From Acidobacteriota bacterium (GTDB lineage: Bacteria; Acidobacteriota; Terriglobia; Terriglobales; Acidobacteriaceae), in contig JAJXYY010000027.1 of NCBI GenBank assembly GCA_021780315.1, positions 11,179-75,178 on the forward strand: a stretch of 64,000 nucleotides of DNA, written 5' to 3'. Within the stretch, counting starts at the first letter, position 1; every line of letters starts with the position of its first letter. Shown here one piece after another: positions 1-64,000 of this stretch. The position numbers and the translations under genes were made by a program. The notes under the pieces were generated by a model. It made no database searches. It was not told where the DNA came from and worked only from the letters and a program-made list of their open reading frames with translations.

Positions 1-123
1 AACAACGGCGAACTCAACACCGCCGTTACTGTCTACGCCCACAAATTCTCGAAGACCGCCAAAGAAGCGATCGAGAAGGCCGGCGGCAAGGCCATCCTCA
101 TCGGCGGCGAAGCAGCCGCCTAA
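1..123 (+). CDS. rplO: 50S ribosomal protein L15, 3' partial
   Basis: Frame 1 reads NNGELNTAVTVYAHKFSKTAKEAIEKAGGKAILIGGEAAA*, the L15 C-terminal motif, directly upstream of secY. Not in the ORF track. Confidence 0.93.
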   Translation, partial: NNGELNTAVTVYAHKFSKTAKEAIEKAGGKAILIGGEAAA

Positions 124-130
124 GCGTTAC

Positions 131-175
131 GGACTGGGGTGAGACTCACTCTCACCCCAGTCCTGTTCTTCTTCT
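131..175 (+). terminator. Intrinsic terminator-like hairpin between rplO and secY
   Basis: Perfect 14-bp inverted repeat GGACTGGGGTGAGA-ctcac-TCTCACCCCAGTCC followed by TGTTCTTCTTCT. Confidence 0.6.
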
Positions 176-223
176 GCGTCACAACTTCAGCTTCCGGTCT
201 TACCGATTTCGAGGTCTACACTG

Positions 224-1633
224 ATGTTCGAGAAAATCCTAAACATCTTCCGCATCCCTGACCTCCGCAAGCGCGTCCTGTTCACGCTCGGCTTGCTGGC
301 TGTCTATCGTCTCGGATCGCACATTCCCACCCCCGGCATCAACGCCGATATGTTGGCGCAGTTCTTCAATGCCAACTCCGGCTCGGCTCTCGGCCTCGTG
401 GACCTCTTCTCTGGCGGAAACCTCCGCAAGCTCACCGTCTTCGCGCTCGGCATCATGCCGTACATTACCGCGTCGATCATCTTCCAGTTGCTTACTGTCA
501 TCTACGAGCCGCTGGCCAAGCTCCAGAAGGAAGGTGAGCTCGGACGCCGCAAGATCACCCAGTGGACACGCTACGTCACTGTCATCCTGGGCATCGTGCA
601 GTCCTTTGCCATCGCACTTACGCTTACCAGCACCTCCACCGGCTCGCCCATGGTCACCATCTCCCGTGGCGCCTTCATCCCTCTCTGCGTCATCACCCTT
701 ACCGCTGGCACGGCCTTCATCATGTGGCTGGGTGAGCAGATCACCGAGCGCGGCATCGGCAACGGTATGAGCCTGCTTATCTTTACAGGCATTGTCGTTG
801 GCCTGCCCAAAGGCATCGCCGACCTCTACGACAAGGCCAGCACCAACGCCTGGGGCGCATTCACTCCGGTCGCCATCGCCATCCTCGTCGCCCTCATGAT
901 CGCCGTCGTCGCCTTCATCGTCTTCGTCGAACGCTCCGAGCGTCGCATCCCGGTTCAGTACGCCAAGCGCATCGTCGGCCGCAAGATGATGGGCGGCCAG
1001 TCCACCCACCTCCCGCTCAAGGTCAACTCCGGTGGCGTCATGCCGGTCATCTTCGCCAGCTCCATCCTCTCCGCGCCGCTGCTCCTGTCCAACGCGACCA
1101 TCTTCGGATACTCGCTGCACGATTCCACCTTCTTCGGCCCCATCTTCCGCGGCATCGCCCCCGGCGAGCCCTGGTACGAACTCCTCTACATCGCGGCCAT
1201 CATCTTCTTCGCGTACTTCTACATCTCCATCGTCTTCCGTCCCGACGACATCGCCGACAACATGCGCAAGTATGGTGGATTCATCCCCGGCATTCGCCCC
1301 GGCAAGCGCACTGCGGACTTCATCAACGACGTGCTTACCCGCATCACGCTCGTCGGCGCCATCTACCTCATCATCATCTCCATCATCCCCACTCTGTTGA
1401 TCAGTGGTATCCACTTCAACCATCTCCCCCTGATCGGTGGCGTCTTCGACCGCCTGCCCACCTGGGTCACCAACGGTCTCGGAGTCAACTTCTACTTCGG
1501 CGGAACCTCGCTCCTCATCGTCGTCGGCGTAGCCATGGATACCGTTCAGCAGATCGAATCGCAGCTCATCATGCGTCACTACGATGGCTTCTCTCCCAAG
1601 AGTGGTCGCATCCGTGGCCGCAAGAGCTGGTAA
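224..1633 (+). CDS. secY: Preprotein translocase subunit SecY
   Basis: ALGIMPYITASII, WLGEQITERGIGNGMSL and FGGTSLLIVVGV motifs; spc operon position. Confidence 0.98.
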   Translation: MFEKILNIFRIPDLRKRVLFTLGLLAVYRLGSHIPTPGINADMLAQFFNANSGSALGLVDLFSGGNLRKLTVFALGIMPYITASIIFQLLTVIYEPLAKLQKEGELGRRKITQWTRYVTVILGIVQSFAIALTLTSTSTGSPMVTISRGAFIPLCVITLTAGTAFIMWLGEQITERGIGNGMSLLIFTGIVVGLPKGIADLYDKASTNAWGAFTPVAIAILVALMIAVVAFIVFVERSERRIPVQYAKRIVGRKMMGGQSTHLPLKVNSGGVMPVIFASSILSAPLLLSNATIFGYSLHDSTFFGPIFRGIAPGEPWYELLYIAAIIFFAYFYISIVFRPDDIADNMRKYGGFIPGIRPGKRTADFINDVLTRITLVGAIYLIIISIIPTLLISGIHFNHLPLIGGVFDRLPTWVTNGLGVNFYFGGTSLLIVVGVAMDTVQQIESQLIMRHYDGFSPKSGRIRGRKSW

Positions 1634-1685
1634 AGAAAAACACGCAATTAGAACCTTGTCTCAGGTAGTCTTCGGAACTCCTACA

Positions 1686-2396
1686 TTGACCAACTTAGCA
1701 AATACAAAACCGGCCTCGGCAGATATCAACTTCCTGCCCGGGCCGGTTCTCCTTCTCGGGGCTCCCGGCGTAGGCAAAGGCACCCAGGCCAAGCTCCTCA
1801 TGGCCGCACACGGTATCCCCCAGATCTCCACCGGTGACATCCTGCGTGCCAACATCGCCAGCGGAACCCCGCTCGGCAAGACCGCCAAGTCGCTCATGGA
1901 GCAAGGCCAACTCGTCTCCGACGAACTCGTCAATCAGATGGTCGCCGACCGCCTCGCCCAGCCCGACACCCACCGCGGCTACATCCTCGATGGCTTTCCC
2001 CGCACCCTCAACCAGGCCGAGTGGCTCGACCAGCACCTCGCCGCCACCCCGCAGACCTTACCTGTCGTCGCCATCAGCATCGTCGTCAGCTACGACCACC
2101 TGCTCCACCGCATCACCGGCCGCCGCATCTCCCCCGCCGGACGCATCTACAACATCTACTCCAATCCCCCGGCCACATCCGGAATCTGCGACGTCGATGG
2201 CTCCGTGCTCGTCCAGCGTCCCGACGACTCCGAACCCGTCTTTACCGAGCGCATGAAGACCTTCGACACCCAGACCGCCCCGGTTGTGGAACACTATCGC
2301 AAGCTCGGTCGCTTTCAGGAAGTCAATGGCGACCAGGCTGTCGAGCAAGTAACCTCCGCCATCAACGCAGCGCTCCTTCACCTTCGTCAAGCCTGA
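1686..2396 (+). CDS. adk: Adenylate kinase
   Basis: P-loop GAPGVGKGTQ, ISTGDILR, GYILDGFPRT. Start placed at the in-frame TTG 1686 because the ORF-track start at 1584 overlaps secY; exact start uncertain. Confidence 0.95.
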   Translation: MTNLANTKPASADINFLPGPVLLLGAPGVGKGTQAKLLMAAHGIPQISTGDILRANIASGTPLGKTAKSLMEQGQLVSDELVNQMVADRLAQPDTHRGYILDGFPRTLNQAEWLDQHLAATPQTLPVVAISIVVSYDHLLHRITGRRISPAGRIYNIYSNPPATSGICDVDGSVLVQRPDDSEPVFTERMKTFDTQTAPVVEHYRKLGRFQEVNGDQAVEQVTSAINAALLHLRQA

Positions 2397-2420
2397 CGCG
2401 CACTGGAACCGTCGAATCTT

Positions 2421-3170
2421 ATGGCTATCCTCATCAAAACCCCCGCCGAGATTGAAAAGATGCGCATCTCCGGCGCCGTGCTCCGCAAGGTCCACAACGC
2501 CATCGCGCCCCACGTCGTCCCCGGTGCCTCCACCATGGATCTCGAACGCATCGCCGTCGCCAAAATCGCAGAACTCCACGCCATCGCCGCCTTCAAGGGC
2601 TACCATGGCTACCCCTCCGCGCTCTGCACCTCCATCAACAACGAGGTCGTCCACGGCATGCCCAGCGAGAAGCGCATCCTCAAGGAAGGCGACATCCTCT
2701 CCATCGACTGCGGCTGCATCGTCGACGGCTTTTACTCCGACGCCGCCGTCACCTACCCCGTAGGCAAGGTCAGCGAACCCACCCAGAAGCTCCTCACCGT
2801 CACCCTCGCCTCACTTGAAGCCGCCATCCTCCAGTGCCAGGTCGGCGGCCGCCTCGGCGACATCTCCCACGCCGTCCAGCAAATCTGCGAGGCCCAGGGC
2901 TTCGGAGTCGTCCGCGAGTTCGTCGGCCACGGCATCGGCCGCTCCATGCACGAAGACCCCCAGGTCCCCAACTTCGGCCCCGCCGGCAAAGGCCCCCGCC
3001 TCAAAGCTGGAATGGTCCTCGCCATCGAACCCATGATCAACGCCGGCAAGCCCGAAGTCCGTGTCCTCCCCGACGGCTGGACCGCCGTCACCGTCGACGG
3101 CAGCTACAGCGCCCACTTCGAGCAGACCGTCGCCATCACAAAAGATGGCCCCCAGGTCCTCACCCGCTAG
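2421..3170 (+). CDS. map: Type I methionine aminopeptidase
   Basis: CTSINNEVVHGMP, GHGIGRSMHEDP, AIEPMIN and SAHFEQT motifs; follows adk. Confidence 0.97.
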   Translation: MAILIKTPAEIEKMRISGAVLRKVHNAIAPHVVPGASTMDLERIAVAKIAELHAIAAFKGYHGYPSALCTSINNEVVHGMPSEKRILKEGDILSIDCGCIVDGFYSDAAVTYPVGKVSEPTQKLLTVTLASLEAAILQCQVGGRLGDISHAVQQICEAQGFGVVREFVGHGIGRSMHEDPQVPNFGPAGKGPRLKAGMVLAIEPMINAGKPEVRVLPDGWTAVTVDGSYSAHFEQTVAITKDGPQVLTR

Positions 3171-3287
3171 GAAATTGGCGGAAAAAGGGTTATGATGAAA
3201 TGTACTCTGTATGTTGTCCGTACAGAGCCATGCAGGTAGCAGTATGGAAACCCGAGGCTCAGCCTCGATCGTTCCAAAGGAGATCGT

Positions 3288-3506
3288 TTGTCGAAGGAAG
3301 ATGCAATTGAAGTCATGGCGGTGGTCGTAGAGACCCTGCCGAACGCGATGTTCAAGGTCGAGCTTGAGAACAAGCATCAGGCCCTTGCGCACGTATCCGG
3401 TCGTATGCGTAAAAACTTCATCCGTATCCTCCCCGGCGACCGCGTCGCGATTGAGCTCAGCCCGTACGATCTCAACCGCGGCCGCATTGTCTACCGCTAC
3501 AAGTAG
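3288..3506 (+). CDS. infA: Translation initiation factor IF-1
   Basis: MSKEDAIEV...[12 protein letters not shown]...[16 protein letters not shown]; SD AAGGAG before the TTG start. Confidence 0.97.
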
Positions 3507-3626
3507 ACAACATAAGCCACTAGCCCTGCGCTAATTGCTTGCAACCCAGTTCCACCAGCCTCGTCGGCCAGCCTCCAGCGAATAGCGGATGGCGACCAGT
3601 CAACGGCTGCTTTTAGGAGTGTTTCA

Positions 3627-3740
3627 ATGAAGGTTCGTGCATCAGTAAAGAAGATCTGCGACAAGTGCAAGGTCATTCATCGCCGCGGCGTCGTTCGCGT
3701 CATCTGCGAAAACGCCAAGCACAAGCAGCGCCAGGGCTAA
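3627..3740 (+). CDS. rpmJ: 50S ribosomal protein L36 (zinc-ribbon form)
   Basis: Hand translation [37 protein letters not shown]; SD AGGAG. Below the ORF-track size cutoff. Confidence 0.97.
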
Positions 3741-3878
3741 CTCAGCCCTTGTGTCTCTGCGGCCCCGCCGGGCTAGTTAGCCGAAGTCAAGGCTTGCGTT
3801 GAACCCGTCGGAATCATCCGCTCAACTCTCACCCCGCTCCGTGGCGAAGCTACCCGAGCCCAAACGTAAAGGAACCCC

Positions 3879-4259
3879 ATGGCACGTATTGCTGGAGTCG
3901 ATGTCCCTAATAACAAACAGGCGCGCATCGGTCTCACCTACATCTTCGGTATCGGCGACTCTCGCGCCGCCAAGATCCTCGCGAAGGCTGAAGTCGATCC
4001 CCTCGCGAAGGTCGGCACGCTCGACGAAGACGCCCTCAACCGCATCCGTCAGGTAATTGAAGCCGAAGGCCAGATCGAAGGCGATCTCCGCAAGGATATC
4101 TCCCTCAACATCAAGCGCCTCATCGAAATTCAGTCCTACCGTGGCCTCCGTCACCGCCGCAGCCTCCCGGTTCGCGGTCAGCGCACCCACACCAACGCTC
4201 GCACCCGTAAAGGCCCACGCAAGGGAACCGTTGCCGGTAAGAAGAAAGCGACCAAATAA
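3879..4259 (+). CDS. rpsM: 30S ribosomal protein S13
   Basis: MARIAGVD...[26 protein letters not shown]. Confidence 0.98.
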
Positions 4260-4262
4260 GCC

Positions 4263-4685
4263 ATGGCAAAGACTCAGAACACCAAGGGCGCTGCAAAGCC
4301 CGGCAAGAATAAGAAGTTCAAGAAGCGCGAGCGGAAGAACGTTCCATTTGGTCTCGTGTTCATCCAGGCTTCCTTCAACAACACCATCGTCACCATCACC
4401 GACCAGACCGGCAACACCCTCTCCTGGAAATCGTCCGGCTCGCTCGGCTTCCGCGGCTCCCGCAAGGGCACCCCGTTCGCCGCGCAGCAGGCCGCTGTCG
4501 GTGCTGCCAACGCAGCCCGCGATCACGGCGTCCGCTCCGTCGACGTCCGCGTCTCCGGCCCCGGCTCCGGTCGTGAGTCAGCCATCCGCGCCCTCGCCAC
4601 CACCGGTATCGAGGTCCGCAGCATCCGCGACGTCACGCCTATGCCGCACAACGGCTGCCGTCCGCCCAAGCGTCGCCGCGTATAA
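4263..4685 (+). CDS. rpsK: 30S ribosomal protein S11
   Basis: [12 protein letters not shown]...[14 protein letters not shown]...[18 protein letters not shown]. Confidence 0.98.
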
Positions 4686-4698
4686 CAACTCACCCGGC

Positions 4699-4730
4699 AG
4701 GCCCCATGTCCCGTACCTCGGACTTGGGGC
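4699..4730 (+). repeat. REP-like palindromic repeat, family 1 (GGTGCCCCA-hairpin), degenerate copy
   Basis: AGGCCCCATGTCC-cgtacctc-GGACTTGGGGC hairpin; same 5' motif as the copies at 5468, 19689, 28065, 49282 and 50925. Confidence 0.5.
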
Positions 4731-4814
4731 CGCTCCCGGGTTCAACCACCACCGGATCGCGATGAAGCGCACCAGCGTGTAAAGCGATCGTCACCCGAAG
4801 TCAGGAGCAATACC

Positions 4815-5447
4815 ATGGCACGTTACACCGGACCCGTCTGCCGCCTCTGCCGCCGCGACGGTACCAAACTCTTCCTCAAGGGAGCCAAGTGCTTCTCCGA
4901 GAAATGCCCCGTCGAGAAGCGCAACTTCCCCCCAGGCCAGCACGGCCAGTCCAAAAAGGTCAAGAAGGTCGTAGGCTACGGTCTCCAACTGCGCGAAAAG
5001 CAGAAGGCCAAGCGCATCTACTTCACCCTCGAAACTCAGTTCCGCGCCTACTACCAGAAGGCCTCCAACAAGACCGGCGTCACCGGCGAACTCCTGCTCC
5101 AGCAGCTTGAGACCCGCCTCGACAACGTCGCCTACCGCCTCGGTTTCGCCATGAGCCGCCGTCAGGCCCGCCAGGTCGTCCGTCACGGTCACCTCCAGGT
5201 CAACGGACGCAAGGTCAACATCCCCTCCTTCCAGTGCAAGGTCGGCGATGAGATCTCCATCCGCGAAGGCTCCAAGGCTCTGGTCATCCTCGAAGAGTCC
5301 AAAAACTTTGCCGCCGGTCAGCGCTCTGTGCCCTGGCTCGATATCAACCGCGACAACCTCTCCGGCAAGCTCGTCGCTCTGCCGAAGCGCGAAGATATCC
5401 AGCTCCCGGTCAACGAGCAGCTCATCGTCGAACTCTACAGCAAGTAA
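4815..5447 (+). CDS. rpsD: 30S ribosomal protein S4
   Basis: [14 protein letters not shown]...PPGQHG...[15 protein letters not shown]...[12 protein letters not shown]. Confidence 0.98.
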
Positions 5448-5467
5448 CTGTAGTAGTTACAAAATAT

Positions 5468-5500
5468 CGGGTACCCCACGTCCGCATCGTCGGACGTGGG
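5468..5500 (+). repeat. REP-like palindromic repeat, family 1
   Basis: CGGGTACCCCACGTCCG-catcgt-CGGACGTGGG; perfect 10-bp stem 5475-5484/5491-5500. Confidence 0.6.
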
Positions 5501-5618
5501 TCTCTCCCGTTCTGGCCCTCCAGCCAGTCAAAACGTACCACCAACAACCTGACCCGCAACCGCACCACCCGCCAGTCCGCAGAATGCATCGCGGCTAGGA
5601 CGGATAAAGGAGAAACAC

Positions 5619-6722
<1,104 letters not shown>

Positions 6723-6836
6723 CCGCAGTGCAACCAGCAGGAGCAGGGAAGAGTACCTTACTTCCCGCTCCTCGCTTCCGCTGCAATCACAGCAAGCCGA
6801 TCAACGGTCAATAGACCGGATCGAAGGAGATTACCA

Positions 6837-7310
6837 ATGCGTCACCGTAATGCAGGATTCAAGTTAGGCAGAAACACCAGCCACCGCCGCGCCATGCTCC
6901 GCAACCTCGTCACCTCCGTCATCCTCATGGACCGCGTCGAGACCACCATCACCAAGTGCAAGGCCACCCGCCCCCTTATCGAGAAGATGATCACCCTCGG
7001 CAAGCGCGGCACCGTCCATGCCCGTCGCCAGGCTGCTGCCTATCTCATGACGCCCGATTCGGTCGATCGCCTCTTCAACACCGTTGCTCCACGCTACGCC
7101 ACCCGCAACGGCGGTTACCTCCGCATCACCCGCACCGGAGCCCGCAAGGGTGACGCCGCCGAGATGGCCTTCATCGAACTCCTCGGAGCCGAGCAGGAAC
7201 TCAACGAGAAGGCGCAGAAGCGCGCCGAAGCCCGCACCAAGAAGCGCGAAGAACTCCAGAAGCAGATGGAAGAGCAGAACCCCGGCGAAGCCCCTGGCTC
7301 CGAGGCATAA
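6837..7310 (+). CDS. rplQ: 50S ribosomal protein L17
   Basis: MRHRNAGFKLGRNTSHRRAMLRNL...GGYLRI...RKGDAAEMA. Confidence 0.98.
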   Translation: MRHRNAGFKLGRNTSHRRAMLRNLVTSVILMDRVETTITKCKATRPLIEKMITLGKRGTVHARRQAAAYLMTPDSVDRLFNTVAPRYATRNGGYLRITRTGARKGDAAEMAFIELLGAEQELNEKAQKRAEARTKKREELQKQMEEQNPGEAPGSEA

Positions 7311-7332
7311 GCTACTTTCTACCTCCAGACAC

Positions 7333-7365
7333 AAAAAGGCACGGCGCAAGCCGTGCCTTTTCTTT
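7333..7365. terminator. Bidirectional intrinsic terminator between convergent rplQ and the DGC gene
   Basis: AAAAAGGCACGGC-GCAA-GCCGTGCCTTTT with A and T tracts on either side. Confidence 0.85.
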
Positions 7366-7380
7366 GCCTTCCATCAGCCC

Positions 7381-8841
7381 TTACGGCTGCAGTTGACCAC
7401 CATGCAGCATCACCCGGTTCTTCCCCGCACGCTTGGCCGCATATAACGCTTCATCCGCCAGTGCCACCAACTGGTACCCGTTCACCAGCGACTCATTCAT
7501 CGCTGCCATCCCAATGCTCACCGTCACCCGCTCGTTGTCCCATGGCTCTGCGGCAACCTTCTCCATCACGCGCCGCGCCAGCCCCAGTGCACCCTCTTCG
7601 CCGCTCTCTGGCAGCAGCACCACAAACTCTTCCCCGCCATAGCGTGCTGGCAGGTCCGGTAGCCGCACAGTCGTCCGCAGCAAAGCGCCCAGCCGCCGCA
7701 ACACATCGTCTCCAGCCGCATGGCCAAACCGGTCATTGATCGATTTGAAGTTGTCGACATCCAGCAACAGTACCGAAAGCTCCCGTCGCCGTCGCCGTGC
7801 CATCGAAAACTCCAGCACCATCCGCTCTTCGAACGCCCGGCGATTCCGCAAGCCCGTCAGCTCATCCGTCACCGCCAGCTTACGCAGTTGTTCGTTCGCC
7901 TCTTCCAACTCGCGATGGTACCGCGTCAGCTCGCCCTTGCGAGCTACCTCTTCCGACACATCCACCGCCACCCCGGCCAGCAGTATATTCCCGGCAGAGT
8001 CGTAGCAAGGAAACTTGAACGACCGCCACGTTGAGCTCGTCCCATCGGAAGACCGAATCCGTTCTTCCGTCTCGACAATCTGTCCTCCGGCCATTACTTC
8101 CAGATCGTGCGTCCGCCCCGACCGCGACAGATTCGGCGACCATAGCCGTTCATCCGTCCGCCCCAGCCACGCCTGCTCCCCAATCCCAAACCGCTTCGCA
8201 AAACTCTTGTTATAGAAAAGCAGCCGTCCCGCAGCGTCCTTGATGTAGCTCAAAAAAGGACTCGCATTCATAAATGCGCGGAACAGCTCCTCGCTCGCAT
8301 GTAGCCCCGCCGCCGCTCGCTCCCGCTCCTTCAAAGCCTCGTCCAGCGCCATCCGTTGCGCCCGCAGCTCCAGTCGCGCACTCGCCTGACGACCCAGCAC
8401 CCGCAGCGCATTCTCCTGCTGTGGTGTCAGCATCCGCGGCTGCGTATCCATCACGCACAGCGTCCCCACCGGATGCCCTTCCGCCGTATGCATCGGCATC
8501 CCCGCAAAAAAACGGATCGGAGGCTCAGCAACCACCAGAGGATTAGTAGAAAATCGACGGTCTAAGTTGGTGTCCTGTACCACCAGCAACTCGTTCTGGC
8601 GAATCGCATACGCACAGAACGCAATCTCCCGTGGCGTCTCCTGCAGCTTGAAGCCATCCGACACCCGAAACCACTGCCGACGGTCATCCAGCAGCGTCAA
8701 CAACCCAACCGGCATCCCACAGATGGACGCAGCCAGTTGCACGATCTCATCACACTCCGCCTCAGGCGCCGGATCAAGAGCTTCGCTGCTCCACTCCGAC
8801 CTCAGCTTTGCATCTTCGCTATCAACTCGCCGTAAACTCAT
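7381..8841 (-). CDS. Diguanylate cyclase, GAF-PAS-GGDEF
   Basis: GAF (AFCAYAI...NPLV...IRFFAGMP), PAS (SFKFP...LLAGVAVDVS), GGDEF domain with RYGGEEF and an RLPD I-site. Confidence 0.93.
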   Translation of the reverse strand: MSLRRVDSEDAKLRSEWSSEALDPAPEAECDEIVQLAASICGMPVGLLTLLDDRRQWFRVSDGFKLQETPREIAFCAYAIRQNELLVVQDTNLDRRFSTNPLVVAEPPIRFFAGMPMHTAEGHPVGTLCVMDTQPRMLTPQQENALRVLGRQASARLELRAQRMALDEALKERERAAAGLHASEELFRAFMNASPFLSYIKDAAGRLLFYNKSFAKRFGIGEQAWLGRTDERLWSPNLSRSGRTHDLEVMAGGQIVETEERIRSSDGTSSTWRSFKFPCYDSAGNILLAGVAVDVSEEVARKGELTRYHRELEEANEQLRKLAVTDELTGLRNRRAFEERMVLEFSMARRRRRELSVLLLDVDNFKSINDRFGHAAGDDVLRRLGALLRTTVRLPDLPARYGGEEFVVLLPESGEEGALGLARRVMEKVAAEPWDNERVTVSIGMAAMNESLVNGYQLVALADEALYAAKRAGKNRVMLHGGQLQP

Positions 8842-9074
8842 CTGCCACCATTGTGTCGTGACTCAGAATAACCTTCCCGCTGCCATCAATCCATAAGATT
8901 CAGCAGTACGGAAGTAGCCCTTTCGGGTGATAGGCCCAGACCATCGCCAACCTGTGTTTTCTTCAGTTTGCACCGCCAGCCCCGCGGCGGACCTCAACTC
9001 CGGGTCACCGCACCGCCTTTGCCATACAAATCTCCACAAGCTGCACCACAAACGCTACCCTGCCAACCACAGCT

Positions 9075-9251
9075 CTAGTGCTTGATTAGCCACATAACCC
9101 AGCTCGCCGCAATCGTCCCGCCCACAAACAACGCAAAGCAAAACGCCCCAAAACGAATCATCATCTTCGGCTCAGATCGCTGCGTAATCCCGAAAACTAC
9201 CGAAGTAAACAACGCAAATAACACTACCGCTCCAAAATGCGTAATCGTCAC
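9075..9251 (-). CDS. Small two-TM membrane protein (58 aa), not in the ORF track
   Basis: GTG start overlaps the upstream TGA (GTGA). Hand translation MTITHFGAVVLFALFTSVVFGITQRSEPKMMIRFGAFCFALFVGGTIAASWVMWLIKH*. Confidence 0.75.
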   Translation of the reverse strand: MTITHFGAVVLFALFTSVVFGITQRSEPKMMIRFGAFCFALFVGGTIAASWVMWLIKH

Positions 9252-9661
9252 GAAACCTTCCTCCCCGTAGCCAGAGAGTGCGCATCCACCGCCGCAATCA
9301 CATTCAGCAGCCCAGCCACCACCATAAACTTCGTACCATAGTCCGCAATCGCTATCTGCACACTACCCTGTCCCATGTCGAAAACCCGTGCGATCACATA
9401 CAGCAGACCATTGCCCAGATCACCCGCAAAATTCAGAATATCCAGCAAATCACCAGTATTCGGCGAGTAGATCTTCCCCTTCAACGCCAGCCCAATCAAA
9501 AACATCGACACGATCGACACCAGCAGCAGCGCTCCCCGCACCCACTTCCGCAGCAGAAAATGCCCCGCTCCCGGAACCAGCCAGCCAGCGACTAAGATCA
9601 CCGTCGGCGAAAAAAAACTCTTTCCGGCTATCCGCGCCGGCACGTATACATTGGTCGTCAT
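9248..9661 (-). CDS. Membrane protein, DUF6677-like
   Basis: AGWLVPGAGH N-terminal motif and YGTKFMVVAGLLNVIAAVDA. Family name is from memory and unverified. Confidence 0.65.
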   Translation of the reverse strand: MTTNVYVPARIAGKSFFSPTVILVAGWLVPGAGHFLLRKWVRGALLLVSIVSMFLIGLALKGKIYSPNTGDLLDILNFAGDLGNGLLYVIARVFDMGQGSVQIAIADYGTKFMVVAGLLNVIAAVDAHSLATGRKVS

Positions 9662-9700
9662 CTTACCTCCGATGATAGCTGAAAACCCACCCGCCTTCCG

Positions 9701-10879
9701 TCATATACGCACCAACTCACGCTGCATCCGTCCCGTTACTTCTGCCTTGCCTCGCCGCGTCATCATGTTTACCTCGTTCCGTACCCCAAACTCCCCTGGA
9801 AAATACACGCCCGGCTCAACCGAAAAACACGTATTCGGCAGTATCAACCGCTCGTCATGCGTCTCCAGATTGTCAAGATGCGCACCGCTCCCATGCAGTT
9901 CCGTCGCGATGTTATGCCCCGTCCTATGCGTAAAGTAGGCTCCAAAACCCGCCGCCGCGATCACCGCCCGCGCCGCGTCATCGGCCTCCCAGCCAGCGAT
10001 CGGCCTGCCTGCCGCAAACGCGTCCTCCACCACCGCAATCGCCGCATCACGCGCATTCCGAACCGTCTCAAACACGAGCTGCTCCCGCTCCGTAGGCTCG
10101 CGGTCCACCACCCCTGTCCAGGTAATGTCGTACCACACCGCATCCGGACGTCCCGCCAGCTTCGCCCATATATCGATCAGCACAAAATCGCCCCGCCGGA
10201 TCGCCCGCGAACTCGCCCGGCTCGGCTCATAGTGCGAGTCCGCTGCATTCGGCCCTACGCTCACGTTCGGTCCATGCTCCGTCACCATCCCCGACTGCTC
10301 GATCGCCTGCTGCAGATACTCCACCATGCTGTACTCATCGGCCCCACCGCCGCCCCCGCGCACTCGCCGCCCCATCTCCTCCCAGCCCGCCGCAAGAATC
10401 GCATCCAGCCGCTGCTGCGCTTCATAGTGCGTCGCCATCTGAGCTTCCGTCAGCACCGCTTCGAACTGGCTCACTAGATCGGCAGAGCTCACAATCTCCT
10501 TGCCCATCCCACGCAGCACCTCCACCGTGCCGGCATCCACCATGGAGACGTACATAATCGCATTGCGTGGCGAGTACTGCATCGCCACCCGCGTAGACCC
10601 CTCCAACAATTTCTCCAGCTTGCTCTCCAACTCCTGCCACGAAGAGTACTCCGCCTTCACCCCAGGCAGGGAATCAAGCCGGCCCGACTCAATCCGGTGG
10701 ACCAGCTTCCGCGGCTCCCCCACCACCGGCACAAAGTAGTACCATCGCCGCGTTACATGCCCATCCGCAGGCATCCCCAATATGCGCAAGCCAAGCGGAT
10801 CGCGATTGTGGTGATCGTAAAAAAGCCAGCCGTCCAGATGCTGGTCGCGAAGGGCAACTTGAATAGCGTTCAAATCCAT
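9701..10879 (-). CDS. M24 family (Xaa-Pro) metallopeptidase
   Basis: DSHYEP, LIDIWAK, DITWTG, HRTGH and FSVEPGVY motifs. Start placed at ATG 10879 (MDLNAIQ). Confidence 0.9.
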   Translation of the reverse strand: MDLNAIQVALRDQHLDGWLFYDHHNRDPLGLRILGMPADGHVTRRWYYFVPVVGEPRKLVHRIESGRLDSLPGVKAEYSSWQELESKLEKLLEGSTRVAMQYSPRNAIMYVSMVDAGTVEVLRGMGKEIVSSADLVSQFEAVLTEAQMATHYEAQQRLDAILAAGWEEMGRRVRGGGGGADEYSMVEYLQQAIEQSGMVTEHGPNVSVGPNAADSHYEPSRASSRAIRRGDFVLIDIWAKLAGRPDAVWYDITWTGVVDREPTEREQLVFETVRNARDAAIAVVEDAFAAGRPIAGWEADDAARAVIAAAGFGAYFTHRTGHNIATELHGSGAHLDNLETHDERLILPNTCFSVEPGVYFPGEFGVRNEVNMMTRRGKAEVTGRMQRELVRI

Positions 10880-10932
10880 TCCGCCATGGTATCGCTTCTG
10901 GCCCGGCAATTCACCTGCTCTAAACTCACCTT

Positions 10933-10966
10933 AAAAAGTCGAGGCCAGGGAGTATCCCTGGCCTCG
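10933..10966 (-). terminator. Intrinsic terminator of infB
   Basis: Perfect 12-bp stem CGAGGCCAGGGA-tac-TCCCTGGCCTCG followed by ACTTTTT on the minus strand. Confidence 0.85.
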
Positions 10967-10984
10967 GTGGAACATCCGTTCAAA

Positions 10985-13900
10985 CTACGCGTTGGTGGTC
11001 TCTGCTGCTGCGGCCGCTGCTGCAACCCGCTCCTTCTCGGCCTTCTCTGCCTTGCGCGCCACGGCAGAGTTCTGGCCCAGCTCAGCAGCCAGTGTCTCCG
11101 TAGTGAACGACTCAATCACATCGCCAACCCGTATGTCCTTGTGTCCAGCCAGATCGATACCGCACTCCACGCCCTGGCGAACCTCGGACACATCGTCCTT
11201 GAAGCGCTTCAGCGAGCCGATCTTGCCACGCCATACCTCTACGCCTTCACGCAGCAACCGCACCTGTGCATCGCGCTTGATCAGCCCGTCGGTCACACGG
11301 CAACCCGCAATCTGACCGACCTTCGTGATCTTGAACACATTCATCACTTCGGCGCGGCCCGCATAGTTTTCCTTGAAGACCGGCTCCAGCAATCCGTACA
11401 TCGCCTTCGTGATCTCGTCCTGCAGCTCATAAATGATCGAGTGCAGACGAATCTCCACGTTCTCGCGATCTGCAATCTCGGCAGACTTGCGGTCAGGACG
11501 TACGTTGAACCCGATCACAACCGCATTCGAGGCCGACGCCAGCAACACATCCGACTCGGTAATCGCGCCAACGCCAGAGTGCAGCACCCGTACCCGTACC
11601 TTCTCGGTCGACATCCGCTGCAGAGAATCCGCCAGCACTTCGACAGAACCCTGCACGTCGCCCTTCAGAATCAGGTTCAGATCCTTCATGCCGGCCTGCT
11701 TGATCTGCTCGGCCAGGCCTTCCAGAGACACACGCGAACTCTTCGCCAGTTGTGCCTCGCGCTCCTTCATCTTGCGGTACTGCGCAATCCCCTTGGCCTT
11801 GTCGCGGTCCGCCATCACTAGGAACGTATCCCCGGCATCCGGCATCCCTTCCAGTCCAAGAATCTCAACCGGAGTAGACGGACCAGCCTCTGTAATTGCC
11901 CGTCCACGGTCGTCGAACATCGCGCGAATCTTACCAAACGTATTGCCCACGATGTAGCTGTCGCCTAACCGCAGCGTACCGTTCTGTACCAGGATGCTGG
12001 CAACCGCACCGCGTCCACGATCCAGCTTCGCTTCGATCACCGTACCCACCGCCGGACGCTCTGGCTGCGCCTTCGGTGCTGCAATATCGGCAACCAGGCA
12101 GATCATCTCTTCCAGCAGGTCGAGACCAATCCGCTTCTTCGCCGAAACCTCGACAAACTCCGTATCGCCGCCCTGGTTCGATGGCTGCAATCCACGCATC
12201 GCCAACTGCTGGATCACCTTGGCAGGGTTCGCCTCCGGCTTGTCGATCTTGTTCACGGCAACAATAATCGGCACCTTCGCTGCACGGGCATGGTCAATCG
12301 CCTCCAGCGTCTGCGGCATCACGCCGTCATCGGCGGCCACCACGATCACTACGATGTCCGTGACCTTGGCGCCACGTGCACGCATCCGGGTAAACGCTTC
12401 GTGGCCCGGCGTATCCAGAAACACGATCTCGCGCCCAAACGCAGGCGAATCAGGCTTCGTTACATGCACCTTGTAAGCACCGATATGCTGCGTAATTCCG
12501 CCAGCTTCACCGGCTGCCACATCCGTCGAACGGATCGCATCCAACAGCGACGTCTTACCGTGATCGACGTGGCCCATCACGGTCACAACCGGTGAACGAG
12601 TAATCTCCACCATCCCGGTCGTATCTTCCAGGAAGCCTTCGATCGCCTCATTCTCCAACTGCTCTTCAACCGAGATCACCTGCGCATCCGCACCAAACTG
12701 ACGCGCAACATCCTTCACCAACTCGCCTTCCAGCGATTGGTTCACGGTCACAAGCACGCCCCGCATCAGCAGTACGGCAATCAGATCTTTACCGCGTACA
12801 TCCAGCTTCTCGGCCAAATCCTTGACACTGATACCTTCCGTCACAGTGATCGTCCGAGTAATCGGCATCGGCTCCCGAGAGATCTGCGAACCACCAAAAC
12901 GCGGTGGCGGCTGGAAGCCCTTCATCGGGCCTTCCTTGGTCTTCTCGTACCGCTGTCCGCCACGCCGCGACGCCGGACGTGCCGCTGGCCGCATCCCCGG
13001 CTTCTCGCCAGGTCCTGGCATCACACCCGGCGCTCCGCCAGGTCCTGCCGGTCCACCCGGTCGCGCTCCAAATCCAGGCCTTGCTCCAAATCCAGGTCGT
13101 GCTCCACCCGGAGTAAACCCCGGACGCCCCGGTGCTCCACCTGGCCCACCCGGTCCACCCGGAAACGTGCGGGTCGGATGCATCGGACGACGTGCGCCCG
13201 GAGCCATCGAACTCCCCGGCCGCGGAGCGCCAGGTGCACCCGGGCCTCCCTGCGAACCAGGACGCGGACGCTCAAAGATAGGTCGCCCACGCTGCGGTGT
13301 CCCCGGCGCAACCGGAGGTGCCGTATAAATCGGACGAGGTCCCGTCTGCGGCATAATCACACGCCGGGCAGGCGGCCCCGCTGGGACCACCGGTGCCTCA
13401 ACGACAGGCGGCGCTGCGGGCGCAACCGCCACCTCAGCAGCCACCGGCGCAGGCGCAGATACTTCCGCAACCACCGGCGCCACAATCGGTGCAGCTGCCA
13501 CTGGCGCAGGAGGCTCGCTCACCGGTACCGGTGCCGCAGGAGCAGCCACCACCGGCGCAACCACCGGAGCTTGTGGCGCAACCACCGTAGACACAGGAGC
13601 AGCCACCGCAACTGGAGTCACCGCAGGACGTGCCACCACAGGTCCCACCGGAGGCTTGCTCGCAATCGCCGGGGCAGCCGCTGGCGCAATAATGTTGGCC
13701 TGCTGCCGTGGCAGCGGAACGATCCGGCGCGGTGCTGGTGCCTCAGGATGAGAAGTCGTCGGTGCCGCAGAGGCTGCCGGAGTAACCGCAACCACCGGCC
13801 GCGGTGCACTCGTAACAGCTTGCACCGCAGAGGGCGGTGCAACCACCGCTGTCGGTCGTGGTGGCGGTGTCGCCCGTATCACCGCTTCCGCCTGCTTCCG

Positions 13901-14161
13901 CTCCAAAATCGCCTTCAACGCATCGCCCGGCTTTGACACCTTCGACAGGTCGAACTTCGGCTTCGTCTCGACCATCGGTCGGCTCGCAGAACTGCTGCGG
14001 CTGCCGCCCTTGAAGTAGTCGCGCACCTTCTCCGCCTGGTCGGTCTCGATCGAACTGGAATGCGTCTTGCCCGTCACCCCGATCGCTTCCAGCGCGTCCA
14101 GGATCGGTCTGCTCTTTACTTCCAGTTCTCGTGCCAGATCATTGATTCGAACTTTGCTCAT
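10985..14161 (-). CDS. infB: Translation initiation factor IF-2
   Basis: [20 protein letters not shown] and NKID GTPase motifs; long Pro/Ala/Gly-rich N-terminus. Confidence 0.98.
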
Positions 14162-14314
14162 CCGTCCCTTTTCAGTTCCCAGCGCCCTTGGCTTTCATTG
14201 CGTTCAGCTGTTCATGTCAGCCTCATCGAGGTAGGAATATCTCTATTGTAAGTATTATCCCCAAAGATACTAGCTCCGTATCGAGAGAATGCCGGGTTTG
14301 CAGGGCCAATACTG

Positions 14315-15913
14315 CTAGCCACGATCAGGTCCTTCGTTGTCGATGCCTTCGCTCGAGACCTCCTGGCTTGCATCCACCAGGTCGTCTACCGCATCGTTCT
14401 CCGCTTCAATCCGCTCTTCCCGGGCATCGGCTTCGCTGATCGCGTCGCTCGCCGACCCAGCCTCTTCCGCCGCCGCTATGTCTTCCGTGGAAACTTCCAA
14501 CACTTCTACGGCCTCGCCCGATCCAGCCTCTCCGGCCAGAATCTCCTCCGGTGTCTTCGTCATGGAATGTTCTCCCGCTTCACCGTCGTTAGATGCAACT
14601 TCAGGCAAAACCGCTGCAGCAGGACGAGCTTCGCCCTCTTCGTACTGGCCAAAGTAATGCCGCACCGCAACCGAGATCTTCTCGACCGTCTTCTCGCCGA
14701 TTCCCGGAACCTCTTCCAACTGCTCCGGTGTCATATCCGCCAGCTCTTCCACAGTCGTAATGCCCGCCGCGATCAGCTTCTCCAGAATCGTCTCGCCCAG
14801 CTCCGAAATCTGCTCCACCGGAGTCGTCGGCCCGCCGCCCATCGCATGCATCTGCTGCTCGACCTCCTGGCGCTTCTCTTCCTCGCTCTTGATGTCGATC
14901 TTCCACTGCAGCAGCTTCGCCGCCAGCCGAACATTCTGGCCCTTCTTGCCGATCGCCAACGACAACTGCGTGTCATCCACAATCACTTCAATCTGCTTCT
15001 CGGCCAGATCCGTAATCGACACACGGCTCACCTTCGCCGGCTGCAACGCCTTCTCCGCGAACGTCGTGATCTCCTCGGAGTACTCGATGATGTCAATCTT
15101 CTCCCCGCGCAGCTCGCGGATAATCGACTGCACCCGCATGCCCTTCATGCCCACGCAGGCGCCTACCGGATCAACATCCTTGTCGCGGCTCATCACCGCA
15201 ATCTTGGTCCGCTCGCCAGCCTCGCGCGCAATCGCTCGAATCGAAACCGTTCCGTCGTAAATCTCTGGCACTTCGCTCTGGAACAGGTTCTGCACCAGCG
15301 CCGGAGCAGCACGGCTCACAATTACCTGCGGGCCCTTCGCCGCACGATCCACGCGCAGCAGCACCACACGCACCCGCTCGCCCACCGCAAACTGCTCCAG
15401 CCGACTCTGCTCCCGCTTCGGCATCCGTGCCTCCGCCTTGCCCAGATCGAAGATCACATCCATCGGCTCCAGCCGCTTCACCGTCGCCGTCAGCACTTCC
15501 CCAGCACGATGGTTGTACTCCAGAAACACCGTGTCCCGCTCCGCTTCGCGAACCTTCTGGAAGATCACCTGCTTCGCCATCTGCGCCGCAATCCGGCCCA
15601 GCGGAGACGTGTCCTTGTAGAACCGCAACTCGCCGCCCACCTCAACTTCAGGGGCCAACTCCCGCGCCTGCGCCAGCGTCAACTGGTTGGTCGAGTCCTC
15701 CACCTGCTCCGGAGTCTCAACCACGGTCTTGAACACGTACGCGCGAATCTCGCCCGTCTCGCGGTCCATCTCGGCCCGCATGTTCTCCTGGGTCTTGTAA
15801 TACTTGCGGGTCGCGAGCGCAATCGCGTCTTCCACGGCAGATACTACGACCTCCGGTTCGATCCCCTTGTCCCGGCTCAACGTCTCAATCGACTGGTACA
15901 GAACACTTGCCAT
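14315..15913 (-). CDS. nusA: Transcription termination/antitermination factor NusA
   Basis: GRIAAQMAKQVIFQKVREAER, AREAGERTKIAV and AIGKKGQNVRLA motifs; acidic C-terminal extension. Confidence 0.98.
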   Translation of the reverse strand: MASVLYQSIETLSRDKGIEPEVVVSAVEDAIALATRKYYKTQENMRAEMDRETGEIRAYVFKTVVETPEQVEDSTNQLTLAQARELAPEVEVGGELRFYKDTSPLGRIAAQMAKQVIFQKVREAERDTVFLEYNHRAGEVLTATVKRLEPMDVIFDLGKAEARMPKREQSRLEQFAVGERVRVVLLRVDRAAKGPQVIVSRAAPALVQNLFQSEVPEIYDGTVSIRAIAREAGERTKIAVMSRDKDVDPVGACVGMKGMRVQSIIRELRGEKIDIIEYSEEITTFAEKALQPAKVSRVSITDLAEKQIEVIVDDTQLSLAIGKKGQNVRLAAKLLQWKIDIKSEEEKRQEVEQQMHAMGGGPTTPVEQISELGETILEKLIAAGITTVEELADMTPEQLEEVPGIGEKTVEKISVAVRHYFGQYEEGEARPAAAVLPEVASNDGEAGEHSMTKTPEEILAGEAGSGEAVEVLEVSTEDIAAAEEAGSASDAISEADAREERIEAENDAVDDLVDASQEVSSEGIDNEGPDRG

Positions 15914-15935
15914 AATGTCTCTCGTTTCCGCGGCA

Positions 15936-16040
15936 TGTCATCCTGCAACACGCCTCTGTTTGTCATCCTGCCAGGCCGTGTCATGCAACCACACGACGCT
16001 CACTCTGTCATCCAACAGCGCAGTGGAGGGCTCTGCATCC
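15936..16040 (+). repeat. Cluster of TGTCAT(C/G)C motifs, REP-like family 2
   Basis: Motif starts at 15936, 15961, 15979 and 16006. The last copy, TGTCATCCAACAGCGCAGTGGAGGGCTCTGC, resembles the reverse complement of 32237-32273 and 50267-50303. Confidence 0.55.
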
Positions 16041-16082
16041 GCCTCCAAATCCACGCCCAAAAAACCAAAATCCAGCCCGTCG

Positions 16083-16676
16083 CTAAATCTCCGCGACCAG
16101 ATGCGCCTTCTCAACATTCAGCAGCGCAATCTCAACCGTCTGCTCCGTCACGGCCTTCTTCGCCTTGCCCTTCTGCTTCACCGCCGAAAGGTCCAGCGTA
16201 ATCACGCCATCCACAAACTTCGTCAGCCGCCCCTGCCAGTGCCGATTCCCGTTCACCGCCGTAAAGGTCTGTAGCTTCACCAGGCTCCCGGAAAACCGGA
16301 TATAGTCCGCCGCCTTCACTAACTTCCGCTCCAGTCCCGGAGACGAGACCTCCAGCGTGTACTCCTGCCCCGGAATCAAATCCTCTACATCCAGAACCGT
16401 CCCAAAATCCGTCGCAAACTTCGCGCAGTCCTCATGCGTCACACCCGACAGCATCTCCACCGGTACGCCTTTCGGTAACTCCAACTCCGCCGCATCCTCG
16501 CCCGCGCCCGCCGCCATCTCCGCCAGCTTCGCACGCTCCACGGCGTTCTTTTCGATGTACACCCGCAGCGTGCGGAACTTCACTCCGCCCTGAAACTCAA
16601 GGTCCACAACCTCCAGATCGTGCGAGGCCGCAACCCGCTCCGCCAAACTCCGAATTGCATCCAGTTGCACTGCCAT
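16083..16676 (-). CDS. rimP: Ribosome maturation factor RimP
   Basis: LRVYIEK, VTHEDC and YTLEVSSPGLERKL motifs. Start placed at ATG 16676 (MAVQLDAI). Confidence 0.95.
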   Translation of the reverse strand: MAVQLDAIRSLAERVAASHDLEVVDLEFQGGVKFRTLRVYIEKNAVERAKLAEMAAGAGEDAAELELPKGVPVEMLSGVTHEDCAKFATDFGTVLDVEDLIPGQEYTLEVSSPGLERKLVKAADYIRFSGSLVKLQTFTAVNGNRHWQGRLTKFVDGVITLDLSAVKQKGKAKKAVTEQTVEIALLNVEKAHLVAEI

Positions 16677-16731
16677 CAATCCAACCCCAAACCAGCTACA
16701 CAGCCCGTTGCCAACATCGTTCAGAGCAAAT

Positions 16732-16754
16732 AAAAAGTGGGCTCTCGCCCACTC
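16732..16754 (-). terminator. Leader terminator/attenuator upstream of rimP
   Basis: Minus strand GAGTGGGC-GAGA-GCCCACT-TTTT, about 55 nt before the rimP start. Confidence 0.7.
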
Positions 16755-16827
16755 ATCTCTTCCGTCAATTGCCGGTGCGCTCACGGCTCTTACCTGGTAC
16801 GACGGAACAAAAGCGCCTGCAAATCAC

Positions 16828-16856
16828 ATTCTACATCGAAACTCAGCTTTCCCCAA
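16828..16856 (-). promoter_or_regulatory. Putative sigma70 promoter of the rimP operon
   Basis: TTGGGG-N17-TAGAAT on the minus strand. Confidence 0.4.
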
Positions 16857-16906
16857 CATCTACCCATACCCACCCAATCAGCGCCAGCAATCCTGAAAAT
16901 TCATCC

Positions 16907-16939
16907 TTGACATCATTAGAATATCCACTACCATATGGT
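16907..16939 (+). promoter_or_regulatory. Sigma70 promoter with overlapping palindromic operator for the arsR-SRPBCC pair
   Basis: TTGACA(16907)-N16-TACCAT(16929); perfect palindrome ACCATATGGT at 16930-16939. Confidence 0.65.
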
Positions 16940-17273
16940 TGTGAATGAGCTGGACACAACCTTCGCCGCCCTCTCGGATCCCACCCGCAGGGCGATGATC
17001 GAAACACTCTCCCACGGGCCTGCCTCCGTGCATCGGCTATCCGAGCCCTTTGCACTCTCGCAGCAGATGATCTCAAAGCACATTGCCTACCTCGTCCGGG
17101 CTCGCATCGTCACCAAAACCCGCCGCGGACGAGAGAGCGTATGCACCCTCAGGCCAGAGACCATCAAGACCGTCAGCGACTGGGCCACCAACTATCGCCA
17201 ATTCTGGGAAGAAAGCTTCGACAAACTCGATGTCGTTGTAAATCAAATCAAAAAAAACGGAGATCAGAGATGA
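16935..17273 (+). CDS. ArsR/SmtB-family transcriptional regulator
   Basis: FAALSDPTRRAMI...SQQMISKHIAYL...RRGRES wHTH pattern. Alternative GTG start at 16941. Confidence 0.9.
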   Translation: MVVNELDTTFAALSDPTRRAMIETLSHGPASVHRLSEPFALSQQMISKHIAYLVRARIVTKTRRGRESVCTLRPETIKTVSDWATNYRQFWEESFDKLDVVVNQIKKNGDQR

Positions 17274-17779
17274 CAAATAACACGGCGAACCAAACAGAAC
17301 GGATGGTAATCACCAGAATCTTCGATGCCCCACGCGAAGTCGTTTGGAAGGCGTGGACCGACCCGCACTATGTCATGCAGTGGTGGGGCCCCAAGGGCTT
17401 CACCTCCCCCTTCTGCAAAATGGACTTTCGCGTAGGTGGCAAATTTCTCTGCTGCATGAAGTCCCCCGACGGACAGGAGTTCTGGAACGGTGGCGAATAC
17501 CACGAGATCGTGCTCCACGAAAAAATCGTCCTCTCCATGTACTTCGCCGACCGCGACGGAAACAAGGTCGAGCCGGAGCAATATGGCATCGAACACGAGG
17601 CCATCGAGGATGCCCACGACGTCGTCACCTTCGAGGACCTGGGAAACGGCCAGACCAAACTCACCTTCACCGGAAATGAAACCATGGAGAGCGCAAAGAG
17701 CAGCGGACAAGTCGAAGGCTGGAACCAGATACTCGACAAGTTCGATTCTGTGGTTGCAACGCTGGTGCAGGCAACATAA
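17270..17779 (+). CDS. SRPBCC/AHSA1-domain protein
   Basis: ITRIFDAPREVVWKAWTDP...WWGP...DFRVGG...GWNQILDKF. ATGA overlap with the arsR stop. Confidence 0.92.
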   Translation: MTNNTANQTERMVITRIFDAPREVVWKAWTDPHYVMQWWGPKGFTSPFCKMDFRVGGKFLCCMKSPDGQEFWNGGEYHEIVLHEKIVLSMYFADRDGNKVEPEQYGIEHEAIEDAHDVVTFEDLGNGQTKLTFTGNETMESAKSSGQVEGWNQILDKFDSVVATLVQAT

Positions 17780-18024
17780 GTAACTGAAAGGTTTGTCTGT
17801 CGTCACGCACGACACTTAGCCAGAGATGGTGGGAGAAGGCGCATTGCAAAAGCCTCCTCCCTCACTTCTCTCAACAGTTACCTTCCGATCAACACGCTCT
17901 TAGTACCAAGCATCATCAAAAAGTGCATTGGCGATGTAGCACTCGTGCAGCCCTGTTTAGCCTCAAGTCCGAGATGGGGGGCGACGCTCATGGAACCTGG
18001 GCTTGGGTTCTCTTGGAAGCGGCT

Positions 18025-19341
18025 TCAATCCACCACCGAACACTTCGGATTGTTCAAGGTGCCCGTGACCCGCATCGGAAAGACCAGCCTTCCGTGCTGC
18101 GAGTCGGCCCCTTTGAACAACCTCGCAAACGTGCTGACGAAAAAGCCCTGCCTTGTCTCGACCGTGGCGTTGCCTTTGTAGTCGAGCCGGCTGTTCAGCT
18201 CGTCCACGCTTCCAGAGCCATCCACGTCAATCCCGTAGAAATCAACGTTAATCTGTCGGCTATAGATCCGCTGACGATTCAAGTCCAGGTCTCCTCTAAA
18301 GGAAGAAAACGCCGACATGGGCATAGAGCTTGCGCCCGGATCGCGGAAGCGCACCAGCTGTGCCAGACTTTTGTTCCCCTTCAAGCCGGTAAGCTCGCCC
18401 TTCCGGATGGTGAAGTGGCCCGTACCATGGATCTCCGACAGGGGATTGGCTGAGTGCTCGATGATTCCGTCCAGCTTCATGTCCGCCTCCATCATCCCGG
18501 TAATCTTCGGCTCGCCGGTTTCAAACTCCGCCAGCAGGTAGTTGATGCCGACTCCGCTCACCCGCAGATCGGTGTTGAAGCGCGTCTTGCTGCCGGAGAA
18601 GTCAAAGCTGAAATCGCCGCCGACGTTCCCGCGATACGTTTTGGCCGTAAAGTTCTTGAACGTGAACTGTGCCGGTTCCATTTGGAGTTGCGAATGAGTC
18701 TTCCGCAGTTGAATACGTCCAAAAATGACCTTCTCTACTGTCAGGCTACCGACAACGCTGGTCTTGAGCGAAGCATTGTTCAATGCACTTACCTTGAGTT
18801 GCTCCACTCCGCCGGAGAAATCTTCGGCAGTAAAGACGACCGGCCCAGGCGCGTCCGAAGGATCGATCAGCCCGGAGCCGTACAACGTTCCATGCTTGAC
18901 CTGAAGACTGGAGATGGTTCCCATCGAGAACCGCGCCGGCTCCGTATTCGCACTGGAGGGATTCTGAAAATTCCAGAGGCCGTCGGGATCGGAGATCAGA
19001 TGGATAACGGGCCGTTCCACCACCAGCGACCGAATGACGAGCTGACCATGGAGCAAGGGCATCCATGGAATCGTCGCGTCCACCTCCGGTGCCTGCAGAA
19101 AGTATCCTGGTGGAAAGAGCTTCGGGTTCTTAGCCGCAACGCCATACAGACGCACCGACAGTGGTAGCAGCCGAACCGACACATGCTGGATTTCAATCTG
19201 CAATCCAGTCTTCTTTTGCAGGTAGACAACAGTTTCAGGAACATACCGGTCCGGATTGCATACGGTATACCATGCTGCCGCGCACAGCCCAAGCAGCACA
19301 CAAGCCACCACCGCCAGCCCGATCTGCACGTACTTCGCCAT
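18025..19341 (-). CDS. AsmA-family protein
   Basis: N-terminal TM anchor, beta-rich body, C-terminal GSGSVD...LDYKG...PMRVTGTLNNP. Start placed at ATG 19341. Confidence 0.75.
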   Translation of the reverse strand: MAKYVQIGLAVVACVLLGLCAAAWYTVCNPDRYVPETVVYLQKKTGLQIEIQHVSVRLLPLSVRLYGVAAKNPKLFPPGYFLQAPEVDATIPWMPLLHGQLVIRSLVVERPVIHLISDPDGLWNFQNPSSANTEPARFSMGTISSLQVKHGTLYGSGLIDPSDAPGPVVFTAEDFSGGVEQLKVSALNNASLKTSVVGSLTVEKVIFGRIQLRKTHSQLQMEPAQFTFKNFTAKTYRGNVGGDFSFDFSGSKTRFNTDLRVSGVGINYLLAEFETGEPKITGMMEADMKLDGIIEHSANPLSEIHGTGHFTIRKGELTGLKGNKSLAQLVRFRDPGASSMPMSAFSSFRGDLDLNRQRIYSRQINVDFYGIDVDGSGSVDELNSRLDYKGNATVETRQGFFVSTFARLFKGADSQHGRLVFPMRVTGTLNNPKCSVVD

Positions 19342-19367
19342 CCTGTTCACACGCTGGCCAATCATCC

Positions 19368-19404
19368 GCTGCTCCCCTCATCCGATTCGGATGAGGGGAG
19401 CAGC
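19368..19404. repeat. Perfect 37-bp palindrome (18-bp arms, 1-nt centre)
   Basis: GCTGCTCCCCTCATCCGA-T-TCGGATGAGGGGAGCAGC. Confidence 0.95.
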
Positions 19405-19688
19405 CGGTACAGCGCTTCCAACTCAAGCCGTGCGTCACGGGTCAATTCGATCGCTCACTAAATTCGCATAGTAAGCCTGACATAATGAGATGGCGAATGC
19501 TGGATAAGGTTGGCCAGAGCCGAGCGGACTGCCTTGCCCCTTAGTTCCAACCGTAGCTTTCAGCCCATTGCACGTCTCCAGATTGAGCTGCACTCGACAA
19601 GCGCATGGATGATTTGGCATCAGTCTAGGTGCATTCCAGCCGAGAACCGCGTTTACCTGTAGCTATCTCGTACGGAACCACCACCAAC

Positions 19689-19752
19689 CCGGGTGCCCCA
19701 TCTTCGCGCAGTCTCATCGCGCTAAGGTGGGCATCGTGCAAAGCACGACCGC
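19689..19752 (+). repeat. REP-like double-hairpin repeat, family 1
   Basis: CCGGGTGCCCCATCTTCGCGCAGTCTCATCGCGCTAAGGTGGGCATCGTGCAAAGCACGACCGC; near-identical to the reverse complement of 49282-49346 and 50925-50991. Confidence 0.9.
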
Positions 19753-19810
19753 ACCCCTCCCCCATCCACCCTCCCACCAGGCTCACAACCCACAGCCCTA
19801 CCGGTGGGAG

Positions 19811-19867
19811 CATGGGGCTTCAGCCCCATGAATCAACCCCATCCACTCCCCGGGCTTTAGCCCCGGA
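19811..19867 (-). repeat. REP-like doublet, family 3 (GGGCTAAAGCCC / GGGCTGAAGCCC)
   Basis: CATGGGGCT-TC-AGCCCCATG plus CCGGGCTTTAGCCCCGG; same architecture in the opposite orientation at 29121-29183. Confidence 0.75.
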
Positions 19868-20068
19868 CCACCTCTCAAGCACCCAATCTTTGCCGCGAAC
19901 GGTAGAGTTCCTGGACATCTCGTCTCGACACATCCAATCAAGAGCAGTTTCTGTTTCGAGAATCTCAATTCAACGACCAACACCTGTAATCACAAAGCGT
20001 CGGCTTGTCGTCAGCAACTCAAACTGACTACAACGGCGTTTATTTGGAGTTATGAAGTACGATGCGGC

Positions 20069-20845
20069 ATGCGACTTTTCTTCTCAATCTTGGCGCTTAG
20101 CCTTTGTTCCGCGTTTTGCCACGCACAGACAACGGTCAACGACACCCCAGTCCTGAACCAGATCCGGGCAAAGTATGACGCTCCCTTCGAAAGAAACCTC
20201 CAATCCTTCAGTTGCGCTGTAGAGTTTGACTGGAAACAGCATTTTACTGAAGTGGTACGCCTCGGCGACGAGGGGACCGACGAGGAGATCGTTAGGTTCA
20301 TTCAGCCCATCAGCACTCACGTCACAGTTAGCCGACAGAACACGGCTGTCTCATCGGGTATGACGGAAGATGAAGAACGCAAGCTCCCCCATGGAGGCAT
20401 GGCAGAGGGTCTTCTGAAACATGCGGTGCAATATAGTCTGAACAACTGGTTGGCTGCCAGCGGCACCGCTCTGCTGCCATCGCCAGGTACTTCTGTGCAT
20501 GTCGAACAGTCCGTGTCAGGCTACAAGCTCGGCCTCAGAATTCAGACATTCGATGTTGAGATGTTGTTCACGCGCGACTTGGGTCTTCAAAGTGAAGGGG
20601 TAAAGGGATCGCCCTCGGATACCCGTGAGACAGACTTTCGTCCGGGGCCACAGGGGTTTCTCCTAACTTCCTTCAGGCAAGGTGAGGACGGGGATTTCAG
20701 GCCAGGCAATAGAGTAATCCTTACTTACACGTATCAGAACGTGGGAGGTTTTCAGATACCGGAACAAGTGGCCATCAACCGAGAAAGCCACCACGAGAAT
20801 TGGCACTACAGATTGACCCACTGTAGCGTTCAGACGGCCAAGTGA
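20069..20845 (+). CDS. Secreted hypothetical protein
   Basis: Signal peptide MRLFFSILALSLCSAFCHA-Q; 258 aa with a beta-rich C-half and no recognised family. Confidence 0.75.
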   Translation: MRLFFSILALSLCSAFCHAQTTVNDTPVLNQIRAKYDAPFERNLQSFSCAVEFDWKQHFTEVVRLGDEGTDEEIVRFIQPISTHVTVSRQNTAVSSGMTEDEERKLPHGGMAEGLLKHAVQYSLNNWLAASGTALLPSPGTSVHVEQSVSGYKLGLRIQTFDVEMLFTRDLGLQSEGVKGSPSDTRETDFRPGPQGFLLTSFRQGEDGDFRPGNRVILTYTYQNVGGFQIPEQVAINRESHHENWHYRLTHCSVQTAK

Positions 20846-20887
20846 ATCAGTCGCTGGGGTTCCACCCCGCCTCACTGCGGCCACGTT

Positions 20888-20915
20888 GGTCCTCATAAGT
20901 CGGCTTATCGGAAGC
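20888..20915. other. Candidate XerCD recombination (dif-like) site
   Basis: GGTCCTCATAA-GTCGGC-TTATCGGAAGC, 11-6-11 architecture with an ATAA/TTAT inner inverted repeat; left arm matches the E. coli XerC arm GGTGCGCATAA at 9/11. Confidence 0.5.
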
Positions 20916-21175
20916 TATCGGTCCGGAGTCTCAACTGGTGAGAACAGCCCATTGCACTCATCGAGTATCTGAAGATGTGGCGTTCGGAATCGAATGCAGG
21001 TCATTCGTAGCTCTCTCGCTATGGCTGCGCCGAAAGCTCAGTTGCAGTGCACAAATGAAGCTGCCTTCTGCTACCCCGGTGCGACGGGCCTCCTCCTGTC
21101 CGGCACCCTTCTTCCGAACGTCCTTCCCTGCCAAGCGCCCCCGACTCCCCCATACACTGCCTGTCAAAAATCCCA

Positions 21176-21312
21176 GCAAAATTCCCTGTCAAGCCCCCGC
21201 AAGCTGGCTCCCCCCAGCTAAATCAGCCTAAACCAAACAAACAAGACCACTTGCACCCCCAAAATAAACCCCTCTCAAACGACACTTTAGTTCCGCCCAA
21301 TTCTCTAAAATA
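21176..21312 (+). repeat. Dispersed intergenic element, block A
   Basis: CCCTGTCAAGCCCCC...CCTAAACCA...AGTTCCGCCCAAT; homologous to the reverse complement of 28141-28275. Confidence 0.65.
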
Positions 21313-21435
21313 GAAGTAGAAGCAGCAACAGTAATCCCAGCACCGACCAGCGCACCTCTTGCGAGCCCCTACGTTGCACCGGCACCAGCACACAGCATCA
21401 GCCCGAAAAGACACATAGCATCGCCTGTAACGCCA

Positions 21436-21555
21436 TCTGAATCAAGACTTTGCGGATAAGCTCCTTAGAATCAAGACTTTGCGGCAATAGTCTGCGCAAG
21501 TCCAAGGCTAAGATCAATGTTTTGAAGACTTTGCGCAATATATGGGGGAGGGGGG
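21436..21555 (+). repeat. Dispersed intergenic element, block B (AAGACTTT octamer array)
   Basis: Octamers at 21444, 21473, 21504 (AAGGCTAA) and 21525, followed by a G-run; homologous to the reverse complement of 27874-27990. Confidence 0.8.
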
Positions 21556-21572
21556 AGCGACAACCAGCAGCC

Positions 21573-21881
21573 ATGCCAATAGCTAAGCTCACCCTCGAGA
21601 TCGACATCCCCCACGCCCACTCGCTCAAGGACCGTCGCCAGGTGGTTCGCTCCATCAAAGACAAACTCCGCCACAGCTTCAACCTGTCCATCGCAGAGCT
21701 CGATCAGGCCCTCGTCTGGAACCGGGCCACCCTCGGCATAGTTGCCATCTCCGGCTCCTCCTCCTACCTGCTTGGCCAGATGCAGCAGATCGACCGGGCC
21801 GCCCAGCGCATGGCCAACAGCCTCGGCGCGGATATCATCGACTCCTACTCCGAAATCATCGACGAAGAGCCCATCCCCTGA
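21573..21881 (+). CDS. DUF503 (YlxP-like) protein
   Basis: HSLKDRRQVVRSIKDKLRHSFNLSIAE motif; directly upstream of rbfA. Start at ATG 21573. Confidence 0.9.
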   Translation: MPIAKLTLEIDIPHAHSLKDRRQVVRSIKDKLRHSFNLSIAELDQALVWNRATLGIVAISGSSSYLLGQMQQIDRAAQRMANSLGADIIDSYSEIIDEEPIP

Positions 21882-21944
21882 CCCAGGCAAGCGGCAAACA
21901 CGCAAATTTGGTATGGTGAAGAATTCACGCAGTAGCTAAACACA

Positions 21945-22358
21945 ATGCCCGAGCAAAGAGCCAGAACCTACCACCGAAACCGAGTCGCAAACACCTTCTC
22001 CGAGGAGATAGGTGCCATGCTGGAAGGAGAACTCTCCGACCCTCGCATCGCACCCAGCTATGTCACCGACGTGGTTCTAGCCCCCGGCGGCAAATCCGCC
22101 AGAATCTTCGTTGCCGTCCATGGCTCCGAGGAAGAAGAAGCCTCCACCCTCGAAGGCCTCACCACCGCCCGAGCCTTCATCCGCTCCCAACTCCGTGACC
22201 GCATGGGTGTACGCCACGTCCCTGAACTCTCCTTCGCCATCGACCGCTCCGAAAAAATGACAGGTCGTATGGACGAACTTCTAGGTCGCATGCGCAAACG
22301 CGACAAGAAGCGTACCGAAGCATCCCAGCCCATTGCCGAGCCGATCCCAAAATCATGA
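21945..22358 (+). CDS. rbfA: 30S ribosome-binding factor RbfA
   Basis: LSDPRI...VTDVVLAPGGKSARIFV...VRHVPELSFAIDRS. Confidence 0.93.
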   Translation: MPEQRARTYHRNRVANTFSEEIGAMLEGELSDPRIAPSYVTDVVLAPGGKSARIFVAVHGSEEEEASTLEGLTTARAFIRSQLRDRMGVRHVPELSFAIDRSEKMTGRMDELLGRMRKRDKKRTEASQPIAEPIPKS

Positions 22359-23314
22359 CCGCTCAAGATTCCATCGCCGAACTCCTCCAGGAGTTCCGCT
22401 CCACCCCACGATTCCTCATCACCTCCCACGCCCGCCCCGACGGTGACGCCGTAGGCTCCGTCCTCGCGATCGCCGAGATCCTCGACCAGTTGGGCTGCGA
22501 AACCCAGATCGTCCTGGCCGATCCAGTCCCCGCCATCTATCACGAGCTGCCCGGCGTGCAGCGTATCCGCATCGCCACCACGCTGGAGCCAGACGATACG
22601 CCCATCATCGTCCTCGAGTGCGACAGCATACAGCGCACCGGCCTCCAGGGGCTCGAAGGACGTCGACTCATCAATATCGACCACCATGCCAGCGGCCGCA
22701 CCTACGGAGACCTCAACTGGATCGATGACGCTGCCTGCGCCGTCGCCGCCATGGTCTATCACATCGCCATCGCCGCCAAAGTCCACATCACCCCCGCCAT
22801 GGCAACCTGCCTCTACGCTGCCATCCTCTCGGATACCGGCTCCTTCACCTATCCCAGCACCGATGCCGGCACCTTCGCACTCGCCCACAGCCTCGCCCTC
22901 CACGGAGCCGACCCCAGCCGCATCGCACGCGACCTCTACTTCTCCAATCCCGTAAGCAAAATTCGCCTGCTGGGCGTAGCCCTCACTAACATGCAGTGCG
23001 AGGGAAGGCTCGCCTGGAGCTGGATCACCTGCGACCAGATGGAACAGACCAACGCCGTTGCAGAAGACTGCGAAGGCGTCGTCAACTACCTGATCGGCAT
23101 CGCCGGAGTGGAGTCGGCCGTCTTCCTTCGCGAAGTCCCATCCACCAACGAGTTCCGCCTCAGCATCCGCAGCAAGGGCAAGGTCGATGTCGCTCAGATC
23201 GCCGAAGTCTTCGGTGGCGGCGGCCACCGCAGCGCCAGCGGATGCACCTTGCAAGGCCCGCTAGAGTCAGCAACCGAACGCATCCTCGCCCAGCTTCGCA
23301 CCGGACTCTGTTAG
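22355..23314 (+). CDS. nrnA: DHH/DHHA1 phosphoesterase (NrnA-like oligoribonuclease/pAp phosphatase)
   Basis: HARPDGDAVGS, IDHH, DTGSF and GGGGHRSASG motifs; ATGA overlap with rbfA. Confidence 0.9.
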   Translation: MTAQDSIAELLQEFRSTPRFLITSHARPDGDAVGSVLAIAEILDQLGCETQIVLADPVPAIYHELPGVQRIRIATTLEPDDTPIIVLECDSIQRTGLQGLEGRRLINIDHHASGRTYGDLNWIDDAACAVAAMVYHIAIAAKVHITPAMATCLYAAILSDTGSFTYPSTDAGTFALAHSLALHGADPSRIARDLYFSNPVSKIRLLGVALTNMQCEGRLAWSWITCDQMEQTNAVAEDCEGVVNYLIGIAGVESAVFLREVPSTNEFRLSIRSKGKVDVAQIAEVFGGGGHRSASGCTLQGPLESATERILAQLRTGLC

Positions 23315-23342
23315 CCTGATCACGCCTGATCTTCGTCACTCC

Positions 23343-25157
23343 ATGAATGAAACGCAGCAATCTACCGGTTCCGGCAAAGCGAAACAGCGAGGTCCATCGG
23401 ACTGGTTTCGCCAGATGAGAGACTCCTCGTCCTTTGCAGCACCGCGCGAAGTCCTGGTCCTGCTCGTAACAACCACCTTCCTGCTGCTCTATGGCCTGAT
23501 TCCCATCTTCGGTGGCGACCAACTGGGTTTGGTCGGCGCAGACGAGCCACGCTACGCACAAATCGCCCGCGAGATGCTGATGGCGCACTCCGCAGCTTGC
23601 CATCAGGTCAACGCCAAAGTAATCCCGCGCAGCCTGCGATCAACGGACCTCCGCGCCTCCTACCACTGCCTCGTAGGAGGCACAGTTACTCCCATCCTCT
23701 ACGGCCAGCCCTGGCTGGAGAAGCCAGCGCTCTACTACTGGAGAGCCATGGGCTTCTTCAAGGAGTTCGGCGTATCCGACTGGTCGGCACGGTTGCCATC
23801 TTCGTCCGCAACCTTTGCCCTCATCTTTCTGATCTTTCTGCACATGAGGCGTTTCCGCCCCGGCGGCCACCTAGATGCCGCTCTAGTCACGGCTTCCTGC
23901 GTCGGCATTGTCAGCTTTGCCCGTGGTGCATCCACCGATATGCAACTGGCGGCACCCTTCTGCATCGGCATGCTGGGGTGGTACGCCTGGTACGAGACCG
24001 GCAAGAAGTTCTGGCTCTTCGATCTCTACTTCTTCGGTGCCGCCGCCACTTTGGCGAAAGGACCAGTAGCACCATTCCTTGCGCTAGCCATTATCCTGCT
24101 TTTCGTTGGTTTACGGAGAGAATGGTCGGCGTTGCGGAGAACCATCTGGCTGCCGGGAGTGATCCTCTACCTGAGCATGGTTCTTCCCTGGTACATCGCA
24201 GTCCAGAGGAAGAATCCATCGTTCTACAGACTGTTTTTTCTGGAGCATAATCTGGAGCGGTTTGCGACAAACCGCTATCAGCACCATCAGCCTATCTGGT
24301 ACTACCTGGCAGTTCTCTTGCTTGCGCTGATGCCTTGGACGGCGATTGCTTTGCGGGCTCTCGTTGATGCAGTCGAGGTATCAATTGCCGAATGGAAAGT
24401 TCGTCACAAGCCCCAACGATATCTCGGGCACACCCGGGCTGGCGATGCCTTTCCCGAGTTTCTGGTTCTTTGGGCATTGTTTCCGATCGTGTTTTTTTCA
24501 TTTTCGGGCTCAAAGCTTCCCGGGTACATCCTACCTTCCATTCCTCCACTAACTATTCTGACCGCCGACTATCTCAACCGCATTCGTCGGGATGGATTGC
24601 CTGAATGGCTGCTCTGGCTGCACGCTTCTATGTGCGCTGTGCTTGTTTTTGTTCTTGTTCTGGCACCGCAACATATGAAGTATGAGACGTTGGTTCCGTC
24701 CATCTCCTGGCTGCTGATTGCACTGATGTCTGCTGCATGCATTGGGGGAGTGGTGTGGTACCTGATCCGCCGCGGTGGAGTGTCCAGTGTTTGTTTTGCA
24801 ACAATGCTGCCAATCTTTGCTGCTCTCATCTTCCTGCTCGGATTCCATGGGAAGGAACTTGATCTCAATTATTCCGCTCGTCCGTTGGCGCAGGAGATTG
24901 CTAGGCAGGCACCCGGGGTCAAGCTGGTTGCTGTGCAGGACGTGAAGCGGGACATGGACTACGGGTTGGCGTTCTATCGCAGCGAGCCTTTGATCCATTA
25001 TGCGAACGACGGTGTTCCGCGCCAGGAGCATTTACTGGTTGTACGCAGTAACGATATGGCAACCCTCAACAAGTGGCTGGCAGGAAGAGTGTACGCACCA
25101 TTGTTCTTGTATGACTCGCAAGGCTTAGAGGTTTATCGCGTCAGTGCGCAGCGGTAA
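23343..25157 (+). CDS. GT39/ArnT-like lipid-linked glycosyltransferase
   Basis: ADEPRYAQIAREM, WLEKPALYYW, LAKGP and HHQPIWYY motifs; multi-TM. Confidence 0.88.
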   Translation: MNETQQSTGSGKAKQRGPSDWFRQMRDSSSFAAPREVLVLLVTTTFLLLYGLIPIFGGDQLGLVGADEPRYAQIAREMLMAHSAACHQVNAKVIPRSLRSTDLRASYHCLVGGTVTPILYGQPWLEKPALYYWRAMGFFKEFGVSDWSARLPSSSATFALIFLIFLHMRRFRPGGHLDAALVTASCVGIVSFARGASTDMQLAAPFCIGMLGWYAWYETGKKFWLFDLYFFGAAATLAKGPVAPFLALAIILLFVGLRREWSALRRTIWLPGVILYLSMVLPWYIAVQRKNPSFYRLFFLEHNLERFATNRYQHHQPIWYYLAVLLLALMPWTAIALRALVDAVEVSIAEWKVRHKPQRYLGHTRAGDAFPEFLVLWALFPIVFFSFSGSKLPGYILPSIPPLTILTADYLNRIRRDGLPEWLLWLHASMCAVLVFVLVLAPQHMKYETLVPSISWLLIALMSAACIGGVVWYLIRRGGVSSVCFATMLPIFAALIFLLGFHGKELDLNYSARPLAQEIARQAPGVKLVAVQDVKRDMDYGLAFYRSEPLIHYANDGVPRQEHLLVVRSNDMATLNKWLAGRVYAPLFLYDSQGLEVYRVSAQR

Positions 25158-25238
25158 CTTAGCTTGCTCTGGTTTCAGTAAACACTGGCAGGCTGGCAGC
25201 AATCCTATAAGCTCGATTGAGACGCCGAACTTAGCTTG

Positions 25239-26222
25239 ATGATCGCTGCCCAACTCGAGATATTAGATCTGCGGCACTTCTCTGCGCATCAGTTGCGGCC
25301 GTTGCTGGAGCGCGAGGCTCGGATGTGGAAGGCACGTCTGCGCTGGGACTATGACAGCTCTGTTGAACTGCTGCTCAAATATCTGGATTCCAGAATCCTG
25401 CCAGGTTTCGTGGCGTTGGATCGTGGACGCGTGAGTGGGTTTACGTTCTGCGTTTACGAAGGCCACAAGGCTGTGGTTGGGGATGCCTTTTCTATTGGGC
25501 AGGATGCAGGCCAGTCCTTGCAGTTTACGAATCGCTTGTTGAGTCACCTGTTGGAGTTGCTGACTCACTCGCCGGATATAGAGCGTATTGAATCGCAGAT
25601 GCTTCTCTACGATGTCGGAGAGATTGAGCAGAGCTTTGTGGCTGCCGGCTTTGCTCTGTATCCGCGGTTGTTCATGGAGTACGATCTAACCGCTCCCATC
25701 GGGTTGGTGATGGAATCTTCAATAAATGATGTGATTATGGATGGGGTTGAGGTGGTGGGGTGGGCTGCGGCGCACTATCAAGCTGCGGCGGAGTTGATCC
25801 ATGCTTCGTATGCGAATCACATCGATGCTTCCATCAACGATCAGTACCGTTCCCTGCATGGGTCGCTGCGTTTTTTGCATAATATTGTTCGCTTCCCCGG
25901 GTGTGGGGTATTTGAGGCTGGGGCATCGTGGGTGCTGCGGGATCGTGTGAGTGGAGCGCTGGTGGGGATGGTGTTGTGTTCGCGGGTGGCGGGGGATGTG
26001 GCTCATATTACCCAGATCTGTATTGCGGAGGAACATCGCGGGCGCGGGTTGGGCAGGGCGTTGCTGCGACACTGTGTTGGGCATTTGGCGCAGGCGGGGT
26101 TCTCTGCGATTACCCTGACGGTGACGGAGCAGAACCAGCCCGCCGTAAGCCTCTACGAGGAACTGGGCTTCTGCACGAGACACCGGTTTCATGCGATGGT
26201 TCTGGACAAGAAGCGAGGCTAG
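25239..26222 (+). CDS. Tandem GNAT-family N-acetyltransferase
   Basis: C-terminal QICIAEEHRGRGLGRALL...NQPAVSLYEELGF acetyl-CoA motifs; the N-terminal half is GNAT-like. Start is TTG 25236 or ATG 25239. Confidence 0.85.
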   Translation: MIAAQLEILDLRHFSAHQLRPLLEREARMWKARLRWDYDSSVELLLKYLDSRILPGFVALDRGRVSGFTFCVYEGHKAVVGDAFSIGQDAGQSLQFTNRLLSHLLELLTHSPDIERIESQMLLYDVGEIEQSFVAAGFALYPRLFMEYDLTAPIGLVMESSINDVIMDGVEVVGWAAAHYQAAAELIHASYANHIDASINDQYRSLHGSLRFLHNIVRFPGCGVFEAGASWVLRDRVSGALVGMVLCSRVAGDVAHITQICIAEEHRGRGLGRALLRHCVGHLAQAGFSAITLTVTEQNQPAVSLYEELGFCTRHRFHAMVLDKKRG

Positions 26223-26242
26223 ACCGCTATGGAGCGGGATTG

Positions 26243-27769
26243 TTACTCGACGTGATAGTTAGGCGCTTCGCGGGTGATGATGACATCGTGGACGTGGCTT
26301 TCGCGGAGGCCGGCGTTGGAGATGCGGATAAAGCGGGCGTTCTGCTGCAATTCCGCGATGGTTCCGCAGCCGAGGTAGCCCATGCCGGAGCGCAGGCCGC
26401 CGACGAGTTGGTAGACCATGGCTTCGAGGGGGCCACGGTGGGGTACACGGCCCTCGATGCCTTCGGGGACGAACTTGGCCAGGCGGTTCTGGGTGGCGCC
26501 TTCCCGGGCGGTGAGGGAGGGACGCTCTCCGGCGGAGATCTCGTTCATATCCTCCTTGCCCTGGAAGTAGCGTTCGCCTGAGCCCTGGGCCATGGCGGAG
26601 AGCGAACCCATGCCACGGTAGGCCTTGAAGGAGCGTCCCTGGTAGAGGATGGTCTCGCCGGGGCTCTCGTCTACGCCAGCGAAGAGGGAGCCCATCATGA
26701 CGACGGAGGCGCCTGCGGCGATGGCCTTGGTGACGTCTCCGGAGTACTTGATGCCACCGTCGGCGATGACGGAGATGCCGCGGTCGTTGGCGGCGCGGTA
26801 AGCTTCGGCGATGGCGGTGATCTGGGGCATGCCTGCGCCGGTGACCATACGGGTGGTGCAGATGGAGCCGGGACCGATGCCGACCTTGATGGCGTCAGCA
26901 CCGGCGTCGATGAGGGCCATGGCGCCTTCGTAGGTGGCGACGTTGCCAGCCAGCAGGTCGACGTTGGGGAAGTGCTTCTTGACCTCGCGGACGGCCTCGA
27001 GGACGCGGGAGGAGTGTCCGTGGGCGGAGTCGATGGCGAGAGCGTCGACGCGGGCGGCGACGAGTTCCGCGGCACGCTCGAGGAAGTCGCCGGTGGCACC
27101 GATGGCAGCGGCTACGCGGAGGCGACCCTGAGAGTCCTTGGATGCGTTGGGATACTTGAGCTTCTTCTGGATGTCCTTGACGGTGATGAGGCCCTTGAGT
27201 TCGAAGTCGTCGTTGACGACGAGTAGCTTCTCGACACGGTGCTGGTGGAGGATGTGCTCGGCTTCTTCGAGGGTGGTTCCAACGGGGACGGTGATGAGGT
27301 TGGTTTTGGTCATGACCTCGTCGATCTGAAGGTCGGTGCGGGAGACGAAGCGTAGGTCGCGGTTGGTGAGGATGCCGACGAGTTTCTTGTTTTTGGTGAC
27401 AGGGACGCCGGAGATTTTGTAACGGCGCATGACCTCGAGGGCGGCGGAGATGGGTTGCTCTGGGGTGATGGTGACGGGGTCTACGATCATGCCGGACTCG
27501 GAGCGTTTGACCTTGTCGATCTCACCGGCCTGCTGCTCGATGGTGAGGTTGCGGTGGACTACTCCTAGCCCTCCCTGCTGGGCCATGGCGATGGCGAGGC
27601 GCGACTCGGTTACGGTGTCCATGGCGGCGGACATGAGGGGTGTGTTGAGGGTGATGCGTTGGGTAAGGCGGGTCTGGGTGCTGACCTGGGTGGGGACTAC
27701 GTCGCTGTATGCGGGGACGAGGAGAACATCGTCGAAGGTAAGGGCTTCCGGGATAGGAGAGTTGATCAT
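26243..27769 (-). CDS. guaB: IMP dehydrogenase
   Basis: [14 protein letters not shown] pair, [19 protein letters not shown] and PEGIEG motifs. Start at ATG 27769. Confidence 0.98.
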
Positions 27770-27826
27770 AAGTTGGGGGCCGGGCACTGGGACTGGAGGT
27801 TGAGTCTTTTTGTCAACGGTTGATCG

Positions 27827-27855
27827 ATTGTAGAGTCGGGCAGGATGGAGAGCAA
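27827..27855 (-). promoter_or_regulatory. Putative sigma70 promoter of guaB
   Basis: TTGCTC-N17-TACAAT on the minus strand. Confidence 0.55.
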
Positions 27856-27873
27856 ATTGGGGTTGATATTCGC

Positions 27874-27990
27874 ATACCTCCCCCCTGGGGTGTTTTTGTG
27901 CAAAGTCTTCATTCTATTGTAGTTAGTCTTGGACTTGAATGTCAAAGTCTTGATTGCAAAGAGGTTATGGGTAAAGTCTTGATTGCAGGT
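27874..27990 (-). repeat. Dispersed intergenic element, block B (second copy)
   Basis: Plus-strand AAAGTCTT/TTAGTCTT at 27902, 27923, 27944 and 27973; reverse-complement homologue of 21436-21555. Confidence 0.8.
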
Positions 27991-28064
27991 AGTTTAGAGT
28001 GGTTGATTGGTGTGGCGGCGGTAAGGGCAAGAACAGGCAACGGCGATAGGTAGAGGGCTTCATT

Positions 28065-28110
28065 CCCACACATCCCGCGATGGGGCTGCGGTATGTATGG
28101 GGCACCCGGG
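28065..28110 (-). repeat. REP-like repeat, family 1
   Basis: Reverse complement CCCGGGTGCCCCATACATACCGCAGCCCCATCGCGGGATGTGTGGG. Confidence 0.65.
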
Positions 28111-28140
28111 CTTTGGTTCGGGGTTGATAGGGATTGGGGT

Positions 28141-28275
28141 GGTGTGTTGTTTTGATTACTGATTTAATTGTATGGGATTGGGTGGAACTGATTGTTCCTG
28201 AGGATAGTGTTTGTTTTCATTGGTTTAGGTGTGATGGGGGCTTGACAGGGGAGTTTGTTGCGTTTTTGGGGATTG
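28141..28275 (-). repeat. Dispersed intergenic element, block A (second copy)
   Basis: Reverse complement contains CCCTGTCAAGCCCCC, CCTAAACCA and AGTTCCACCCAAT, as in 21176-21312. Confidence 0.65.
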
Positions 28276-28292
28276 GGTGGTGCTGGTGAGGG

Positions 28293-29042
28293 CTAGAGCA
28301 GTGTTTTGGCGGGGGTCTGGGGGGACATTTCTTTGATGGCGGTGCCGGAGAGTTGGAGGCGGCGTGCCTGGGTGCAGAGGTCTGCGATGCGGGCGGCGGC
28401 GGTGGGGTAGTCGAGGCCCTGGGTGCGGATATTGGAGATGCAGTTGCGCTCGGCGTCGGTTCGGCCGGGGCGGGGAGCCCAGGTGAGGTAGGCTCCGAGG
28501 GAGTCGGGGGAGGAGAGTCCGGGGCGCTCGCCGATGAGGACGAGGGTGAGGGCGGCGTGTAGGGTCTGGCCGATGGGGTCGCCGATGGCTACTCGGGCCT
28601 GCTCGGCGATGACGATGGGGGCGAAGGTGAAGGCGGTGAGGAGGGGGAAGAGTGCGTCGAGCAGCGGGATGGCGTGGCGATCAATGGCCAGGGCGGAGAG
28701 GCCGTCGGCCAGGACGATGGACATGAGGCAGGGTTGAGGGGGGAGGGGGGAGAGCGCCAGGGCTTCGGCGGAGGTGGGGCTAAGGGTGCGGCCGAGGTTG
28801 GGTTGGCGGAGGTAGGTGGCGCGGTCGGGGGCTGCGGATTTGACGGTGATGGTGGGGAGGTTGCGGGCGTGGAGAGCTTCGAGCAGGGAAGGCAGGGCGA
28901 GGGTGGTGTGGACGGCGTCGCGGGCCTGGGCGTGGCGGAGGGCGAAGTCGAGGGTGGTGGCGGTGGAGAGGCTGGGAGTGGGCAGGAGCGTTGGGTTGGG
29001 GGTTGGTGAGAGGATTTGATCGAGCTTTGGCTGGGGGCTCAT
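28293..29042 (-). CDS. eutC: Ethanolamine ammonia-lyase light chain
   Basis: HAQARDAVH, YLRQPNLGR, ADGLSA, LIGERPGL and DAERNCISNI motifs. Confidence 0.92.
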   Translation of the reverse strand: MSPQPKLDQILSPTPNPTLLPTPSLSTATTLDFALRHAQARDAVHTTLALPSLLEALHARNLPTITVKSAAPDRATYLRQPNLGRTLSPTSAEALALSPLPPQPCLMSIVLADGLSALAIDRHAIPLLDALFPLLTAFTFAPIVIAEQARVAIGDPIGQTLHAALTLVLIGERPGLSSPDSLGAYLTWAPRPGRTDAERNCISNIRTQGLDYPTAAARIADLCTQARRLQLSGTAIKEMSPQTPAKTLL

Positions 29043-29120
29043 GGCGGTGGGGCTAGTTTAGCGGAAGCTGGAGGATGGGGCTTGGCTGGGGATGGATAGG
29101 GAGGGGAGAAGAGGCCATAC

Positions 29121-29183
29121 TCCAGGAGCTAAAGCCCTACTTTTGTGGTTGCGGTGGATGCGAGGGCTGAAGCCCATGCCTAC
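29121..29183 (+). repeat. REP-like doublet, family 3, between eutB and eutC
   Basis: TCCAGGAGCTAAAGCCC...GAGGGCTGAAGCCCATGCC. Confidence 0.7.
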
Positions 29184-29228
29184 CTTACGGCAGCGGTAGT
29201 GCGAGCTTCGTGGCAAACGTTTGGTTAT

Positions 29229-30587
29229 CTACGTGAGCAGGTTGGGCAGGGAGAGTTGGTGAGGGTGGGGGGATTGGAGCCAAGCTTCGAACTCGGGTGC
29301 GGGGCGGAGGTGGAGTAGGGTGCGGAGATAGAGGGCGTCGTGGAAGGAGGTGGACTGGTAGTTGAGCATGATGTCGTCGCCGCCGGGGACGCCCATGATG
29401 TAGTTGACGCCGGCGGTGCCGAGCAGGGTGAGGATAGTGTCGAGGTCGTCGTTGTCGGCTTCGGCGTGGTTGGTGTAGCAGATGTCGCAGCCCATGGGGA
29501 GGCCGAGGAGTTTTCCGCAGAAGTGGTCTTCGAGGGCGGCGCGGAGGATTTGTTTGCCGTCGTAGAGATACTCGGGGCCGATGAAGCCGACGACGGTGTT
29601 GACGAGCATGGGGGAGAAGTGGCGGGCGACGGCGTAGGCGCGGGCTTCGAGGGTCTGCTGGTCGATGTTGTGGTGCGCATTGGCGGAGAGGCTGCTGCCT
29701 TGTCCGGTCTCAAAGTAGAGGATGTTGGGGCAGGGGTTGTCGGGTGTGGGCGGGACGCGGTTGAGGCTGCGGGCCTGCTGGTGGGCCTGGTCGATGAGGT
29801 CGAGGGAGACACCGAAGCTGGTGTTGGTGGCCTGGGTTCCGCCGATGGATTGGAAGAGGAGATCGAGGGGTGCGCCGTGGTCCATGGCCTGCATCTGGGT
29901 GGTGAGGTGGGCGAGGACGCAGGACTGGGTGGGGATGGCGAAGCGCTGGCGGGCGTGGTCGATGAGGCGGAGGAGGGTGTTGACGGTGGCGGGGTTGTCG
30001 GAGACGGGGTTGATGCCGATGACGGCGTCTCCGGAGCCGAGGAGGAGCCCGTCGAGGATGGTGGCGGCGATGCTGGCGGGGTCGTCGGTGGGGTGGTTGG
30101 GTTGGAGGCGGGTGGAGAGCCGTCCGGGGAGGCCAACGGTGGTCCGGAAGCGGGTGACGACGGAGATTTTGCGGGCGGCGAGGACGAGGTCCTGGAGGCG
30201 CATGAGCTTGGAGACGGCGGCGGCCATCTCCGGAGTGACGCCGGGGGCGAGGGCGGTGAGGCGGGCGGGGGTGGCGTGGTCGGAGAGGAGCCAGTCGCGG
30301 AGCTGGCCCACGGTGAAGGAGGCGATGGGTGCGAAGGCGGTGGGGTTGTGGGTGTCGAAGATGAGGCGGGTGACTTCGTCGGACTCGTAGGGGACGAGGG
30401 GATGGTGAAGGAAGGTGGTGAGGGGGAGGTCGGCGAGGGCGAGCTGTGCGGCGATGCGCTGCTGGGCGGAGGTGGCTGCTATGCCGGCGAGTTGGTCTCC
30501 GGAGCGGGCGGGGGTGGCCTTGGCGAGGAGGTCGGCGAGGGTGGGGAAGGTGAAGCGGACGCTGCCGATGGTGTGGGCGTAGGACAT
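29229..30587 (-). CDS. eutB: Ethanolamine ammonia-lyase heavy chain
   Basis: RLQPNHP, DAVIGINP, YFETGQGS and EDHFCGKLLGLPMGCDICYTNH motifs. Confidence 0.96.
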   Translation of the reverse strand: MSYAHTIGSVRFTFPTLADLLAKATPARSGDQLAGIAATSAQQRIAAQLALADLPLTTFLHHPLVPYESDEVTRLIFDTHNPTAFAPIASFTVGQLRDWLLSDHATPARLTALAPGVTPEMAAAVSKLMRLQDLVLAARKISVVTRFRTTVGLPGRLSTRLQPNHPTDDPASIAATILDGLLLGSGDAVIGINPVSDNPATVNTLLRLIDHARQRFAIPTQSCVLAHLTTQMQAMDHGAPLDLLFQSIGGTQATNTSFGVSLDLIDQAHQQARSLNRVPPTPDNPCPNILYFETGQGSSLSANAHHNIDQQTLEARAYAVARHFSPMLVNTVVGFIGPEYLYDGKQILRAALEDHFCGKLLGLPMGCDICYTNHAEADNDDLDTILTLLGTAGVNYIMGVPGGDDIMLNYQSTSFHDALYLRTLLHLRPAPEFEAWLQSPHPHQLSLPNLLT

Positions 30588-30642
30588 TGGTTACTACGCT
30601 AGCAGGCGTCCGCGACGGGTGGATGAGGAATTTGGTGGGGGG

Positions 30643-32169
30643 CTAGTCGATATCGAAGCTGACGCCCTGGGCGAGGGGGAGATCGGTGCCAAAGTTGATG
30701 GTGTTGGTGGCGCGGCGCATGTACTGCTTCCAGGCGTCGGAGCCGGACTCGCGGCCTCCGCCGGTCTCCTTTTCTCCACCGAAGGCTCCGCCGATCTCTG
30801 CGCCGGAGGTGCCGATGTTGACGTTGGCGATGCCGCAGTCGGAGCCGGTGGCGGAGAGGAAGCGCTCGGCCTCGCGGAGGTTGAGGGTGAAGATGCTGGA
30901 GGAGAGTCCCTGGGGGACGTCGTTGTGGAGGGCGATGGCCTGGTCGAGCTCGGTGTAGCGGAGGACGTAGAGGATGGGGGCGAAGGTCTCGTGCTTGACG
31001 ACGTCGGCCTGGTGGGGGATTTCGACGAGGGCGGGACGGACGTAGAAGGCGTCGGGGGATTCGGTGGCGAGGACGCGTTCGCCGCCGGTGATGGTGGCTC
31101 CGGCGGTGCGGGCCTGGGTGAGGGCGAGCTGCATGGCGTTGAAGGAGCGCTGGTCGATGAGCGGGCCGACGAGGGTGGCGGGCTGGCGGGGGTCGCCGAT
31201 GACGACGGAGGAGTAGACCTTTTTGAGCTGGGGGAGGAGGGTGTCGTAGACGGAGTCGTGGACGATGAGGCGGCGGAGGGTGGTGCAGCGCTGTCCGGCG
31301 GTGCCCATGGCGGAGAAGGCGATGGCGCGGAGGGTGAGGTGGAGGTCGGCGGAGGGGGTGACGATGGCGGCGTTGTTGCCACCCAGCTCGAGGATGGCGC
31401 GGGCGAAGCGGCTGGCAAGACGAGGGCCGACGGCGCGGCCCATGGCGGTGGAGCCGGTGGCGGAGATGAGGGGGACGAGCGTGGAGTCGACGAGCTGCTG
31501 GCCGACGGCGGCGTCGCCAATGAGGAGGGTGGCGAGTCCGGCGGGGAGGTCGCCGAATTGGGCTGAGAATTTGGCGGCGGCGCGGTGGAAGATGGCCTGG
31601 GTGGCGAGGGCGGTGAGGGGAGTTTTTTCGGAGGGCTTCCAGACGACGGCGTTGCCGCAGACGAGGGCAAGGGCGGTGTTCCAGGACCAGACGGCGACGG
31701 GGAAGTTGAAGGCGGAGATAACGCCGGTGACGCCGAGGGGGTGCCAGGTCTCCATCATGCGGTGGGTGTGGCGCTCGGAGGGGAGGGTGAGGCCGGCGAG
31801 CTGGCGGGAGAGGCCGGCGGCGAAGGTGCAGATGTCGATCATCTCCTGGACTTCGCCGAGGCCCTCGGAGGCGATCTTGCCGGCTTCGATGGTGACGAGG
31901 CGGCCGAGGGTGGGGAGTTCGGCGCGGAGCTCTTCGCCGAGGAGGCGGATGAGTTCGCCGCGTTTGGGGGCGGGGACGGTGCGCCAGTGGAGGAAGGCCT
32001 GATGGGCGGCGGCGATGGCCTGGGCGGCTTCGGCGGGGGTGCTGGTGGGGAGCTGGGCGATGACCTCTCCGGTGATGGGGGTGCGGACGGTGAGGGGACC
32101 GTTGGAGTAGGTGCTGGGGTGGACGCCGAGGTGGTTGAGGAGGGAGACGACTTCGTTTTGGATGGTCAT
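30643..32169 (-). CDS. ALDH7/antiquitin-type aldehyde dehydrogenase (piperideine-6-carboxylate dehydrogenase-like)
   Basis: GEVQEMIDIC, SAFNFPVAVWSWN, LELGGNN, GTAGQRCT and GGEKETGGGRESGSDAWKQY motifs. Start at ATG 32169. Confidence 0.92.
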   Translation of the reverse strand: MTIQNEVVSLLNHLGVHPSTYSNGPLTVRTPITGEVIAQLPTSTPAEAAQAIAAAHQAFLHWRTVPAPKRGELIRLLGEELRAELPTLGRLVTIEAGKIASEGLGEVQEMIDICTFAAGLSRQLAGLTLPSERHTHRMMETWHPLGVTGVISAFNFPVAVWSWNTALALVCGNAVVWKPSEKTPLTALATQAIFHRAAAKFSAQFGDLPAGLATLLIGDAAVGQQLVDSTLVPLISATGSTAMGRAVGPRLASRFARAILELGGNNAAIVTPSADLHLTLRAIAFSAMGTAGQRCTTLRRLIVHDSVYDTLLPQLKKVYSSVVIGDPRQPATLVGPLIDQRSFNAMQLALTQARTAGATITGGERVLATESPDAFYVRPALVEIPHQADVVKHETFAPILYVLRYTELDQAIALHNDVPQGLSSSIFTLNLREAERFLSATGSDCGIANVNIGTSGAEIGGAFGGEKETGGGRESGSDAWKQYMRRATNTINFGTDLPLAQGVSFDID

Positions 32170-32236
32170 GGTTGTCGTTGGTAAGCGTAGATGGTGGGGG
32201 GTATGGGTGGCAAACGGGGGTGGTGCAAGGGTGGAA

Positions 32237-32273
32237 GCAGGTCCTCGGCTGCGCGAAGGATGACAACTAAAAA
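32237..32273 (-). repeat. REP-like repeat, family 2
   Basis: GCAGGTCCTCGGCTGCGCGAAGGATGACAACTAAAAA, 35/37 identical to 50267-50303. Confidence 0.85.
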
Positions 32274-35242
32274 CGGGCGAGGAGTTCGGCGAGGTGGAGG
32301 GGGCGGGCGTGGGAGTTCTGGGTGATTTGTTCGCAGCAACTGAAGCCGTCGGCGAGGACGATGGCCTGGGGGTGGTTGCGTACGGCTGGGAGGAGGACGC
32401 GCTCGCCGAGTTTTTGGGAGAGGTCGAATTTGTCCTGCTCGAAGCCGAAGGGGCCGGCCATGCCGCAGCAGCCGGAGTCGAGGAGCTGGACGTTGGCACC
32501 GGTGGCGCGGAGGAGGGTCATCTCGTCGTTCATGCTCATGGTGGCGCGGTGGTGGCAGTGCCCGTGGACGATGATGTCCTGGTCGATCTGCGGGGGCTGG
32601 TAGTGGGGGGCGTGGCGTACGAGGAACTCGCTGAGCAGGAGGGTCTGGTCGCGGAGTTTGGCGGCACGGGGATCGTTGGGGAGGAGGTTGCAGAGCTCGT
32701 CGCGGAAGACGGAGGCGCAGCTGGGTTCGAGGACGACGATGGGGGTTCCGGCGGCGAGCTGGGGGGCGAGGGCGTCGAGGACCTTGAGGAGATATTTTTT
32801 GGCGGTGTCCAACATGCCGAAGTCGTAGAGTGGGCGGCCGCAGCAGAGGTGTTGCTGGGGAAGCTGGACGCGGAAGCCGGCGGCGGTGAGGACCTGGTGG
32901 GCGGCGCGCAGGGTGGGGGGATGGAAGTAGTTGTTGAAGGTGTCGGACCAGAGGAAGACAGGGGTTAGGGGATAGGGGGTAGGGGATAGGGGTGTGGGTT
33001 GAGTGCGGCGGTCTTGGCGGCGGTCGGGGGTGAAGGGTTTGGCGAAGCGGGGGAAGGTGCGGTGGGGGTGGATGTGGAGCGCGGTCCTGATGAGGCTGCG
33101 GAGCAGAGGTGTGTTGTTGATGGCGTTGACGAGGCTGGGCGCGAAGGAGGCGAGGCGGGCGAAGAGGTCGATGCGTCCGAAGGCGTAGTGGCTGAGGGGA
33201 CGGGACTCGCCCTCGTAGTGGTGGGCGAGGAATTCGGCCTTGTAGGTGGCCATGTCGACGGAGACGGGGCACTCGCTTTTGCAGGCTTTGCAGGCGAGGC
33301 ATAGGTCGAGGGACTCTTTGACCTGCTGGTTCTTCCACTGGTGGTGGAGGACTTCGCCCTGCATGAGCTCCCAGAGGAGGTGGGCGCGGCCGCGGGTGGA
33401 GTGGAGCTCTTCGCCGGTGGCCATGAAGCTGGGACACATGGTTCCGGCGTCGGTTTTGCGGCAGGCTCCTACGCCGACGCAGCGGAGGGTGGCGGAGGCG
33501 AGGGAGCCGTTGTCTTCGGCGAAGGCGAAGTGGGTTTGGGGCTGCCAGGGGGCGTAGTCGACACCGAGGCGGAGGTCTTCGTGGATCTCGTGGGCGTCGA
33601 TGAGCTTGTTGGGGTTGAGGTGGTTGGTGGGGTCCCAGAGGCGCTTGAAGTCGCGGAAGGCCTGCATGAGTTCGGGGCCGAACATTTTGGGGAGGAGTGC
33701 GCCGCGGGCCTGGCCGTCGCCGTGTTCACCGGAGAGGGAGCCGCCGTGGCTGAGGGCGATGTCTGCTGCGCGGTCCATGAACTGGCGGAAGTTGAGGATG
33801 CCGGATTCGGTTTCGAGATCGAAGCTGAGGCGCATGTGGACGCAGCCCTGGCCGAAGTGTCCGTACATGGGGCTGTGGTAGCCGTACTCGTTCATGAGGG
33901 CGTAGATGTGGCGGAGGTAGGAGCCGAGCTGGGTGGGGTCGACGGCGGCGTCTTCCCAACCCTCCCATCCGGTGCCCTGGCCGGGGACGAAGGCGGTGGC
34001 GCCGAGGCCAGACTCGCGGATGGCCCAGACGCGGGCGGCTTCGGCGGCGGTGTAGATGCGGGCGTCGGTGCCCGTGTCGGGGGAGGTGGTAGGCAGGGAG
34101 GCGGCGAGGCCGCGGGCCTGGGCGTTGGCTTCGGCCTGAGTGGCTCCGCCGAATTCGACGAGGAGGAAGCCGCGGCCGGCGGGGAGGAGCGGGAGGTCGG
34201 CGAGGGCTTTCTGCTTGCGGTGGAGGGCGTCGAGGAGCAGGCCGTCCATGCCTTCGAGGCCGATGGGTTTGTGCTGGAGGATCTGCGGGACGTGGTCGGC
34301 TGCGACGAAGACGTCGGAGAAGCCGATGCCCATGAGGGTGCGGAACTGGGGGCTTTGGACGAGCTGGAGGGTAGCGCCGAGGATGATGGCGCAGGTGCCT
34401 TCGCTGCCGACGATGGCGCGGGCGACATGGAAGCCATTTTCGGGGAGGAGTTCGTCGAGGTTGAAGCCGGAGACGCGGCGGGGGATGTTGGGGAAGCGGG
34501 CGCGGACGAGGTCGGCGTAGGTGTCGCGGAGGCGTTTGAGTTCGGCGTAGATTTCGCCGATGCGGCCACCGGCGGCGATGTGGGCGGTGAGTTCGGCTTC
34601 GGAGGTGGCGCCGACGGTGAGGCGGGTTCCGTCGTAGAGCAGGAGGTCGAGGGCGACGATGTTGTCGACGGTTTTGCCGCCCATGAGGGCGTGGACGCCG
34701 CAGGAGTTGTTGCCGATCATGCCGCCGAGGGTGCAGCGGCTGTGGGTGGCGGGGTCGGGGGCGAAGGTGAGGGCGAATTTTTCAGCGGCCTCGCGTACGC
34801 GATCGAGGACGATGCCGGGCTGGACGTGGACGGTACGGGAGACGGGATCGACGGCGGACATGCCGTTCATGTATTTGGAGAAGTCGAGGATGACGGCGGC
34901 GTTGCAGCCTTGTCCGGCGAGGGAGGTACCTGCGCCGCGGGAGAGGATGGGGGCGTGGAAGGCGCGGCAGAGTGTAACTGTTTCGATTACATCCTGTTCG
35001 TCGCGGGGAATGACGAGGCCGATGGGGATGTGGCGGTAGTTGGAGGCGTCGGTGGCGTAGAGGGCGCGGGAGGCGTCGTCGAAGCGGACTTCGCCGCGGA
35101 TTTTGGCGCGGAGCTGGCGCTCGAGTTCGGCGGCTGCGGGGAAGGTGTCGTGGGCGCGTGCGTGAGAGCTGGGTGGGATGGGCGGCGGCTGGGTGGCGGG
35201 TGGAAGAACGACAAACGGCGAGGTGGACATGGTGGGCGGCAC
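32267..35242 (-). CDS. FAD-binding and Fe-S oxidoreductase (YdiJ / D-2-hydroxyacid dehydrogenase-like)
   Basis: YATDASNY, RGAGTSLAGQ, GSEGT, GHFGQGCVH, SGEHGDG, CVGVGAC, CLACKACKSECP and CCGMAG motifs. Start is 35242 or 35230. Confidence 0.9.
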   Translation of the reverse strand: MPPTMSTSPFVVLPPATQPPPIPPSSHARAHDTFPAAAELERQLRAKIRGEVRFDDASRALYATDASNYRHIPIGLVIPRDEQDVIETVTLCRAFHAPILSRGAGTSLAGQGCNAAVILDFSKYMNGMSAVDPVSRTVHVQPGIVLDRVREAAEKFALTFAPDPATHSRCTLGGMIGNNSCGVHALMGGKTVDNIVALDLLLYDGTRLTVGATSEAELTAHIAAGGRIGEIYAELKRLRDTYADLVRARFPNIPRRVSGFNLDELLPENGFHVARAIVGSEGTCAIILGATLQLVQSPQFRTLMGIGFSDVFVAADHVPQILQHKPIGLEGMDGLLLDALHRKQKALADLPLLPAGRGFLLVEFGGATQAEANAQARGLAASLPTTSPDTGTDARIYTAAEAARVWAIRESGLGATAFVPGQGTGWEGWEDAAVDPTQLGSYLRHIYALMNEYGYHSPMYGHFGQGCVHMRLSFDLETESGILNFRQFMDRAADIALSHGGSLSGEHGDGQARGALLPKMFGPELMQAFRDFKRLWDPTNHLNPNKLIDAHEIHEDLRLGVDYAPWQPQTHFAFAEDNGSLASATLRCVGVGACRKTDAGTMCPSFMATGEELHSTRGRAHLLWELMQGEVLHHQWKNQQVKESLDLCLACKACKSECPVSVDMATYKAEFLAHHYEGESRPLSHYAFGRIDLFARLASFAPSLVNAINNTPLLRSLIRTALHIHPHRTFPRFAKPFTPDRRQDRRTQPTPLSPTPYPLTPVFLWSDTFNNYFHPPTLRAAHQVLTAAGFRVQLPQQHLCCGRPLYDFGMLDTAKKYLLKVLDALAPQLAAGTPIVVLEPSCASVFRDELCNLLPNDPRAAKLRDQTLLLSEFLVRHAPHYQPPQIDQDIIVHGHCHHRATMSMNDEMTLLRATGANVQLLDSGCCGMAGPFGFEQDKFDLSQKLGERVLLPAVRNHPQAIVLADGFSCCEQITQNSHARPLHLAELLARF
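32961..32998 (+). repeat. Heptamer tandem repeat inside a CDS (G-quadruplex-type)
   Basis: [GGGGTTA][GGGGATA][GGGGGTA][GGGGATA][GGGGTGT]GGG. Confidence 0.9.
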
Positions 35243-35647
35243 TCTCCAACGCGGACGGCAGGTTTGGTTGTGATCTTACTTGGCTGCGGGGGGTTATAGA
35301 AGAGTTCTCGCCAAGGGTGTTGGTTGGGGCTATACTGGGCGCGAAACGGTATGGGTCAACACTCTGAATCCGTGATGCGTGCTGAGGGCGTGTGGTGCCG
35401 ATGGAAGTCGCACCAGATGCCGAGCGCGGAGTTGCGACTGCTGCCGACGCAGACGCGGCCCAGCCTGTTTGGCGACTAGCCGAGGCGTACTTTCTTCCCA
35501 CCGATTTTGCCTGCGATGGAGCGATGGTTCTGGTTTGCTGCGTGATGGAGCGCGGTGGACGGAGTGCCGATGCAGGCGGCTGGCGATGCTGGCTGGAGAC
35601 GACAACTACTCCCGATGGACGTGAAGGCGAGGATGACGATGGCAGTG

Positions 35648-37039
35648 ATGAATGCGATTTCGATACGGACGGTAAGCGATGCGGTGTATGGGGAGTTTGG
35701 CCCGAAGCTGAAGGGGGTGCTGCCTGGCGAGAAGGCGAAGGCGATGATTGCGCGGGATGAGCAGTACATGTCGCCGAGCTACACGCGGTCGTATCCGCTG
35801 GCGATGAAGCGTGGGCGAGGGACGCGGGTGGAGGATGTGGACGGGAACGAGTTTCTGGATTTTTCTGCGGGGATCGCGGTGGTATCGACGGGGCATTGTC
35901 ATCCGGAGGTGGTGGCGGCGATTCAGAAGCAGGCGGGTGAGTTTCTGCATATGTCGGGCACGGATTTTTACTATGAAGGGATGGTGGCTCTGGCGGAGCG
36001 GCTTTCGGCGGTGGCTCCGATGGCGGGACCGCACCGGTTTTACTATGGCAACTCGGGTGCGGAGGCGGTGGAGTGTGCGCTGAAGCTGGCGCGATACCAC
36101 ACGGGTCGTCAGAACGTGATTGCGTTTCTGGGGGCGTTCCATGGACGGACGATGGGAGCGTTGTCGCTGACGGCCTCGAAGCCGCAGCAGCGGCGGCGGT
36201 TCGCTCCGCTGGTGCCGGGGGTGACGCATGTGCGTTATCCGTATGCGTATCGCGGATGCGCGGGCGGGCCGCAGGCGGAGGAGGCGTTTGCGCTGGGATG
36301 TGCTCGGTACATCGAGGAGAAATTGTTCAAGACGGTGCTGGCTCCGGAGGAGGTGGCGGCGATCTTTGTGGAGGCGATTCAGGGAGAAGGTGGATACGTG
36401 GTGGCTCCGACGGTGTTTATGCAGGAGTTGCGGCGGATCTGCGATAAGTACGGGATTCTGCTGGTGGTGGATGAGGTGCAGAGCGGTGCGGGGCGTACGG
36501 GCAAGTGGTGGGCGGTGCAGCATACGGGAGTGGAGCCGGACATCATCTGCATTGCGAAGGGGATTGCGAGTGGGATGCCGCTGAGTGTGTGCATGTCGAA
36601 GGCGGAGGTTATGGATTGGAAGCCGGGGTCACATGCATCGACGTATGGGGGGAACCCTGTGGCGATTGCGGCTGCGCTGGCGACGATGGATGTGATTGAG
36701 CGCGAGGGGCTGGCCAATGCGACGCACGTCGGTGGACTGATGCAGGAGCGGCTGAAGACGTGGCTGAGCAAGTACTCGATTGTGGGCGATGTGCGGGGAC
36801 GCGGGCTGATGATCGGGGTGGAGATTGTGAAGGATCAGACGACGCGGGAGATGGCAGGGGAGTGGCGCGATCGGATAGTGGATCTGGCGTTCGAGCGCGG
36901 CGTTCTGCTGCTGGGCTGCGGCGAGACGACGATTCGCCTGGCGCCACCGCTGATTGTGAAGGCGGAGGAGGCGATGATCGCGCTGGATGTGCTGGAAGAG
37001 TGCGTGGCGATCGTGGAGCGGGAGCAGCGGGGAGCGTAG
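35648..37039 (+). CDS. Class-III PLP aminotransferase
   Basis: DFSAGIAV, NSGAEAVE, AFHGRT, DEVQSG, IAKG (PLP lysine) and STYGGNP motifs. Start uncertain; ATG 35648 chosen. Confidence 0.92.
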   Translation: MNAISIRTVSDAVYGEFGPKLKGVLPGEKAKAMIARDEQYMSPSYTRSYPLAMKRGRGTRVEDVDGNEFLDFSAGIAVVSTGHCHPEVVAAIQKQAGEFLHMSGTDFYYEGMVALAERLSAVAPMAGPHRFYYGNSGAEAVECALKLARYHTGRQNVIAFLGAFHGRTMGALSLTASKPQQRRRFAPLVPGVTHVRYPYAYRGCAGGPQAEEAFALGCARYIEEKLFKTVLAPEEVAAIFVEAIQGEGGYVVAPTVFMQELRRICDKYGILLVVDEVQSGAGRTGKWWAVQHTGVEPDIICIAKGIASGMPLSVCMSKAEVMDWKPGSHASTYGGNPVAIAAALATMDVIEREGLANATHVGGLMQERLKTWLSKYSIVGDVRGRGLMIGVEIVKDQTTREMAGEWRDRIVDLAFERGVLLLGCGETTIRLAPPLIVKAEEAMIALDVLEECVAIVEREQRGA

Positions 37040-37053
37040 GTGGTGTGGCTGGG

Positions 37054-37090
37054 CTGCACCGGGCCGGTAGATGGGCGGGTTCCGGTGCAG
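37054..37090. terminator. Hairpin between convergent genes
   Basis: CTGCACCGG...CCGGTGCAG 9-bp stem with no clear U-tract. Confidence 0.35.
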
Positions 37091-37111
37091 ACTGGCTGGG
37101 TTGCATTGCTG

Positions 37112-38200
37112 TTAGGGTTCGTCGTGGTTGAGGCGTTGGCGCCAGATGTCGAGCAGTGACTGGGCGAGGGCGTAGGCGATGGGGCCGAGGATGAGGCCGC
37201 TGATGCCGAAGACGATGACTCCGCCGAGGATGGAGAAGAAGATGGGGATGGTGTGGAGGCGGAGTTGGGTGCCGACCATGATGGGATAGAGGACGTTATC
37301 GAGGGTGCTGATGACGAGGGTCCCGACGGCCATGAGGATGGCGGCTTGAATCCAATGGTGGGTGAGTGCGAGGTAGATGGCGACGGGGAGCCATACGGCG
37401 AAGGCTCCGAAGGATGGGATGATGGCGGCGAAGGCGGTGGCTGCGCCGAGCAGGGTGGCTGCGCCGGAGAGGCCGATGAAGGCAAAGACGATGCCTGCGA
37501 CGACTCCCTGAATTGCGGAGACGACGAAGTGGCCCATGACGGTGGCGCGGATGGTATCGACGAGGCGGGCGAAGAGGTGGTCGGTCTCGCGCGGGCTGAG
37601 TGGAACGATGGCGCGGAGAGCGGGGAGGGCGAGGTCGCTGTCGCGGTAGACGAAGAACAGGACGAAGAGCATGATGACGATCTGGGTGAGGGCGGTGAGG
37701 GAGCCGGCGAGGAGGGCACCGATGTGCGCGGTGAGGAAGCCTGCGGACTTATCGAAGGCCTGGCTGGGGGTGATGTTGTCGAGGGAGAACTGGACGATGG
37801 CGTCGATGCGGGGGGAGTGATCGAGGAACTGTTGCAGCGAGTGTTGGGCGGAGCCGCTTTGTACGGCCTGAATGGCGGCCAGGACGCGGTAGCCGAAGCT
37901 TTGGGCGAGCAGGAAGGTGGGGCCGATGATGCCAAGGGCAACGAGTGCGACGCTGGTGGCTGCAGCAACGGATGGGGAGCGGAGGCGTGCGGCGATCCAG
38001 CGGTAGGGATGGCAGGTGACGACGGCGAGGACGATGGCTCCGGTGATGGCGGGGAGGAAGGGCTGGAGCATTCGCAGGCAGAGGAGGACGGCGACGATGG
38101 TGAGGAGGAAGAGGGTAAGGTTTTTCCAACTGAAGCCAGCGTTGGTGGCTGGCGGCTGGGGTGCGACTGCTGCGGGTTGCTGGCCTGAGGGTAGATTCAT
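37112..38200 (-). CDS. AI-2E family transporter
   Basis: LQPFLPAITGAIVLAVV, IPSFGAFAVWLP and DNVLYPIMVG...FGISGLILGP motifs. ATG 38200 overlaps the ATPase stop. Confidence 0.9.
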   Translation of the reverse strand: MNLPSGQQPAAVAPQPPATNAGFSWKNLTLFLLTIVAVLLCLRMLQPFLPAITGAIVLAVVTCHPYRWIAARLRSPSVAAATSVALVALGIIGPTFLLAQSFGYRVLAAIQAVQSGSAQHSLQQFLDHSPRIDAIVQFSLDNITPSQAFDKSAGFLTAHIGALLAGSLTALTQIVIMLFVLFFVYRDSDLALPALRAIVPLSPRETDHLFARLVDTIRATVMGHFVVSAIQGVVAGIVFAFIGLSGAATLLGAATAFAAIIPSFGAFAVWLPVAIYLALTHHWIQAAILMAVGTLVISTLDNVLYPIMVGTQLRLHTIPIFFSILGGVIVFGISGLILGPIAYALAQSLLDIWRQRLNHDEP

Positions 38201-41019
38201 GCTGATTCCTCGACGGTGTGGGTGGCTGCGGAGGGACGGTGGTTGCGGCGGATCCATTTTGCGAGTTCGCTTACCCATACGATAGTGCTTGCGACGGCGA
38301 GGCAGAGAGCCCAATCGCGACGGGTGAGGGAGACGACTCCGAAGGCGCGTTGCAGGATGGGGACGTGGAGCAGCGTGAGTTGGAGCGCGATGGAGGCGAG
38401 GATGGCGGCCCAGAGCCAGCGATTGCGGAAGAGGCCGACGAGGATGGAGTCGGACTCGGAGCGGGCGCTGAGGGCGTTGGCGAGTTGGAAGAGCATGAGG
38501 GTGGTGAAGGCCATGGTGCGCTGGTGGACGATGGAGTGCTGCGGCGGGGCGAGGAAGAAGATGTAGAGCGTTCCCGCGGTCATGACGGAAGCGACGAGCA
38601 GGAGGTCCTGTAGCATTTGCGAGCCGAGGATGGCATCCTGAGGGCGGCGTGGCGGACGCTGCATGACATGTGGAGCAGGAGGGTCAACGCCGAGGGCGAG
38701 GGCGGGTGCTCCGTCGGTGATGAGGTTGATCCAGAGGATCTGAGCGGCTGTGAGCGGGAGAGTGAGGTGGTGGGGGCCGGTGGAGGTGCGGAAGGAGAGC
38801 AGTACCGCGCTGAGGAAGAGGGTGAAGACCTCGCCGAGGTTGGTGGCGAGCAGGTAGCGGAGGAACTTCTGGATGTTGTCGAAGACGATGCGACCTTCTT
38901 CGACGGCAGCGACGATGGTGGCGAAGTTGTCGTCGGTGAGGATGAGGGCCGCGGCCTGGCGGGAGACGTCGGTGCCGGTGATGCCCATGGCGACGCCGAT
39001 GTGCGCGGCTTTGAGGGCGGGGGCGTCGTTGACTCCGTCGCCGGTCATGGCAACGATTTCGTGATTCTGCTGGAGGGCGTGGACGATGCGGAGTTTGTGC
39101 TGGGGGTTGACGCGGGCGAAGACCTGAGTGGTTTGGACGGCGTGGCTGAGTTCGCGGTCGGAGAGGCGGTCGAGTTGTACGCCGACGAGGACGGTGGTGG
39201 CGTTGGGGATGCCGAGCTCGCGGGCGATGGCTGCGGCGGTGTGGGGGTGGTCGCCGGTGATGAGGAGGGTGCGGATGCCGGCCTGGCGGGTACGCTCGAT
39301 GGCGGGGCGGGCCTCTGGGCGCGGGGGATCCATCATGCCGACGAGGCCAAGGAAGGTGAGGTGCTGCTCGGTCTGTTCGGCTTGCTCGGGGGTGGTGGGA
39401 TGGGCGGTCTCGGAGGCGGAGAGGGTGCGGGTGGCGATGCCGAGCGTGCGGAGTGCACGGGCAGTGAGTTGATCGTTGTCGAGGAGGATCTGCTGGCGCC
39501 GTTGGGGGGTGAGTGGCACGGCGATACCGGCGGCGAACTCGTGGGTGCAGCGGTCGAGCAGGAGGTCAGGTGCGCCTTTGGTGAAGACGGTGGTTTGCTG
39601 GGGTGGTGGAGTCTGCGTGGAGGTGGGATGGATGGTGCTCATGCGCTTGCGCTCGGAGGAGAAGGGGATCTCAGCGAGGCGCGGGTAGAGGGTTGGGAGT
39701 TGGTCGGTGTCGATGCCGGCTTTGCGTGCGGCGGTGAGCAGGGCGGCTTCGGTGGGATCGCCCTGGATATTCCATCCGGTGGCGGAGTGATGAAGTTGGG
39801 CGTTGTTGACGAGGGCGGCTGCCAGAAGCAATTGGTGGGTCTCGTGGTTGCAGGCGGGGGCGAGGGGCTGGTGGGTGGGGGTGGTGAGTTGCCCTTCGGG
39901 GGCGTAGCCTGCACCGGAGACGTGGGTGGTTCCGGCGGCAGTGACGAGGGTGGAGACGGTCATCTCGTTGCGGGTCATGGTGCCGGTTTTGTCGGAGGCG
40001 ATGACGGTGGTGGAGCCGAGGGTTTCGACGGCGGGGAGTTTTTTGACGATGGCTCCGCGACGGGCCATGCGCTGGACGCCGAGGGCGAGGGCGAGGGTGA
40101 TGACGGCAGCGAGACCTTCAGGGGTGGCGGCGACGGCGAGGGCGATGCCGAAGATGAGGATGCTCATGACGTCGGCGGGGCTTTGCAGGCCCTGCACGCT
40201 GAGCAGTACGAGTACGACGATGAGGGCGATGAGCAGGACGGCAGCCCCGAGTTGTTTGCTGAGGCGGCGGAGTTGAATCTGCAGCGGCGTGAGTTGGGCG
40301 GGTTCTGCTTCGAGGAGGTTGGCAATCTGGCCGAACTCGGTGTGCATGCCGGTGGCGGTGACGATGGCCCGGGCATTGCCGGAGACGACCATGGTTCCAG
40401 CGAAGACCATGTTGGCGCGGTCGCCAAGTGCAGCGGCGTGGCCTAGCGGGTCGGTGTGCTTGGGCACGGGGAGGCTTTCGCCGGTAAGGGAGGACTCGGT
40501 GGTGAGGAGTGCGGAGGCTTGGGCGAGGCGGGCGTCTGCGGGGACGGAGTCGCCTTCGCTGAGGAGGAGGATGTCGCCTGGGACGAGGTGCCGGGCGAGG
40601 ATGTGTTGCTGGAGGTGGTCGCGGAGGACGGTGGACCGTTGGGGCATCATGGTGCTGAGCGCGGCTAGGGCGCGTTCGGCACGGTCTTCCTGTAGAAAGC
40701 CGAGCAGTGCGTTGAGGAAGACGATGGCGAGGATGATGAGGGCTTCGTAGGGGATGCCTGAGTTGCCTTGTAGTCTAGCGACCAGGACGGTGACTGCAGC
40801 GGCGGTGAGCAGGAGGTAGACCTGGGGGTCGTTGCCCTGGGCGAGCAGGCGTTGCCAGGCGGGCGGCCGCGGGGTGGAGCGGAGGGCATTGCTGCCACAG
40901 GTGGCCAGGCGCCGCGTAGCTTCGGCGGTGGTGAGTCCGGAGTGCAGGTCAGTGCCAAGGTCAGCGACGACTGCGGCGACGGATTGCCGGCAGGGCGATG
41001 GTCGGTCGTGTCTTGCCAT
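38197..41019 (-). CDS. Cation-translocating P-type ATPase (type II, Ca2+-like)
   Basis: LTGES, TPEGL, DKTGTMT, KGAPD, DPPR, GDGVNDAPAL and QILWINLITDG motifs. Confidence 0.96.
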   Translation of the reverse strand: MARHDRPSPCRQSVAAVVADLGTDLHSGLTTAEATRRLATCGSNALRSTPRPPAWQRLLAQGNDPQVYLLLTAAAVTVLVARLQGNSGIPYEALIILAIVFLNALLGFLQEDRAERALAALSTMMPQRSTVLRDHLQQHILARHLVPGDILLLSEGDSVPADARLAQASALLTTESSLTGESLPVPKHTDPLGHAAALGDRANMVFAGTMVVSGNARAIVTATGMHTEFGQIANLLEAEPAQLTPLQIQLRRLSKQLGAAVLLIALIVVLVLLSVQGLQSPADVMSILIFGIALAVAATPEGLAAVITLALALGVQRMARRGAIVKKLPAVETLGSTTVIASDKTGTMTRNEMTVSTLVTAAGTTHVSGAGYAPEGQLTTPTHQPLAPACNHETHQLLLAAALVNNAQLHHSATGWNIQGDPTEAALLTAARKAGIDTDQLPTLYPRLAEIPFSSERKRMSTIHPTSTQTPPPQQTTVFTKGAPDLLLDRCTHEFAAGIAVPLTPQRRQQILLDNDQLTARALRTLGIATRTLSASETAHPTTPEQAEQTEQHLTFLGLVGMMDPPRPEARPAIERTRQAGIRTLLITGDHPHTAAAIARELGIPNATTVLVGVQLDRLSDRELSHAVQTTQVFARVNPQHKLRIVHALQQNHEIVAMTGDGVNDAPALKAAHIGVAMGITGTDVSRQAAALILTDDNFATIVAAVEEGRIVFDNIQKFLRYLLATNLGEVFTLFLSAVLLSFRTSTGPHHLTLPLTAAQILWINLITDGAPALALGVDPPAPHVMQRPPRRPQDAILGSQMLQDLLLVASVMTAGTLYIFFLAPPQHSIVHQRTMAFTTLMLFQLANALSARSESDSILVGLFRNRWLWAAILASIALQLTLLHVPILQRAFGVVSLTRRDWALCLAVASTIVWVSELAKWIRRNHRPSAATHTVEESA

Positions 41020-41472
41020 AGCGAGGAACCGAGCTTTCCGTCGTGGTGAACGTCGGTGAAAGTGAGTACAGCGTCAGACTTTCAGTACAGAAGGTTAGTG
41101 TACGGCTGCTTGAACGTATCTTATTGCATGGATGGACTTGGTGACAGGAGTCACTCGCTTCGGACTAAGCAGGAAGTCGGACAGTACACTGAGGAGAGTT
41201 CTTGTCTCTTCCGGATGGTCCAACAACGTGGACCATCGCACCAAAGTTCAATACAAACTGGACATTGCGCAGCGTCCCGGTGCGAGCATCTGGTTCGGCT
41301 TCACCGTCTCAGCCATTAGCTTGGATCGCTCTTCGATCACGTTCTACGCGTCGCTGCAGGGATACCCGATGGATGGTCGTCACCACCTTGCGGTCGAAAT
41401 GGGTGGGATCGAAGCTGTTGCTCTGATCCCTTGCGTCGTGGTTGTCTGGCCAATGCTCGTCGATGGATGACT

Positions 41473-42039
41473 TCAGCCGATCCAATGCACGGTTGCGGGA
41501 TTCCGCTCCTGGGTTTTCGGCCATTGCCTGGGATAACCGAGCACGAGGGGAGCGACGATGCTGGTGGCTTCGGGGATACTCAATTCGGCCTTGGTGGCAG
41601 ATTGATTGAACCAGGGTCGGGCCAAGCCGATCCAGCAGGTTCCTATGCCTGCGTCCCGCGCACTGAGCATGAAGGTGAGTGCAGCCAAACAGCAATCTTC
41701 GTCGGCCTGCTTTTCAAATGACGGTGCTGCCACGAGGACGAGCGCCGGGGCATGGTAGAGGAGCGAGAGTTCAGGCGTGGCAAGAAACTGCCGTTGCTGT
41801 GCGGCTTCTGCGGTGGGATTGTGCGCGACCTTCTCAACCAGCCATGCCTTGGCTCTGTCGGAGAGATCGTCAATTCGGTGTTTGCCGAGAACGACCCAGA
41901 ACTCCCACGGTTGACTGTTTCTGGCGCTGGGAGCCAGTATTGCCGTGTCGATGAGAGCCTGGACCATGTGTGGCTCGATGGGTGTGTCCTGATAAGTGCG
42001 GACTGAGCGTCTCTGCTGAAGAACCTCTCTCAACTCCAT
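41473..42039 (-). CDS. Nitroreductase family protein
   Basis: QRRSVRTY, APSARNSQPWEF and GIGTCWIG motifs; SD GAGGTGGAG before ATG 42039. Confidence 0.93.
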   Translation of the reverse strand: MELREVLQQRRSVRTYQDTPIEPHMVQALIDTAILAPSARNSQPWEFWVVLGKHRIDDLSDRAKAWLVEKVAHNPTAEAAQQRQFLATPELSLLYHAPALVLVAAPSFEKQADEDCCLAALTFMLSARDAGIGTCWIGLARPWFNQSATKAELSIPEATSIVAPLVLGYPRQWPKTQERNPATVHWIG

Positions 42040-42396
42040 GGCTCCACCTCGTTTCGCTGGGAAGATCCATCGGCACGACTCGCATTGCCTTTCCGTCGTG
42101 ATCGTTGTGGATTCCGAATAACGTTGCTCTCGAATGGAACTGAGGTGCAACTTGCAACGTTCATTCCCGGTGCAAGCGAACGAACTGCAGTGAGTATTAC
42201 TCGCGGCGTTGCTGAAGGCCGTGATTGAGGTCACAGGTTTTCGTGTGTAGTGACGCTTGATTTGGTGTTGCCGACAGCAGGCCGGAAGGCTGCAGGCTCC
42301 GATTGGCTGGCGCGAACGACCGCAGAGTAAGGTTCGTTGGGTGCTTGCATACAGGAGCCCCTTCAGTCTTTTCTGAAGTGTACTGAATGGGAAGAA

Positions 42397-42473
<77 letters not shown>

Positions 42474-42615
42474 AACAATTGCATGAGATGTCGATGGGAG
42501 GAGCATTCCGTGCTGCTCAAGCTTTTGGGTGGGCTTGCTGGACCGCTGAACCGACTCGAGTAGTTTAGCAGATATTTGGTTGGGAGTGGGGGTGTTGGTG
42601 CGGGGGGTGATGAGC

Positions 42616-42648
42616 AAAAAAAGCGGGGAGAGTTCGCTGACTCTCCCC
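42616..42648 (-). terminator. Intrinsic terminator of the large surface-protein gene
   Basis: Minus strand GGGGAGAG-loop-CTCTCCCC-GC-TTTTTTT. Confidence 0.85.
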
Positions 42649-42738
42649 AGGGTGGTGCTATCGTTTGCTGTCGTTTGGCTAATGTGAAGGTCTTGGGTGC
42701 GGTACGGAGGTCTTTCCGTGCGCATTGCACCGGGGCTG

Positions 42739-45700
42739 CTATTGGCCGATGGCGAGCACCACCGAAGTGGTCTGTGCCGATGCGGGGAAGGTGACGCTGT
42801 TGGCGGTGATGTTGATGGTGTAGATCCTGGAGGCTGCCGGGCTGGTGGTTCCGCAGCCGGTGAGTCCGACGATGGCAAGGGTGAAGGCGAGCAGGATGAG
42901 CAGGCGTGCGCGCTGGGTGCCGAGGGTCTTGCGGCGGCGGAGGCCGGCGAAGCAGACTCCGAGGCCGGAGAGTTCCATGGGGAAGACTGCGGCTGCGGTG
43001 ATGGGAGCGAAGTCTGCGGGGTGGAGGTTGAGGGGCGCCTGGAGACGGGCGTCGGCAGCGGTGGTGGTTACGGTCATGGTGGTGGTCGCGGTGCCACCGG
43101 CGGTGACGGTGGGGGAGGCATTGGAGAAGGAGCAGGTGGCGTCGGCGGGCAGGCCTGCGCAGGTGAGGTCGACCTGTCCGGCGAAGGCTCCGATGGAACT
43201 GATGGTGATCTGGTAGGTGGTGACGCCGCCTCCACGGAGGTAGGCGTTGGGGGTGGTGGTGCCAAGGACGAAGCTGCCGATGGGCTGGGAGATGATCTGG
43301 GTGAGATTGGCTCCGCTGGTGGTGTAGTTGGTGTTGGCGAGGAAGGTGGCGGCGATGGTGTGGGTGCCGAGGCCGAGGGTGGCGATGGTGAAGGAGGCAG
43401 AGCCGGCGGTGAGGGTTCCGGAGCCAAGGAGGACGGTGCCGTCGTAGAAGTTGACGATGCCGGAGGCGGGGCCGCTGGTGGCCGATACGTTGGCCGTGAA
43501 GGTGACATTGGAGCCCGCGACCATGGATGCGGCGGAGGAGGAGATGGTGGTGATGGTGGAGGCGGCGGTGATGGCCAGGGTGCCGGGGTGGATGGTTGCG
43601 ATGTAGTTGCTGGCGGAGTTGCCGGAGATGCTGGCCCCGATGGGGTAGGTTCCGGTGGAAGAGGTGTTGTTGGCGGCGGTGTTGTAGGTGACGACGACGT
43701 CGTCGCCCGGGATGACGCCGGTGACGGAGCCGGCGAAGCTGGGGTTGGCCGCGCCGTATATGCGGGTGGCGCTGTTGACGTTGATGACGAGGGATTTGGC
43801 GTTGGCGGTGATGGTGAGGGTGCCGGGGGTATTGGTGAAGGTGTAGTTGGCGAGGCTGGTGGCGCCAACGGGAGTGAGGGTTGCGGCGATGGGGTAGGTT
43901 CCGACGGGGCTGTTGGCGGAGGCGGTGGTGGCGTAGGAGACAAGGAAGGTGTCGCCGGCGACGGCACCGGTGAGGGTGCCTGAGAATGTGGGGTTGGTGG
44001 TGCCATAGGAGCGGCTGGCGTTGTTGACGATCTCGGCGAGCGGAGCGGGCGTGACGGAGAGTGTGACGACGCCGGAGGTGGCGGAGTAGTTGGTATCGCC
44101 GGAGTAGTTGAAGGAAATGGTGTGGGTTCCCACGTCGAGGCCGCTGTTGAGCGCGGTGCACGTGGTGGTGGCGGTGAGGGTTCCGGTGAAGATGCAGAGG
44201 GTGCGGCCTTCGGTGGCGAAGGTGATGGTGCCGGTGGGCACGGCGGTGATGGCGGAGAAGGTGACCACCTCGGGGAAGGACTGACCGTAGATTTCGGACT
44301 GAGCGGGGAGTGCGACGGCAAGGGCGGCGGTCTGCTTGCCGGTGGCGTTGAGGGCGATGGTCTGGGGGGTGTTGTAGGCGTTGGAGACGAGCGTGGAGGA
44401 GGCCGTGAGGGTGGCGTTGGCGGTGGGGGTGAAGGTGAAGCCGAGGCTGCAGACTGCGCCAGAGAGGATGGAAGTGCCGCAGGTGGTGGAGGCGGTATCG
44501 ACGGTGAAGTGCGAGTCGGAGGGGGTGAAAGATCCGGTGATGGCGAGGCTTTGGTTGCCGGTGTTGGCGATGGCCTGGTGTTGCGCGGCGGAGGTGCTGC
44601 CGACGAGGACGGTTCCGAAGGTAAGGGTGGGGTTGGGGTAGGTGACTTCGACGACGGACTGGGTGGCGTTGTTGGAGATAAAGATGTTGCTATTGGCGTC
44701 GAGCGCGATGTTTAGGGGCGCTGCCGGGGTGGGCTGGGCGGCGACGGTATAGACACTGGCGATGTTGGTGTCGTTGGTGGCGGTGGCGTAGACGATGTAG
44801 ACGATTCCGGCGGCCTGGTCGGCGATGTAGAGGTCTCCGGCGGCGTCGGTGGCGAGTGAGGAGGGGGTGAGGATGGCGGTGCCGGTGGCGTGTCCTGCGA
44901 CCGTGGTGGCAGTGGTGCCGTTGCCGGCGACGACGTGGATGCTACCGGTGTGGTCGATGGCGTAGATGCGGTGGCCGGCCTGGTCGGCGACGTAGAGGGT
45001 GCCGTTGGCGTCCTGAGTGAGGGCGCTGGGGGCGAGGAAGCTGGCGTTGGTGGCGGTCACGTCGTCGGCGGCGGTGTTGAGGCCGCTGCCAGCGAGGGTG
45101 AGGCGGCCACCTGCGGCGAAGACCTTGATGACGTTGTGACTGGAGCCAGCTTGGGCGATAACGAGGTTGCCGGCGTGATCGACGACCAGTGCGGTGGGCG
45201 TATCGAGTCCGACGACGTAGCTGGTGGTGATGGAGCCATCGGCACCGTAGCGGGCGATGGAGCCGTGGGTGGCGTCAGCCAGATACCAGTTGCCGGCGGC
45301 ATCGGCGGCGAGGGCGGAGGGGTTGGCGATGGTGGAGGTGAGGATGGTCTGGGAGGCACCACCGACGGCGGGGATGCTGCGGAGGGTGGAGGCGCCGTTG
45401 GCGGAGTCGAGCACGTAGGCGTTGCCGGCGGCATCGGTGGCGATGGCTGCTGGCGAGGTGAGGTGGGTGGCGACGGTGGCGGAGGTGCCGGGGGTGAAGA
45501 GGCCGAGGGCTCCGGTGCCCGTACCTTGAACACCCAGCGAGACGGAGGTGCCGGAGACGCTGTCGGTGAGCTTGAGCGGAGCGGAGCGCAGGCCGGGGCG
45601 GGTGGGGGTGAAGCGGAGGAAGACCTGGCAGGTGGTGGGCTGCGCGGCTTTGGCGGCGGGGGCGAGGGTGCCGAAGCAGGTGGTGCTGGCGATGGTGTAG

Positions 45701-46959
45701 TCGGTGGCGGAGGCGACAGCGAGGTTGACCGGCTGGTTGATCAGGACGGTGACGGCCTGGACGGCGCTGGTGCTGCCGACGTTGGTGCTGGGGAAGAAGA
45801 GGTTGGCGTTGAGCTGGCGGATGATGTGGTTGTTGGAGTCGGCGACGAAGAGGTTGGCAGCGGGGCTGAAGGCGAGGCCGAGGGGCGCGTCGAGGGGTGC
45901 GTTGATGGCGGAGTTGCCGTCCTGGGCGGAGTCGTAGGGGCCGGCGAGGCCGGAAGGGAGGCCAGCTACGAGCTGGAGGGAGTTGTTGGCGGTGGAGAAG
46001 CGGACGATGTTGTCGGGGCTGGACTGGGAGATGTAGAGGGCCTGAGTGGCGGAGACGGCGAGGCCGTAGGGGGCGTGGAGAGCGGTTGCAGCGTTGCCGG
46101 AGGCGTCGTTGAGGCATTGGCCGACTGCGGTCTGCTGGGTGGTGAGTGCGGCGACTTCGCGGATGCAGTTGTTGCCGGTGTCGGCGATGAAGAGATTGTT
46201 GCTGGCGTCGATGGCGAGTGCGGCGGGGCTGTTGAGCTGGATGCCGTTGGTGATGCCGGGGCAGGGGGTGCTGACATTGGCGGAGGCGGCACCGGCGAGG
46301 TAGCAGGCGTTCTGGGCGGCGTCGTTGAGGTTGTGGCGGAGGACCTGGGAGACGGGTTGACCGACCGGGTAGTTGACGAGGGCGACGCTGATGTAGAGAT
46401 TGCCGGTAGAGTCGAGCGCGAGGCCGCTGGGGGAGGGTGTGATGGAGGCAAGGGGATCGGTGCCGCAGGTTCCGGCGACGGGGACGAGGTTGGCGGAACC
46501 GGTGCTGCCGCTAGCGAGAGCGCGGATGCAGTGGTGCATGCTATCGGCGATGTAAAGGCGGTTGCTGGCGTCGATGGCGAGGCCGGTAGGACGGTAGAGG
46601 CCTTGCGCGGCGGTCGGGGCGGGAACGAACCCGGAGTAGCAGGTATCGCTCTGGCCGGAGACCGCCAGGCCGGCAACGGTGGTGACGTTTCCGGAGGTGT
46701 CGATCTTGCGGACGCAGTTGTTGAGCGTATCCGAGATGTACTGGTTTCCGGTGGAGTCGAAGACGATGTAGGACGGGTTGCTGAGGTTCACCGTCGTGGC
46801 AGAGCCGGAGTCTGCGTTGTAACTGGCGGTGCCAGTGCCGGCGGAACGGGTGGTGTTTTTCACCAAGGTGATGGCTTGCGCGGCGGAGGAGATGGGCGCG
46901 AGTGCGAGAAGAGCGAGGACGAGAGCGACAAATATACCGCAGCGACGGTAAGAAACCAT
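42739..46959 (-). CDS. Large secreted/surface NHL-repeat and Ig-like (MBG/Big) domain protein, about 1406 aa
   Basis: Signal peptide from MVSYRRCGIF..., many P-x-GLAxD-x-xGNLYIAD repeats, ASRSYGTTNPTFS-type MBG repeats, Ig-like domains and a C-terminal TM module. Start at ATG 46959. Confidence 0.9.
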   Translation of the reverse strand: MVSYRRCGIFVALVLALLALAPISSAAQAITLVKNTTRSAGTGTASYNADSGSATTVNLSNPSYIVFDSTGNQYISDTLNNCVRKIDTSGNVTTVAGLAVSGQSDTCYSGFVPAPTAAQGLYRPTGLAIDASNRLYIADSMHHCIRALASGSTGSANLVPVAGTCGTDPLASITPSPSGLALDSTGNLYISVALVNYPVGQPVSQVLRHNLNDAAQNACYLAGAASANVSTPCPGITNGIQLNSPAALAIDASNNLFIADTGNNCIREVAALTTQQTAVGQCLNDASGNAATALHAPYGLAVSATQALYISQSSPDNIVRFSTANNSLQLVAGLPSGLAGPYDSAQDGNSAINAPLDAPLGLAFSPAANLFVADSNNHIIRQLNANLFFPSTNVGSTSAVQAVTVLINQPVNLAVASATDYTIASTTCFGTLAPAAKAAQPTTCQVFLRFTPTRPGLRSAPLKLTDSVSGTSVSLGVQGTGTGALGLFTPGTSATVATHLTSPAAIATDAAGNAYVLDSANGASTLRSIPAVGGASQTILTSTIANPSALAADAAGNWYLADATHGSIARYGADGSITTSYVVGLDTPTALVVDHAGNLVIAQAGSSHNVIKVFAAGGRLTLAGSGLNTAADDVTATNASFLAPSALTQDANGTLYVADQAGHRIYAIDHTGSIHVVAGNGTTATTVAGHATGTAILTPSSLATDAAGDLYIADQAAGIVYIVYATATNDTNIASVYTVAAQPTPAAPLNIALDANSNIFISNNATQSVVEVTYPNPTLTFGTVLVGSTSAAQHQAIANTGNQSLAITGSFTPSDSHFTVDTASTTCGTSILSGAVCSLGFTFTPTANATLTASSTLVSNAYNTPQTIALNATGKQTAALAVALPAQSEIYGQSFPEVVTFSAITAVPTGTITFATEGRTLCIFTGTLTATTTCTALNSGLDVGTHTISFNYSGDTNYSATSGVVTLSVTPAPLAEIVNNASRSYGTTNPTFSGTLTGAVAGDTFLVSYATTASANSPVGTYPIAATLTPVGATSLANYTFTNTPGTLTITANAKSLVINVNSATRIYGAANPSFAGSVTGVIPGDDVVVTYNTAANNTSSTGTYPIGASISGNSASNYIATIHPGTLAITAASTITTISSSAASMVAGSNVTFTANVSATSGPASGIVNFYDGTVLLGSGTLTAGSASFTIATLGLGTHTIAATFLANTNYTTSGANLTQIISQPIGSFVLGTTTPNAYLRGGGVTTYQITISSIGAFAGQVDLTCAGLPADATCSFSNASPTVTAGGTATTTMTVTTTAADARLQAPLNLHPADFAPITAAAVFPMELSGLGVCFAGLRRRKTLGTQRARLLILLAFTLAIVGLTGCGTTSPAASRIYTINITANSVTFPASAQTTSVVLAIGQ

Positions 46960-47292
46960 GATGTGAACTCCGGGTAGTACAAAGTGAAACAAGGTTGCAA
47001 CAGGGGCAGCTTTGGAGCGGTTGACCTCGAAAAAGCCATTTTTCGAAGGACCGTGTCGCTGGAGGGAGGAAGTTTGCCGGTGGACTGGGCTTCGCTGACT
47101 CCGTTGACAGGCGTAGCTGTTGCACTGCGAGTGCCAAAGTGGGGGAGCGGGATGATTATTCTGTGCAGATCGTGGACGTGGCGCGAGCAGGACGGCTAAG
47201 TGGGGCAAGTGCGGGAGATTGAGTGGAAATCAGGGTGACGCTGCGGGGGAGATTGCGGTGGATGGGGTGGGGTGGATGGGGAATTGATGGGT

Positions 47293-47316
47293 ATATAGGC
47301 AAACATTTGCCTATAT
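47293..47316. promoter_or_regulatory. Perfect AT-rich palindrome, candidate operator in a divergent intergenic region
   Basis: ATATAGGCAAA-CA-TTTGCCTATAT (11-bp arms). Confidence 0.45.
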
Positions 47317-47574
47317 GGGGATGGCGAAGGAAAAGATTTACCACTTTGGGGAAACTGGCCCGGGGATGTGAGGGGAAATCGTGTCCTCGCGTGTAAGCTG
47401 TTTATTTGCTTATGTTTACTGGTTATTTCTGGGTTTGGGGTTTGGATTGAGCCGGTGCAGAGGTGCAGATGCGTAGGGGTGTGGGGTGGTTGCCCGTGTG
47501 CAGAGATTTGCCGGGTGATGCGGGGGGCTGGGGAGTGGTTGGAGTCGAGGGCGGAAGGGTGGAGAATAGAGGGC

Positions 47575-48681
47575 ATGATGGAGCGACGGCAGTTGGTGGC
47601 GATGTGGCGACGGGGTGGTGCGGCGACGCTGGTGACGTTGGTGCGGACGGAGGGATCGTCGTACCGGCGGCCGGGGGCGCGTTTGTTGATTGGCGCGGAT
47701 GGGGGCCATGCGGGGACGATCAGCGGTGGGTGTCTGGAGACGGAGGTGGTGCGGAAGTCGGGGTGGAAGGTGCGGGAGGGAGCGGTGGTGGAGCGCTACT
47801 CGACGCTGTTTGACGATACGGCGGAGTTGCCGTTCGGGCTGGGTTGCGGGGGGGTGGTGGATCTGCTGCTGGAGCCGGTGGGGACGCCGGAGTGTGCCGC
47901 ACTGATGGGGGCGATTGAGGCTTCGCTGGCGGGGCAGAAGTGTACGGTGGTGACGTGGCTGCCGGGAGAGGGCCGGAGTCTGCGGCGGGTGGTGCTGGGC
48001 GCGGATGGTGCGGTGGTGTTTGCGAGCGAGGGTTTGGGCGCGAAGAAGCTGGCATGTGTGATCGGTTTGCGGGCGGGGGAGGAGTATGAGGGGCGGTTTG
48101 TGGAGGAGATCAGGCCTTTGCAACGGCTGTTTGTACTGGGTGCGGGAGACGATGCGAAGCCGCTGGTGCAGATGGCGGCGCTGCTGGGTTGGCGTGTGAC
48201 GGTGGCGGAGGGACGGGCGCAGTTGGCGCGGCGGGAGCGGTTTCCGGAGGCGGAGGAGGTGCGGGTGGTGACGGGGGTGGAGGAGTTGGGGATTGGGAGT
48301 GAGGATGCGGTGGTGTTGATGACGCATAGTTATGAGCAGGATCGGGCGTTGCTGGTGGGGCTGCTGGGGGTGATGCCGCGGTATCTGGGGGTGCTGGGGG
48401 CGCGGCACCGGAGCAGTCTGCTGGTGAGTGAAGCTGCTGTGATGAAAGGGCTTACGGTGGAGGAGTGCTGTTCGCGGCTGTATGCTCCGGTGGGGTTGGA
48501 CCTGGGCGGGGATGGGCCGGAGGCGATTGCGTTGGCGGTGATTGCGGAGGCGCAGGCGTGTGTGCAGGGGAAGCTGGGGACTTCGCGGCGGCTGGGTGCG
48601 GCGGAGGTGGCGGAGCAGATTGCCAAGGGTGGGGCGAGCCGGTATCTGCAGGTGCAGTGCGCCATGGATGAGGCGCAGTGA
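47575..48681 (+). CDS. xdhC: XdhC/CoxI-family molybdoenzyme maturation factor
   Basis: GSSYRRPGARLL, GTISGGCLE, LGCGG, VLMTHSYEQD and APVGLDLGGDGPEAIALAV motifs. Start at ATG 47575. Confidence 0.93.
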   Translation: MMERRQLVAMWRRGGAATLVTLVRTEGSSYRRPGARLLIGADGGHAGTISGGCLETEVVRKSGWKVREGAVVERYSTLFDDTAELPFGLGCGGVVDLLLEPVGTPECAALMGAIEASLAGQKCTVVTWLPGEGRSLRRVVLGADGAVVFASEGLGAKKLACVIGLRAGEEYEGRFVEEIRPLQRLFVLGAGDDAKPLVQMAALLGWRVTVAEGRAQLARRERFPEAEEVRVVTGVEELGIGSEDAVVLMTHSYEQDRALLVGLLGVMPRYLGVLGARHRSSLLVSEAAVMKGLTVEECCSRLYAPVGLDLGGDGPEAIALAVIAEAQACVQGKLGTSRRLGAAEVAEQIAKGGASRYLQVQCAMDEAQ

Positions 48682-49244
48682 TTGCGGGGATTGTACTGGC
48701 GGCGGGGGCTTCGCGGCGGCTGGGGGAGGCGAAGCAGGGGGTTCGGCTAGGGTCGGAGACGCTGCTGGAACGGGCGGTGCGGGTGGCGGTGGCGGCGGGG
48801 TTGGAGCCTGTGTTGGTCGTGGTTTCTGCTGGACTGGTTGTGGAGAATTGTCTGGCAAGGGTGGAAGGATTTCGGGTGGTGGTGAATGAGGCGGCGGAGG
48901 AGGGGATGGCGTCGTCGATTCGGGTGGGGGTGGGGGCGGTTTGCGCAGGCGAGGAGGGTGCGGAGGGGGTGGTGGTGATGGCTTGCGATCAGCCAGCGGT
49001 GACGGCGGAGCATCTGCGGGAGTTGATGGCGGGTGGGGAGGAGATTGTGGCTTCGGGGTATGCGGGGCGGCGGGGAGTGCCGGCTTACTTTCCGAGGCGG
49101 GTGTTTGGCGAGTTGATGGAGCTAAGGGGGGATGTGGGGGCGAGGGAGTTGTTGCGGGGGGCGCGGTGTGTGGCGTTGGTGGGTGGGGAGTTGGATGTGG
49201 ATACGGTGGAGGAGTTGGAGCGGGCGCGGGAGTTGTTTGGGTGA
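48678..49244 (+). CDS. MocA-like molybdenum cofactor nucleotidyltransferase
   Basis: VLAAGASRRLG, GMASSIR, ACDQP, GDVGARELL and DVDT motifs; GTGA overlap with xdhC. Confidence 0.88.
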   Translation: MIAGIVLAAGASRRLGEAKQGVRLGSETLLERAVRVAVAAGLEPVLVVVSAGLVVENCLARVEGFRVVVNEAAEEGMASSIRVGVGAVCAGEEGAEGVVVMACDQPAVTAEHLRELMAGGEEIVASGYAGRRGVPAYFPRRVFGELMELRGDVGARELLRGARCVALVGGELDVDTVEELERARELFG

Positions 49245-49281
49245 GTGGCTTCCACCAAGAGCTATTGGTGGGTTGAGGAGA

Positions 49282-49346
49282 GCGGTCGTGCTTTGCACGA
49301 TGCCCACCTAGCGACGATGAGACTGTCGCGAAGATGGGGCCCCGGG
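49282..49346 (-). repeat. REP-like double-hairpin repeat, family 1
   Basis: Reverse complement CCCGGGGCCCCATCTTCGCGACAGTCTCATCGTCGCTAGGTGGGCATCGTGCAAAGCACGACCGC. Confidence 0.9.
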
Positions 49347-49358
49347 ATTGGTCGCGGG

Positions 49359-50216
49359 TTAGAGGGAGAGCAGGAATTCTTCGAGGAGGTTGGCGGCTAC
49401 GTGGGCGCGGTATTGGGCGGTGCTGCGGATGTCGTCGATGGGGTGGGTTTCGGTGAGGAGGGCGGCGCGGGCGGCGGCGATGGTGGCGGGGGTGATGGGC
49501 TGGTTGAGGAGGGCCTGCTCGGTGGCGGTGAGGCGGGCGGGGCGGTCTTGCAGGCTGGCTGCTCCGATGCGAATGTCTTTCACCACGCCTTCGGCGGTAA
49601 GACAGAGGGCGGCCAGGGCTACTTTGGAGATGGCCTGGGCGTTGCGGGTACCTACTTTGCGGGTGTAGGGAATGTAACCGTTTAGGTTGCGTTTTATGTG
49701 GATGCTGTGGAGGAGTTCGTCGGGGGCGAGTGCGGTTTTTTTGTAGCCGAGGTGGAAGTCGGTGTAGGGCATGGTGCGGGTGCCGCGTTTGGAGACGAGG
49801 GTGAGGGTGGCTTCGCAGGCGAGGAGTGCGGGTGGGGTGTCGGCGGCGGGGCTGGCGTTGACGATGTTTCCGCCGAGGGTTGCGCGGTTCTGGTTGGCGA
49901 TGGAACCAGTCCAACTGGCTGCTTGTTTGAGGAGGGGGAAGTCGGATTGGATGACGGGGTGTTTGCGGAGGTCGGTGAAGGTGGTTCCGGAGCCAATGGT
50001 GATGGCTTCGGGGGTGACTGCGATGAAGCGGAGTTCCTGGAGGTGGTTGATGGAGACGAGTTTTTTTGCGGCGAGGCGGCCGGCTGCGAGGGCGACCATG
50101 ATTTCTGTGCCGCCGGCGATGAGGGTGTATTCGCCGGGCTCGTAGGCGAGGATTTCGAGGACCGCTTCGAGGGTGGCGGGGGCGGTGAGGTCGTATTGGA
50201 GGACGTTTGAGCGCAT
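49359..50216 (-). CDS. Molybdenum hydroxylase FAD-binding (medium) subunit
   Basis: IAGGTEIM, NQNRATLGGNIVNASPAADT and DDIRSTAQYR motifs. Start at ATG 50216. Confidence 0.93.
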   Translation of the reverse strand: MRSNVLQYDLTAPATLEAVLEILAYEPGEYTLIAGGTEIMVALAAGRLAAKKLVSINHLQELRFIAVTPEAITIGSGTTFTDLRKHPVIQSDFPLLKQAASWTGSIANQNRATLGGNIVNASPAADTPPALLACEATLTLVSKRGTRTMPYTDFHLGYKKTALAPDELLHSIHIKRNLNGYIPYTRKVGTRNAQAISKVALAALCLTAEGVVKDIRIGAASLQDRPARLTATEQALLNQPITPATIAAARAALLTETHPIDDIRSTAQYRAHVAANLLEEFLLSL

Positions 50217-50266
50217 GAGGACTATTCCTGATAAGGGCAACGGCAAGAGCGATGGCAACGACAACA

Positions 50267-50397
50267 GCAGGTCCTCCGCTTCGCGAAGGATGACAACTAA
50301 AAAACAAGCAAAGGCAAAAGCGAAAGCAAAGGCAAAAGCAAGAGCAAAAGCGGATTACGGTGGTCTTCGGATTTGTGCTTTGTTCAGGATGACGGCA
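50267..50397 (-). repeat. Family-2 repeats flanking an 8x hexamer tandem array
   Basis: Family-2 copy at 50267-50303; eight degenerate AAAGCA-type hexamers at 50305-50352; a further GTCATCCTGAAC copy at about 50365-50397. Confidence 0.8.
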
Positions 50398-50886
50398 TTA
50401 AATTGGTGACGGCACAGAATTGGTTCCGGGTGTTTTGGAGGCTTGTTGGACTGCTTGGAAGATGCGGGTGTAGCCGGTGCAGCGGCAGAGGTTTCCGGCT
50501 AGGCCTTCCTGAATTTGTAACAGGTTTGGTTGCGGATATTTTTCGAGCAGGTGGTGGGTGGCGAGGATCATGCCGGGAGTGCAGATGCCGCACTGGGCTC
50601 CGCCTTGTTCGAGGAAGCATTGCTGGATGGGGTGGAGTTTTTCGTTGCTTGCGATGCCTTCGATGGTGGTGATGTGGGCGCCTTCGGCTTGCAGAATGGG
50701 GACGAGGCAGGAGTTGACCAGCTCGCCGTTGAGGAGGACAGAGCAGGAGCCGCACTCGCCTTCGCCGCAGCCTTCCTTGGCTCCGGTGAGGTGGAGGTCT
50801 TCGCGGAGGACGTCGAGGAGACGCTTGAGCGGCGGGGCTTCGATGGTTCGGGGTTGGCCGTTGATGGTTAGGGTGATTTGAGTCAT
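50398..50886 (-). CDS. Molybdenum hydroxylase [2Fe-2S] (small) subunit
   Basis: GAKEGCGEGECGSC, NSC, QCGICTPG and GNLCRCTGY motifs. Confidence 0.95.
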   Translation of the reverse strand: MTQITLTINGQPRTIEAPPLKRLLDVLREDLHLTGAKEGCGEGECGSCSVLLNGELVNSCLVPILQAEGAHITTIEGIASNEKLHPIQQCFLEQGGAQCGICTPGMILATHHLLEKYPQPNLLQIQEGLAGNLCRCTGYTRIFQAVQQASKTPGTNSVPSPI

Positions 50887-50924
50887 TTGGTAGATTCCGA
50901 GGTTGTGTTGCGGAGGATAAGAAA

Positions 50925-50991
50925 GCGGTCGTGCGTTCGCACGATGCCCATCTTAGCGACGGTGAGGCTGTCGCGAAGATGGGGCAACCGG
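50925..50991 (-). repeat. REP-like double-hairpin repeat, family 1
   Basis: Reverse complement CCGGTTGCCCCATCTTCGCGACAGCCTCACCGTCGCTAAGATGGGCATCGTGCGAACGCACGACCGC. Confidence 0.9.
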
Positions 50992-51007
50992 ATGTGTGCC
51001 GATGTGG

Positions 51008-53320
51008 TCATGCGGTGGCCTCGGGGACGCAGGGGTCGCCGCTGGTGTGGCCGTTGGCGGTCATGCGTTGGAAGATGTCTTCGGGGAGGAGAGGGATCTC
51101 GTTGAAGGGGATGCGGGTGGCGTCTTCGATGGCGTTGAGGATGGCGGGTGCGGGGCCGTCCATGGGGAGTTCGCCGATGCCTTTGGCTCCGAAGGGGCCA
51201 TGGATGCTGGGGATTTCTTCGAAGGCGACGTGGATGGGGGGGAGATCGGCGGAGGTGGGCATGATGTAGTTGGTCATCTGGTTGTTGGCCATGTGGCCTT
51301 GTTGCCAGACGCATTTTTCGTAGAGGGCGAAGCCGATTCCCTGAGCGACTCCGCCTTCGATCTGGCCGGCGGCGAGGATGGGGTGGAGGACTTTGCCGAC
51401 CTCCTGGAGGGCGTAGAAGTTGGTGCAGGTGGCGGCGTAGGTGGTGGTGTCGACGGCGACTTCAGCGACGTAGACGGCCCAGGCGTAGGCGGGGTAGGCC
51501 TCGCCTTTGTAGTTGTCGTCGTCCCAGACAATGTCTCCGGGGGACTGGTAGCGGACGCTGGCTTTGAGGGGGCCGTGCTGGGCGAGGTAGGCGAGGGCGG
51601 CGTGGCGGAAGTCGTCGGCGGAGTAGTGGTGGGGCAGGTGGCCGGAGGTAATGAGGGATTGGACGAGGGATTGGGCGGCTCGCTCGACGAGTTTGCCGAC
51701 GATCATGGCGGTGCGGGAGGCGACGGTGGGGCCGGAGTTGGGGACGTGTTTGGTGTCGGGCTGGGCGATGAGGATGAAGTCGTAGGGGAGGTGGAGGGTT
51801 TCGGCGGCGATCTGGCAGAGGATGGTGTTGGTTCCCTGGCCGAACTCGGTGGAGGAGACGAGGATCTGCGGTTGTCCGGTGGGGGTGAGTTCGATTTCAA
51901 CGAGGGAGTTGAGACGGCGCTCGCCGGAGCCGGTGAAGCCGGAGCCGTGGAAGAAGGTGGCGAAGCCGATGCCGCGCTTGATGGGGGAGGTGGGATTTTC
52001 CTTTTGGAAGCGCGCTTGTTTGGCGTGGTAGTCGGACTCGGTGAGGGCGCGGGTGAGGAGGTGCTGCATGTCTACGGTGTCTGGTCCCGATTGGGGGACG
52101 AGTTGGCCGGTGGCGGTGCGGTCGCCGGGGGCGAGGAGGTTGCGGCGGCGGACGTCTTCGGGGGTGATGCCGAGGGCGTGGGCGATGCGGTCCATGTGGC
52201 GCTCGGTGGCGAAGATGGACTGGGGCGCGCCGAAGCCGCGGAAGGCACCGTGGGGCGGGAGGTTGGTGGCGTAGGCTTTGCCGGAGACGCGTAGTGCGGG
52301 CCAGCGGTAAGGGCCGGCGGCGTGGATGGTTCCGCGGGAGAGGACGGTGGCGGAGAGGGTGAGGTAGGCGCCGCCGTCGAGGCAGAAGGCGATGTCTCCG
52401 CCGAGGAGTTTGCCGTCTTTGCTGACGGCGGTGCGGATGCGGGTGCGGCTGGGGTGGCGCTTGGTGGTTGCGGCGAGGTCTTCGGCGCGGTCGTAGCAGA
52501 TTTTGACGGGGTGGCCGGACTTCATGGCGAGCAGGGCGGCGTGGGCTGCGATGACGGAGGGGAAGTCTTCTTTGCCGCCGAAGGCTCCACCGGTCTCGGT
52601 CTGGATGACGCGGCATTGTTCGGCGGGCAGGTTGAAGACGAGTTGGAGGGCGTGGACGACGTAGAAGGGGCACTGCATGGCGCCGCGGACGGTGACACCG
52701 TGGGTGGCGGAGTACTCGGCGATGATGCCGTTGTTTTCGATGTAGAGCTGCTCCTGGGCTCCGGTGCGGTACTCGCCGGTGACGATGTGGTCGGCAGCGG
52801 CGAAGATGGCGTCGAGTTGGGACTCGTTGCCGGAGCGCATGAGGTAGGACTTGAAGAGGTTTTTTTCGGGCGCGTCGGGGTCGCCCCAGATGGCGGGTGC
52901 GTCAGGGGCTTCGGCCTGGTCGATGGTGAAGACGGCGGGGAGGGGATCGTAGGTGATGTGGACGGCGGCGACGGCGGCGGGGAGGACGGCGCGGTCGGGG
53001 TGGGCGAGCAGGAGGATGGGCTCGTTGGGGTGGTTGACGTGGGTGGAGGCGAGGCAGAGGTGGTCTTTGGCGATGTGGACGATGGTGTTTTCGCCGGGGA
53101 CGTCGGCGGCGGTGACGATGGTGAACTCGTGCCAGGGGATGGCGGGATCGAAGGTGATGGAGGTGATGCGTCCGCGGGGGATGGTGGAGCGGACGGTGGC
53201 GCCGAACCACATGTTGGGAAGGGCGATGTCGTCGATGTACTGAGCGCGGCCGAGGACCTTGGCGACGCCCTCCTTGCGGATGGGGGAGGAGCCTACGATA
53301 TGGGTGGTCTGCGCAGACAT
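51008..53320 (-). CDS. Xanthine dehydrogenase-family molybdopterin-binding (large) subunit
   Basis: GGAFGGK, FRGFGAPQ, EFGQG, TVASRT, GQIEGGVAQGIG and GAKGIGE motifs. Confidence 0.95.
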   Translation of the reverse strand: MSAQTTHIVGSSPIRKEGVAKVLGRAQYIDDIALPNMWFGATVRSTIPRGRITSITFDPAIPWHEFTIVTAADVPGENTIVHIAKDHLCLASTHVNHPNEPILLLAHPDRAVLPAAVAAVHITYDPLPAVFTIDQAEAPDAPAIWGDPDAPEKNLFKSYLMRSGNESQLDAIFAAADHIVTGEYRTGAQEQLYIENNGIIAEYSATHGVTVRGAMQCPFYVVHALQLVFNLPAEQCRVIQTETGGAFGGKEDFPSVIAAHAALLAMKSGHPVKICYDRAEDLAATTKRHPSRTRIRTAVSKDGKLLGGDIAFCLDGGAYLTLSATVLSRGTIHAAGPYRWPALRVSGKAYATNLPPHGAFRGFGAPQSIFATERHMDRIAHALGITPEDVRRRNLLAPGDRTATGQLVPQSGPDTVDMQHLLTRALTESDYHAKQARFQKENPTSPIKRGIGFATFFHGSGFTGSGERRLNSLVEIELTPTGQPQILVSSTEFGQGTNTILCQIAAETLHLPYDFILIAQPDTKHVPNSGPTVASRTAMIVGKLVERAAQSLVQSLITSGHLPHHYSADDFRHAALAYLAQHGPLKASVRYQSPGDIVWDDDNYKGEAYPAYAWAVYVAEVAVDTTTYAATCTNFYALQEVGKVLHPILAAGQIEGGVAQGIGFALYEKCVWQQGHMANNQMTNYIMPTSADLPPIHVAFEEIPSIHGPFGAKGIGELPMDGPAPAILNAIEDATRIPFNEIPLLPEDIFQRMTANGHTSGDPCVPEATA

Positions 53321-53442
53321 AAAAACAAGTCTAATTCAACGACCAGACTAGTTTCCTGATAGACCTTTCCTTGTATGCAGAAGCAGCACACGATAGAGTT
53401 ACGGCTTTCATCAGTAAGTTTTTATTATATTTTCTATGTTGA

Positions 53443-53769
53443 TCAGTATCTTGATACGTAATAGCTCAAGAGTAGAGCACAAAGACACAGGCGTGAAGCA
53501 TTTTTATTAAGCCGATCCGATTCCATTTTCCATACTTGCGTGGGCATAGATTCTGAATTTAGCGAATCTAGTTTTGTAGCCAACCGCAGTAGTGTTATCT
53601 GGAAGAGAAGATAAAAAAACCAAATCATCACAATGAAGAGCACTAAGATGCTTAAATGAAGGGCGTCTTTAGTGTCAGATCTACGATATGTGTGGACGCT
53701 ATTTACGAGATCGACCACAGATATTAAGCTCACCCACCACACAGATGACCGAGAATATAGCTTGGACAT
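53443..53769 (-). CDS. Small low-GC membrane protein (2-3 TM)
   Basis: 108-aa ORF with hydrophobic segments, in the roughly 40% GC islet, preceded by TGG-TAACGT. Confidence 0.65.
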   Translation of the reverse strand: MSKLYSRSSVWWVSLISVVDLVNSVHTYRRSDTKDALHLSILVLFIVMIWFFYLLFQITLLRLATKLDSLNSESMPTQVWKMESDRLNKNASRLCLCALLLSYYVSRY

Positions 53770-53799
53770 AAAGCCTCTGCTTAAAGCAAGTTAGAGATT

Positions 53800-53815
53800 A
53801 CGTTACCACGGGATG
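53800..53815 (-). promoter_or_regulatory. Extended -10 promoter motif shared by the two islet genes (copy 1)
   Basis: CATCCCGTGG-TAACGT on the minus strand. Confidence 0.5.
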
Positions 53816-53818
53816 TAA

Positions 53819-53860
53819 GAATTTTAGTCAGCTTTGATTAAGCTAAGCTGACTAAAATTC
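53819..53860. terminator. Perfect 16-bp inverted repeat between the islet genes
   Basis: GAATTTTAGTCAGCTT-N10-AAGCTGACTAAAATTC. Confidence 0.5.
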
Positions 53861-53892
53861 ATAGTATTGAGGAGATAAGACAGAAACTGTAG

Positions 53893-54603
53893 TTAGCAAC
53901 CTTCCCACCATAACGCAACAGTAGCGATCGCAGCCGCAGGTATATTCCCCGTCAGCATGGCGATAACGTCCAAGCCGATCAGAGCTGCACAATAAGGAGT
54001 GTGCTTATAGAACATTGTTTGTTGTGCTTCTCGCTCGGCCTGCTGTTGCTTTGCAGTATTGTGCAGCTTCGTAACAAGTTCATTCATAGCATCGGTTGAA
54101 ATGATCTGTAATCCGCTTTTAAGAACCTGCAGTTTTAGTAGTTCTTTATCCGAGTCATCAAAACGAAGCAGTGAGTCTTTGGTTGATTCAATATCCAGAG
54201 TGGGTAGCCCCAGCATGGAATAGCGCCTTAGTGAGTCATCGACATCTTGCTCACTTAAGCTGGTTTGCAGTAAGCCTTGGCTAAGTTGGCTATCAACAAG
54301 GGCATAATATCCAGTTTCGGCAAGGTTCCCAATATAGGTTCCATAAGCCACCTGCAAGGTGGCAACATGAGCATGCGTCAACTGCTTCGAATTTATCGCT
54401 GTGCCTAAAGCAGTGAGGCTGCTGTAAGTACTTTTGACAACTGAAGGACTAAGCTTCCCTAAGCATTCCTTGAACGAATTAGGATTCGAGTCTTGTCCGA
54501 ACGCTGACCGCGAAAGGCCGAATATTGAGCAGGGGAAAGCCGCTGCGCACGGAACGAACGATATCAACTGTCTTCTATTGATAGGTGCCATCGGTGTCTC
54601 CAT
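53893..54603 (-). CDS. Low-GC hypothetical protein with a Tat-like signal and hydrophobic Cys-flanked C-terminus
   Basis: INRRQLI...SAFG-QD; C-terminus YCAALIGLDVIAMLTGNIPAAAIATVALWWEGC. Confidence 0.75.
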   Translation of the reverse strand: METPMAPINRRQLISFVPCAAAFPCSIFGLSRSAFGQDSNPNSFKECLGKLSPSVVKSTYSSLTALGTAINSKQLTHAHVATLQVAYGTYIGNLAETGYYALVDSQLSQGLLQTSLSEQDVDDSLRRYSMLGLPTLDIESTKDSLLRFDDSDKELLKLQVLKSGLQIISTDAMNELVTKLHNTAKQQQAEREAQQTMFYKHTPYCAALIGLDVIAMLTGNIPAAAIATVALWWEGC

Positions 54604-54616
54604 TAGTAATCAACGA

Positions 54617-54645
54617 AGCGTACCACGGGATGCCTATTGTGTCTA
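54617..54645 (-). promoter_or_regulatory. Sigma70 promoter of the islet precursor gene (shared motif copy 2)
   Basis: TAGACA-N17-TACGCT containing CATCCCGTGG on the minus strand. Confidence 0.55.
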
Positions 54646-54769
54646 CGGATTATTAAGATATTAGTTATTGCCAGTGTTACTGGCTTGTATTTCGACAAGT
54701 TGGCGCACCTTACAGTAGTTTCTTGTCCAATTCGTAAATATGGATCACAGTTTCAAGTGAAAGGTTTTC

Positions 54770-55603
54770 GTGACTGAGATGATCGATGCGCACCATCATC
54801 TGTGGCGGTATTCGTCGGCGGAGTATGGGTGGCTGGATGAGGGGATGCGTGCGCTGCGGCGAGATTTTCTGCCGGATGATCTGGAGCGTGTGCTGGCTTC
54901 GGCGGGGGTGGATGGCGCGGTGACGGTGCAGGCGCGGCAGACGGTGGAGGAGACGCGGTGGCTGCTGGATTTGGCGGCAGAGTGTGGGGCGATGCGAGGG
55001 GTGGTGGGGTGGGCACCGATTGCGTCGGCTGGATTTGCGGGAGTGCTGGAGGAGTTGGCGGAGAGGCCGAAGCTGAAGGGGCTGCGGCATGTGATTCAGG
55101 CAGAGGCAGATGAGCATTACATTCTGCGGGAGGATTTCAATGCGGGGATTCGGCGGCTGCGGGGGAGTGGGTTGGTGTACGAGATTCTGATCTTTGAGCG
55201 GCAGTTGGCGCAGACGATCCAGTTTGTGGATGCCCATGCGGAGCAGGTGATGGTGCTGGATCATGTGGCGAAGCCGCGGATTCGGGAGGGGTTGATGGAG
55301 CCGTGGGCGAGGCAGATGCGGGAGTTGGCGATGCGGGAGAATGTGTGGTGCAAGGTGAGCGGGATGGTGACGGAGGCGGAGTGGTCGGGGTGGTCGCTGG
55401 AGACGCTGCGGCCGTATCTGGATGTGGTGGTGGAGGCGTTCGGGCCGGGGCGGCTGATGGCTGGTTCGGACTGGCCGGTGTGCCTGGTGGCGACGGAGTA
55501 TGCGCGGTGGTTTGAGGTGCTGCGGGAGTACTTTGCGGGGTACAGTGCGGAGGAGCAGGCGGCGGTGTTTGGTGGGACGGCGGTGGCGGTGTATGGGCTG
55601 TAG
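54770..55603 (+). CDS. Amidohydrolase-family sugar lactonase (L-fucono/L-galactono-1,5-lactonase-like)
   Basis: IDAHHHLW, GLRH, VLDHVAKP, CKVSG and MAGSDWPVC motifs. Confidence 0.9.
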   Translation: MTEMIDAHHHLWRYSSAEYGWLDEGMRALRRDFLPDDLERVLASAGVDGAVTVQARQTVEETRWLLDLAAECGAMRGVVGWAPIASAGFAGVLEELAERPKLKGLRHVIQAEADEHYILREDFNAGIRRLRGSGLVYEILIFERQLAQTIQFVDAHAEQVMVLDHVAKPRIREGLMEPWARQMRELAMRENVWCKVSGMVTEAEWSGWSLETLRPYLDVVVEAFGPGRLMAGSDWPVCLVATEYARWFEVLREYFAGYSAEEQAAVFGGTAVAVYGL

Positions 55604-55664
55604 GGAGTGCGGATTTAAGAGTAGGCTGGCGGTGGTTGATTTTAGACGCGGATGAGGAGATGCA

Positions 55665-56669
55665 ATGAAGGCGTTTCGTATGGAAGGCCCTGAGCGGGCC
55701 GGAGTGGTTGCGGTTCCGGAGGTGGTGGCCGGCGAAGGTGAGGCGCTGCTGCGGGTGAAGATGGTGGGGATGTGCGGGACGGATCTGAATACGTATCGCG
55801 GCCGGAATGCGATGGTGACGTTTCCGCGGGTGCTGGGGCATGAGGTGGCGGCGGAGGTGGTGGAGGGCGGCGGCGCACTGGCGGCGGGGACGGCGGTGAC
55901 GATCTCGCCGTATACGAGTTGCGGGCGGTGTCCTTCGTGCCGGAATGGGCGGGTGAATGCGTGCCAGTTCAACGAGACGATGGGGGTGCAGCGGGACGGT
56001 GCGATGACGGAGTATATCTGCGTACCGCGGGAGAAGCTGTATGCGGCGAAGCTGTCGCTGAAGGAGTTGTGCCTGGTGGAGCCGCTGACGGTGGGCACGC
56101 ATGCGGCGGCGCGAGGACGAGTGACGGCGGCGGATACGGTGGCGGTGTTTGGCTGCGGCGGGGTGGGGCTGGGAGCGATTGCGGCGGCTGCGTTTCGTGG
56201 GGCGGAGACGATTGCGATCGACATGGATGACGCGAAGCTGGAGACGGCGCGCAAGGCTGGTGCGAAGCATTTGATCCACTCGAAGAACGAGGACCTGCAT
56301 GAGCGGCTGGCGGCGATCACCGGGGGGCAAGGTCCGGACGTGATGATCGAGGCGATCGGGCTGCCGGTGACGTTTCGCGCGGCGGTGGAGGAGGTCGCGT
56401 TTACGGGGCGGGTGGTGTACATCGGCTATGCGAAGGAGCCGGTGGCGTATGAGACGCGGTTGTTCGTGCAGAAGGAGCTGGATGTGATGGGTTCGCGGAA
56501 TGCGCTGCCGGAGGACTTTCGCGAGGTGATCCAGATGCTGGAGGCGGGTCGGTTTCCGGTGGAGGACGCGGTGAGTGCGGTGGTGCGGATGGACGAGGCG
56601 GCGCGGATGCTGGGGGAGTGGAGTGCTGCTCCGGCGAAGTTTACGAAGATCATGGTTGCGATTGGCTGA
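55665..56669 (+). CDS. Zn-dependent MDR dehydrogenase (L-galactonate 5-dehydrogenase-like)
   Basis: GMCGTD, GHE, CGRCPSCRNGRVNAC, GCGGVG and MGSRNA motifs. Confidence 0.88.
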   Translation: MKAFRMEGPERAGVVAVPEVVAGEGEALLRVKMVGMCGTDLNTYRGRNAMVTFPRVLGHEVAAEVVEGGGALAAGTAVTISPYTSCGRCPSCRNGRVNACQFNETMGVQRDGAMTEYICVPREKLYAAKLSLKELCLVEPLTVGTHAAARGRVTAADTVAVFGCGGVGLGAIAAAAFRGAETIAIDMDDAKLETARKAGAKHLIHSKNEDLHERLAAITGGQGPDVMIEAIGLPVTFRAAVEEVAFTGRVVYIGYAKEPVAYETRLFVQKELDVMGSRNALPEDFREVIQMLEAGRFPVEDAVSAVVRMDEAARMLGEWSAAPAKFTKIMVAIG

Positions 56670-56701
56670 GAGCGGTTGATGGTGGAAGACAGGGAGAGCG
56701 G

Positions 56702-58030
56702 ATGCAGGTAACGAAGGTGATGGTACGCGGAGTGGAAGCGCCGGAGACGGGTGGTGGGCAGCGGGTTTTTCCGACGGGACAGATCGCGCTGTTTGTGCTG
56801 GTGACGGTGCTGTTTTTTCTGTGGGGGATGTCGAACAATCTGACAGACATACTGGTGCAGCAGTTCCGGAAGTCGTTTGAGCTGTCGCAGTTGGGGGCGC
56901 AGTTGGTGCAGACGGCAAATTATCTGGGGTACTTCACGATGGCGATACCGGCGGCGCTGGTGATGCGGCGCTGGGGGTACAAGGCGGGGATGGTGCTGGG
57001 ACTGGGGCTGTTCGGCACGGGGATGGTGTTGTTCTGGCCGGCGGCGGTGAGCGGGCAATATGTACCTTTTCTGGTTGCATTATTTACAGTGGGCTGCGGG
57101 GCGTCGGTGTTGGAGACGGCGGCGAACCCTTTTATGGCGCAGTTCGGTCCGGCGGCGACGTCGGAGCGGCGGCTGAACTTTGCGCAGTCGTTCAATCCTC
57201 CGGGGACGATTGTGGGGGTGATACTGGGGGCGAAGTTTATCTTTTCGGGGGTGGAGTTGAAGGCGCCGGAGGTGGCGGCGATGAAGCAGGCGGGGACGTA
57301 TGCGGGATATTTGCATACGGAGTTGATGCGAGTGGTGCCGACGTACCTGGCGCTGGGTACGGTGGTGTTGTTGTTTGGTGTGGTGTTGTCGCGGATGAAG
57401 TTTCCGGTAATGGAGGGTGGTGGGGAAGGGCAGGAGGAAGACCATGGCAGCTTTGGCGCACTGCTGCATCATCCGCATTTATGGTTTGCGGTGATGGCTC
57501 TGTTTTGTGCGGTGGGGGCGCAGGTTTCGATGTGGAGCAGCCTGATTCCGTACATGAAGGAGTACACCACGGTGAGTGAGCGTACGGCGGCGGGCTACCT
57601 GACGGGTTGCCTGGTGGCGATGGCGCTGGGGCGATTTACGACGACTCCGCTGATGAAGTATGTGGCTCCGAGCAAGCTGCTGGCGTTGTATGGCGCAGCG
57701 AATGTGTTGCTGCTGGGGGTGGCGATGGTGAAGCCGGGGATTCTGGGTGCGTATGGGATTGTAGGGAGCAGCTATTTTCAGTCGATCATGTTTCCGACGA
57801 TCTTTGCGCTGGGGTTGAAGGGTCTGGGTGGGAGCACGAAGCTGGCGGGTTCTTTTCTGGTGATGTCGATTGTTGGTGGTGCGGTGTTTCCGCCGGTGCT
57901 GGGGTTGGTGGCGAAGGCTACGGGGAGCCTGGCGTGGTCGTACGTGGTGCCGCTGTTGGGATTTGGTGCGGTGTCTTTGTACGGGTTTCTGGCGGAGCGG
58001 GTGCTGTGGCGTGAGACGAACGTTAGCTAG
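56702..58030 (+). CDS. FucP/GluP-family MFS sugar:H+ symporter
   Basis: FFLWGMSNNLTD, LETAANP, RLNFAQSFNP and SIMFPTIFAL motifs. Start uncertain; ATG 56702 chosen. Confidence 0.92.
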   Translation: MQVTKVMVRGVEAPETGGGQRVFPTGQIALFVLVTVLFFLWGMSNNLTDILVQQFRKSFELSQLGAQLVQTANYLGYFTMAIPAALVMRRWGYKAGMVLGLGLFGTGMVLFWPAAVSGQYVPFLVALFTVGCGASVLETAANPFMAQFGPAATSERRLNFAQSFNPPGTIVGVILGAKFIFSGVELKAPEVAAMKQAGTYAGYLHTELMRVVPTYLALGTVVLLFGVVLSRMKFPVMEGGGEGQEEDHGSFGALLHHPHLWFAVMALFCAVGAQVSMWSSLIPYMKEYTTVSERTAAGYLTGCLVAMALGRFTTTPLMKYVAPSKLLALYGAANVLLLGVAMVKPGILGAYGIVGSSYFQSIMFPTIFALGLKGLGGSTKLAGSFLVMSIVGGAVFPPVLGLVAKATGSLAWSYVVPLLGFGAVSLYGFLAERVLWRETNVS

Positions 58031-58041
58031 AAGTGATGGAG

Positions 58042-58779
58042 CTAGAAGTGACGGAGCGGGTCGACGGCTGAGGTGGGAGGGTTGAGTTCGTCGGTGGCGT
58101 CGGAGGTAGTGAGGTCGACGTTACGTTCGAGCGAGCGGCTGACGATCTCGCGGGAGCCGAGGCCGATGGCGAGGGCGAGGGTGAGGACGATGCCGCCGAA
58201 GAGGATGCCGAAGGCGAGTTCGACGACGGTACCGCCGACCTGGAGGTGATCGAGGACCATGGCTCCGGTGAGGACGAGCACGAGCCATTTGACTCCGAGC
58301 GAGAGGAAGCGGGCGTACTGGAGGCGGGCGTTGACGGCACCGATGAGGACAGAACGGGCGAGGAAGCGAGCGATGAGGTTGCCGACGACGAGCAGCAGGA
58401 CTGCACCGATGGCGTGGGTGAGATAGGGCAGCAGGAAGACGGAGACGGGCGAGTTGTTGGAGAAGGAGGCATCGAAGGCGGAGATGCCGATGCCGCCGCC
58501 GATGAGGACGCAGGCCCAGAAGACGAAGCGTGCGATGAGCAGGGTGGGGCTGTGGGCGGGGGACCAGTCGGCGACGGCGGCGGTCTGGTTGCGTGCGATG
58601 CGCTGATCGAAGTGGGTGGCGGCGAGGATGCGGCGCAGGGTGGCGGCGAGGAGAGCACCGACGGCGGTCATGACGAGGACGGCGACGAGGAGCGCGACGA
58701 GCCCGGGGAGGAAGCTGGCGAGTTTGAAGAGTGCGCGGTGGGCGGATTGGCTGAGCGCGAAGTGAACTTGTTGCCACAT
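58042..58779 (-). CDS. Membrane protein with MscS-type conserved TM-helix repeats (CmpX-like)
   Basis: FLPGLVALLVAVLV...LPYLTHAIGAVLLL...LAFGILFGGIVLTLALAIGLGSRE. Confidence 0.75.
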   Translation of the reverse strand: MWQQVHFALSQSAHRALFKLASFLPGLVALLVAVLVMTAVGALLAATLRRILAATHFDQRIARNQTAAVADWSPAHSPTLLIARFVFWACVLIGGGIGISAFDASFSNNSPVSVFLLPYLTHAIGAVLLLVVGNLIARFLARSVLIGAVNARLQYARFLSLGVKWLVLVLTGAMVLDHLQVGGTVVELAFGILFGGIVLTLALAIGLGSREIVSRSLERNVDLTTSDATDELNPPTSAVDPLRHF

Positions 58780-58844
58780 GATGAGTCTCCTTACGGGTGC
58801 TTGCTGCTATTTGTAACGGAACAGGTTGCGAATATGGGTTGGTG

Positions 58845-60065
58845 TTATGGATTGAAACGGTCTGGCCAGCGCCAGCGTGAGACGAGGTAGGGCTTGTCAC
58901 GCTCGAAGGTGGCGGCGAGGTCGGAGATGTGTTGTTCGGCTGGCGTTCCTGCGTCGGTAAAGAGGATGTGGGAGGCGACCCAGGCGAGGTAGAGGGGGGT
59001 GAGAGCCCCAAGGAGGTGACCGCGGTTGATGGTGCGGATGCGGAAGGCGAGGGCGAAGTCGTAGACGATGCGGGTCCAGAGGGTGTCGGACATGTGGAAG
59101 GCGGTGGGCGGCATCTGGGAGAGGCGCTTGAGGCCTAGCAGAGAGTTGGGCGGGAGGACGAGCGACCAGATGTCGGCGAGGTTGATGTAGGCGATGCGGA
59201 AGGCTTCGAGCATGGGGGTGACGTCGGGGACGCCGGGGGTGGGGTTGGGGGTTTCGCGGAGTGGCTGCAGGGGTTGGGCGGGGCGAGCGCGCTGCCAGTA
59301 TGCGGCTTTGGTGTCGATGTCGGCGAAGAGGGAGGCGGCGACGTGGGCGAGCAGCGCGTTGAGGTCTAGCGAGGGCGGCTGGGGCAACTGGCGTGGGCAG
59401 CCGTCGACTTCGGCGATGAGGAAGTTGGCGGATGCGGCTTCGGCGACGGGCCAGAGAATGGCTTCGTGGTGTCCGGCGGTGAGGGAGCGCTGTGCGGAGT
59501 TGGCGAGGCGTTGGGCCATGCGGAGGGAGAGACCGAGATCGACGGCGAGCGGGAAGCGGGGTCGTGTGCCGTAGAGGGCACGGGTGACGGGGTAGAGGAT
59601 GGCGGAGTTGACGAGGCCTTCGCGGGCGCCGAGATGGTAGTGGGGAAGGATGAGGTCGGCGGAGTCGGCGGCGAGGCTGCGGAGGAGGCTGGGTGGGAGA
59701 ACTTCGGCGCCGGGGCCGAGCAGCAGGCAGGTGGCGGCCTGGTGCTGCTGGGCAAGGGCGTCGGCGTCGATGAAACGGGCTGGTGGGAGGACGAGTTCGA
59801 TGCTGGCGGCGGCTACGGGTGGATAGGTGAGCAGGTGCAGGTTGGCGGTGGCGAGATGCGGTGGGGCGGGGGCGTCGGCGGGGGTGGCGAGGAGGAGGCT
59901 GCGGTGGGGAAAGGCGAGGGTGAGGTTGGCGAGGGTGGCGTGGAGGGCGTCGGCGGATTGGGGCGGGAGGGAGACGAGGAGCGCGGCGGTGGAGGTCGCG
60001 GGCGGGGCAGCGTTCTGCGCGGGGGAAGCGGCGGCGAGATCGGGAGTGGTGTTAGTGAAGGGCAT
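58845..60065 (-). CDS. Degenerate GT2/glucosylglycerate-synthase-like protein
   Basis: NSAILYPVTRALYG and FERDKPYLVSRW resemble Ggs-type GT2 enzymes (from memory); acidic catalytic motifs are not evident. Confidence 0.55.
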   Translation of the reverse strand: MPFTNTTPDLAAASPAQNAAPPATSTAALLVSLPPQSADALHATLANLTLAFPHRSLLLATPADAPAPPHLATANLHLLTYPPVAAASIELVLPPARFIDADALAQQHQAATCLLLGPGAEVLPPSLLRSLAADSADLILPHYHLGAREGLVNSAILYPVTRALYGTRPRFPLAVDLGLSLRMAQRLANSAQRSLTAGHHEAILWPVAEAASANFLIAEVDGCPRQLPQPPSLDLNALLAHVAASLFADIDTKAAYWQRARPAQPLQPLRETPNPTPGVPDVTPMLEAFRIAYINLADIWSLVLPPNSLLGLKRLSQMPPTAFHMSDTLWTRIVYDFALAFRIRTINRGHLLGALTPLYLAWVASHILFTDAGTPAEQHISDLAATFERDKPYLVSRWRWPDRFNP

Positions 60066-60086
60066 CGGTGTGTGGAGTTTCCGGGG

Positions 60087-61841
<1,755 letters not shown>

Positions 61842-62165
61842 ACGTCACTCGCTTTCGTTCGCGGATGGAGTTCGCTGATGCAACGAAGGTTTTGTTGATG
61901 CAAGGTGGTGCTGGAACGGTCTGGTGCGACGGGTGCAACAACAGGGTGGGATGCGTGGTGGGGACGATGCGTTTGCTGAAGGGCGGAGATTTTCTGTGGA
62001 TCGGCGCAGGCAGGGGCAGAGTAAGTGCTTTGTTGCGAGCGACGTGAGCGCAGGTGCAACCCGAAGTTGGAGCTGCGGCTCTAAGGACGTATAGGACGCG
62101 AGTTATCGAGACCAATTGATTGCTGCACTGCTTCGCCTGAGCCGCATGAAACGAGTGTGTTTATC

Positions 62166-64000
62166 GTGAAAACAGTTCCACAATCTACATATCGCCTACA
62201 ACTGCATGCGGGGTTTGATTTTGACGATGCGGCGCGTGTGGTGGAGTATCTGCATGCTTTGGGGATCTCGCATGTGTATTGCTCTCCATATCTACAGGCA
62301 GCGCCGGGGAGTACGCATGGGTATGACGTGGTGGACCAGCAGAAGGTGAATGAAGAGTTGGGTGGCGCGGCGGGCCATGCGCGTTTTTGCGAGCGGCTGC
62401 GGGAGCTGGGGATGGGGCAGATACTGGATATTGTGCCGAACCACATGTCGCTGGGGCGGGAGAACCAGTACTGGTGGGATGTGCTGGAGAACGGTAGTGC
62501 GAGCCGGTATGCGTCGTACTTCGATATTGATTGGGAGCCGCAGGAGGAGCGGCTGCGGGATAAGGTGCTGGTACCGATTCTGCCGGACCAGTATGGGCGG
62601 GTGCTGCAGGAGGGTGAGATCAAAGTGGTGCGGCATGGGGGAATGTTTCTGGTGGAGTGTGTGGGGCAGAGTTTTCCGGTATCGCCGTTATCGGAGCCGG
62701 CGATACTGGCGCGTGCCGCGGAGTATGCGAAGTCGGATGCGTTGAGCTTTGCGGCGGACTCGTTTGGGCGGTTGCCATTGCCGGAGTTTATTGATCGCCG
62801 GACGATTCTGGCTCGGCATCGGGACAAGGTGGTGTTGCACGGGATGCTGGAACGGCTGTGCGCGGAAGAGCCGAAGGTTGCCGAGGCGCTGGACCGGGTG
62901 GTGGCGGAGTTGAATAGAAATCTGGATGGGCTGGATGATTTTCTGAATCAGCAGAACTACCGTCTGGCGTACTGGAAGACTGCGGGACAGCAGTTGGGGT
63001 ATCGGCGATTCTTCGATGTGAATACGCTGGTGGGTCTGCGGGTGGAGCGGGAGTATGTGCTGGAGGAGACGCATGCGCTGGTGCTGGACTGGCTGGAGCG
63101 GGGCGTGCTGGATGGGGTTCGGGTGGATCATCCGGATGGGTTGCGCGATCCTCTGGAGTATCTGACGCGGCTACGGGAGCGGGCTCCGCAGGCTTGGATT
63201 GTGGGGGAGAAGATACTGGAGCGTGGCGAGTATCTGCGGTCGAACTGGCCGATGGAAGGGACGACGGGCTACGACTTTATGAATGCGGCGCTGGGGGTGC
63301 TGGCGCGGCCGGAGGGGTTGCGGGAGTTGACGGCGGTGTATGCGGATTTTACGGGGCAGCCGACGAACTTCGACGAGATTGCGCATGAGAAGAAGCTGAT
63401 GGTGGGGCAGGATTCGCTGGGGAGCGATGTGAATCGTCTGGCGTCGCTGCTGGTGCAGATCTGCGAGAGCAACCGAAACCATCGCGACCATACGCGGGCG
63501 GAGATACGGCGTGCGATTCGCGAGGTGGCGGCGTGTTTTCGGGTGTACCGGACGTATGTGGTGCCGGCGCGCAACGAGATTACGGACGAGGACCGCGCGG
63601 TGATAGTGCAGGCGACGGAGTGCGCGAAGCAGAGGCGTTCGGACATCGATGCGAGCCTGTTCGACTTTATGCGGCAGTTGCTGACGCTGGAGGTAGAGGG
63701 TAAGCAGGAGAGCGAGTTCGTGCTGCGGTTTCAGCAGTTCACCGGACCGGTGATGGCGAAGGGCGTGGAGGATACGGCGTTCTACTGCTACAACCGCCTG
63801 GCGGCGATGAATGAGGTGGGTGGCGATCCGGCGGGCGATGGGTGGAGTGTGGAGGAGTTCCACGCGTACTGCGCGAAGATGCAGGCGACGCATCCACATT
63901 CGATGACGGCGCTGGCGACGCATGACACGAAGCGCAGCGATGATGTGCGAGCGCGGATGCTGGTGTTGACGGAGATGCCGGGGCGGTTTGGCGCGGCGGT
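62166..64000 (+). CDS. treY: Malto-oligosyltrehalose synthase, runs off the window end (3' truncated)
   Basis: From GTG 62166: MKTVPQSTYRLQLHAGF...GSTHGYDVVD...DIVPNHM...RVDHPDGL...THDTKRSDDVRAR. Missing from the ORF track because no stop lies in the window. Confidence 0.96.
   Translation, partial: MKTVPQSTYRLQLHAGFDFDDAARVVEYLHALGISHVYCSPYLQAAPGSTHGYDVVDQQKVNEELGGAAGHARFCERLRELGMGQILDIVPNHMSLGRENQYWWDVLENGSASRYASYFDIDWEPQEERLRDKVLVPILPDQYGRVLQEGEIKVVRHGGMFLVECVGQSFPVSPLSEPAILARAAEYAKSDALSFAADSFGRLPLPEFIDRRTILARHRDKVVLHGMLERLCAEEPKVAEALDRVVAELNRNLDGLDDFLNQQNYRLAYWKTAGQQLGYRRFFDVNTLVGLRVEREYVLEETHALVLDWLERGVLDGVRVDHPDGLRDPLEYLTRLRERAPQAWIVGEKILERGEYLRSNWPMEGTTGYDFMNAALGVLARPEGLRELTAVYADFTGQPTNFDEIAHEKKLMVGQDSLGSDVNRLASLLVQICESNRNHRDHTRAEIRRAIREVAACFRVYRTYVVPARNEITDEDRAVIVQATECAKQRRSDIDASLFDFMRQLLTLEVEGKQESEFVLRFQQFTGPVMAKGVEDTAFYCYNRLAAMNEVGGDPAGDGWSVEEFHAYCAKMQATHPHSMTALATHDTKRSDDVRARMLVLTEMPGRFGAA

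What the first reader, a model, noticed from the sequence alone, without database searches (positions are those of the whole stretch)
53330..54750. Low-GC two-gene islet resembling an undescribed Tat-exported peptide-toxin precursor with an immunity protein
The islet is about 40% GC (53521-53580: 23/60; 54061-54120: 24/60) in a much more GC-rich background. Gene 1 (236 aa) has a twin-arginine-like signal (NRRQLI...AFG-Q), a soluble helical pro-region, a polar Q/E-rich linker and a terminal 33-residue hydrophobic segment bounded by two Cys (CAALIGLDVIAMLTGNIPAAAIATVALWWEGC). Gene 2 (108 aa) is a small 2-3 TM protein directly downstream. Tat leader, pro-domain and C-terminal hydrophobic Cys peptide is the architecture of the halocin C8 precursor; this is an analogy only and no sequence homology is claimed. 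Small downstream membrane proteins are typical immunity factors. An alternative is a Tat substrate with a plain C-terminal membrane anchor.
Basis: partly seen in the sequence, partly recalled or inferred. Interest (0 to 1): 0.68.

Follow-up and report, generated by a model that had tools for sequence, protein, structure and literature searches.

The report
Orphan secreted hairpin protein plus partner
The most AT-rich 1.4 kb of this soil acidobacterium's genome is a foreign two-gene cassette, an exported helical protein ending in a cysteine-clamped greasy hairpin plus a small three-helix membrane protein, that matches no known family and looks most like an unknown toxin/immunity or membrane-complex module.

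Summary
Window 53330-54760 is the lowest-GC 1.2 kb of the 4.06 Mb genome (0.43 against 0.60). GC3 is 0.43-0.46 against 0.79-0.88 in neighbouring genes, and the islet lacks the strong strand skew of its flanks.

Both minus-strand genes are real, with dN/dS of 0.16 and 0.19 against a sister lineage. They travel together in all seven lineages found, which where the host is known are Acidobacteriaceae. They sit at three or more different chromosomal sites and are always below host GC. About 1% of genomes in the family carry them.

Gene 1 (232 aa, not 236) has these parts:
- a twin-arginine signal in 6 of 7 lineages;
- an invariant Gln at the cleavage site;
- a confidently predicted eight-helix domain with no PDB fold match;
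- a disordered polar linker;
- a helix-turn-helix tail closed by two invariant Cys, the second being the last residue.

Gene 2 is a 3-TM protein found only next to gene 1. Pfam, NCBIfam, PADLOC, PHROGs, PDB, phage and plasmid searches gave nothing.

My best reading (0.38) is an exported membrane-inserting toxin with a cognate membrane immunity protein. A non-toxic hairpin-anchored periplasmic complex is nearly as likely (0.33). The halocin-C8-style "cleaved peptide" detail is untested, and membership of that family fails.

Function stays inferred.

The parts
53330..54760 (.). AT-rich, skew-free islet lying between the xanthine-dehydrogenase-type molybdopterin subunit gene (51008-53320, minus strand) and an Amidohydro_2 gene (54770-55603, plus strand)
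   Evidence: lowest-GC 1.2 kb of the genome. GC is 0.44 against 0.65 in the flanks, and skew is +0.04 against +0.42.
53893..54591 (-). Gene 1, 232 aa.
   Evidence: for the start codon; for dN/dS 0.16; for the only homologues, P0002, P0003 and P0005.
54496..54591 (-). Twin-arginine-type signal peptide of 32 residues: N-R-R-Q-L-I, a weakly hydrophobic h-region, a basic residue in the c-region, and cleavage at AFG|Q
   Evidence: the RR motif is present in 6 of 7 lineages and Gln at +1 is invariant; h-region hydropathy is 1.15-2.2 in the RR forms and 2.62 in the one Sec-like form. TatC is present.
54034..54495 (-). Globular all-helical domain (eight helices) carrying the conserved motifs K-L-S-P-S-V, G-N-x-A-E-T-G-Y/F and L-G-L-P
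   Evidence: AF2 pLDDT 85.4, pTM 0.73; no Foldseek match in the PDB (best E 2.2); conservation.
54001..54045 (-). Polar Q/E/S-rich linker, variable in length between lineages and predicted to be disordered
   Evidence: pLDDT below 50 at residues 188-201; indels at this position.
53896..53991 (-). C-terminal hydrophobic helix-turn-helix of 32 residues, with a T-G-N-x-P turn. It is bounded by two invariant Cys, and the second Cys is the last residue of the protein.
   Evidence: helices at 203-218 and 221-234; the Cys pair is present in 7 of 7 lineages. The tail is 31-32 residues in five lineages and 41-43 in two.
53816..53863 (-). Perfect 16-bp stem-loop between the two genes. It has no U-tract, so it is not a canonical terminator.
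   Evidence: I1.: -33.3 kcal/mol, z -4.6. A comparable stem occurs in L035 (z -2.6), but the stem is degraded in the sister lineage L055 (z -0.7).
53804..53815 (-). 12-mer CATCCCGTGGTA lying 34 nt upstream of the gene 2 start. A second exact copy lies at 54621-54632, 29 nt upstream of the gene 1 start.
   Evidence: these are the only two copies in 64 kb; 5 of 100 shuffles give two or more matches. Each copy has 2 mismatches in L055. This may be a shared promoter or operator element, but the evidence is weak.
54621..54632 (-). Second copy of the 12-mer, upstream of gene 1
53443..53769 (-). Gene 2, a 108-aa membrane protein with three hydrophobic segments. Gene callers often miss it.
   Evidence: for dN/dS 0.19; for homologues directly downstream of gene 1 in every lineage; for the absence of orphan copies.

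Best explanation
This is a self-contained, horizontally circulating two-gene envelope module.

Gene 1. The product is exported by the Tat pathway and cleaved before an invariant Gln. In the periplasm it consists of a new eight-helix globular domain, a flexible polar linker, and a hydrophobic helix-turn-helix. The two ends of that hairpin are tied by a disulfide between an invariant Cys and the C-terminal Cys.

Gene 2. The product is a 3-TM inner-membrane protein that packs against the hairpin inside the membrane.

Most likely role. The hairpin is the membrane-inserting element of a bacteriocin-like toxin, and gene 2 is its cognate immunity protein. A toxin that passes through the producer's own periplasm makes immunity obligatory, which would explain the strict linkage of the two genes.

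Shown: foreign composition, real genes under constraint, conserved architecture, strict linkage, patchy distribution at different chromosomal sites.

Inferred: Tat use, the disulfide, the hairpin-partner contact, toxicity and immunity.
For: Distribution and composition:
- Gene 1 and gene 2 are adjacent in 7 of 7 lineages. No other gene is shared between loci.
- The flanking genes differ between loci (xanthine dehydrogenase and Amidohydro_2 in the window and L055; methyltransferase and MiaB; LytTR regulator and VKOR; proline-dehydrogenase-like and glycosidase-like).
- Cassette GC is below host GC in every locus, at 0.41-0.55 against 0.61-0.65.
- The cassette is rare: 2 of 401 genomes in each of the order and phylum draws, and 3 of 401 in the family draw, own genome included. 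This pattern is typical of self-sufficient conflict modules.

Protein features:
- A secreted protein with a hydrophobic helical hairpin next to a small polytopic membrane protein is the layout of pore-forming colicins with their 3-TM immunity proteins (established knowledge).
- The invariant Gln at +1 could form pyroglutamate, and the C-terminus is locked by a disulfide. Both suggest a protein built for an extracytoplasmic, protease-rich setting.
- TatC and VKOR are present in the genome.
- The hairpins are rich in small-xxx-small and Gly-zipper spacing.

Co-variation and decay:
- Tails of 31-32 residues go with partners of 108-113 aa that have short first and third hydrophobic segments. Tails of 41-43 residues go with partners of 131-132 aa that have longer segments.
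- In the Edaphobacter aggregans MAG lineage, a 1-nt insertion cuts the RR signal off gene 1 while gene 2 stays intact. The same frameshift sequence is present in all four records read (L038, L039, L041, L057), which come from two metagenomes; L041 and L057 are the same MAG contig as L038. Losing the toxin's export signal first while keeping the immunity gene is the expected order of decay.
Against: - Nothing tests toxicity, processing or protection.
- Selection on both genes is purifying, with no sign of diversifying change. Only 3 conservative changes occur in the hairpin against L055.
- No orphan immunity genes were found.
- There is no receptor-binding or translocation domain, no release or secretion gene in the cassette, and no evident route across the outer membrane.
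- No sequence or fold similarity to any pore-former was found. Foldseek's best E is 0.55 for the full-length model, and ClyA/Nhe/Hbl entries appear only at E 1-4 with TM below 0.2.
- The globular domain is as conserved as the tail and folds confidently without it. This, together with the flexible linker, fits an anchored protein equally well.
- In five lineages the hairpin helices are only about 12 residues long, too short to span a bilayer.
- One lineage (G065) has a Sec-type signal, so Tat export is not obligatory.
- The length co-variation rests on just two clades.
Confidence: 0.38

Rival explanations
1. The pair is a non-toxic, hairpin-anchored periplasmic protein with its membrane partner. 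Gene 1 is held at the outer face of the inner membrane by its disulfide-closed hairpin. Together with the 3-TM gene 2 product it forms a stable accessory envelope complex. Possible roles are exclusion of a phage or foreign toxin, or binding or sensing of a periplasmic ligand through the conserved helical domain.
For: - Tat-dependent tail-anchored proteins that pair with integral membrane subunits are an established class (PMC10924467).
- A confident independent globular fold joined by a disordered linker to a terminal hydrophobic element is the usual design of anchored proteins.
- The globular domain carries the strongest sequence motifs.
- Gene 2 never occurs alone, as expected for an obligate subunit.
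- Selection on both genes is purifying.
- Hairpin length and partner segment lengths vary together.
Against: - Known Tat tail anchors are single helices followed by a cytoplasmic tail. Here the tail is a helix-turn-helix that ends on a conserved Cys, with nothing after it.
- In five lineages the helices are too short to span the membrane.
- A housekeeping-type complex would not be expected to stay AT-rich, move between chromosomal sites and occur in only about 1% of the family.
- No cofactor-binding motif or cytoplasmic domain suggests a redox or signalling role.
- PADLOC and PHROGs give no defence or exclusion match.
Confidence: 0.33
2. Gene 1 is a precursor whose 32-residue disulfide-stapled tail is cut off after Tat export and acts as a free hydrophobic peptide toxin, in the manner of halocin C8. 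The helical part serves only as a pro-domain or carrier, and gene 2 is the immunity protein.
For: - A variable disordered linker is followed by a conserved F/Y-Y-x-H-S/T-x-Y-C junction just before the tail, which could be a processing site.
- A disulfide running to the very last residue staples C-terminal hairpins in some peptide bacteriocins of the pediocin PA-1 type. This is recalled from memory and was not tested here.
- Halocin C8 shows that a Tat-exported precursor can release a C-terminal peptide.
Against: - The 'pro-domain' is at least as conserved as the tail and has a confident fold of its own.
- No protease or peptide exporter is linked in any of the loci.
- Halocin C8 models do not match.
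- In halocin C8 the immunity function lies in the N-terminal part of the same protein, not in a separate membrane gene.
Confidence: 0.12
3. The ORFs are chance reading frames in an AT-rich non-coding or decaying insert and have no function.
For: - Both products are annotated at best as hypothetical, and gene callers often skip gene 2.
- No family matches in any library.
Against: - dN/dS is 0.16 and 0.19, with dS 0.23-0.31, against a sister lineage.
- Both ORFs stay intact and adjacent at 20-42% protein identity across seven lineages.
- The structure prediction for the globular domain is confident.
Confidence: 0.02

Closest known systems
Pore-forming colicins (E1/Ia/K type) with their 3-TM immunity proteins of about 110 aa
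   Same: Both have an all-helical toxin module of about 200 residues whose membrane-inserting element is a hydrophobic helical hairpin near the C-terminus. Both sit next to a small three-helix inner-membrane protein that would act on the hairpin within the membrane. Both are carried as a compact unit that moves horizontally.
   Different: - There is no sequence match to the colicin Pfam model and no fold match.
- The hairpin here is terminal, closed by a disulfide and separated from the domain by a disordered linker, not buried between helices.
- There are no receptor-binding or translocation domains and no lysis gene.
- The protein has an export signal, whereas colicins have none.
- The two genes lie on the same strand.
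- Gene 2 does not match the colicin immunity families.
[quoted passage not shown]
   Same: Both have a twin-arginine signal, a globular periplasmic domain and a C-terminal hydrophobic element. Both are encoded next to an integral membrane partner.
   Different: The known examples have one transmembrane helix followed by a cytoplasmic tail, and most carry Fe-S clusters and pair with cytochromes. Here the tail is a helix-turn-helix ending on a conserved Cys, there is no cofactor motif, one lineage uses a Sec-type signal, and the genes form a rare AT-rich mobile cassette.
Halocin C8 precursor ProC8 (Natrinema); TIGR04449 / PF22862
   Same: Both have a Tat signal, a larger N-terminal part, and a Cys-containing C-terminal part that is the candidate active element.
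   Different: - The family models do not match.
- Halocin C8 is a 76-residue peptide. As recalled from memory, it is not markedly hydrophobic and has ten Cys.
- Its immunity protein is the N-terminal part of the same precursor.
- No cleavage has been shown here.
Pediocin-like (class IIa) bacteriocins whose C-terminal hairpin is closed by a disulfide to the last residue (recalled from memory)
   Same: Both have a membrane-inserting C-terminal hairpin stapled by a disulfide that involves the terminal Cys.
   Different: Those are 40-50-residue peptides of Gram-positive bacteria with double-glycine leaders, ABC exporters and cytosolic immunity proteins. There is no homology, and this comparison is an analogy only.

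Membership tests
Halocin C8 / ProC8 | Match to the halocin C8 domain model (TIGR04449) or to Hac8_like_N (PF22862) | tested here: not met
   hmmscan of gene 1 and of all five aligned homologues against Pfam-A and NCBIfam found neither model.
Halocin C8 / ProC8 | Tat-type signal peptide on the precursor | tested here: met
   An RR motif with a weakly hydrophobic h-region is present in 6 of 7 lineages, and TatC is present. This is motif-level evidence only; the Tat-signal HMMs gave no hit.
Halocin C8 / ProC8 | Proteolytic release of the C-terminal peptide, with immunity provided by the N-terminal part of the same polypeptide | not testable with these tools
   This needs proteomics and genetics. 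Here the candidate immunity function sits in a separate 3-TM gene.
Pore-forming colicin plus immunity protein | Colicin pore-forming domain, by sequence (PF01024) or by its 10-helix fold | tested here: not met
   There is no Pfam hit. No colicin appears among the Foldseek PDB matches listed for the full-length or domain models, and the best E-values are 0.55 and 2.2.
Pore-forming colicin plus immunity protein | Hydrophobic helical hairpin buried inside the soluble helical bundle | tested here: inconclusive
   A hairpin is present (helices 203-218 and 221-234). However, it follows a linker with pLDDT below 50, and the domain folds at pLDDT 85 without it. Model coordinates could not be inspected.
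Pore-forming colicin plus immunity protein | Adjacent small polytopic (3-4 TM) inner-membrane immunity gene | tested here: met
   Gene 2 has three hydrophobic segments, is 108-132 aa long and lies adjacent in 7 of 7 lineages. This is met at the level of architecture only; there is no match to the colicin immunity families.
Pore-forming colicin plus immunity protein | N-terminal translocation domain and central receptor-binding domain | tested here: not met
   The mature protein is only about 200 residues and consists of one globular domain plus the tail.
Tat-dependent tail-anchored proteins | Twin-arginine signal peptide | tested here: met
   Met at motif level. One lineage (G065) has a Sec-like signal instead.
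Tat-dependent tail-anchored proteins | A single C-terminal transmembrane helix with a short cytoplasmic tail | tested here: not met
   The tail is predicted as two helices with a T-G-N-x-P (or G-F-G-P, or A-P-P-P) turn. The helices are about 12 residues each in five lineages. No residue follows the terminal Cys, and conserved Cys residues sit at both ends.
Known anti-phage defence or phage protein families | Match to a PADLOC or PHROGs model, or a homologue in phage, plasmid or viral-contig collections | tested here: not met
   nothing below E 0.001.

The most novel reading that the evidence does not exclude
This is a previously unseen class of envelope conflict module confined to Acidobacteriaceae. 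A Tat-exported protein uses a disulfide-closed terminal helical hairpin to attack the inner membrane from the periplasmic side, and a dedicated 3-TM protein neutralises it by capturing that hairpin within the bilayer. The pair persists as a 1.4 kb AT-rich cassette that moves between chromosomes without any recognisable mobility gene.
Probability: 0.3. Interest if true: 0.7.

Novelty: new variant of a known kind. Interest (0 to 1): 0.5.

Why it matters
Almost nothing is known about how Acidobacteria, one of the most abundant soil phyla, compete or defend their envelope. This is a clean, minimal and experimentally tractable pair of two small genes.

Its architecture is sharply conserved and unusual: a Tat signal, a helical domain with no PDB fold match, and a hydrophobic hairpin closed by a disulfide to the very last residue. 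No family library or structure collection searched here recognises it.

If it is a toxin/immunity pair, it would add a new membrane-targeting fold and a new export logic. In that logic the toxin passes through the producer's own periplasm, which makes immunity obligatory. If it is a structural complex, it would extend the Tat tail-anchor class from single helices to disulfide-closed hairpins.

Either way, the persistent AT-richness of a family that seems restricted to GC-rich hosts raises a question. What is the reservoir or vehicle of such cassettes?

Tried and rejected
Family and structure searches:
- Pfam, NCBIfam, PADLOC and PHROGs scans of both proteins and their homologues found nothing significant.
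- PDB sequence-profile searches with both alignments gave a best E of 0.59.
- Foldseek against the PDB and BFVD, using the full-length model and the high-confidence domain model, gave no match with E at or below 0.001. The alpha-pore-forming toxin entries (ClyA, NheA, HblL1, AhlB, PaxB) have TM scores below 0.2, and I rejected them as noise.
- P0004, a 1112-aa repeat protein, was rejected as a low-complexity artefact.

Searches for more copies:
- Phage records, plasmid records and IMG/VR contigs held no homologue of gene 1; IMG/VR was also searched for gene 2 and held none. The idea of an identifiable phage or plasmid vehicle therefore found no support.
- Genome-contig and metagenome scans added no new lineage beyond those already found.

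Insertion site:
- No clean empty site was found. The nearest species in the genus share only 66-74% identity in the flanking amidohydrolase and mostly lack the xanthine dehydrogenase neighbour. One (G035) has a sedolisin-like peptidase gene in the gap.
- No tRNA, Rfam family, terminal repeat or target duplication marks the islet borders.

Small sequence features:
- The intergenic stem-loop was considered as a terminator, but it lacks a U-tract and is not conserved in the sister lineage.
- The 12-mer repeat upstream of both genes is only marginally beyond chance and is imperfectly conserved.
- The VKOR gene next to the G321 cassette was considered as a linked disulfide factor and rejected. It has host GC and is not linked in the other loci.

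Full report
OBSERVATION

The islet is real and extreme. Across 53250-54750 the GC content is 0.38-0.49, while both flanks run at 0.60-0.72. I scanned the whole 4.06 Mb assembly in 1.2 kb windows (mean 0.601, sd 0.040). This is the single lowest-GC segment, at 0.428-0.434, and only 0.007% of windows are as low. GC3 is 0.46 and 0.43 for the two islet genes, against 0.79-0.88 for the three neighbouring genes. The host DNA here also has a very strong strand bias, with GC skew of about +0.4. The cassette has none, at +0.04. That is a second, independent mark of foreign or recent DNA.

There are three small corrections.
- Gene 1 most likely starts at the second ATG (54591), giving 232 aa. In a sister lineage the upstream ATG reads ATT, and GGAG/AGGA precedes the second ATG.
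- The Cys-to-Cys tail is 32 residues, not 33.
- Gene 2 has three hydrophobic segments.

ARE THE GENES REAL?

Yes. Ten metagenome or MAG contigs of the same species carry the 1.6 kb region with no difference at all, at the same site. A sister lineage (L055) has about 92% protein identity for gene 1 and carries the cassette at the same site. It gives dN/dS of 0.16 for gene 1 and 0.19 for gene 2, at dS 0.23-0.31.

RELATIVES

The family is tiny.
- A word-indexed search of 5.8 billion proteins found only the query itself.
- An exhaustive phmmer search over 1.84 billion representatives found three true homologues: P0002 at 38% identity, P0003 at 42% and P0005 at 28%. It also returned one spurious repeat protein.
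- Whole-genome profile searches added two distant members, in G321 and G065.

Counting the window and L055, that makes seven lineages. Where the host is known, all are Acidobacteriaceae. One is a MAG labelled Edaphobacter aggregans.

Frequency is about 1%. The order draw and the phylum draw each gave 2 of 401 genomes, and the family draw gave 3 of 401 with the gene 2 profile. All counts include the window's own genome. None of 60 near relatives has either gene.

THE PAIR IS A UNIT

In every lineage a small 3-TM gene follows gene 1 on the same strand. It is 108-113 aa in five lineages (one of them cut off by the contig end) and 131-132 aa in the two distant ones. Gene callers often missed it.

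Profile searches with gene 2 found it only beside gene 1, with no orphan copies.

No third gene is shared between loci, and the flanking genes differ:
- xanthine dehydrogenase and Amidohydro_2 in the window and L055;
- methyltransferase and MiaB in the Edaphobacter MAG;
- a LytTR regulator and VKOR in G321;
- a proline-dehydrogenase-like gene and a glycosidase-like gene in G065.

In each locus the cassette is below host GC, at 0.41-0.55 against 0.61-0.65. No homologue turned up in low-GC organisms, phage records, plasmid records or viral contigs. So the family appears to circulate within GC-rich hosts while staying AT-rich, and its vehicle is unknown.

ANATOMY OF GENE 1

Signal peptide. Six of seven lineages begin with (N/D/T)-R-R-x-(L/I/P)-(L/I). 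This is followed by a weakly hydrophobic h-region (12-residue hydropathy maximum 1.15-2.2), often by a basic residue in the c-region, and then by an A/G|Q cleavage site. The Gln at +1 is invariant. The seventh lineage, G065, has no RR and a more hydrophobic h-region (2.62), so it looks Sec-type. TatC is present in the genome. The Tat-signal HMMs did not fire, so Tat use rests on the motif alone.

Globular part. AlphaFold2 with seven sequences gives an eight-helix domain at pLDDT 85.4 and pTM 0.73 for residues 37-190. It carries the strongest motifs of the family: K-L-S-P-S-V, G-N-x-A-E-T-G-Y/F and L-G-L-P. Foldseek finds nothing convincing in the PDB, with a best E of 2.2.

Linker. This is a Q/E/S-rich stretch of variable length. 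It has pLDDT below 50 in the full-length model.

Tail. After a conserved aromatic-H-S/T-x-Y-C junction come two predicted helices joined by a T-G-N-x-P turn (G-F-G-P or A-P-P-P in the distant members). The tail ends on a Cys that is the last residue in all seven lineages. The first Cys is also present in all seven. The tail is 31-32 residues in five lineages and 41-43 in two. It is rich in small-xxx-small spacing.

Topology argument. Nothing follows the terminal Cys, and conserved Cys residues sit at both ends. A hairpin with both ends on the periplasmic side, closed by a disulfide, is therefore the economical reading. A VKOR-type oxidase is present in the genome. A single-span tail anchor would put the two Cys on opposite sides of the membrane.

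GENE 2

It has three hydrophobic segments, and the middle one is long, at about 30 residues. Two lineages carry a C-x8-C pair in the loop after the second segment, which hints that this loop faces the periplasm. In the short-tail lineages the first and third hydrophobic segments are 15-20 residues long. In the long-tail lineages they are 22-27. However, it rests on only two clades, which amounts to a single evolutionary event.

OTHER FEATURES

- A perfect 16-bp stem-loop lies between the genes (z -4.6). A similar stem is seen in one other lineage, but it has no U-tract and is degraded in the sister lineage.
- An exact 12-mer precedes both genes. It is marginally beyond chance and imperfectly conserved.
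- In the Edaphobacter lineage a 1-nt insertion in an A-run separates the RR start from the rest of gene 1, while gene 2 is intact. The same frameshift sequence is present in all four records read, which come from two metagenomes.

WHAT IT IS NOT

There are no matches in Pfam, NCBIfam, PADLOC, PHROGs or PDB sequence profiles.
- Halocin C8 membership fails on its defining models, and in halocin C8 the immunity part is in the same polypeptide.
- Colicin pore-domain membership fails by sequence and by fold.
- The Tat tail-anchor class (PMC10924467) shares the signal, the globular domain and the membrane partner. It is defined by a single C-terminal helix, which is not what is seen here.

INTERPRETATION

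The structural reading is fairly secure as an inference: an exported helical protein with a tethered, disulfide-closed hydrophobic hairpin, plus a cognate 3-TM partner. The biological role is not secure.

I put a toxin/immunity module first, at 0.38, for these reasons:
- the strict two-gene linkage;
- the patchy distribution at several different chromosomal sites in persistently AT-rich islets;
- the hairpin as a classic membrane-insertion device beside a small polytopic protein;
- termini that look protected against proteases;
- one lineage that lost the export signal but kept gene 2.

A non-toxic hairpin-anchored complex is close behind, at 0.33. It is favoured by the well-conserved, independently folding globular domain, the flexible linker, purifying selection, the absence of orphan gene 2 copies, and the lack of any route across the outer membrane.

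A non-functional artefact is excluded by the conservation data.

LIMITS

No complex prediction was possible, and I had no access to model coordinates to see whether the hairpin docks on the domain. The alignments are shallow, at 5-7 sequences.

Noticed in passing
window 1-64000 (switch near 24000-26000): The host DNA has an unusually strong GC skew: about -0.2 before roughly 24 kb and +0.3 to +0.5 after it. The skew holds whichever strand the genes are on, and it shapes amino-acid composition. Here it matters only because the islet lacks the skew.
   Followed up: partly
L038:5946-6010 (the same sequence is in L039, L041 and L057): In the Edaphobacter aggregans MAG lineage, a 1-nt insertion in an A-run puts the GTG-N-R-R-H-I-L-K start of gene 1 out of frame with the rest of the signal peptide. 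The called protein therefore starts at an internal Met and has no export signal. Gene 2 (113 aa, uncalled) is intact.
   Followed up: partly
G000 C12:50281-53755: A run of arginine-biosynthesis-like genes (argininosuccinate synthase-like, carbamoyltransferase-like and aminotransferase-like, judged from their N-terminal sequences) sits at GC 0.47-0.48 in a genome of GC 0.60. It is one of only eight low-GC regions in the genome.
   Followed up: no
G000 C34:305400-314300: This is the second most AT-rich part of the genome (GC 0.45-0.51). It encodes multi-TM polymerase-like, flippase-like and chain-length-determinant-like proteins, so it is probably a surface-polysaccharide cluster.
   Followed up: no
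L043:2448-2897 (G321): A VKOR-family gene lies immediately upstream of the G321 cassette on the same strand. It has host GC and is not linked in the other lineages, so the adjacency is probably coincidental.
   Followed up: partly
L034:5275-6975 (G035): In one species of the same genus, the gap between the xanthine-dehydrogenase gene and the Amidohydro_2 gene holds a 566-aa sedolisin-like peptidase gene instead of the islet. This intergenic position therefore seems to accept different inserts.
   Followed up: no
window 53443-53769 and its counterparts in L038, L039 and L045-L054: Public gene calls skip the 108-113-aa membrane gene in most assemblies. Protein-database searches therefore under-report this family.
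   Followed up: yes
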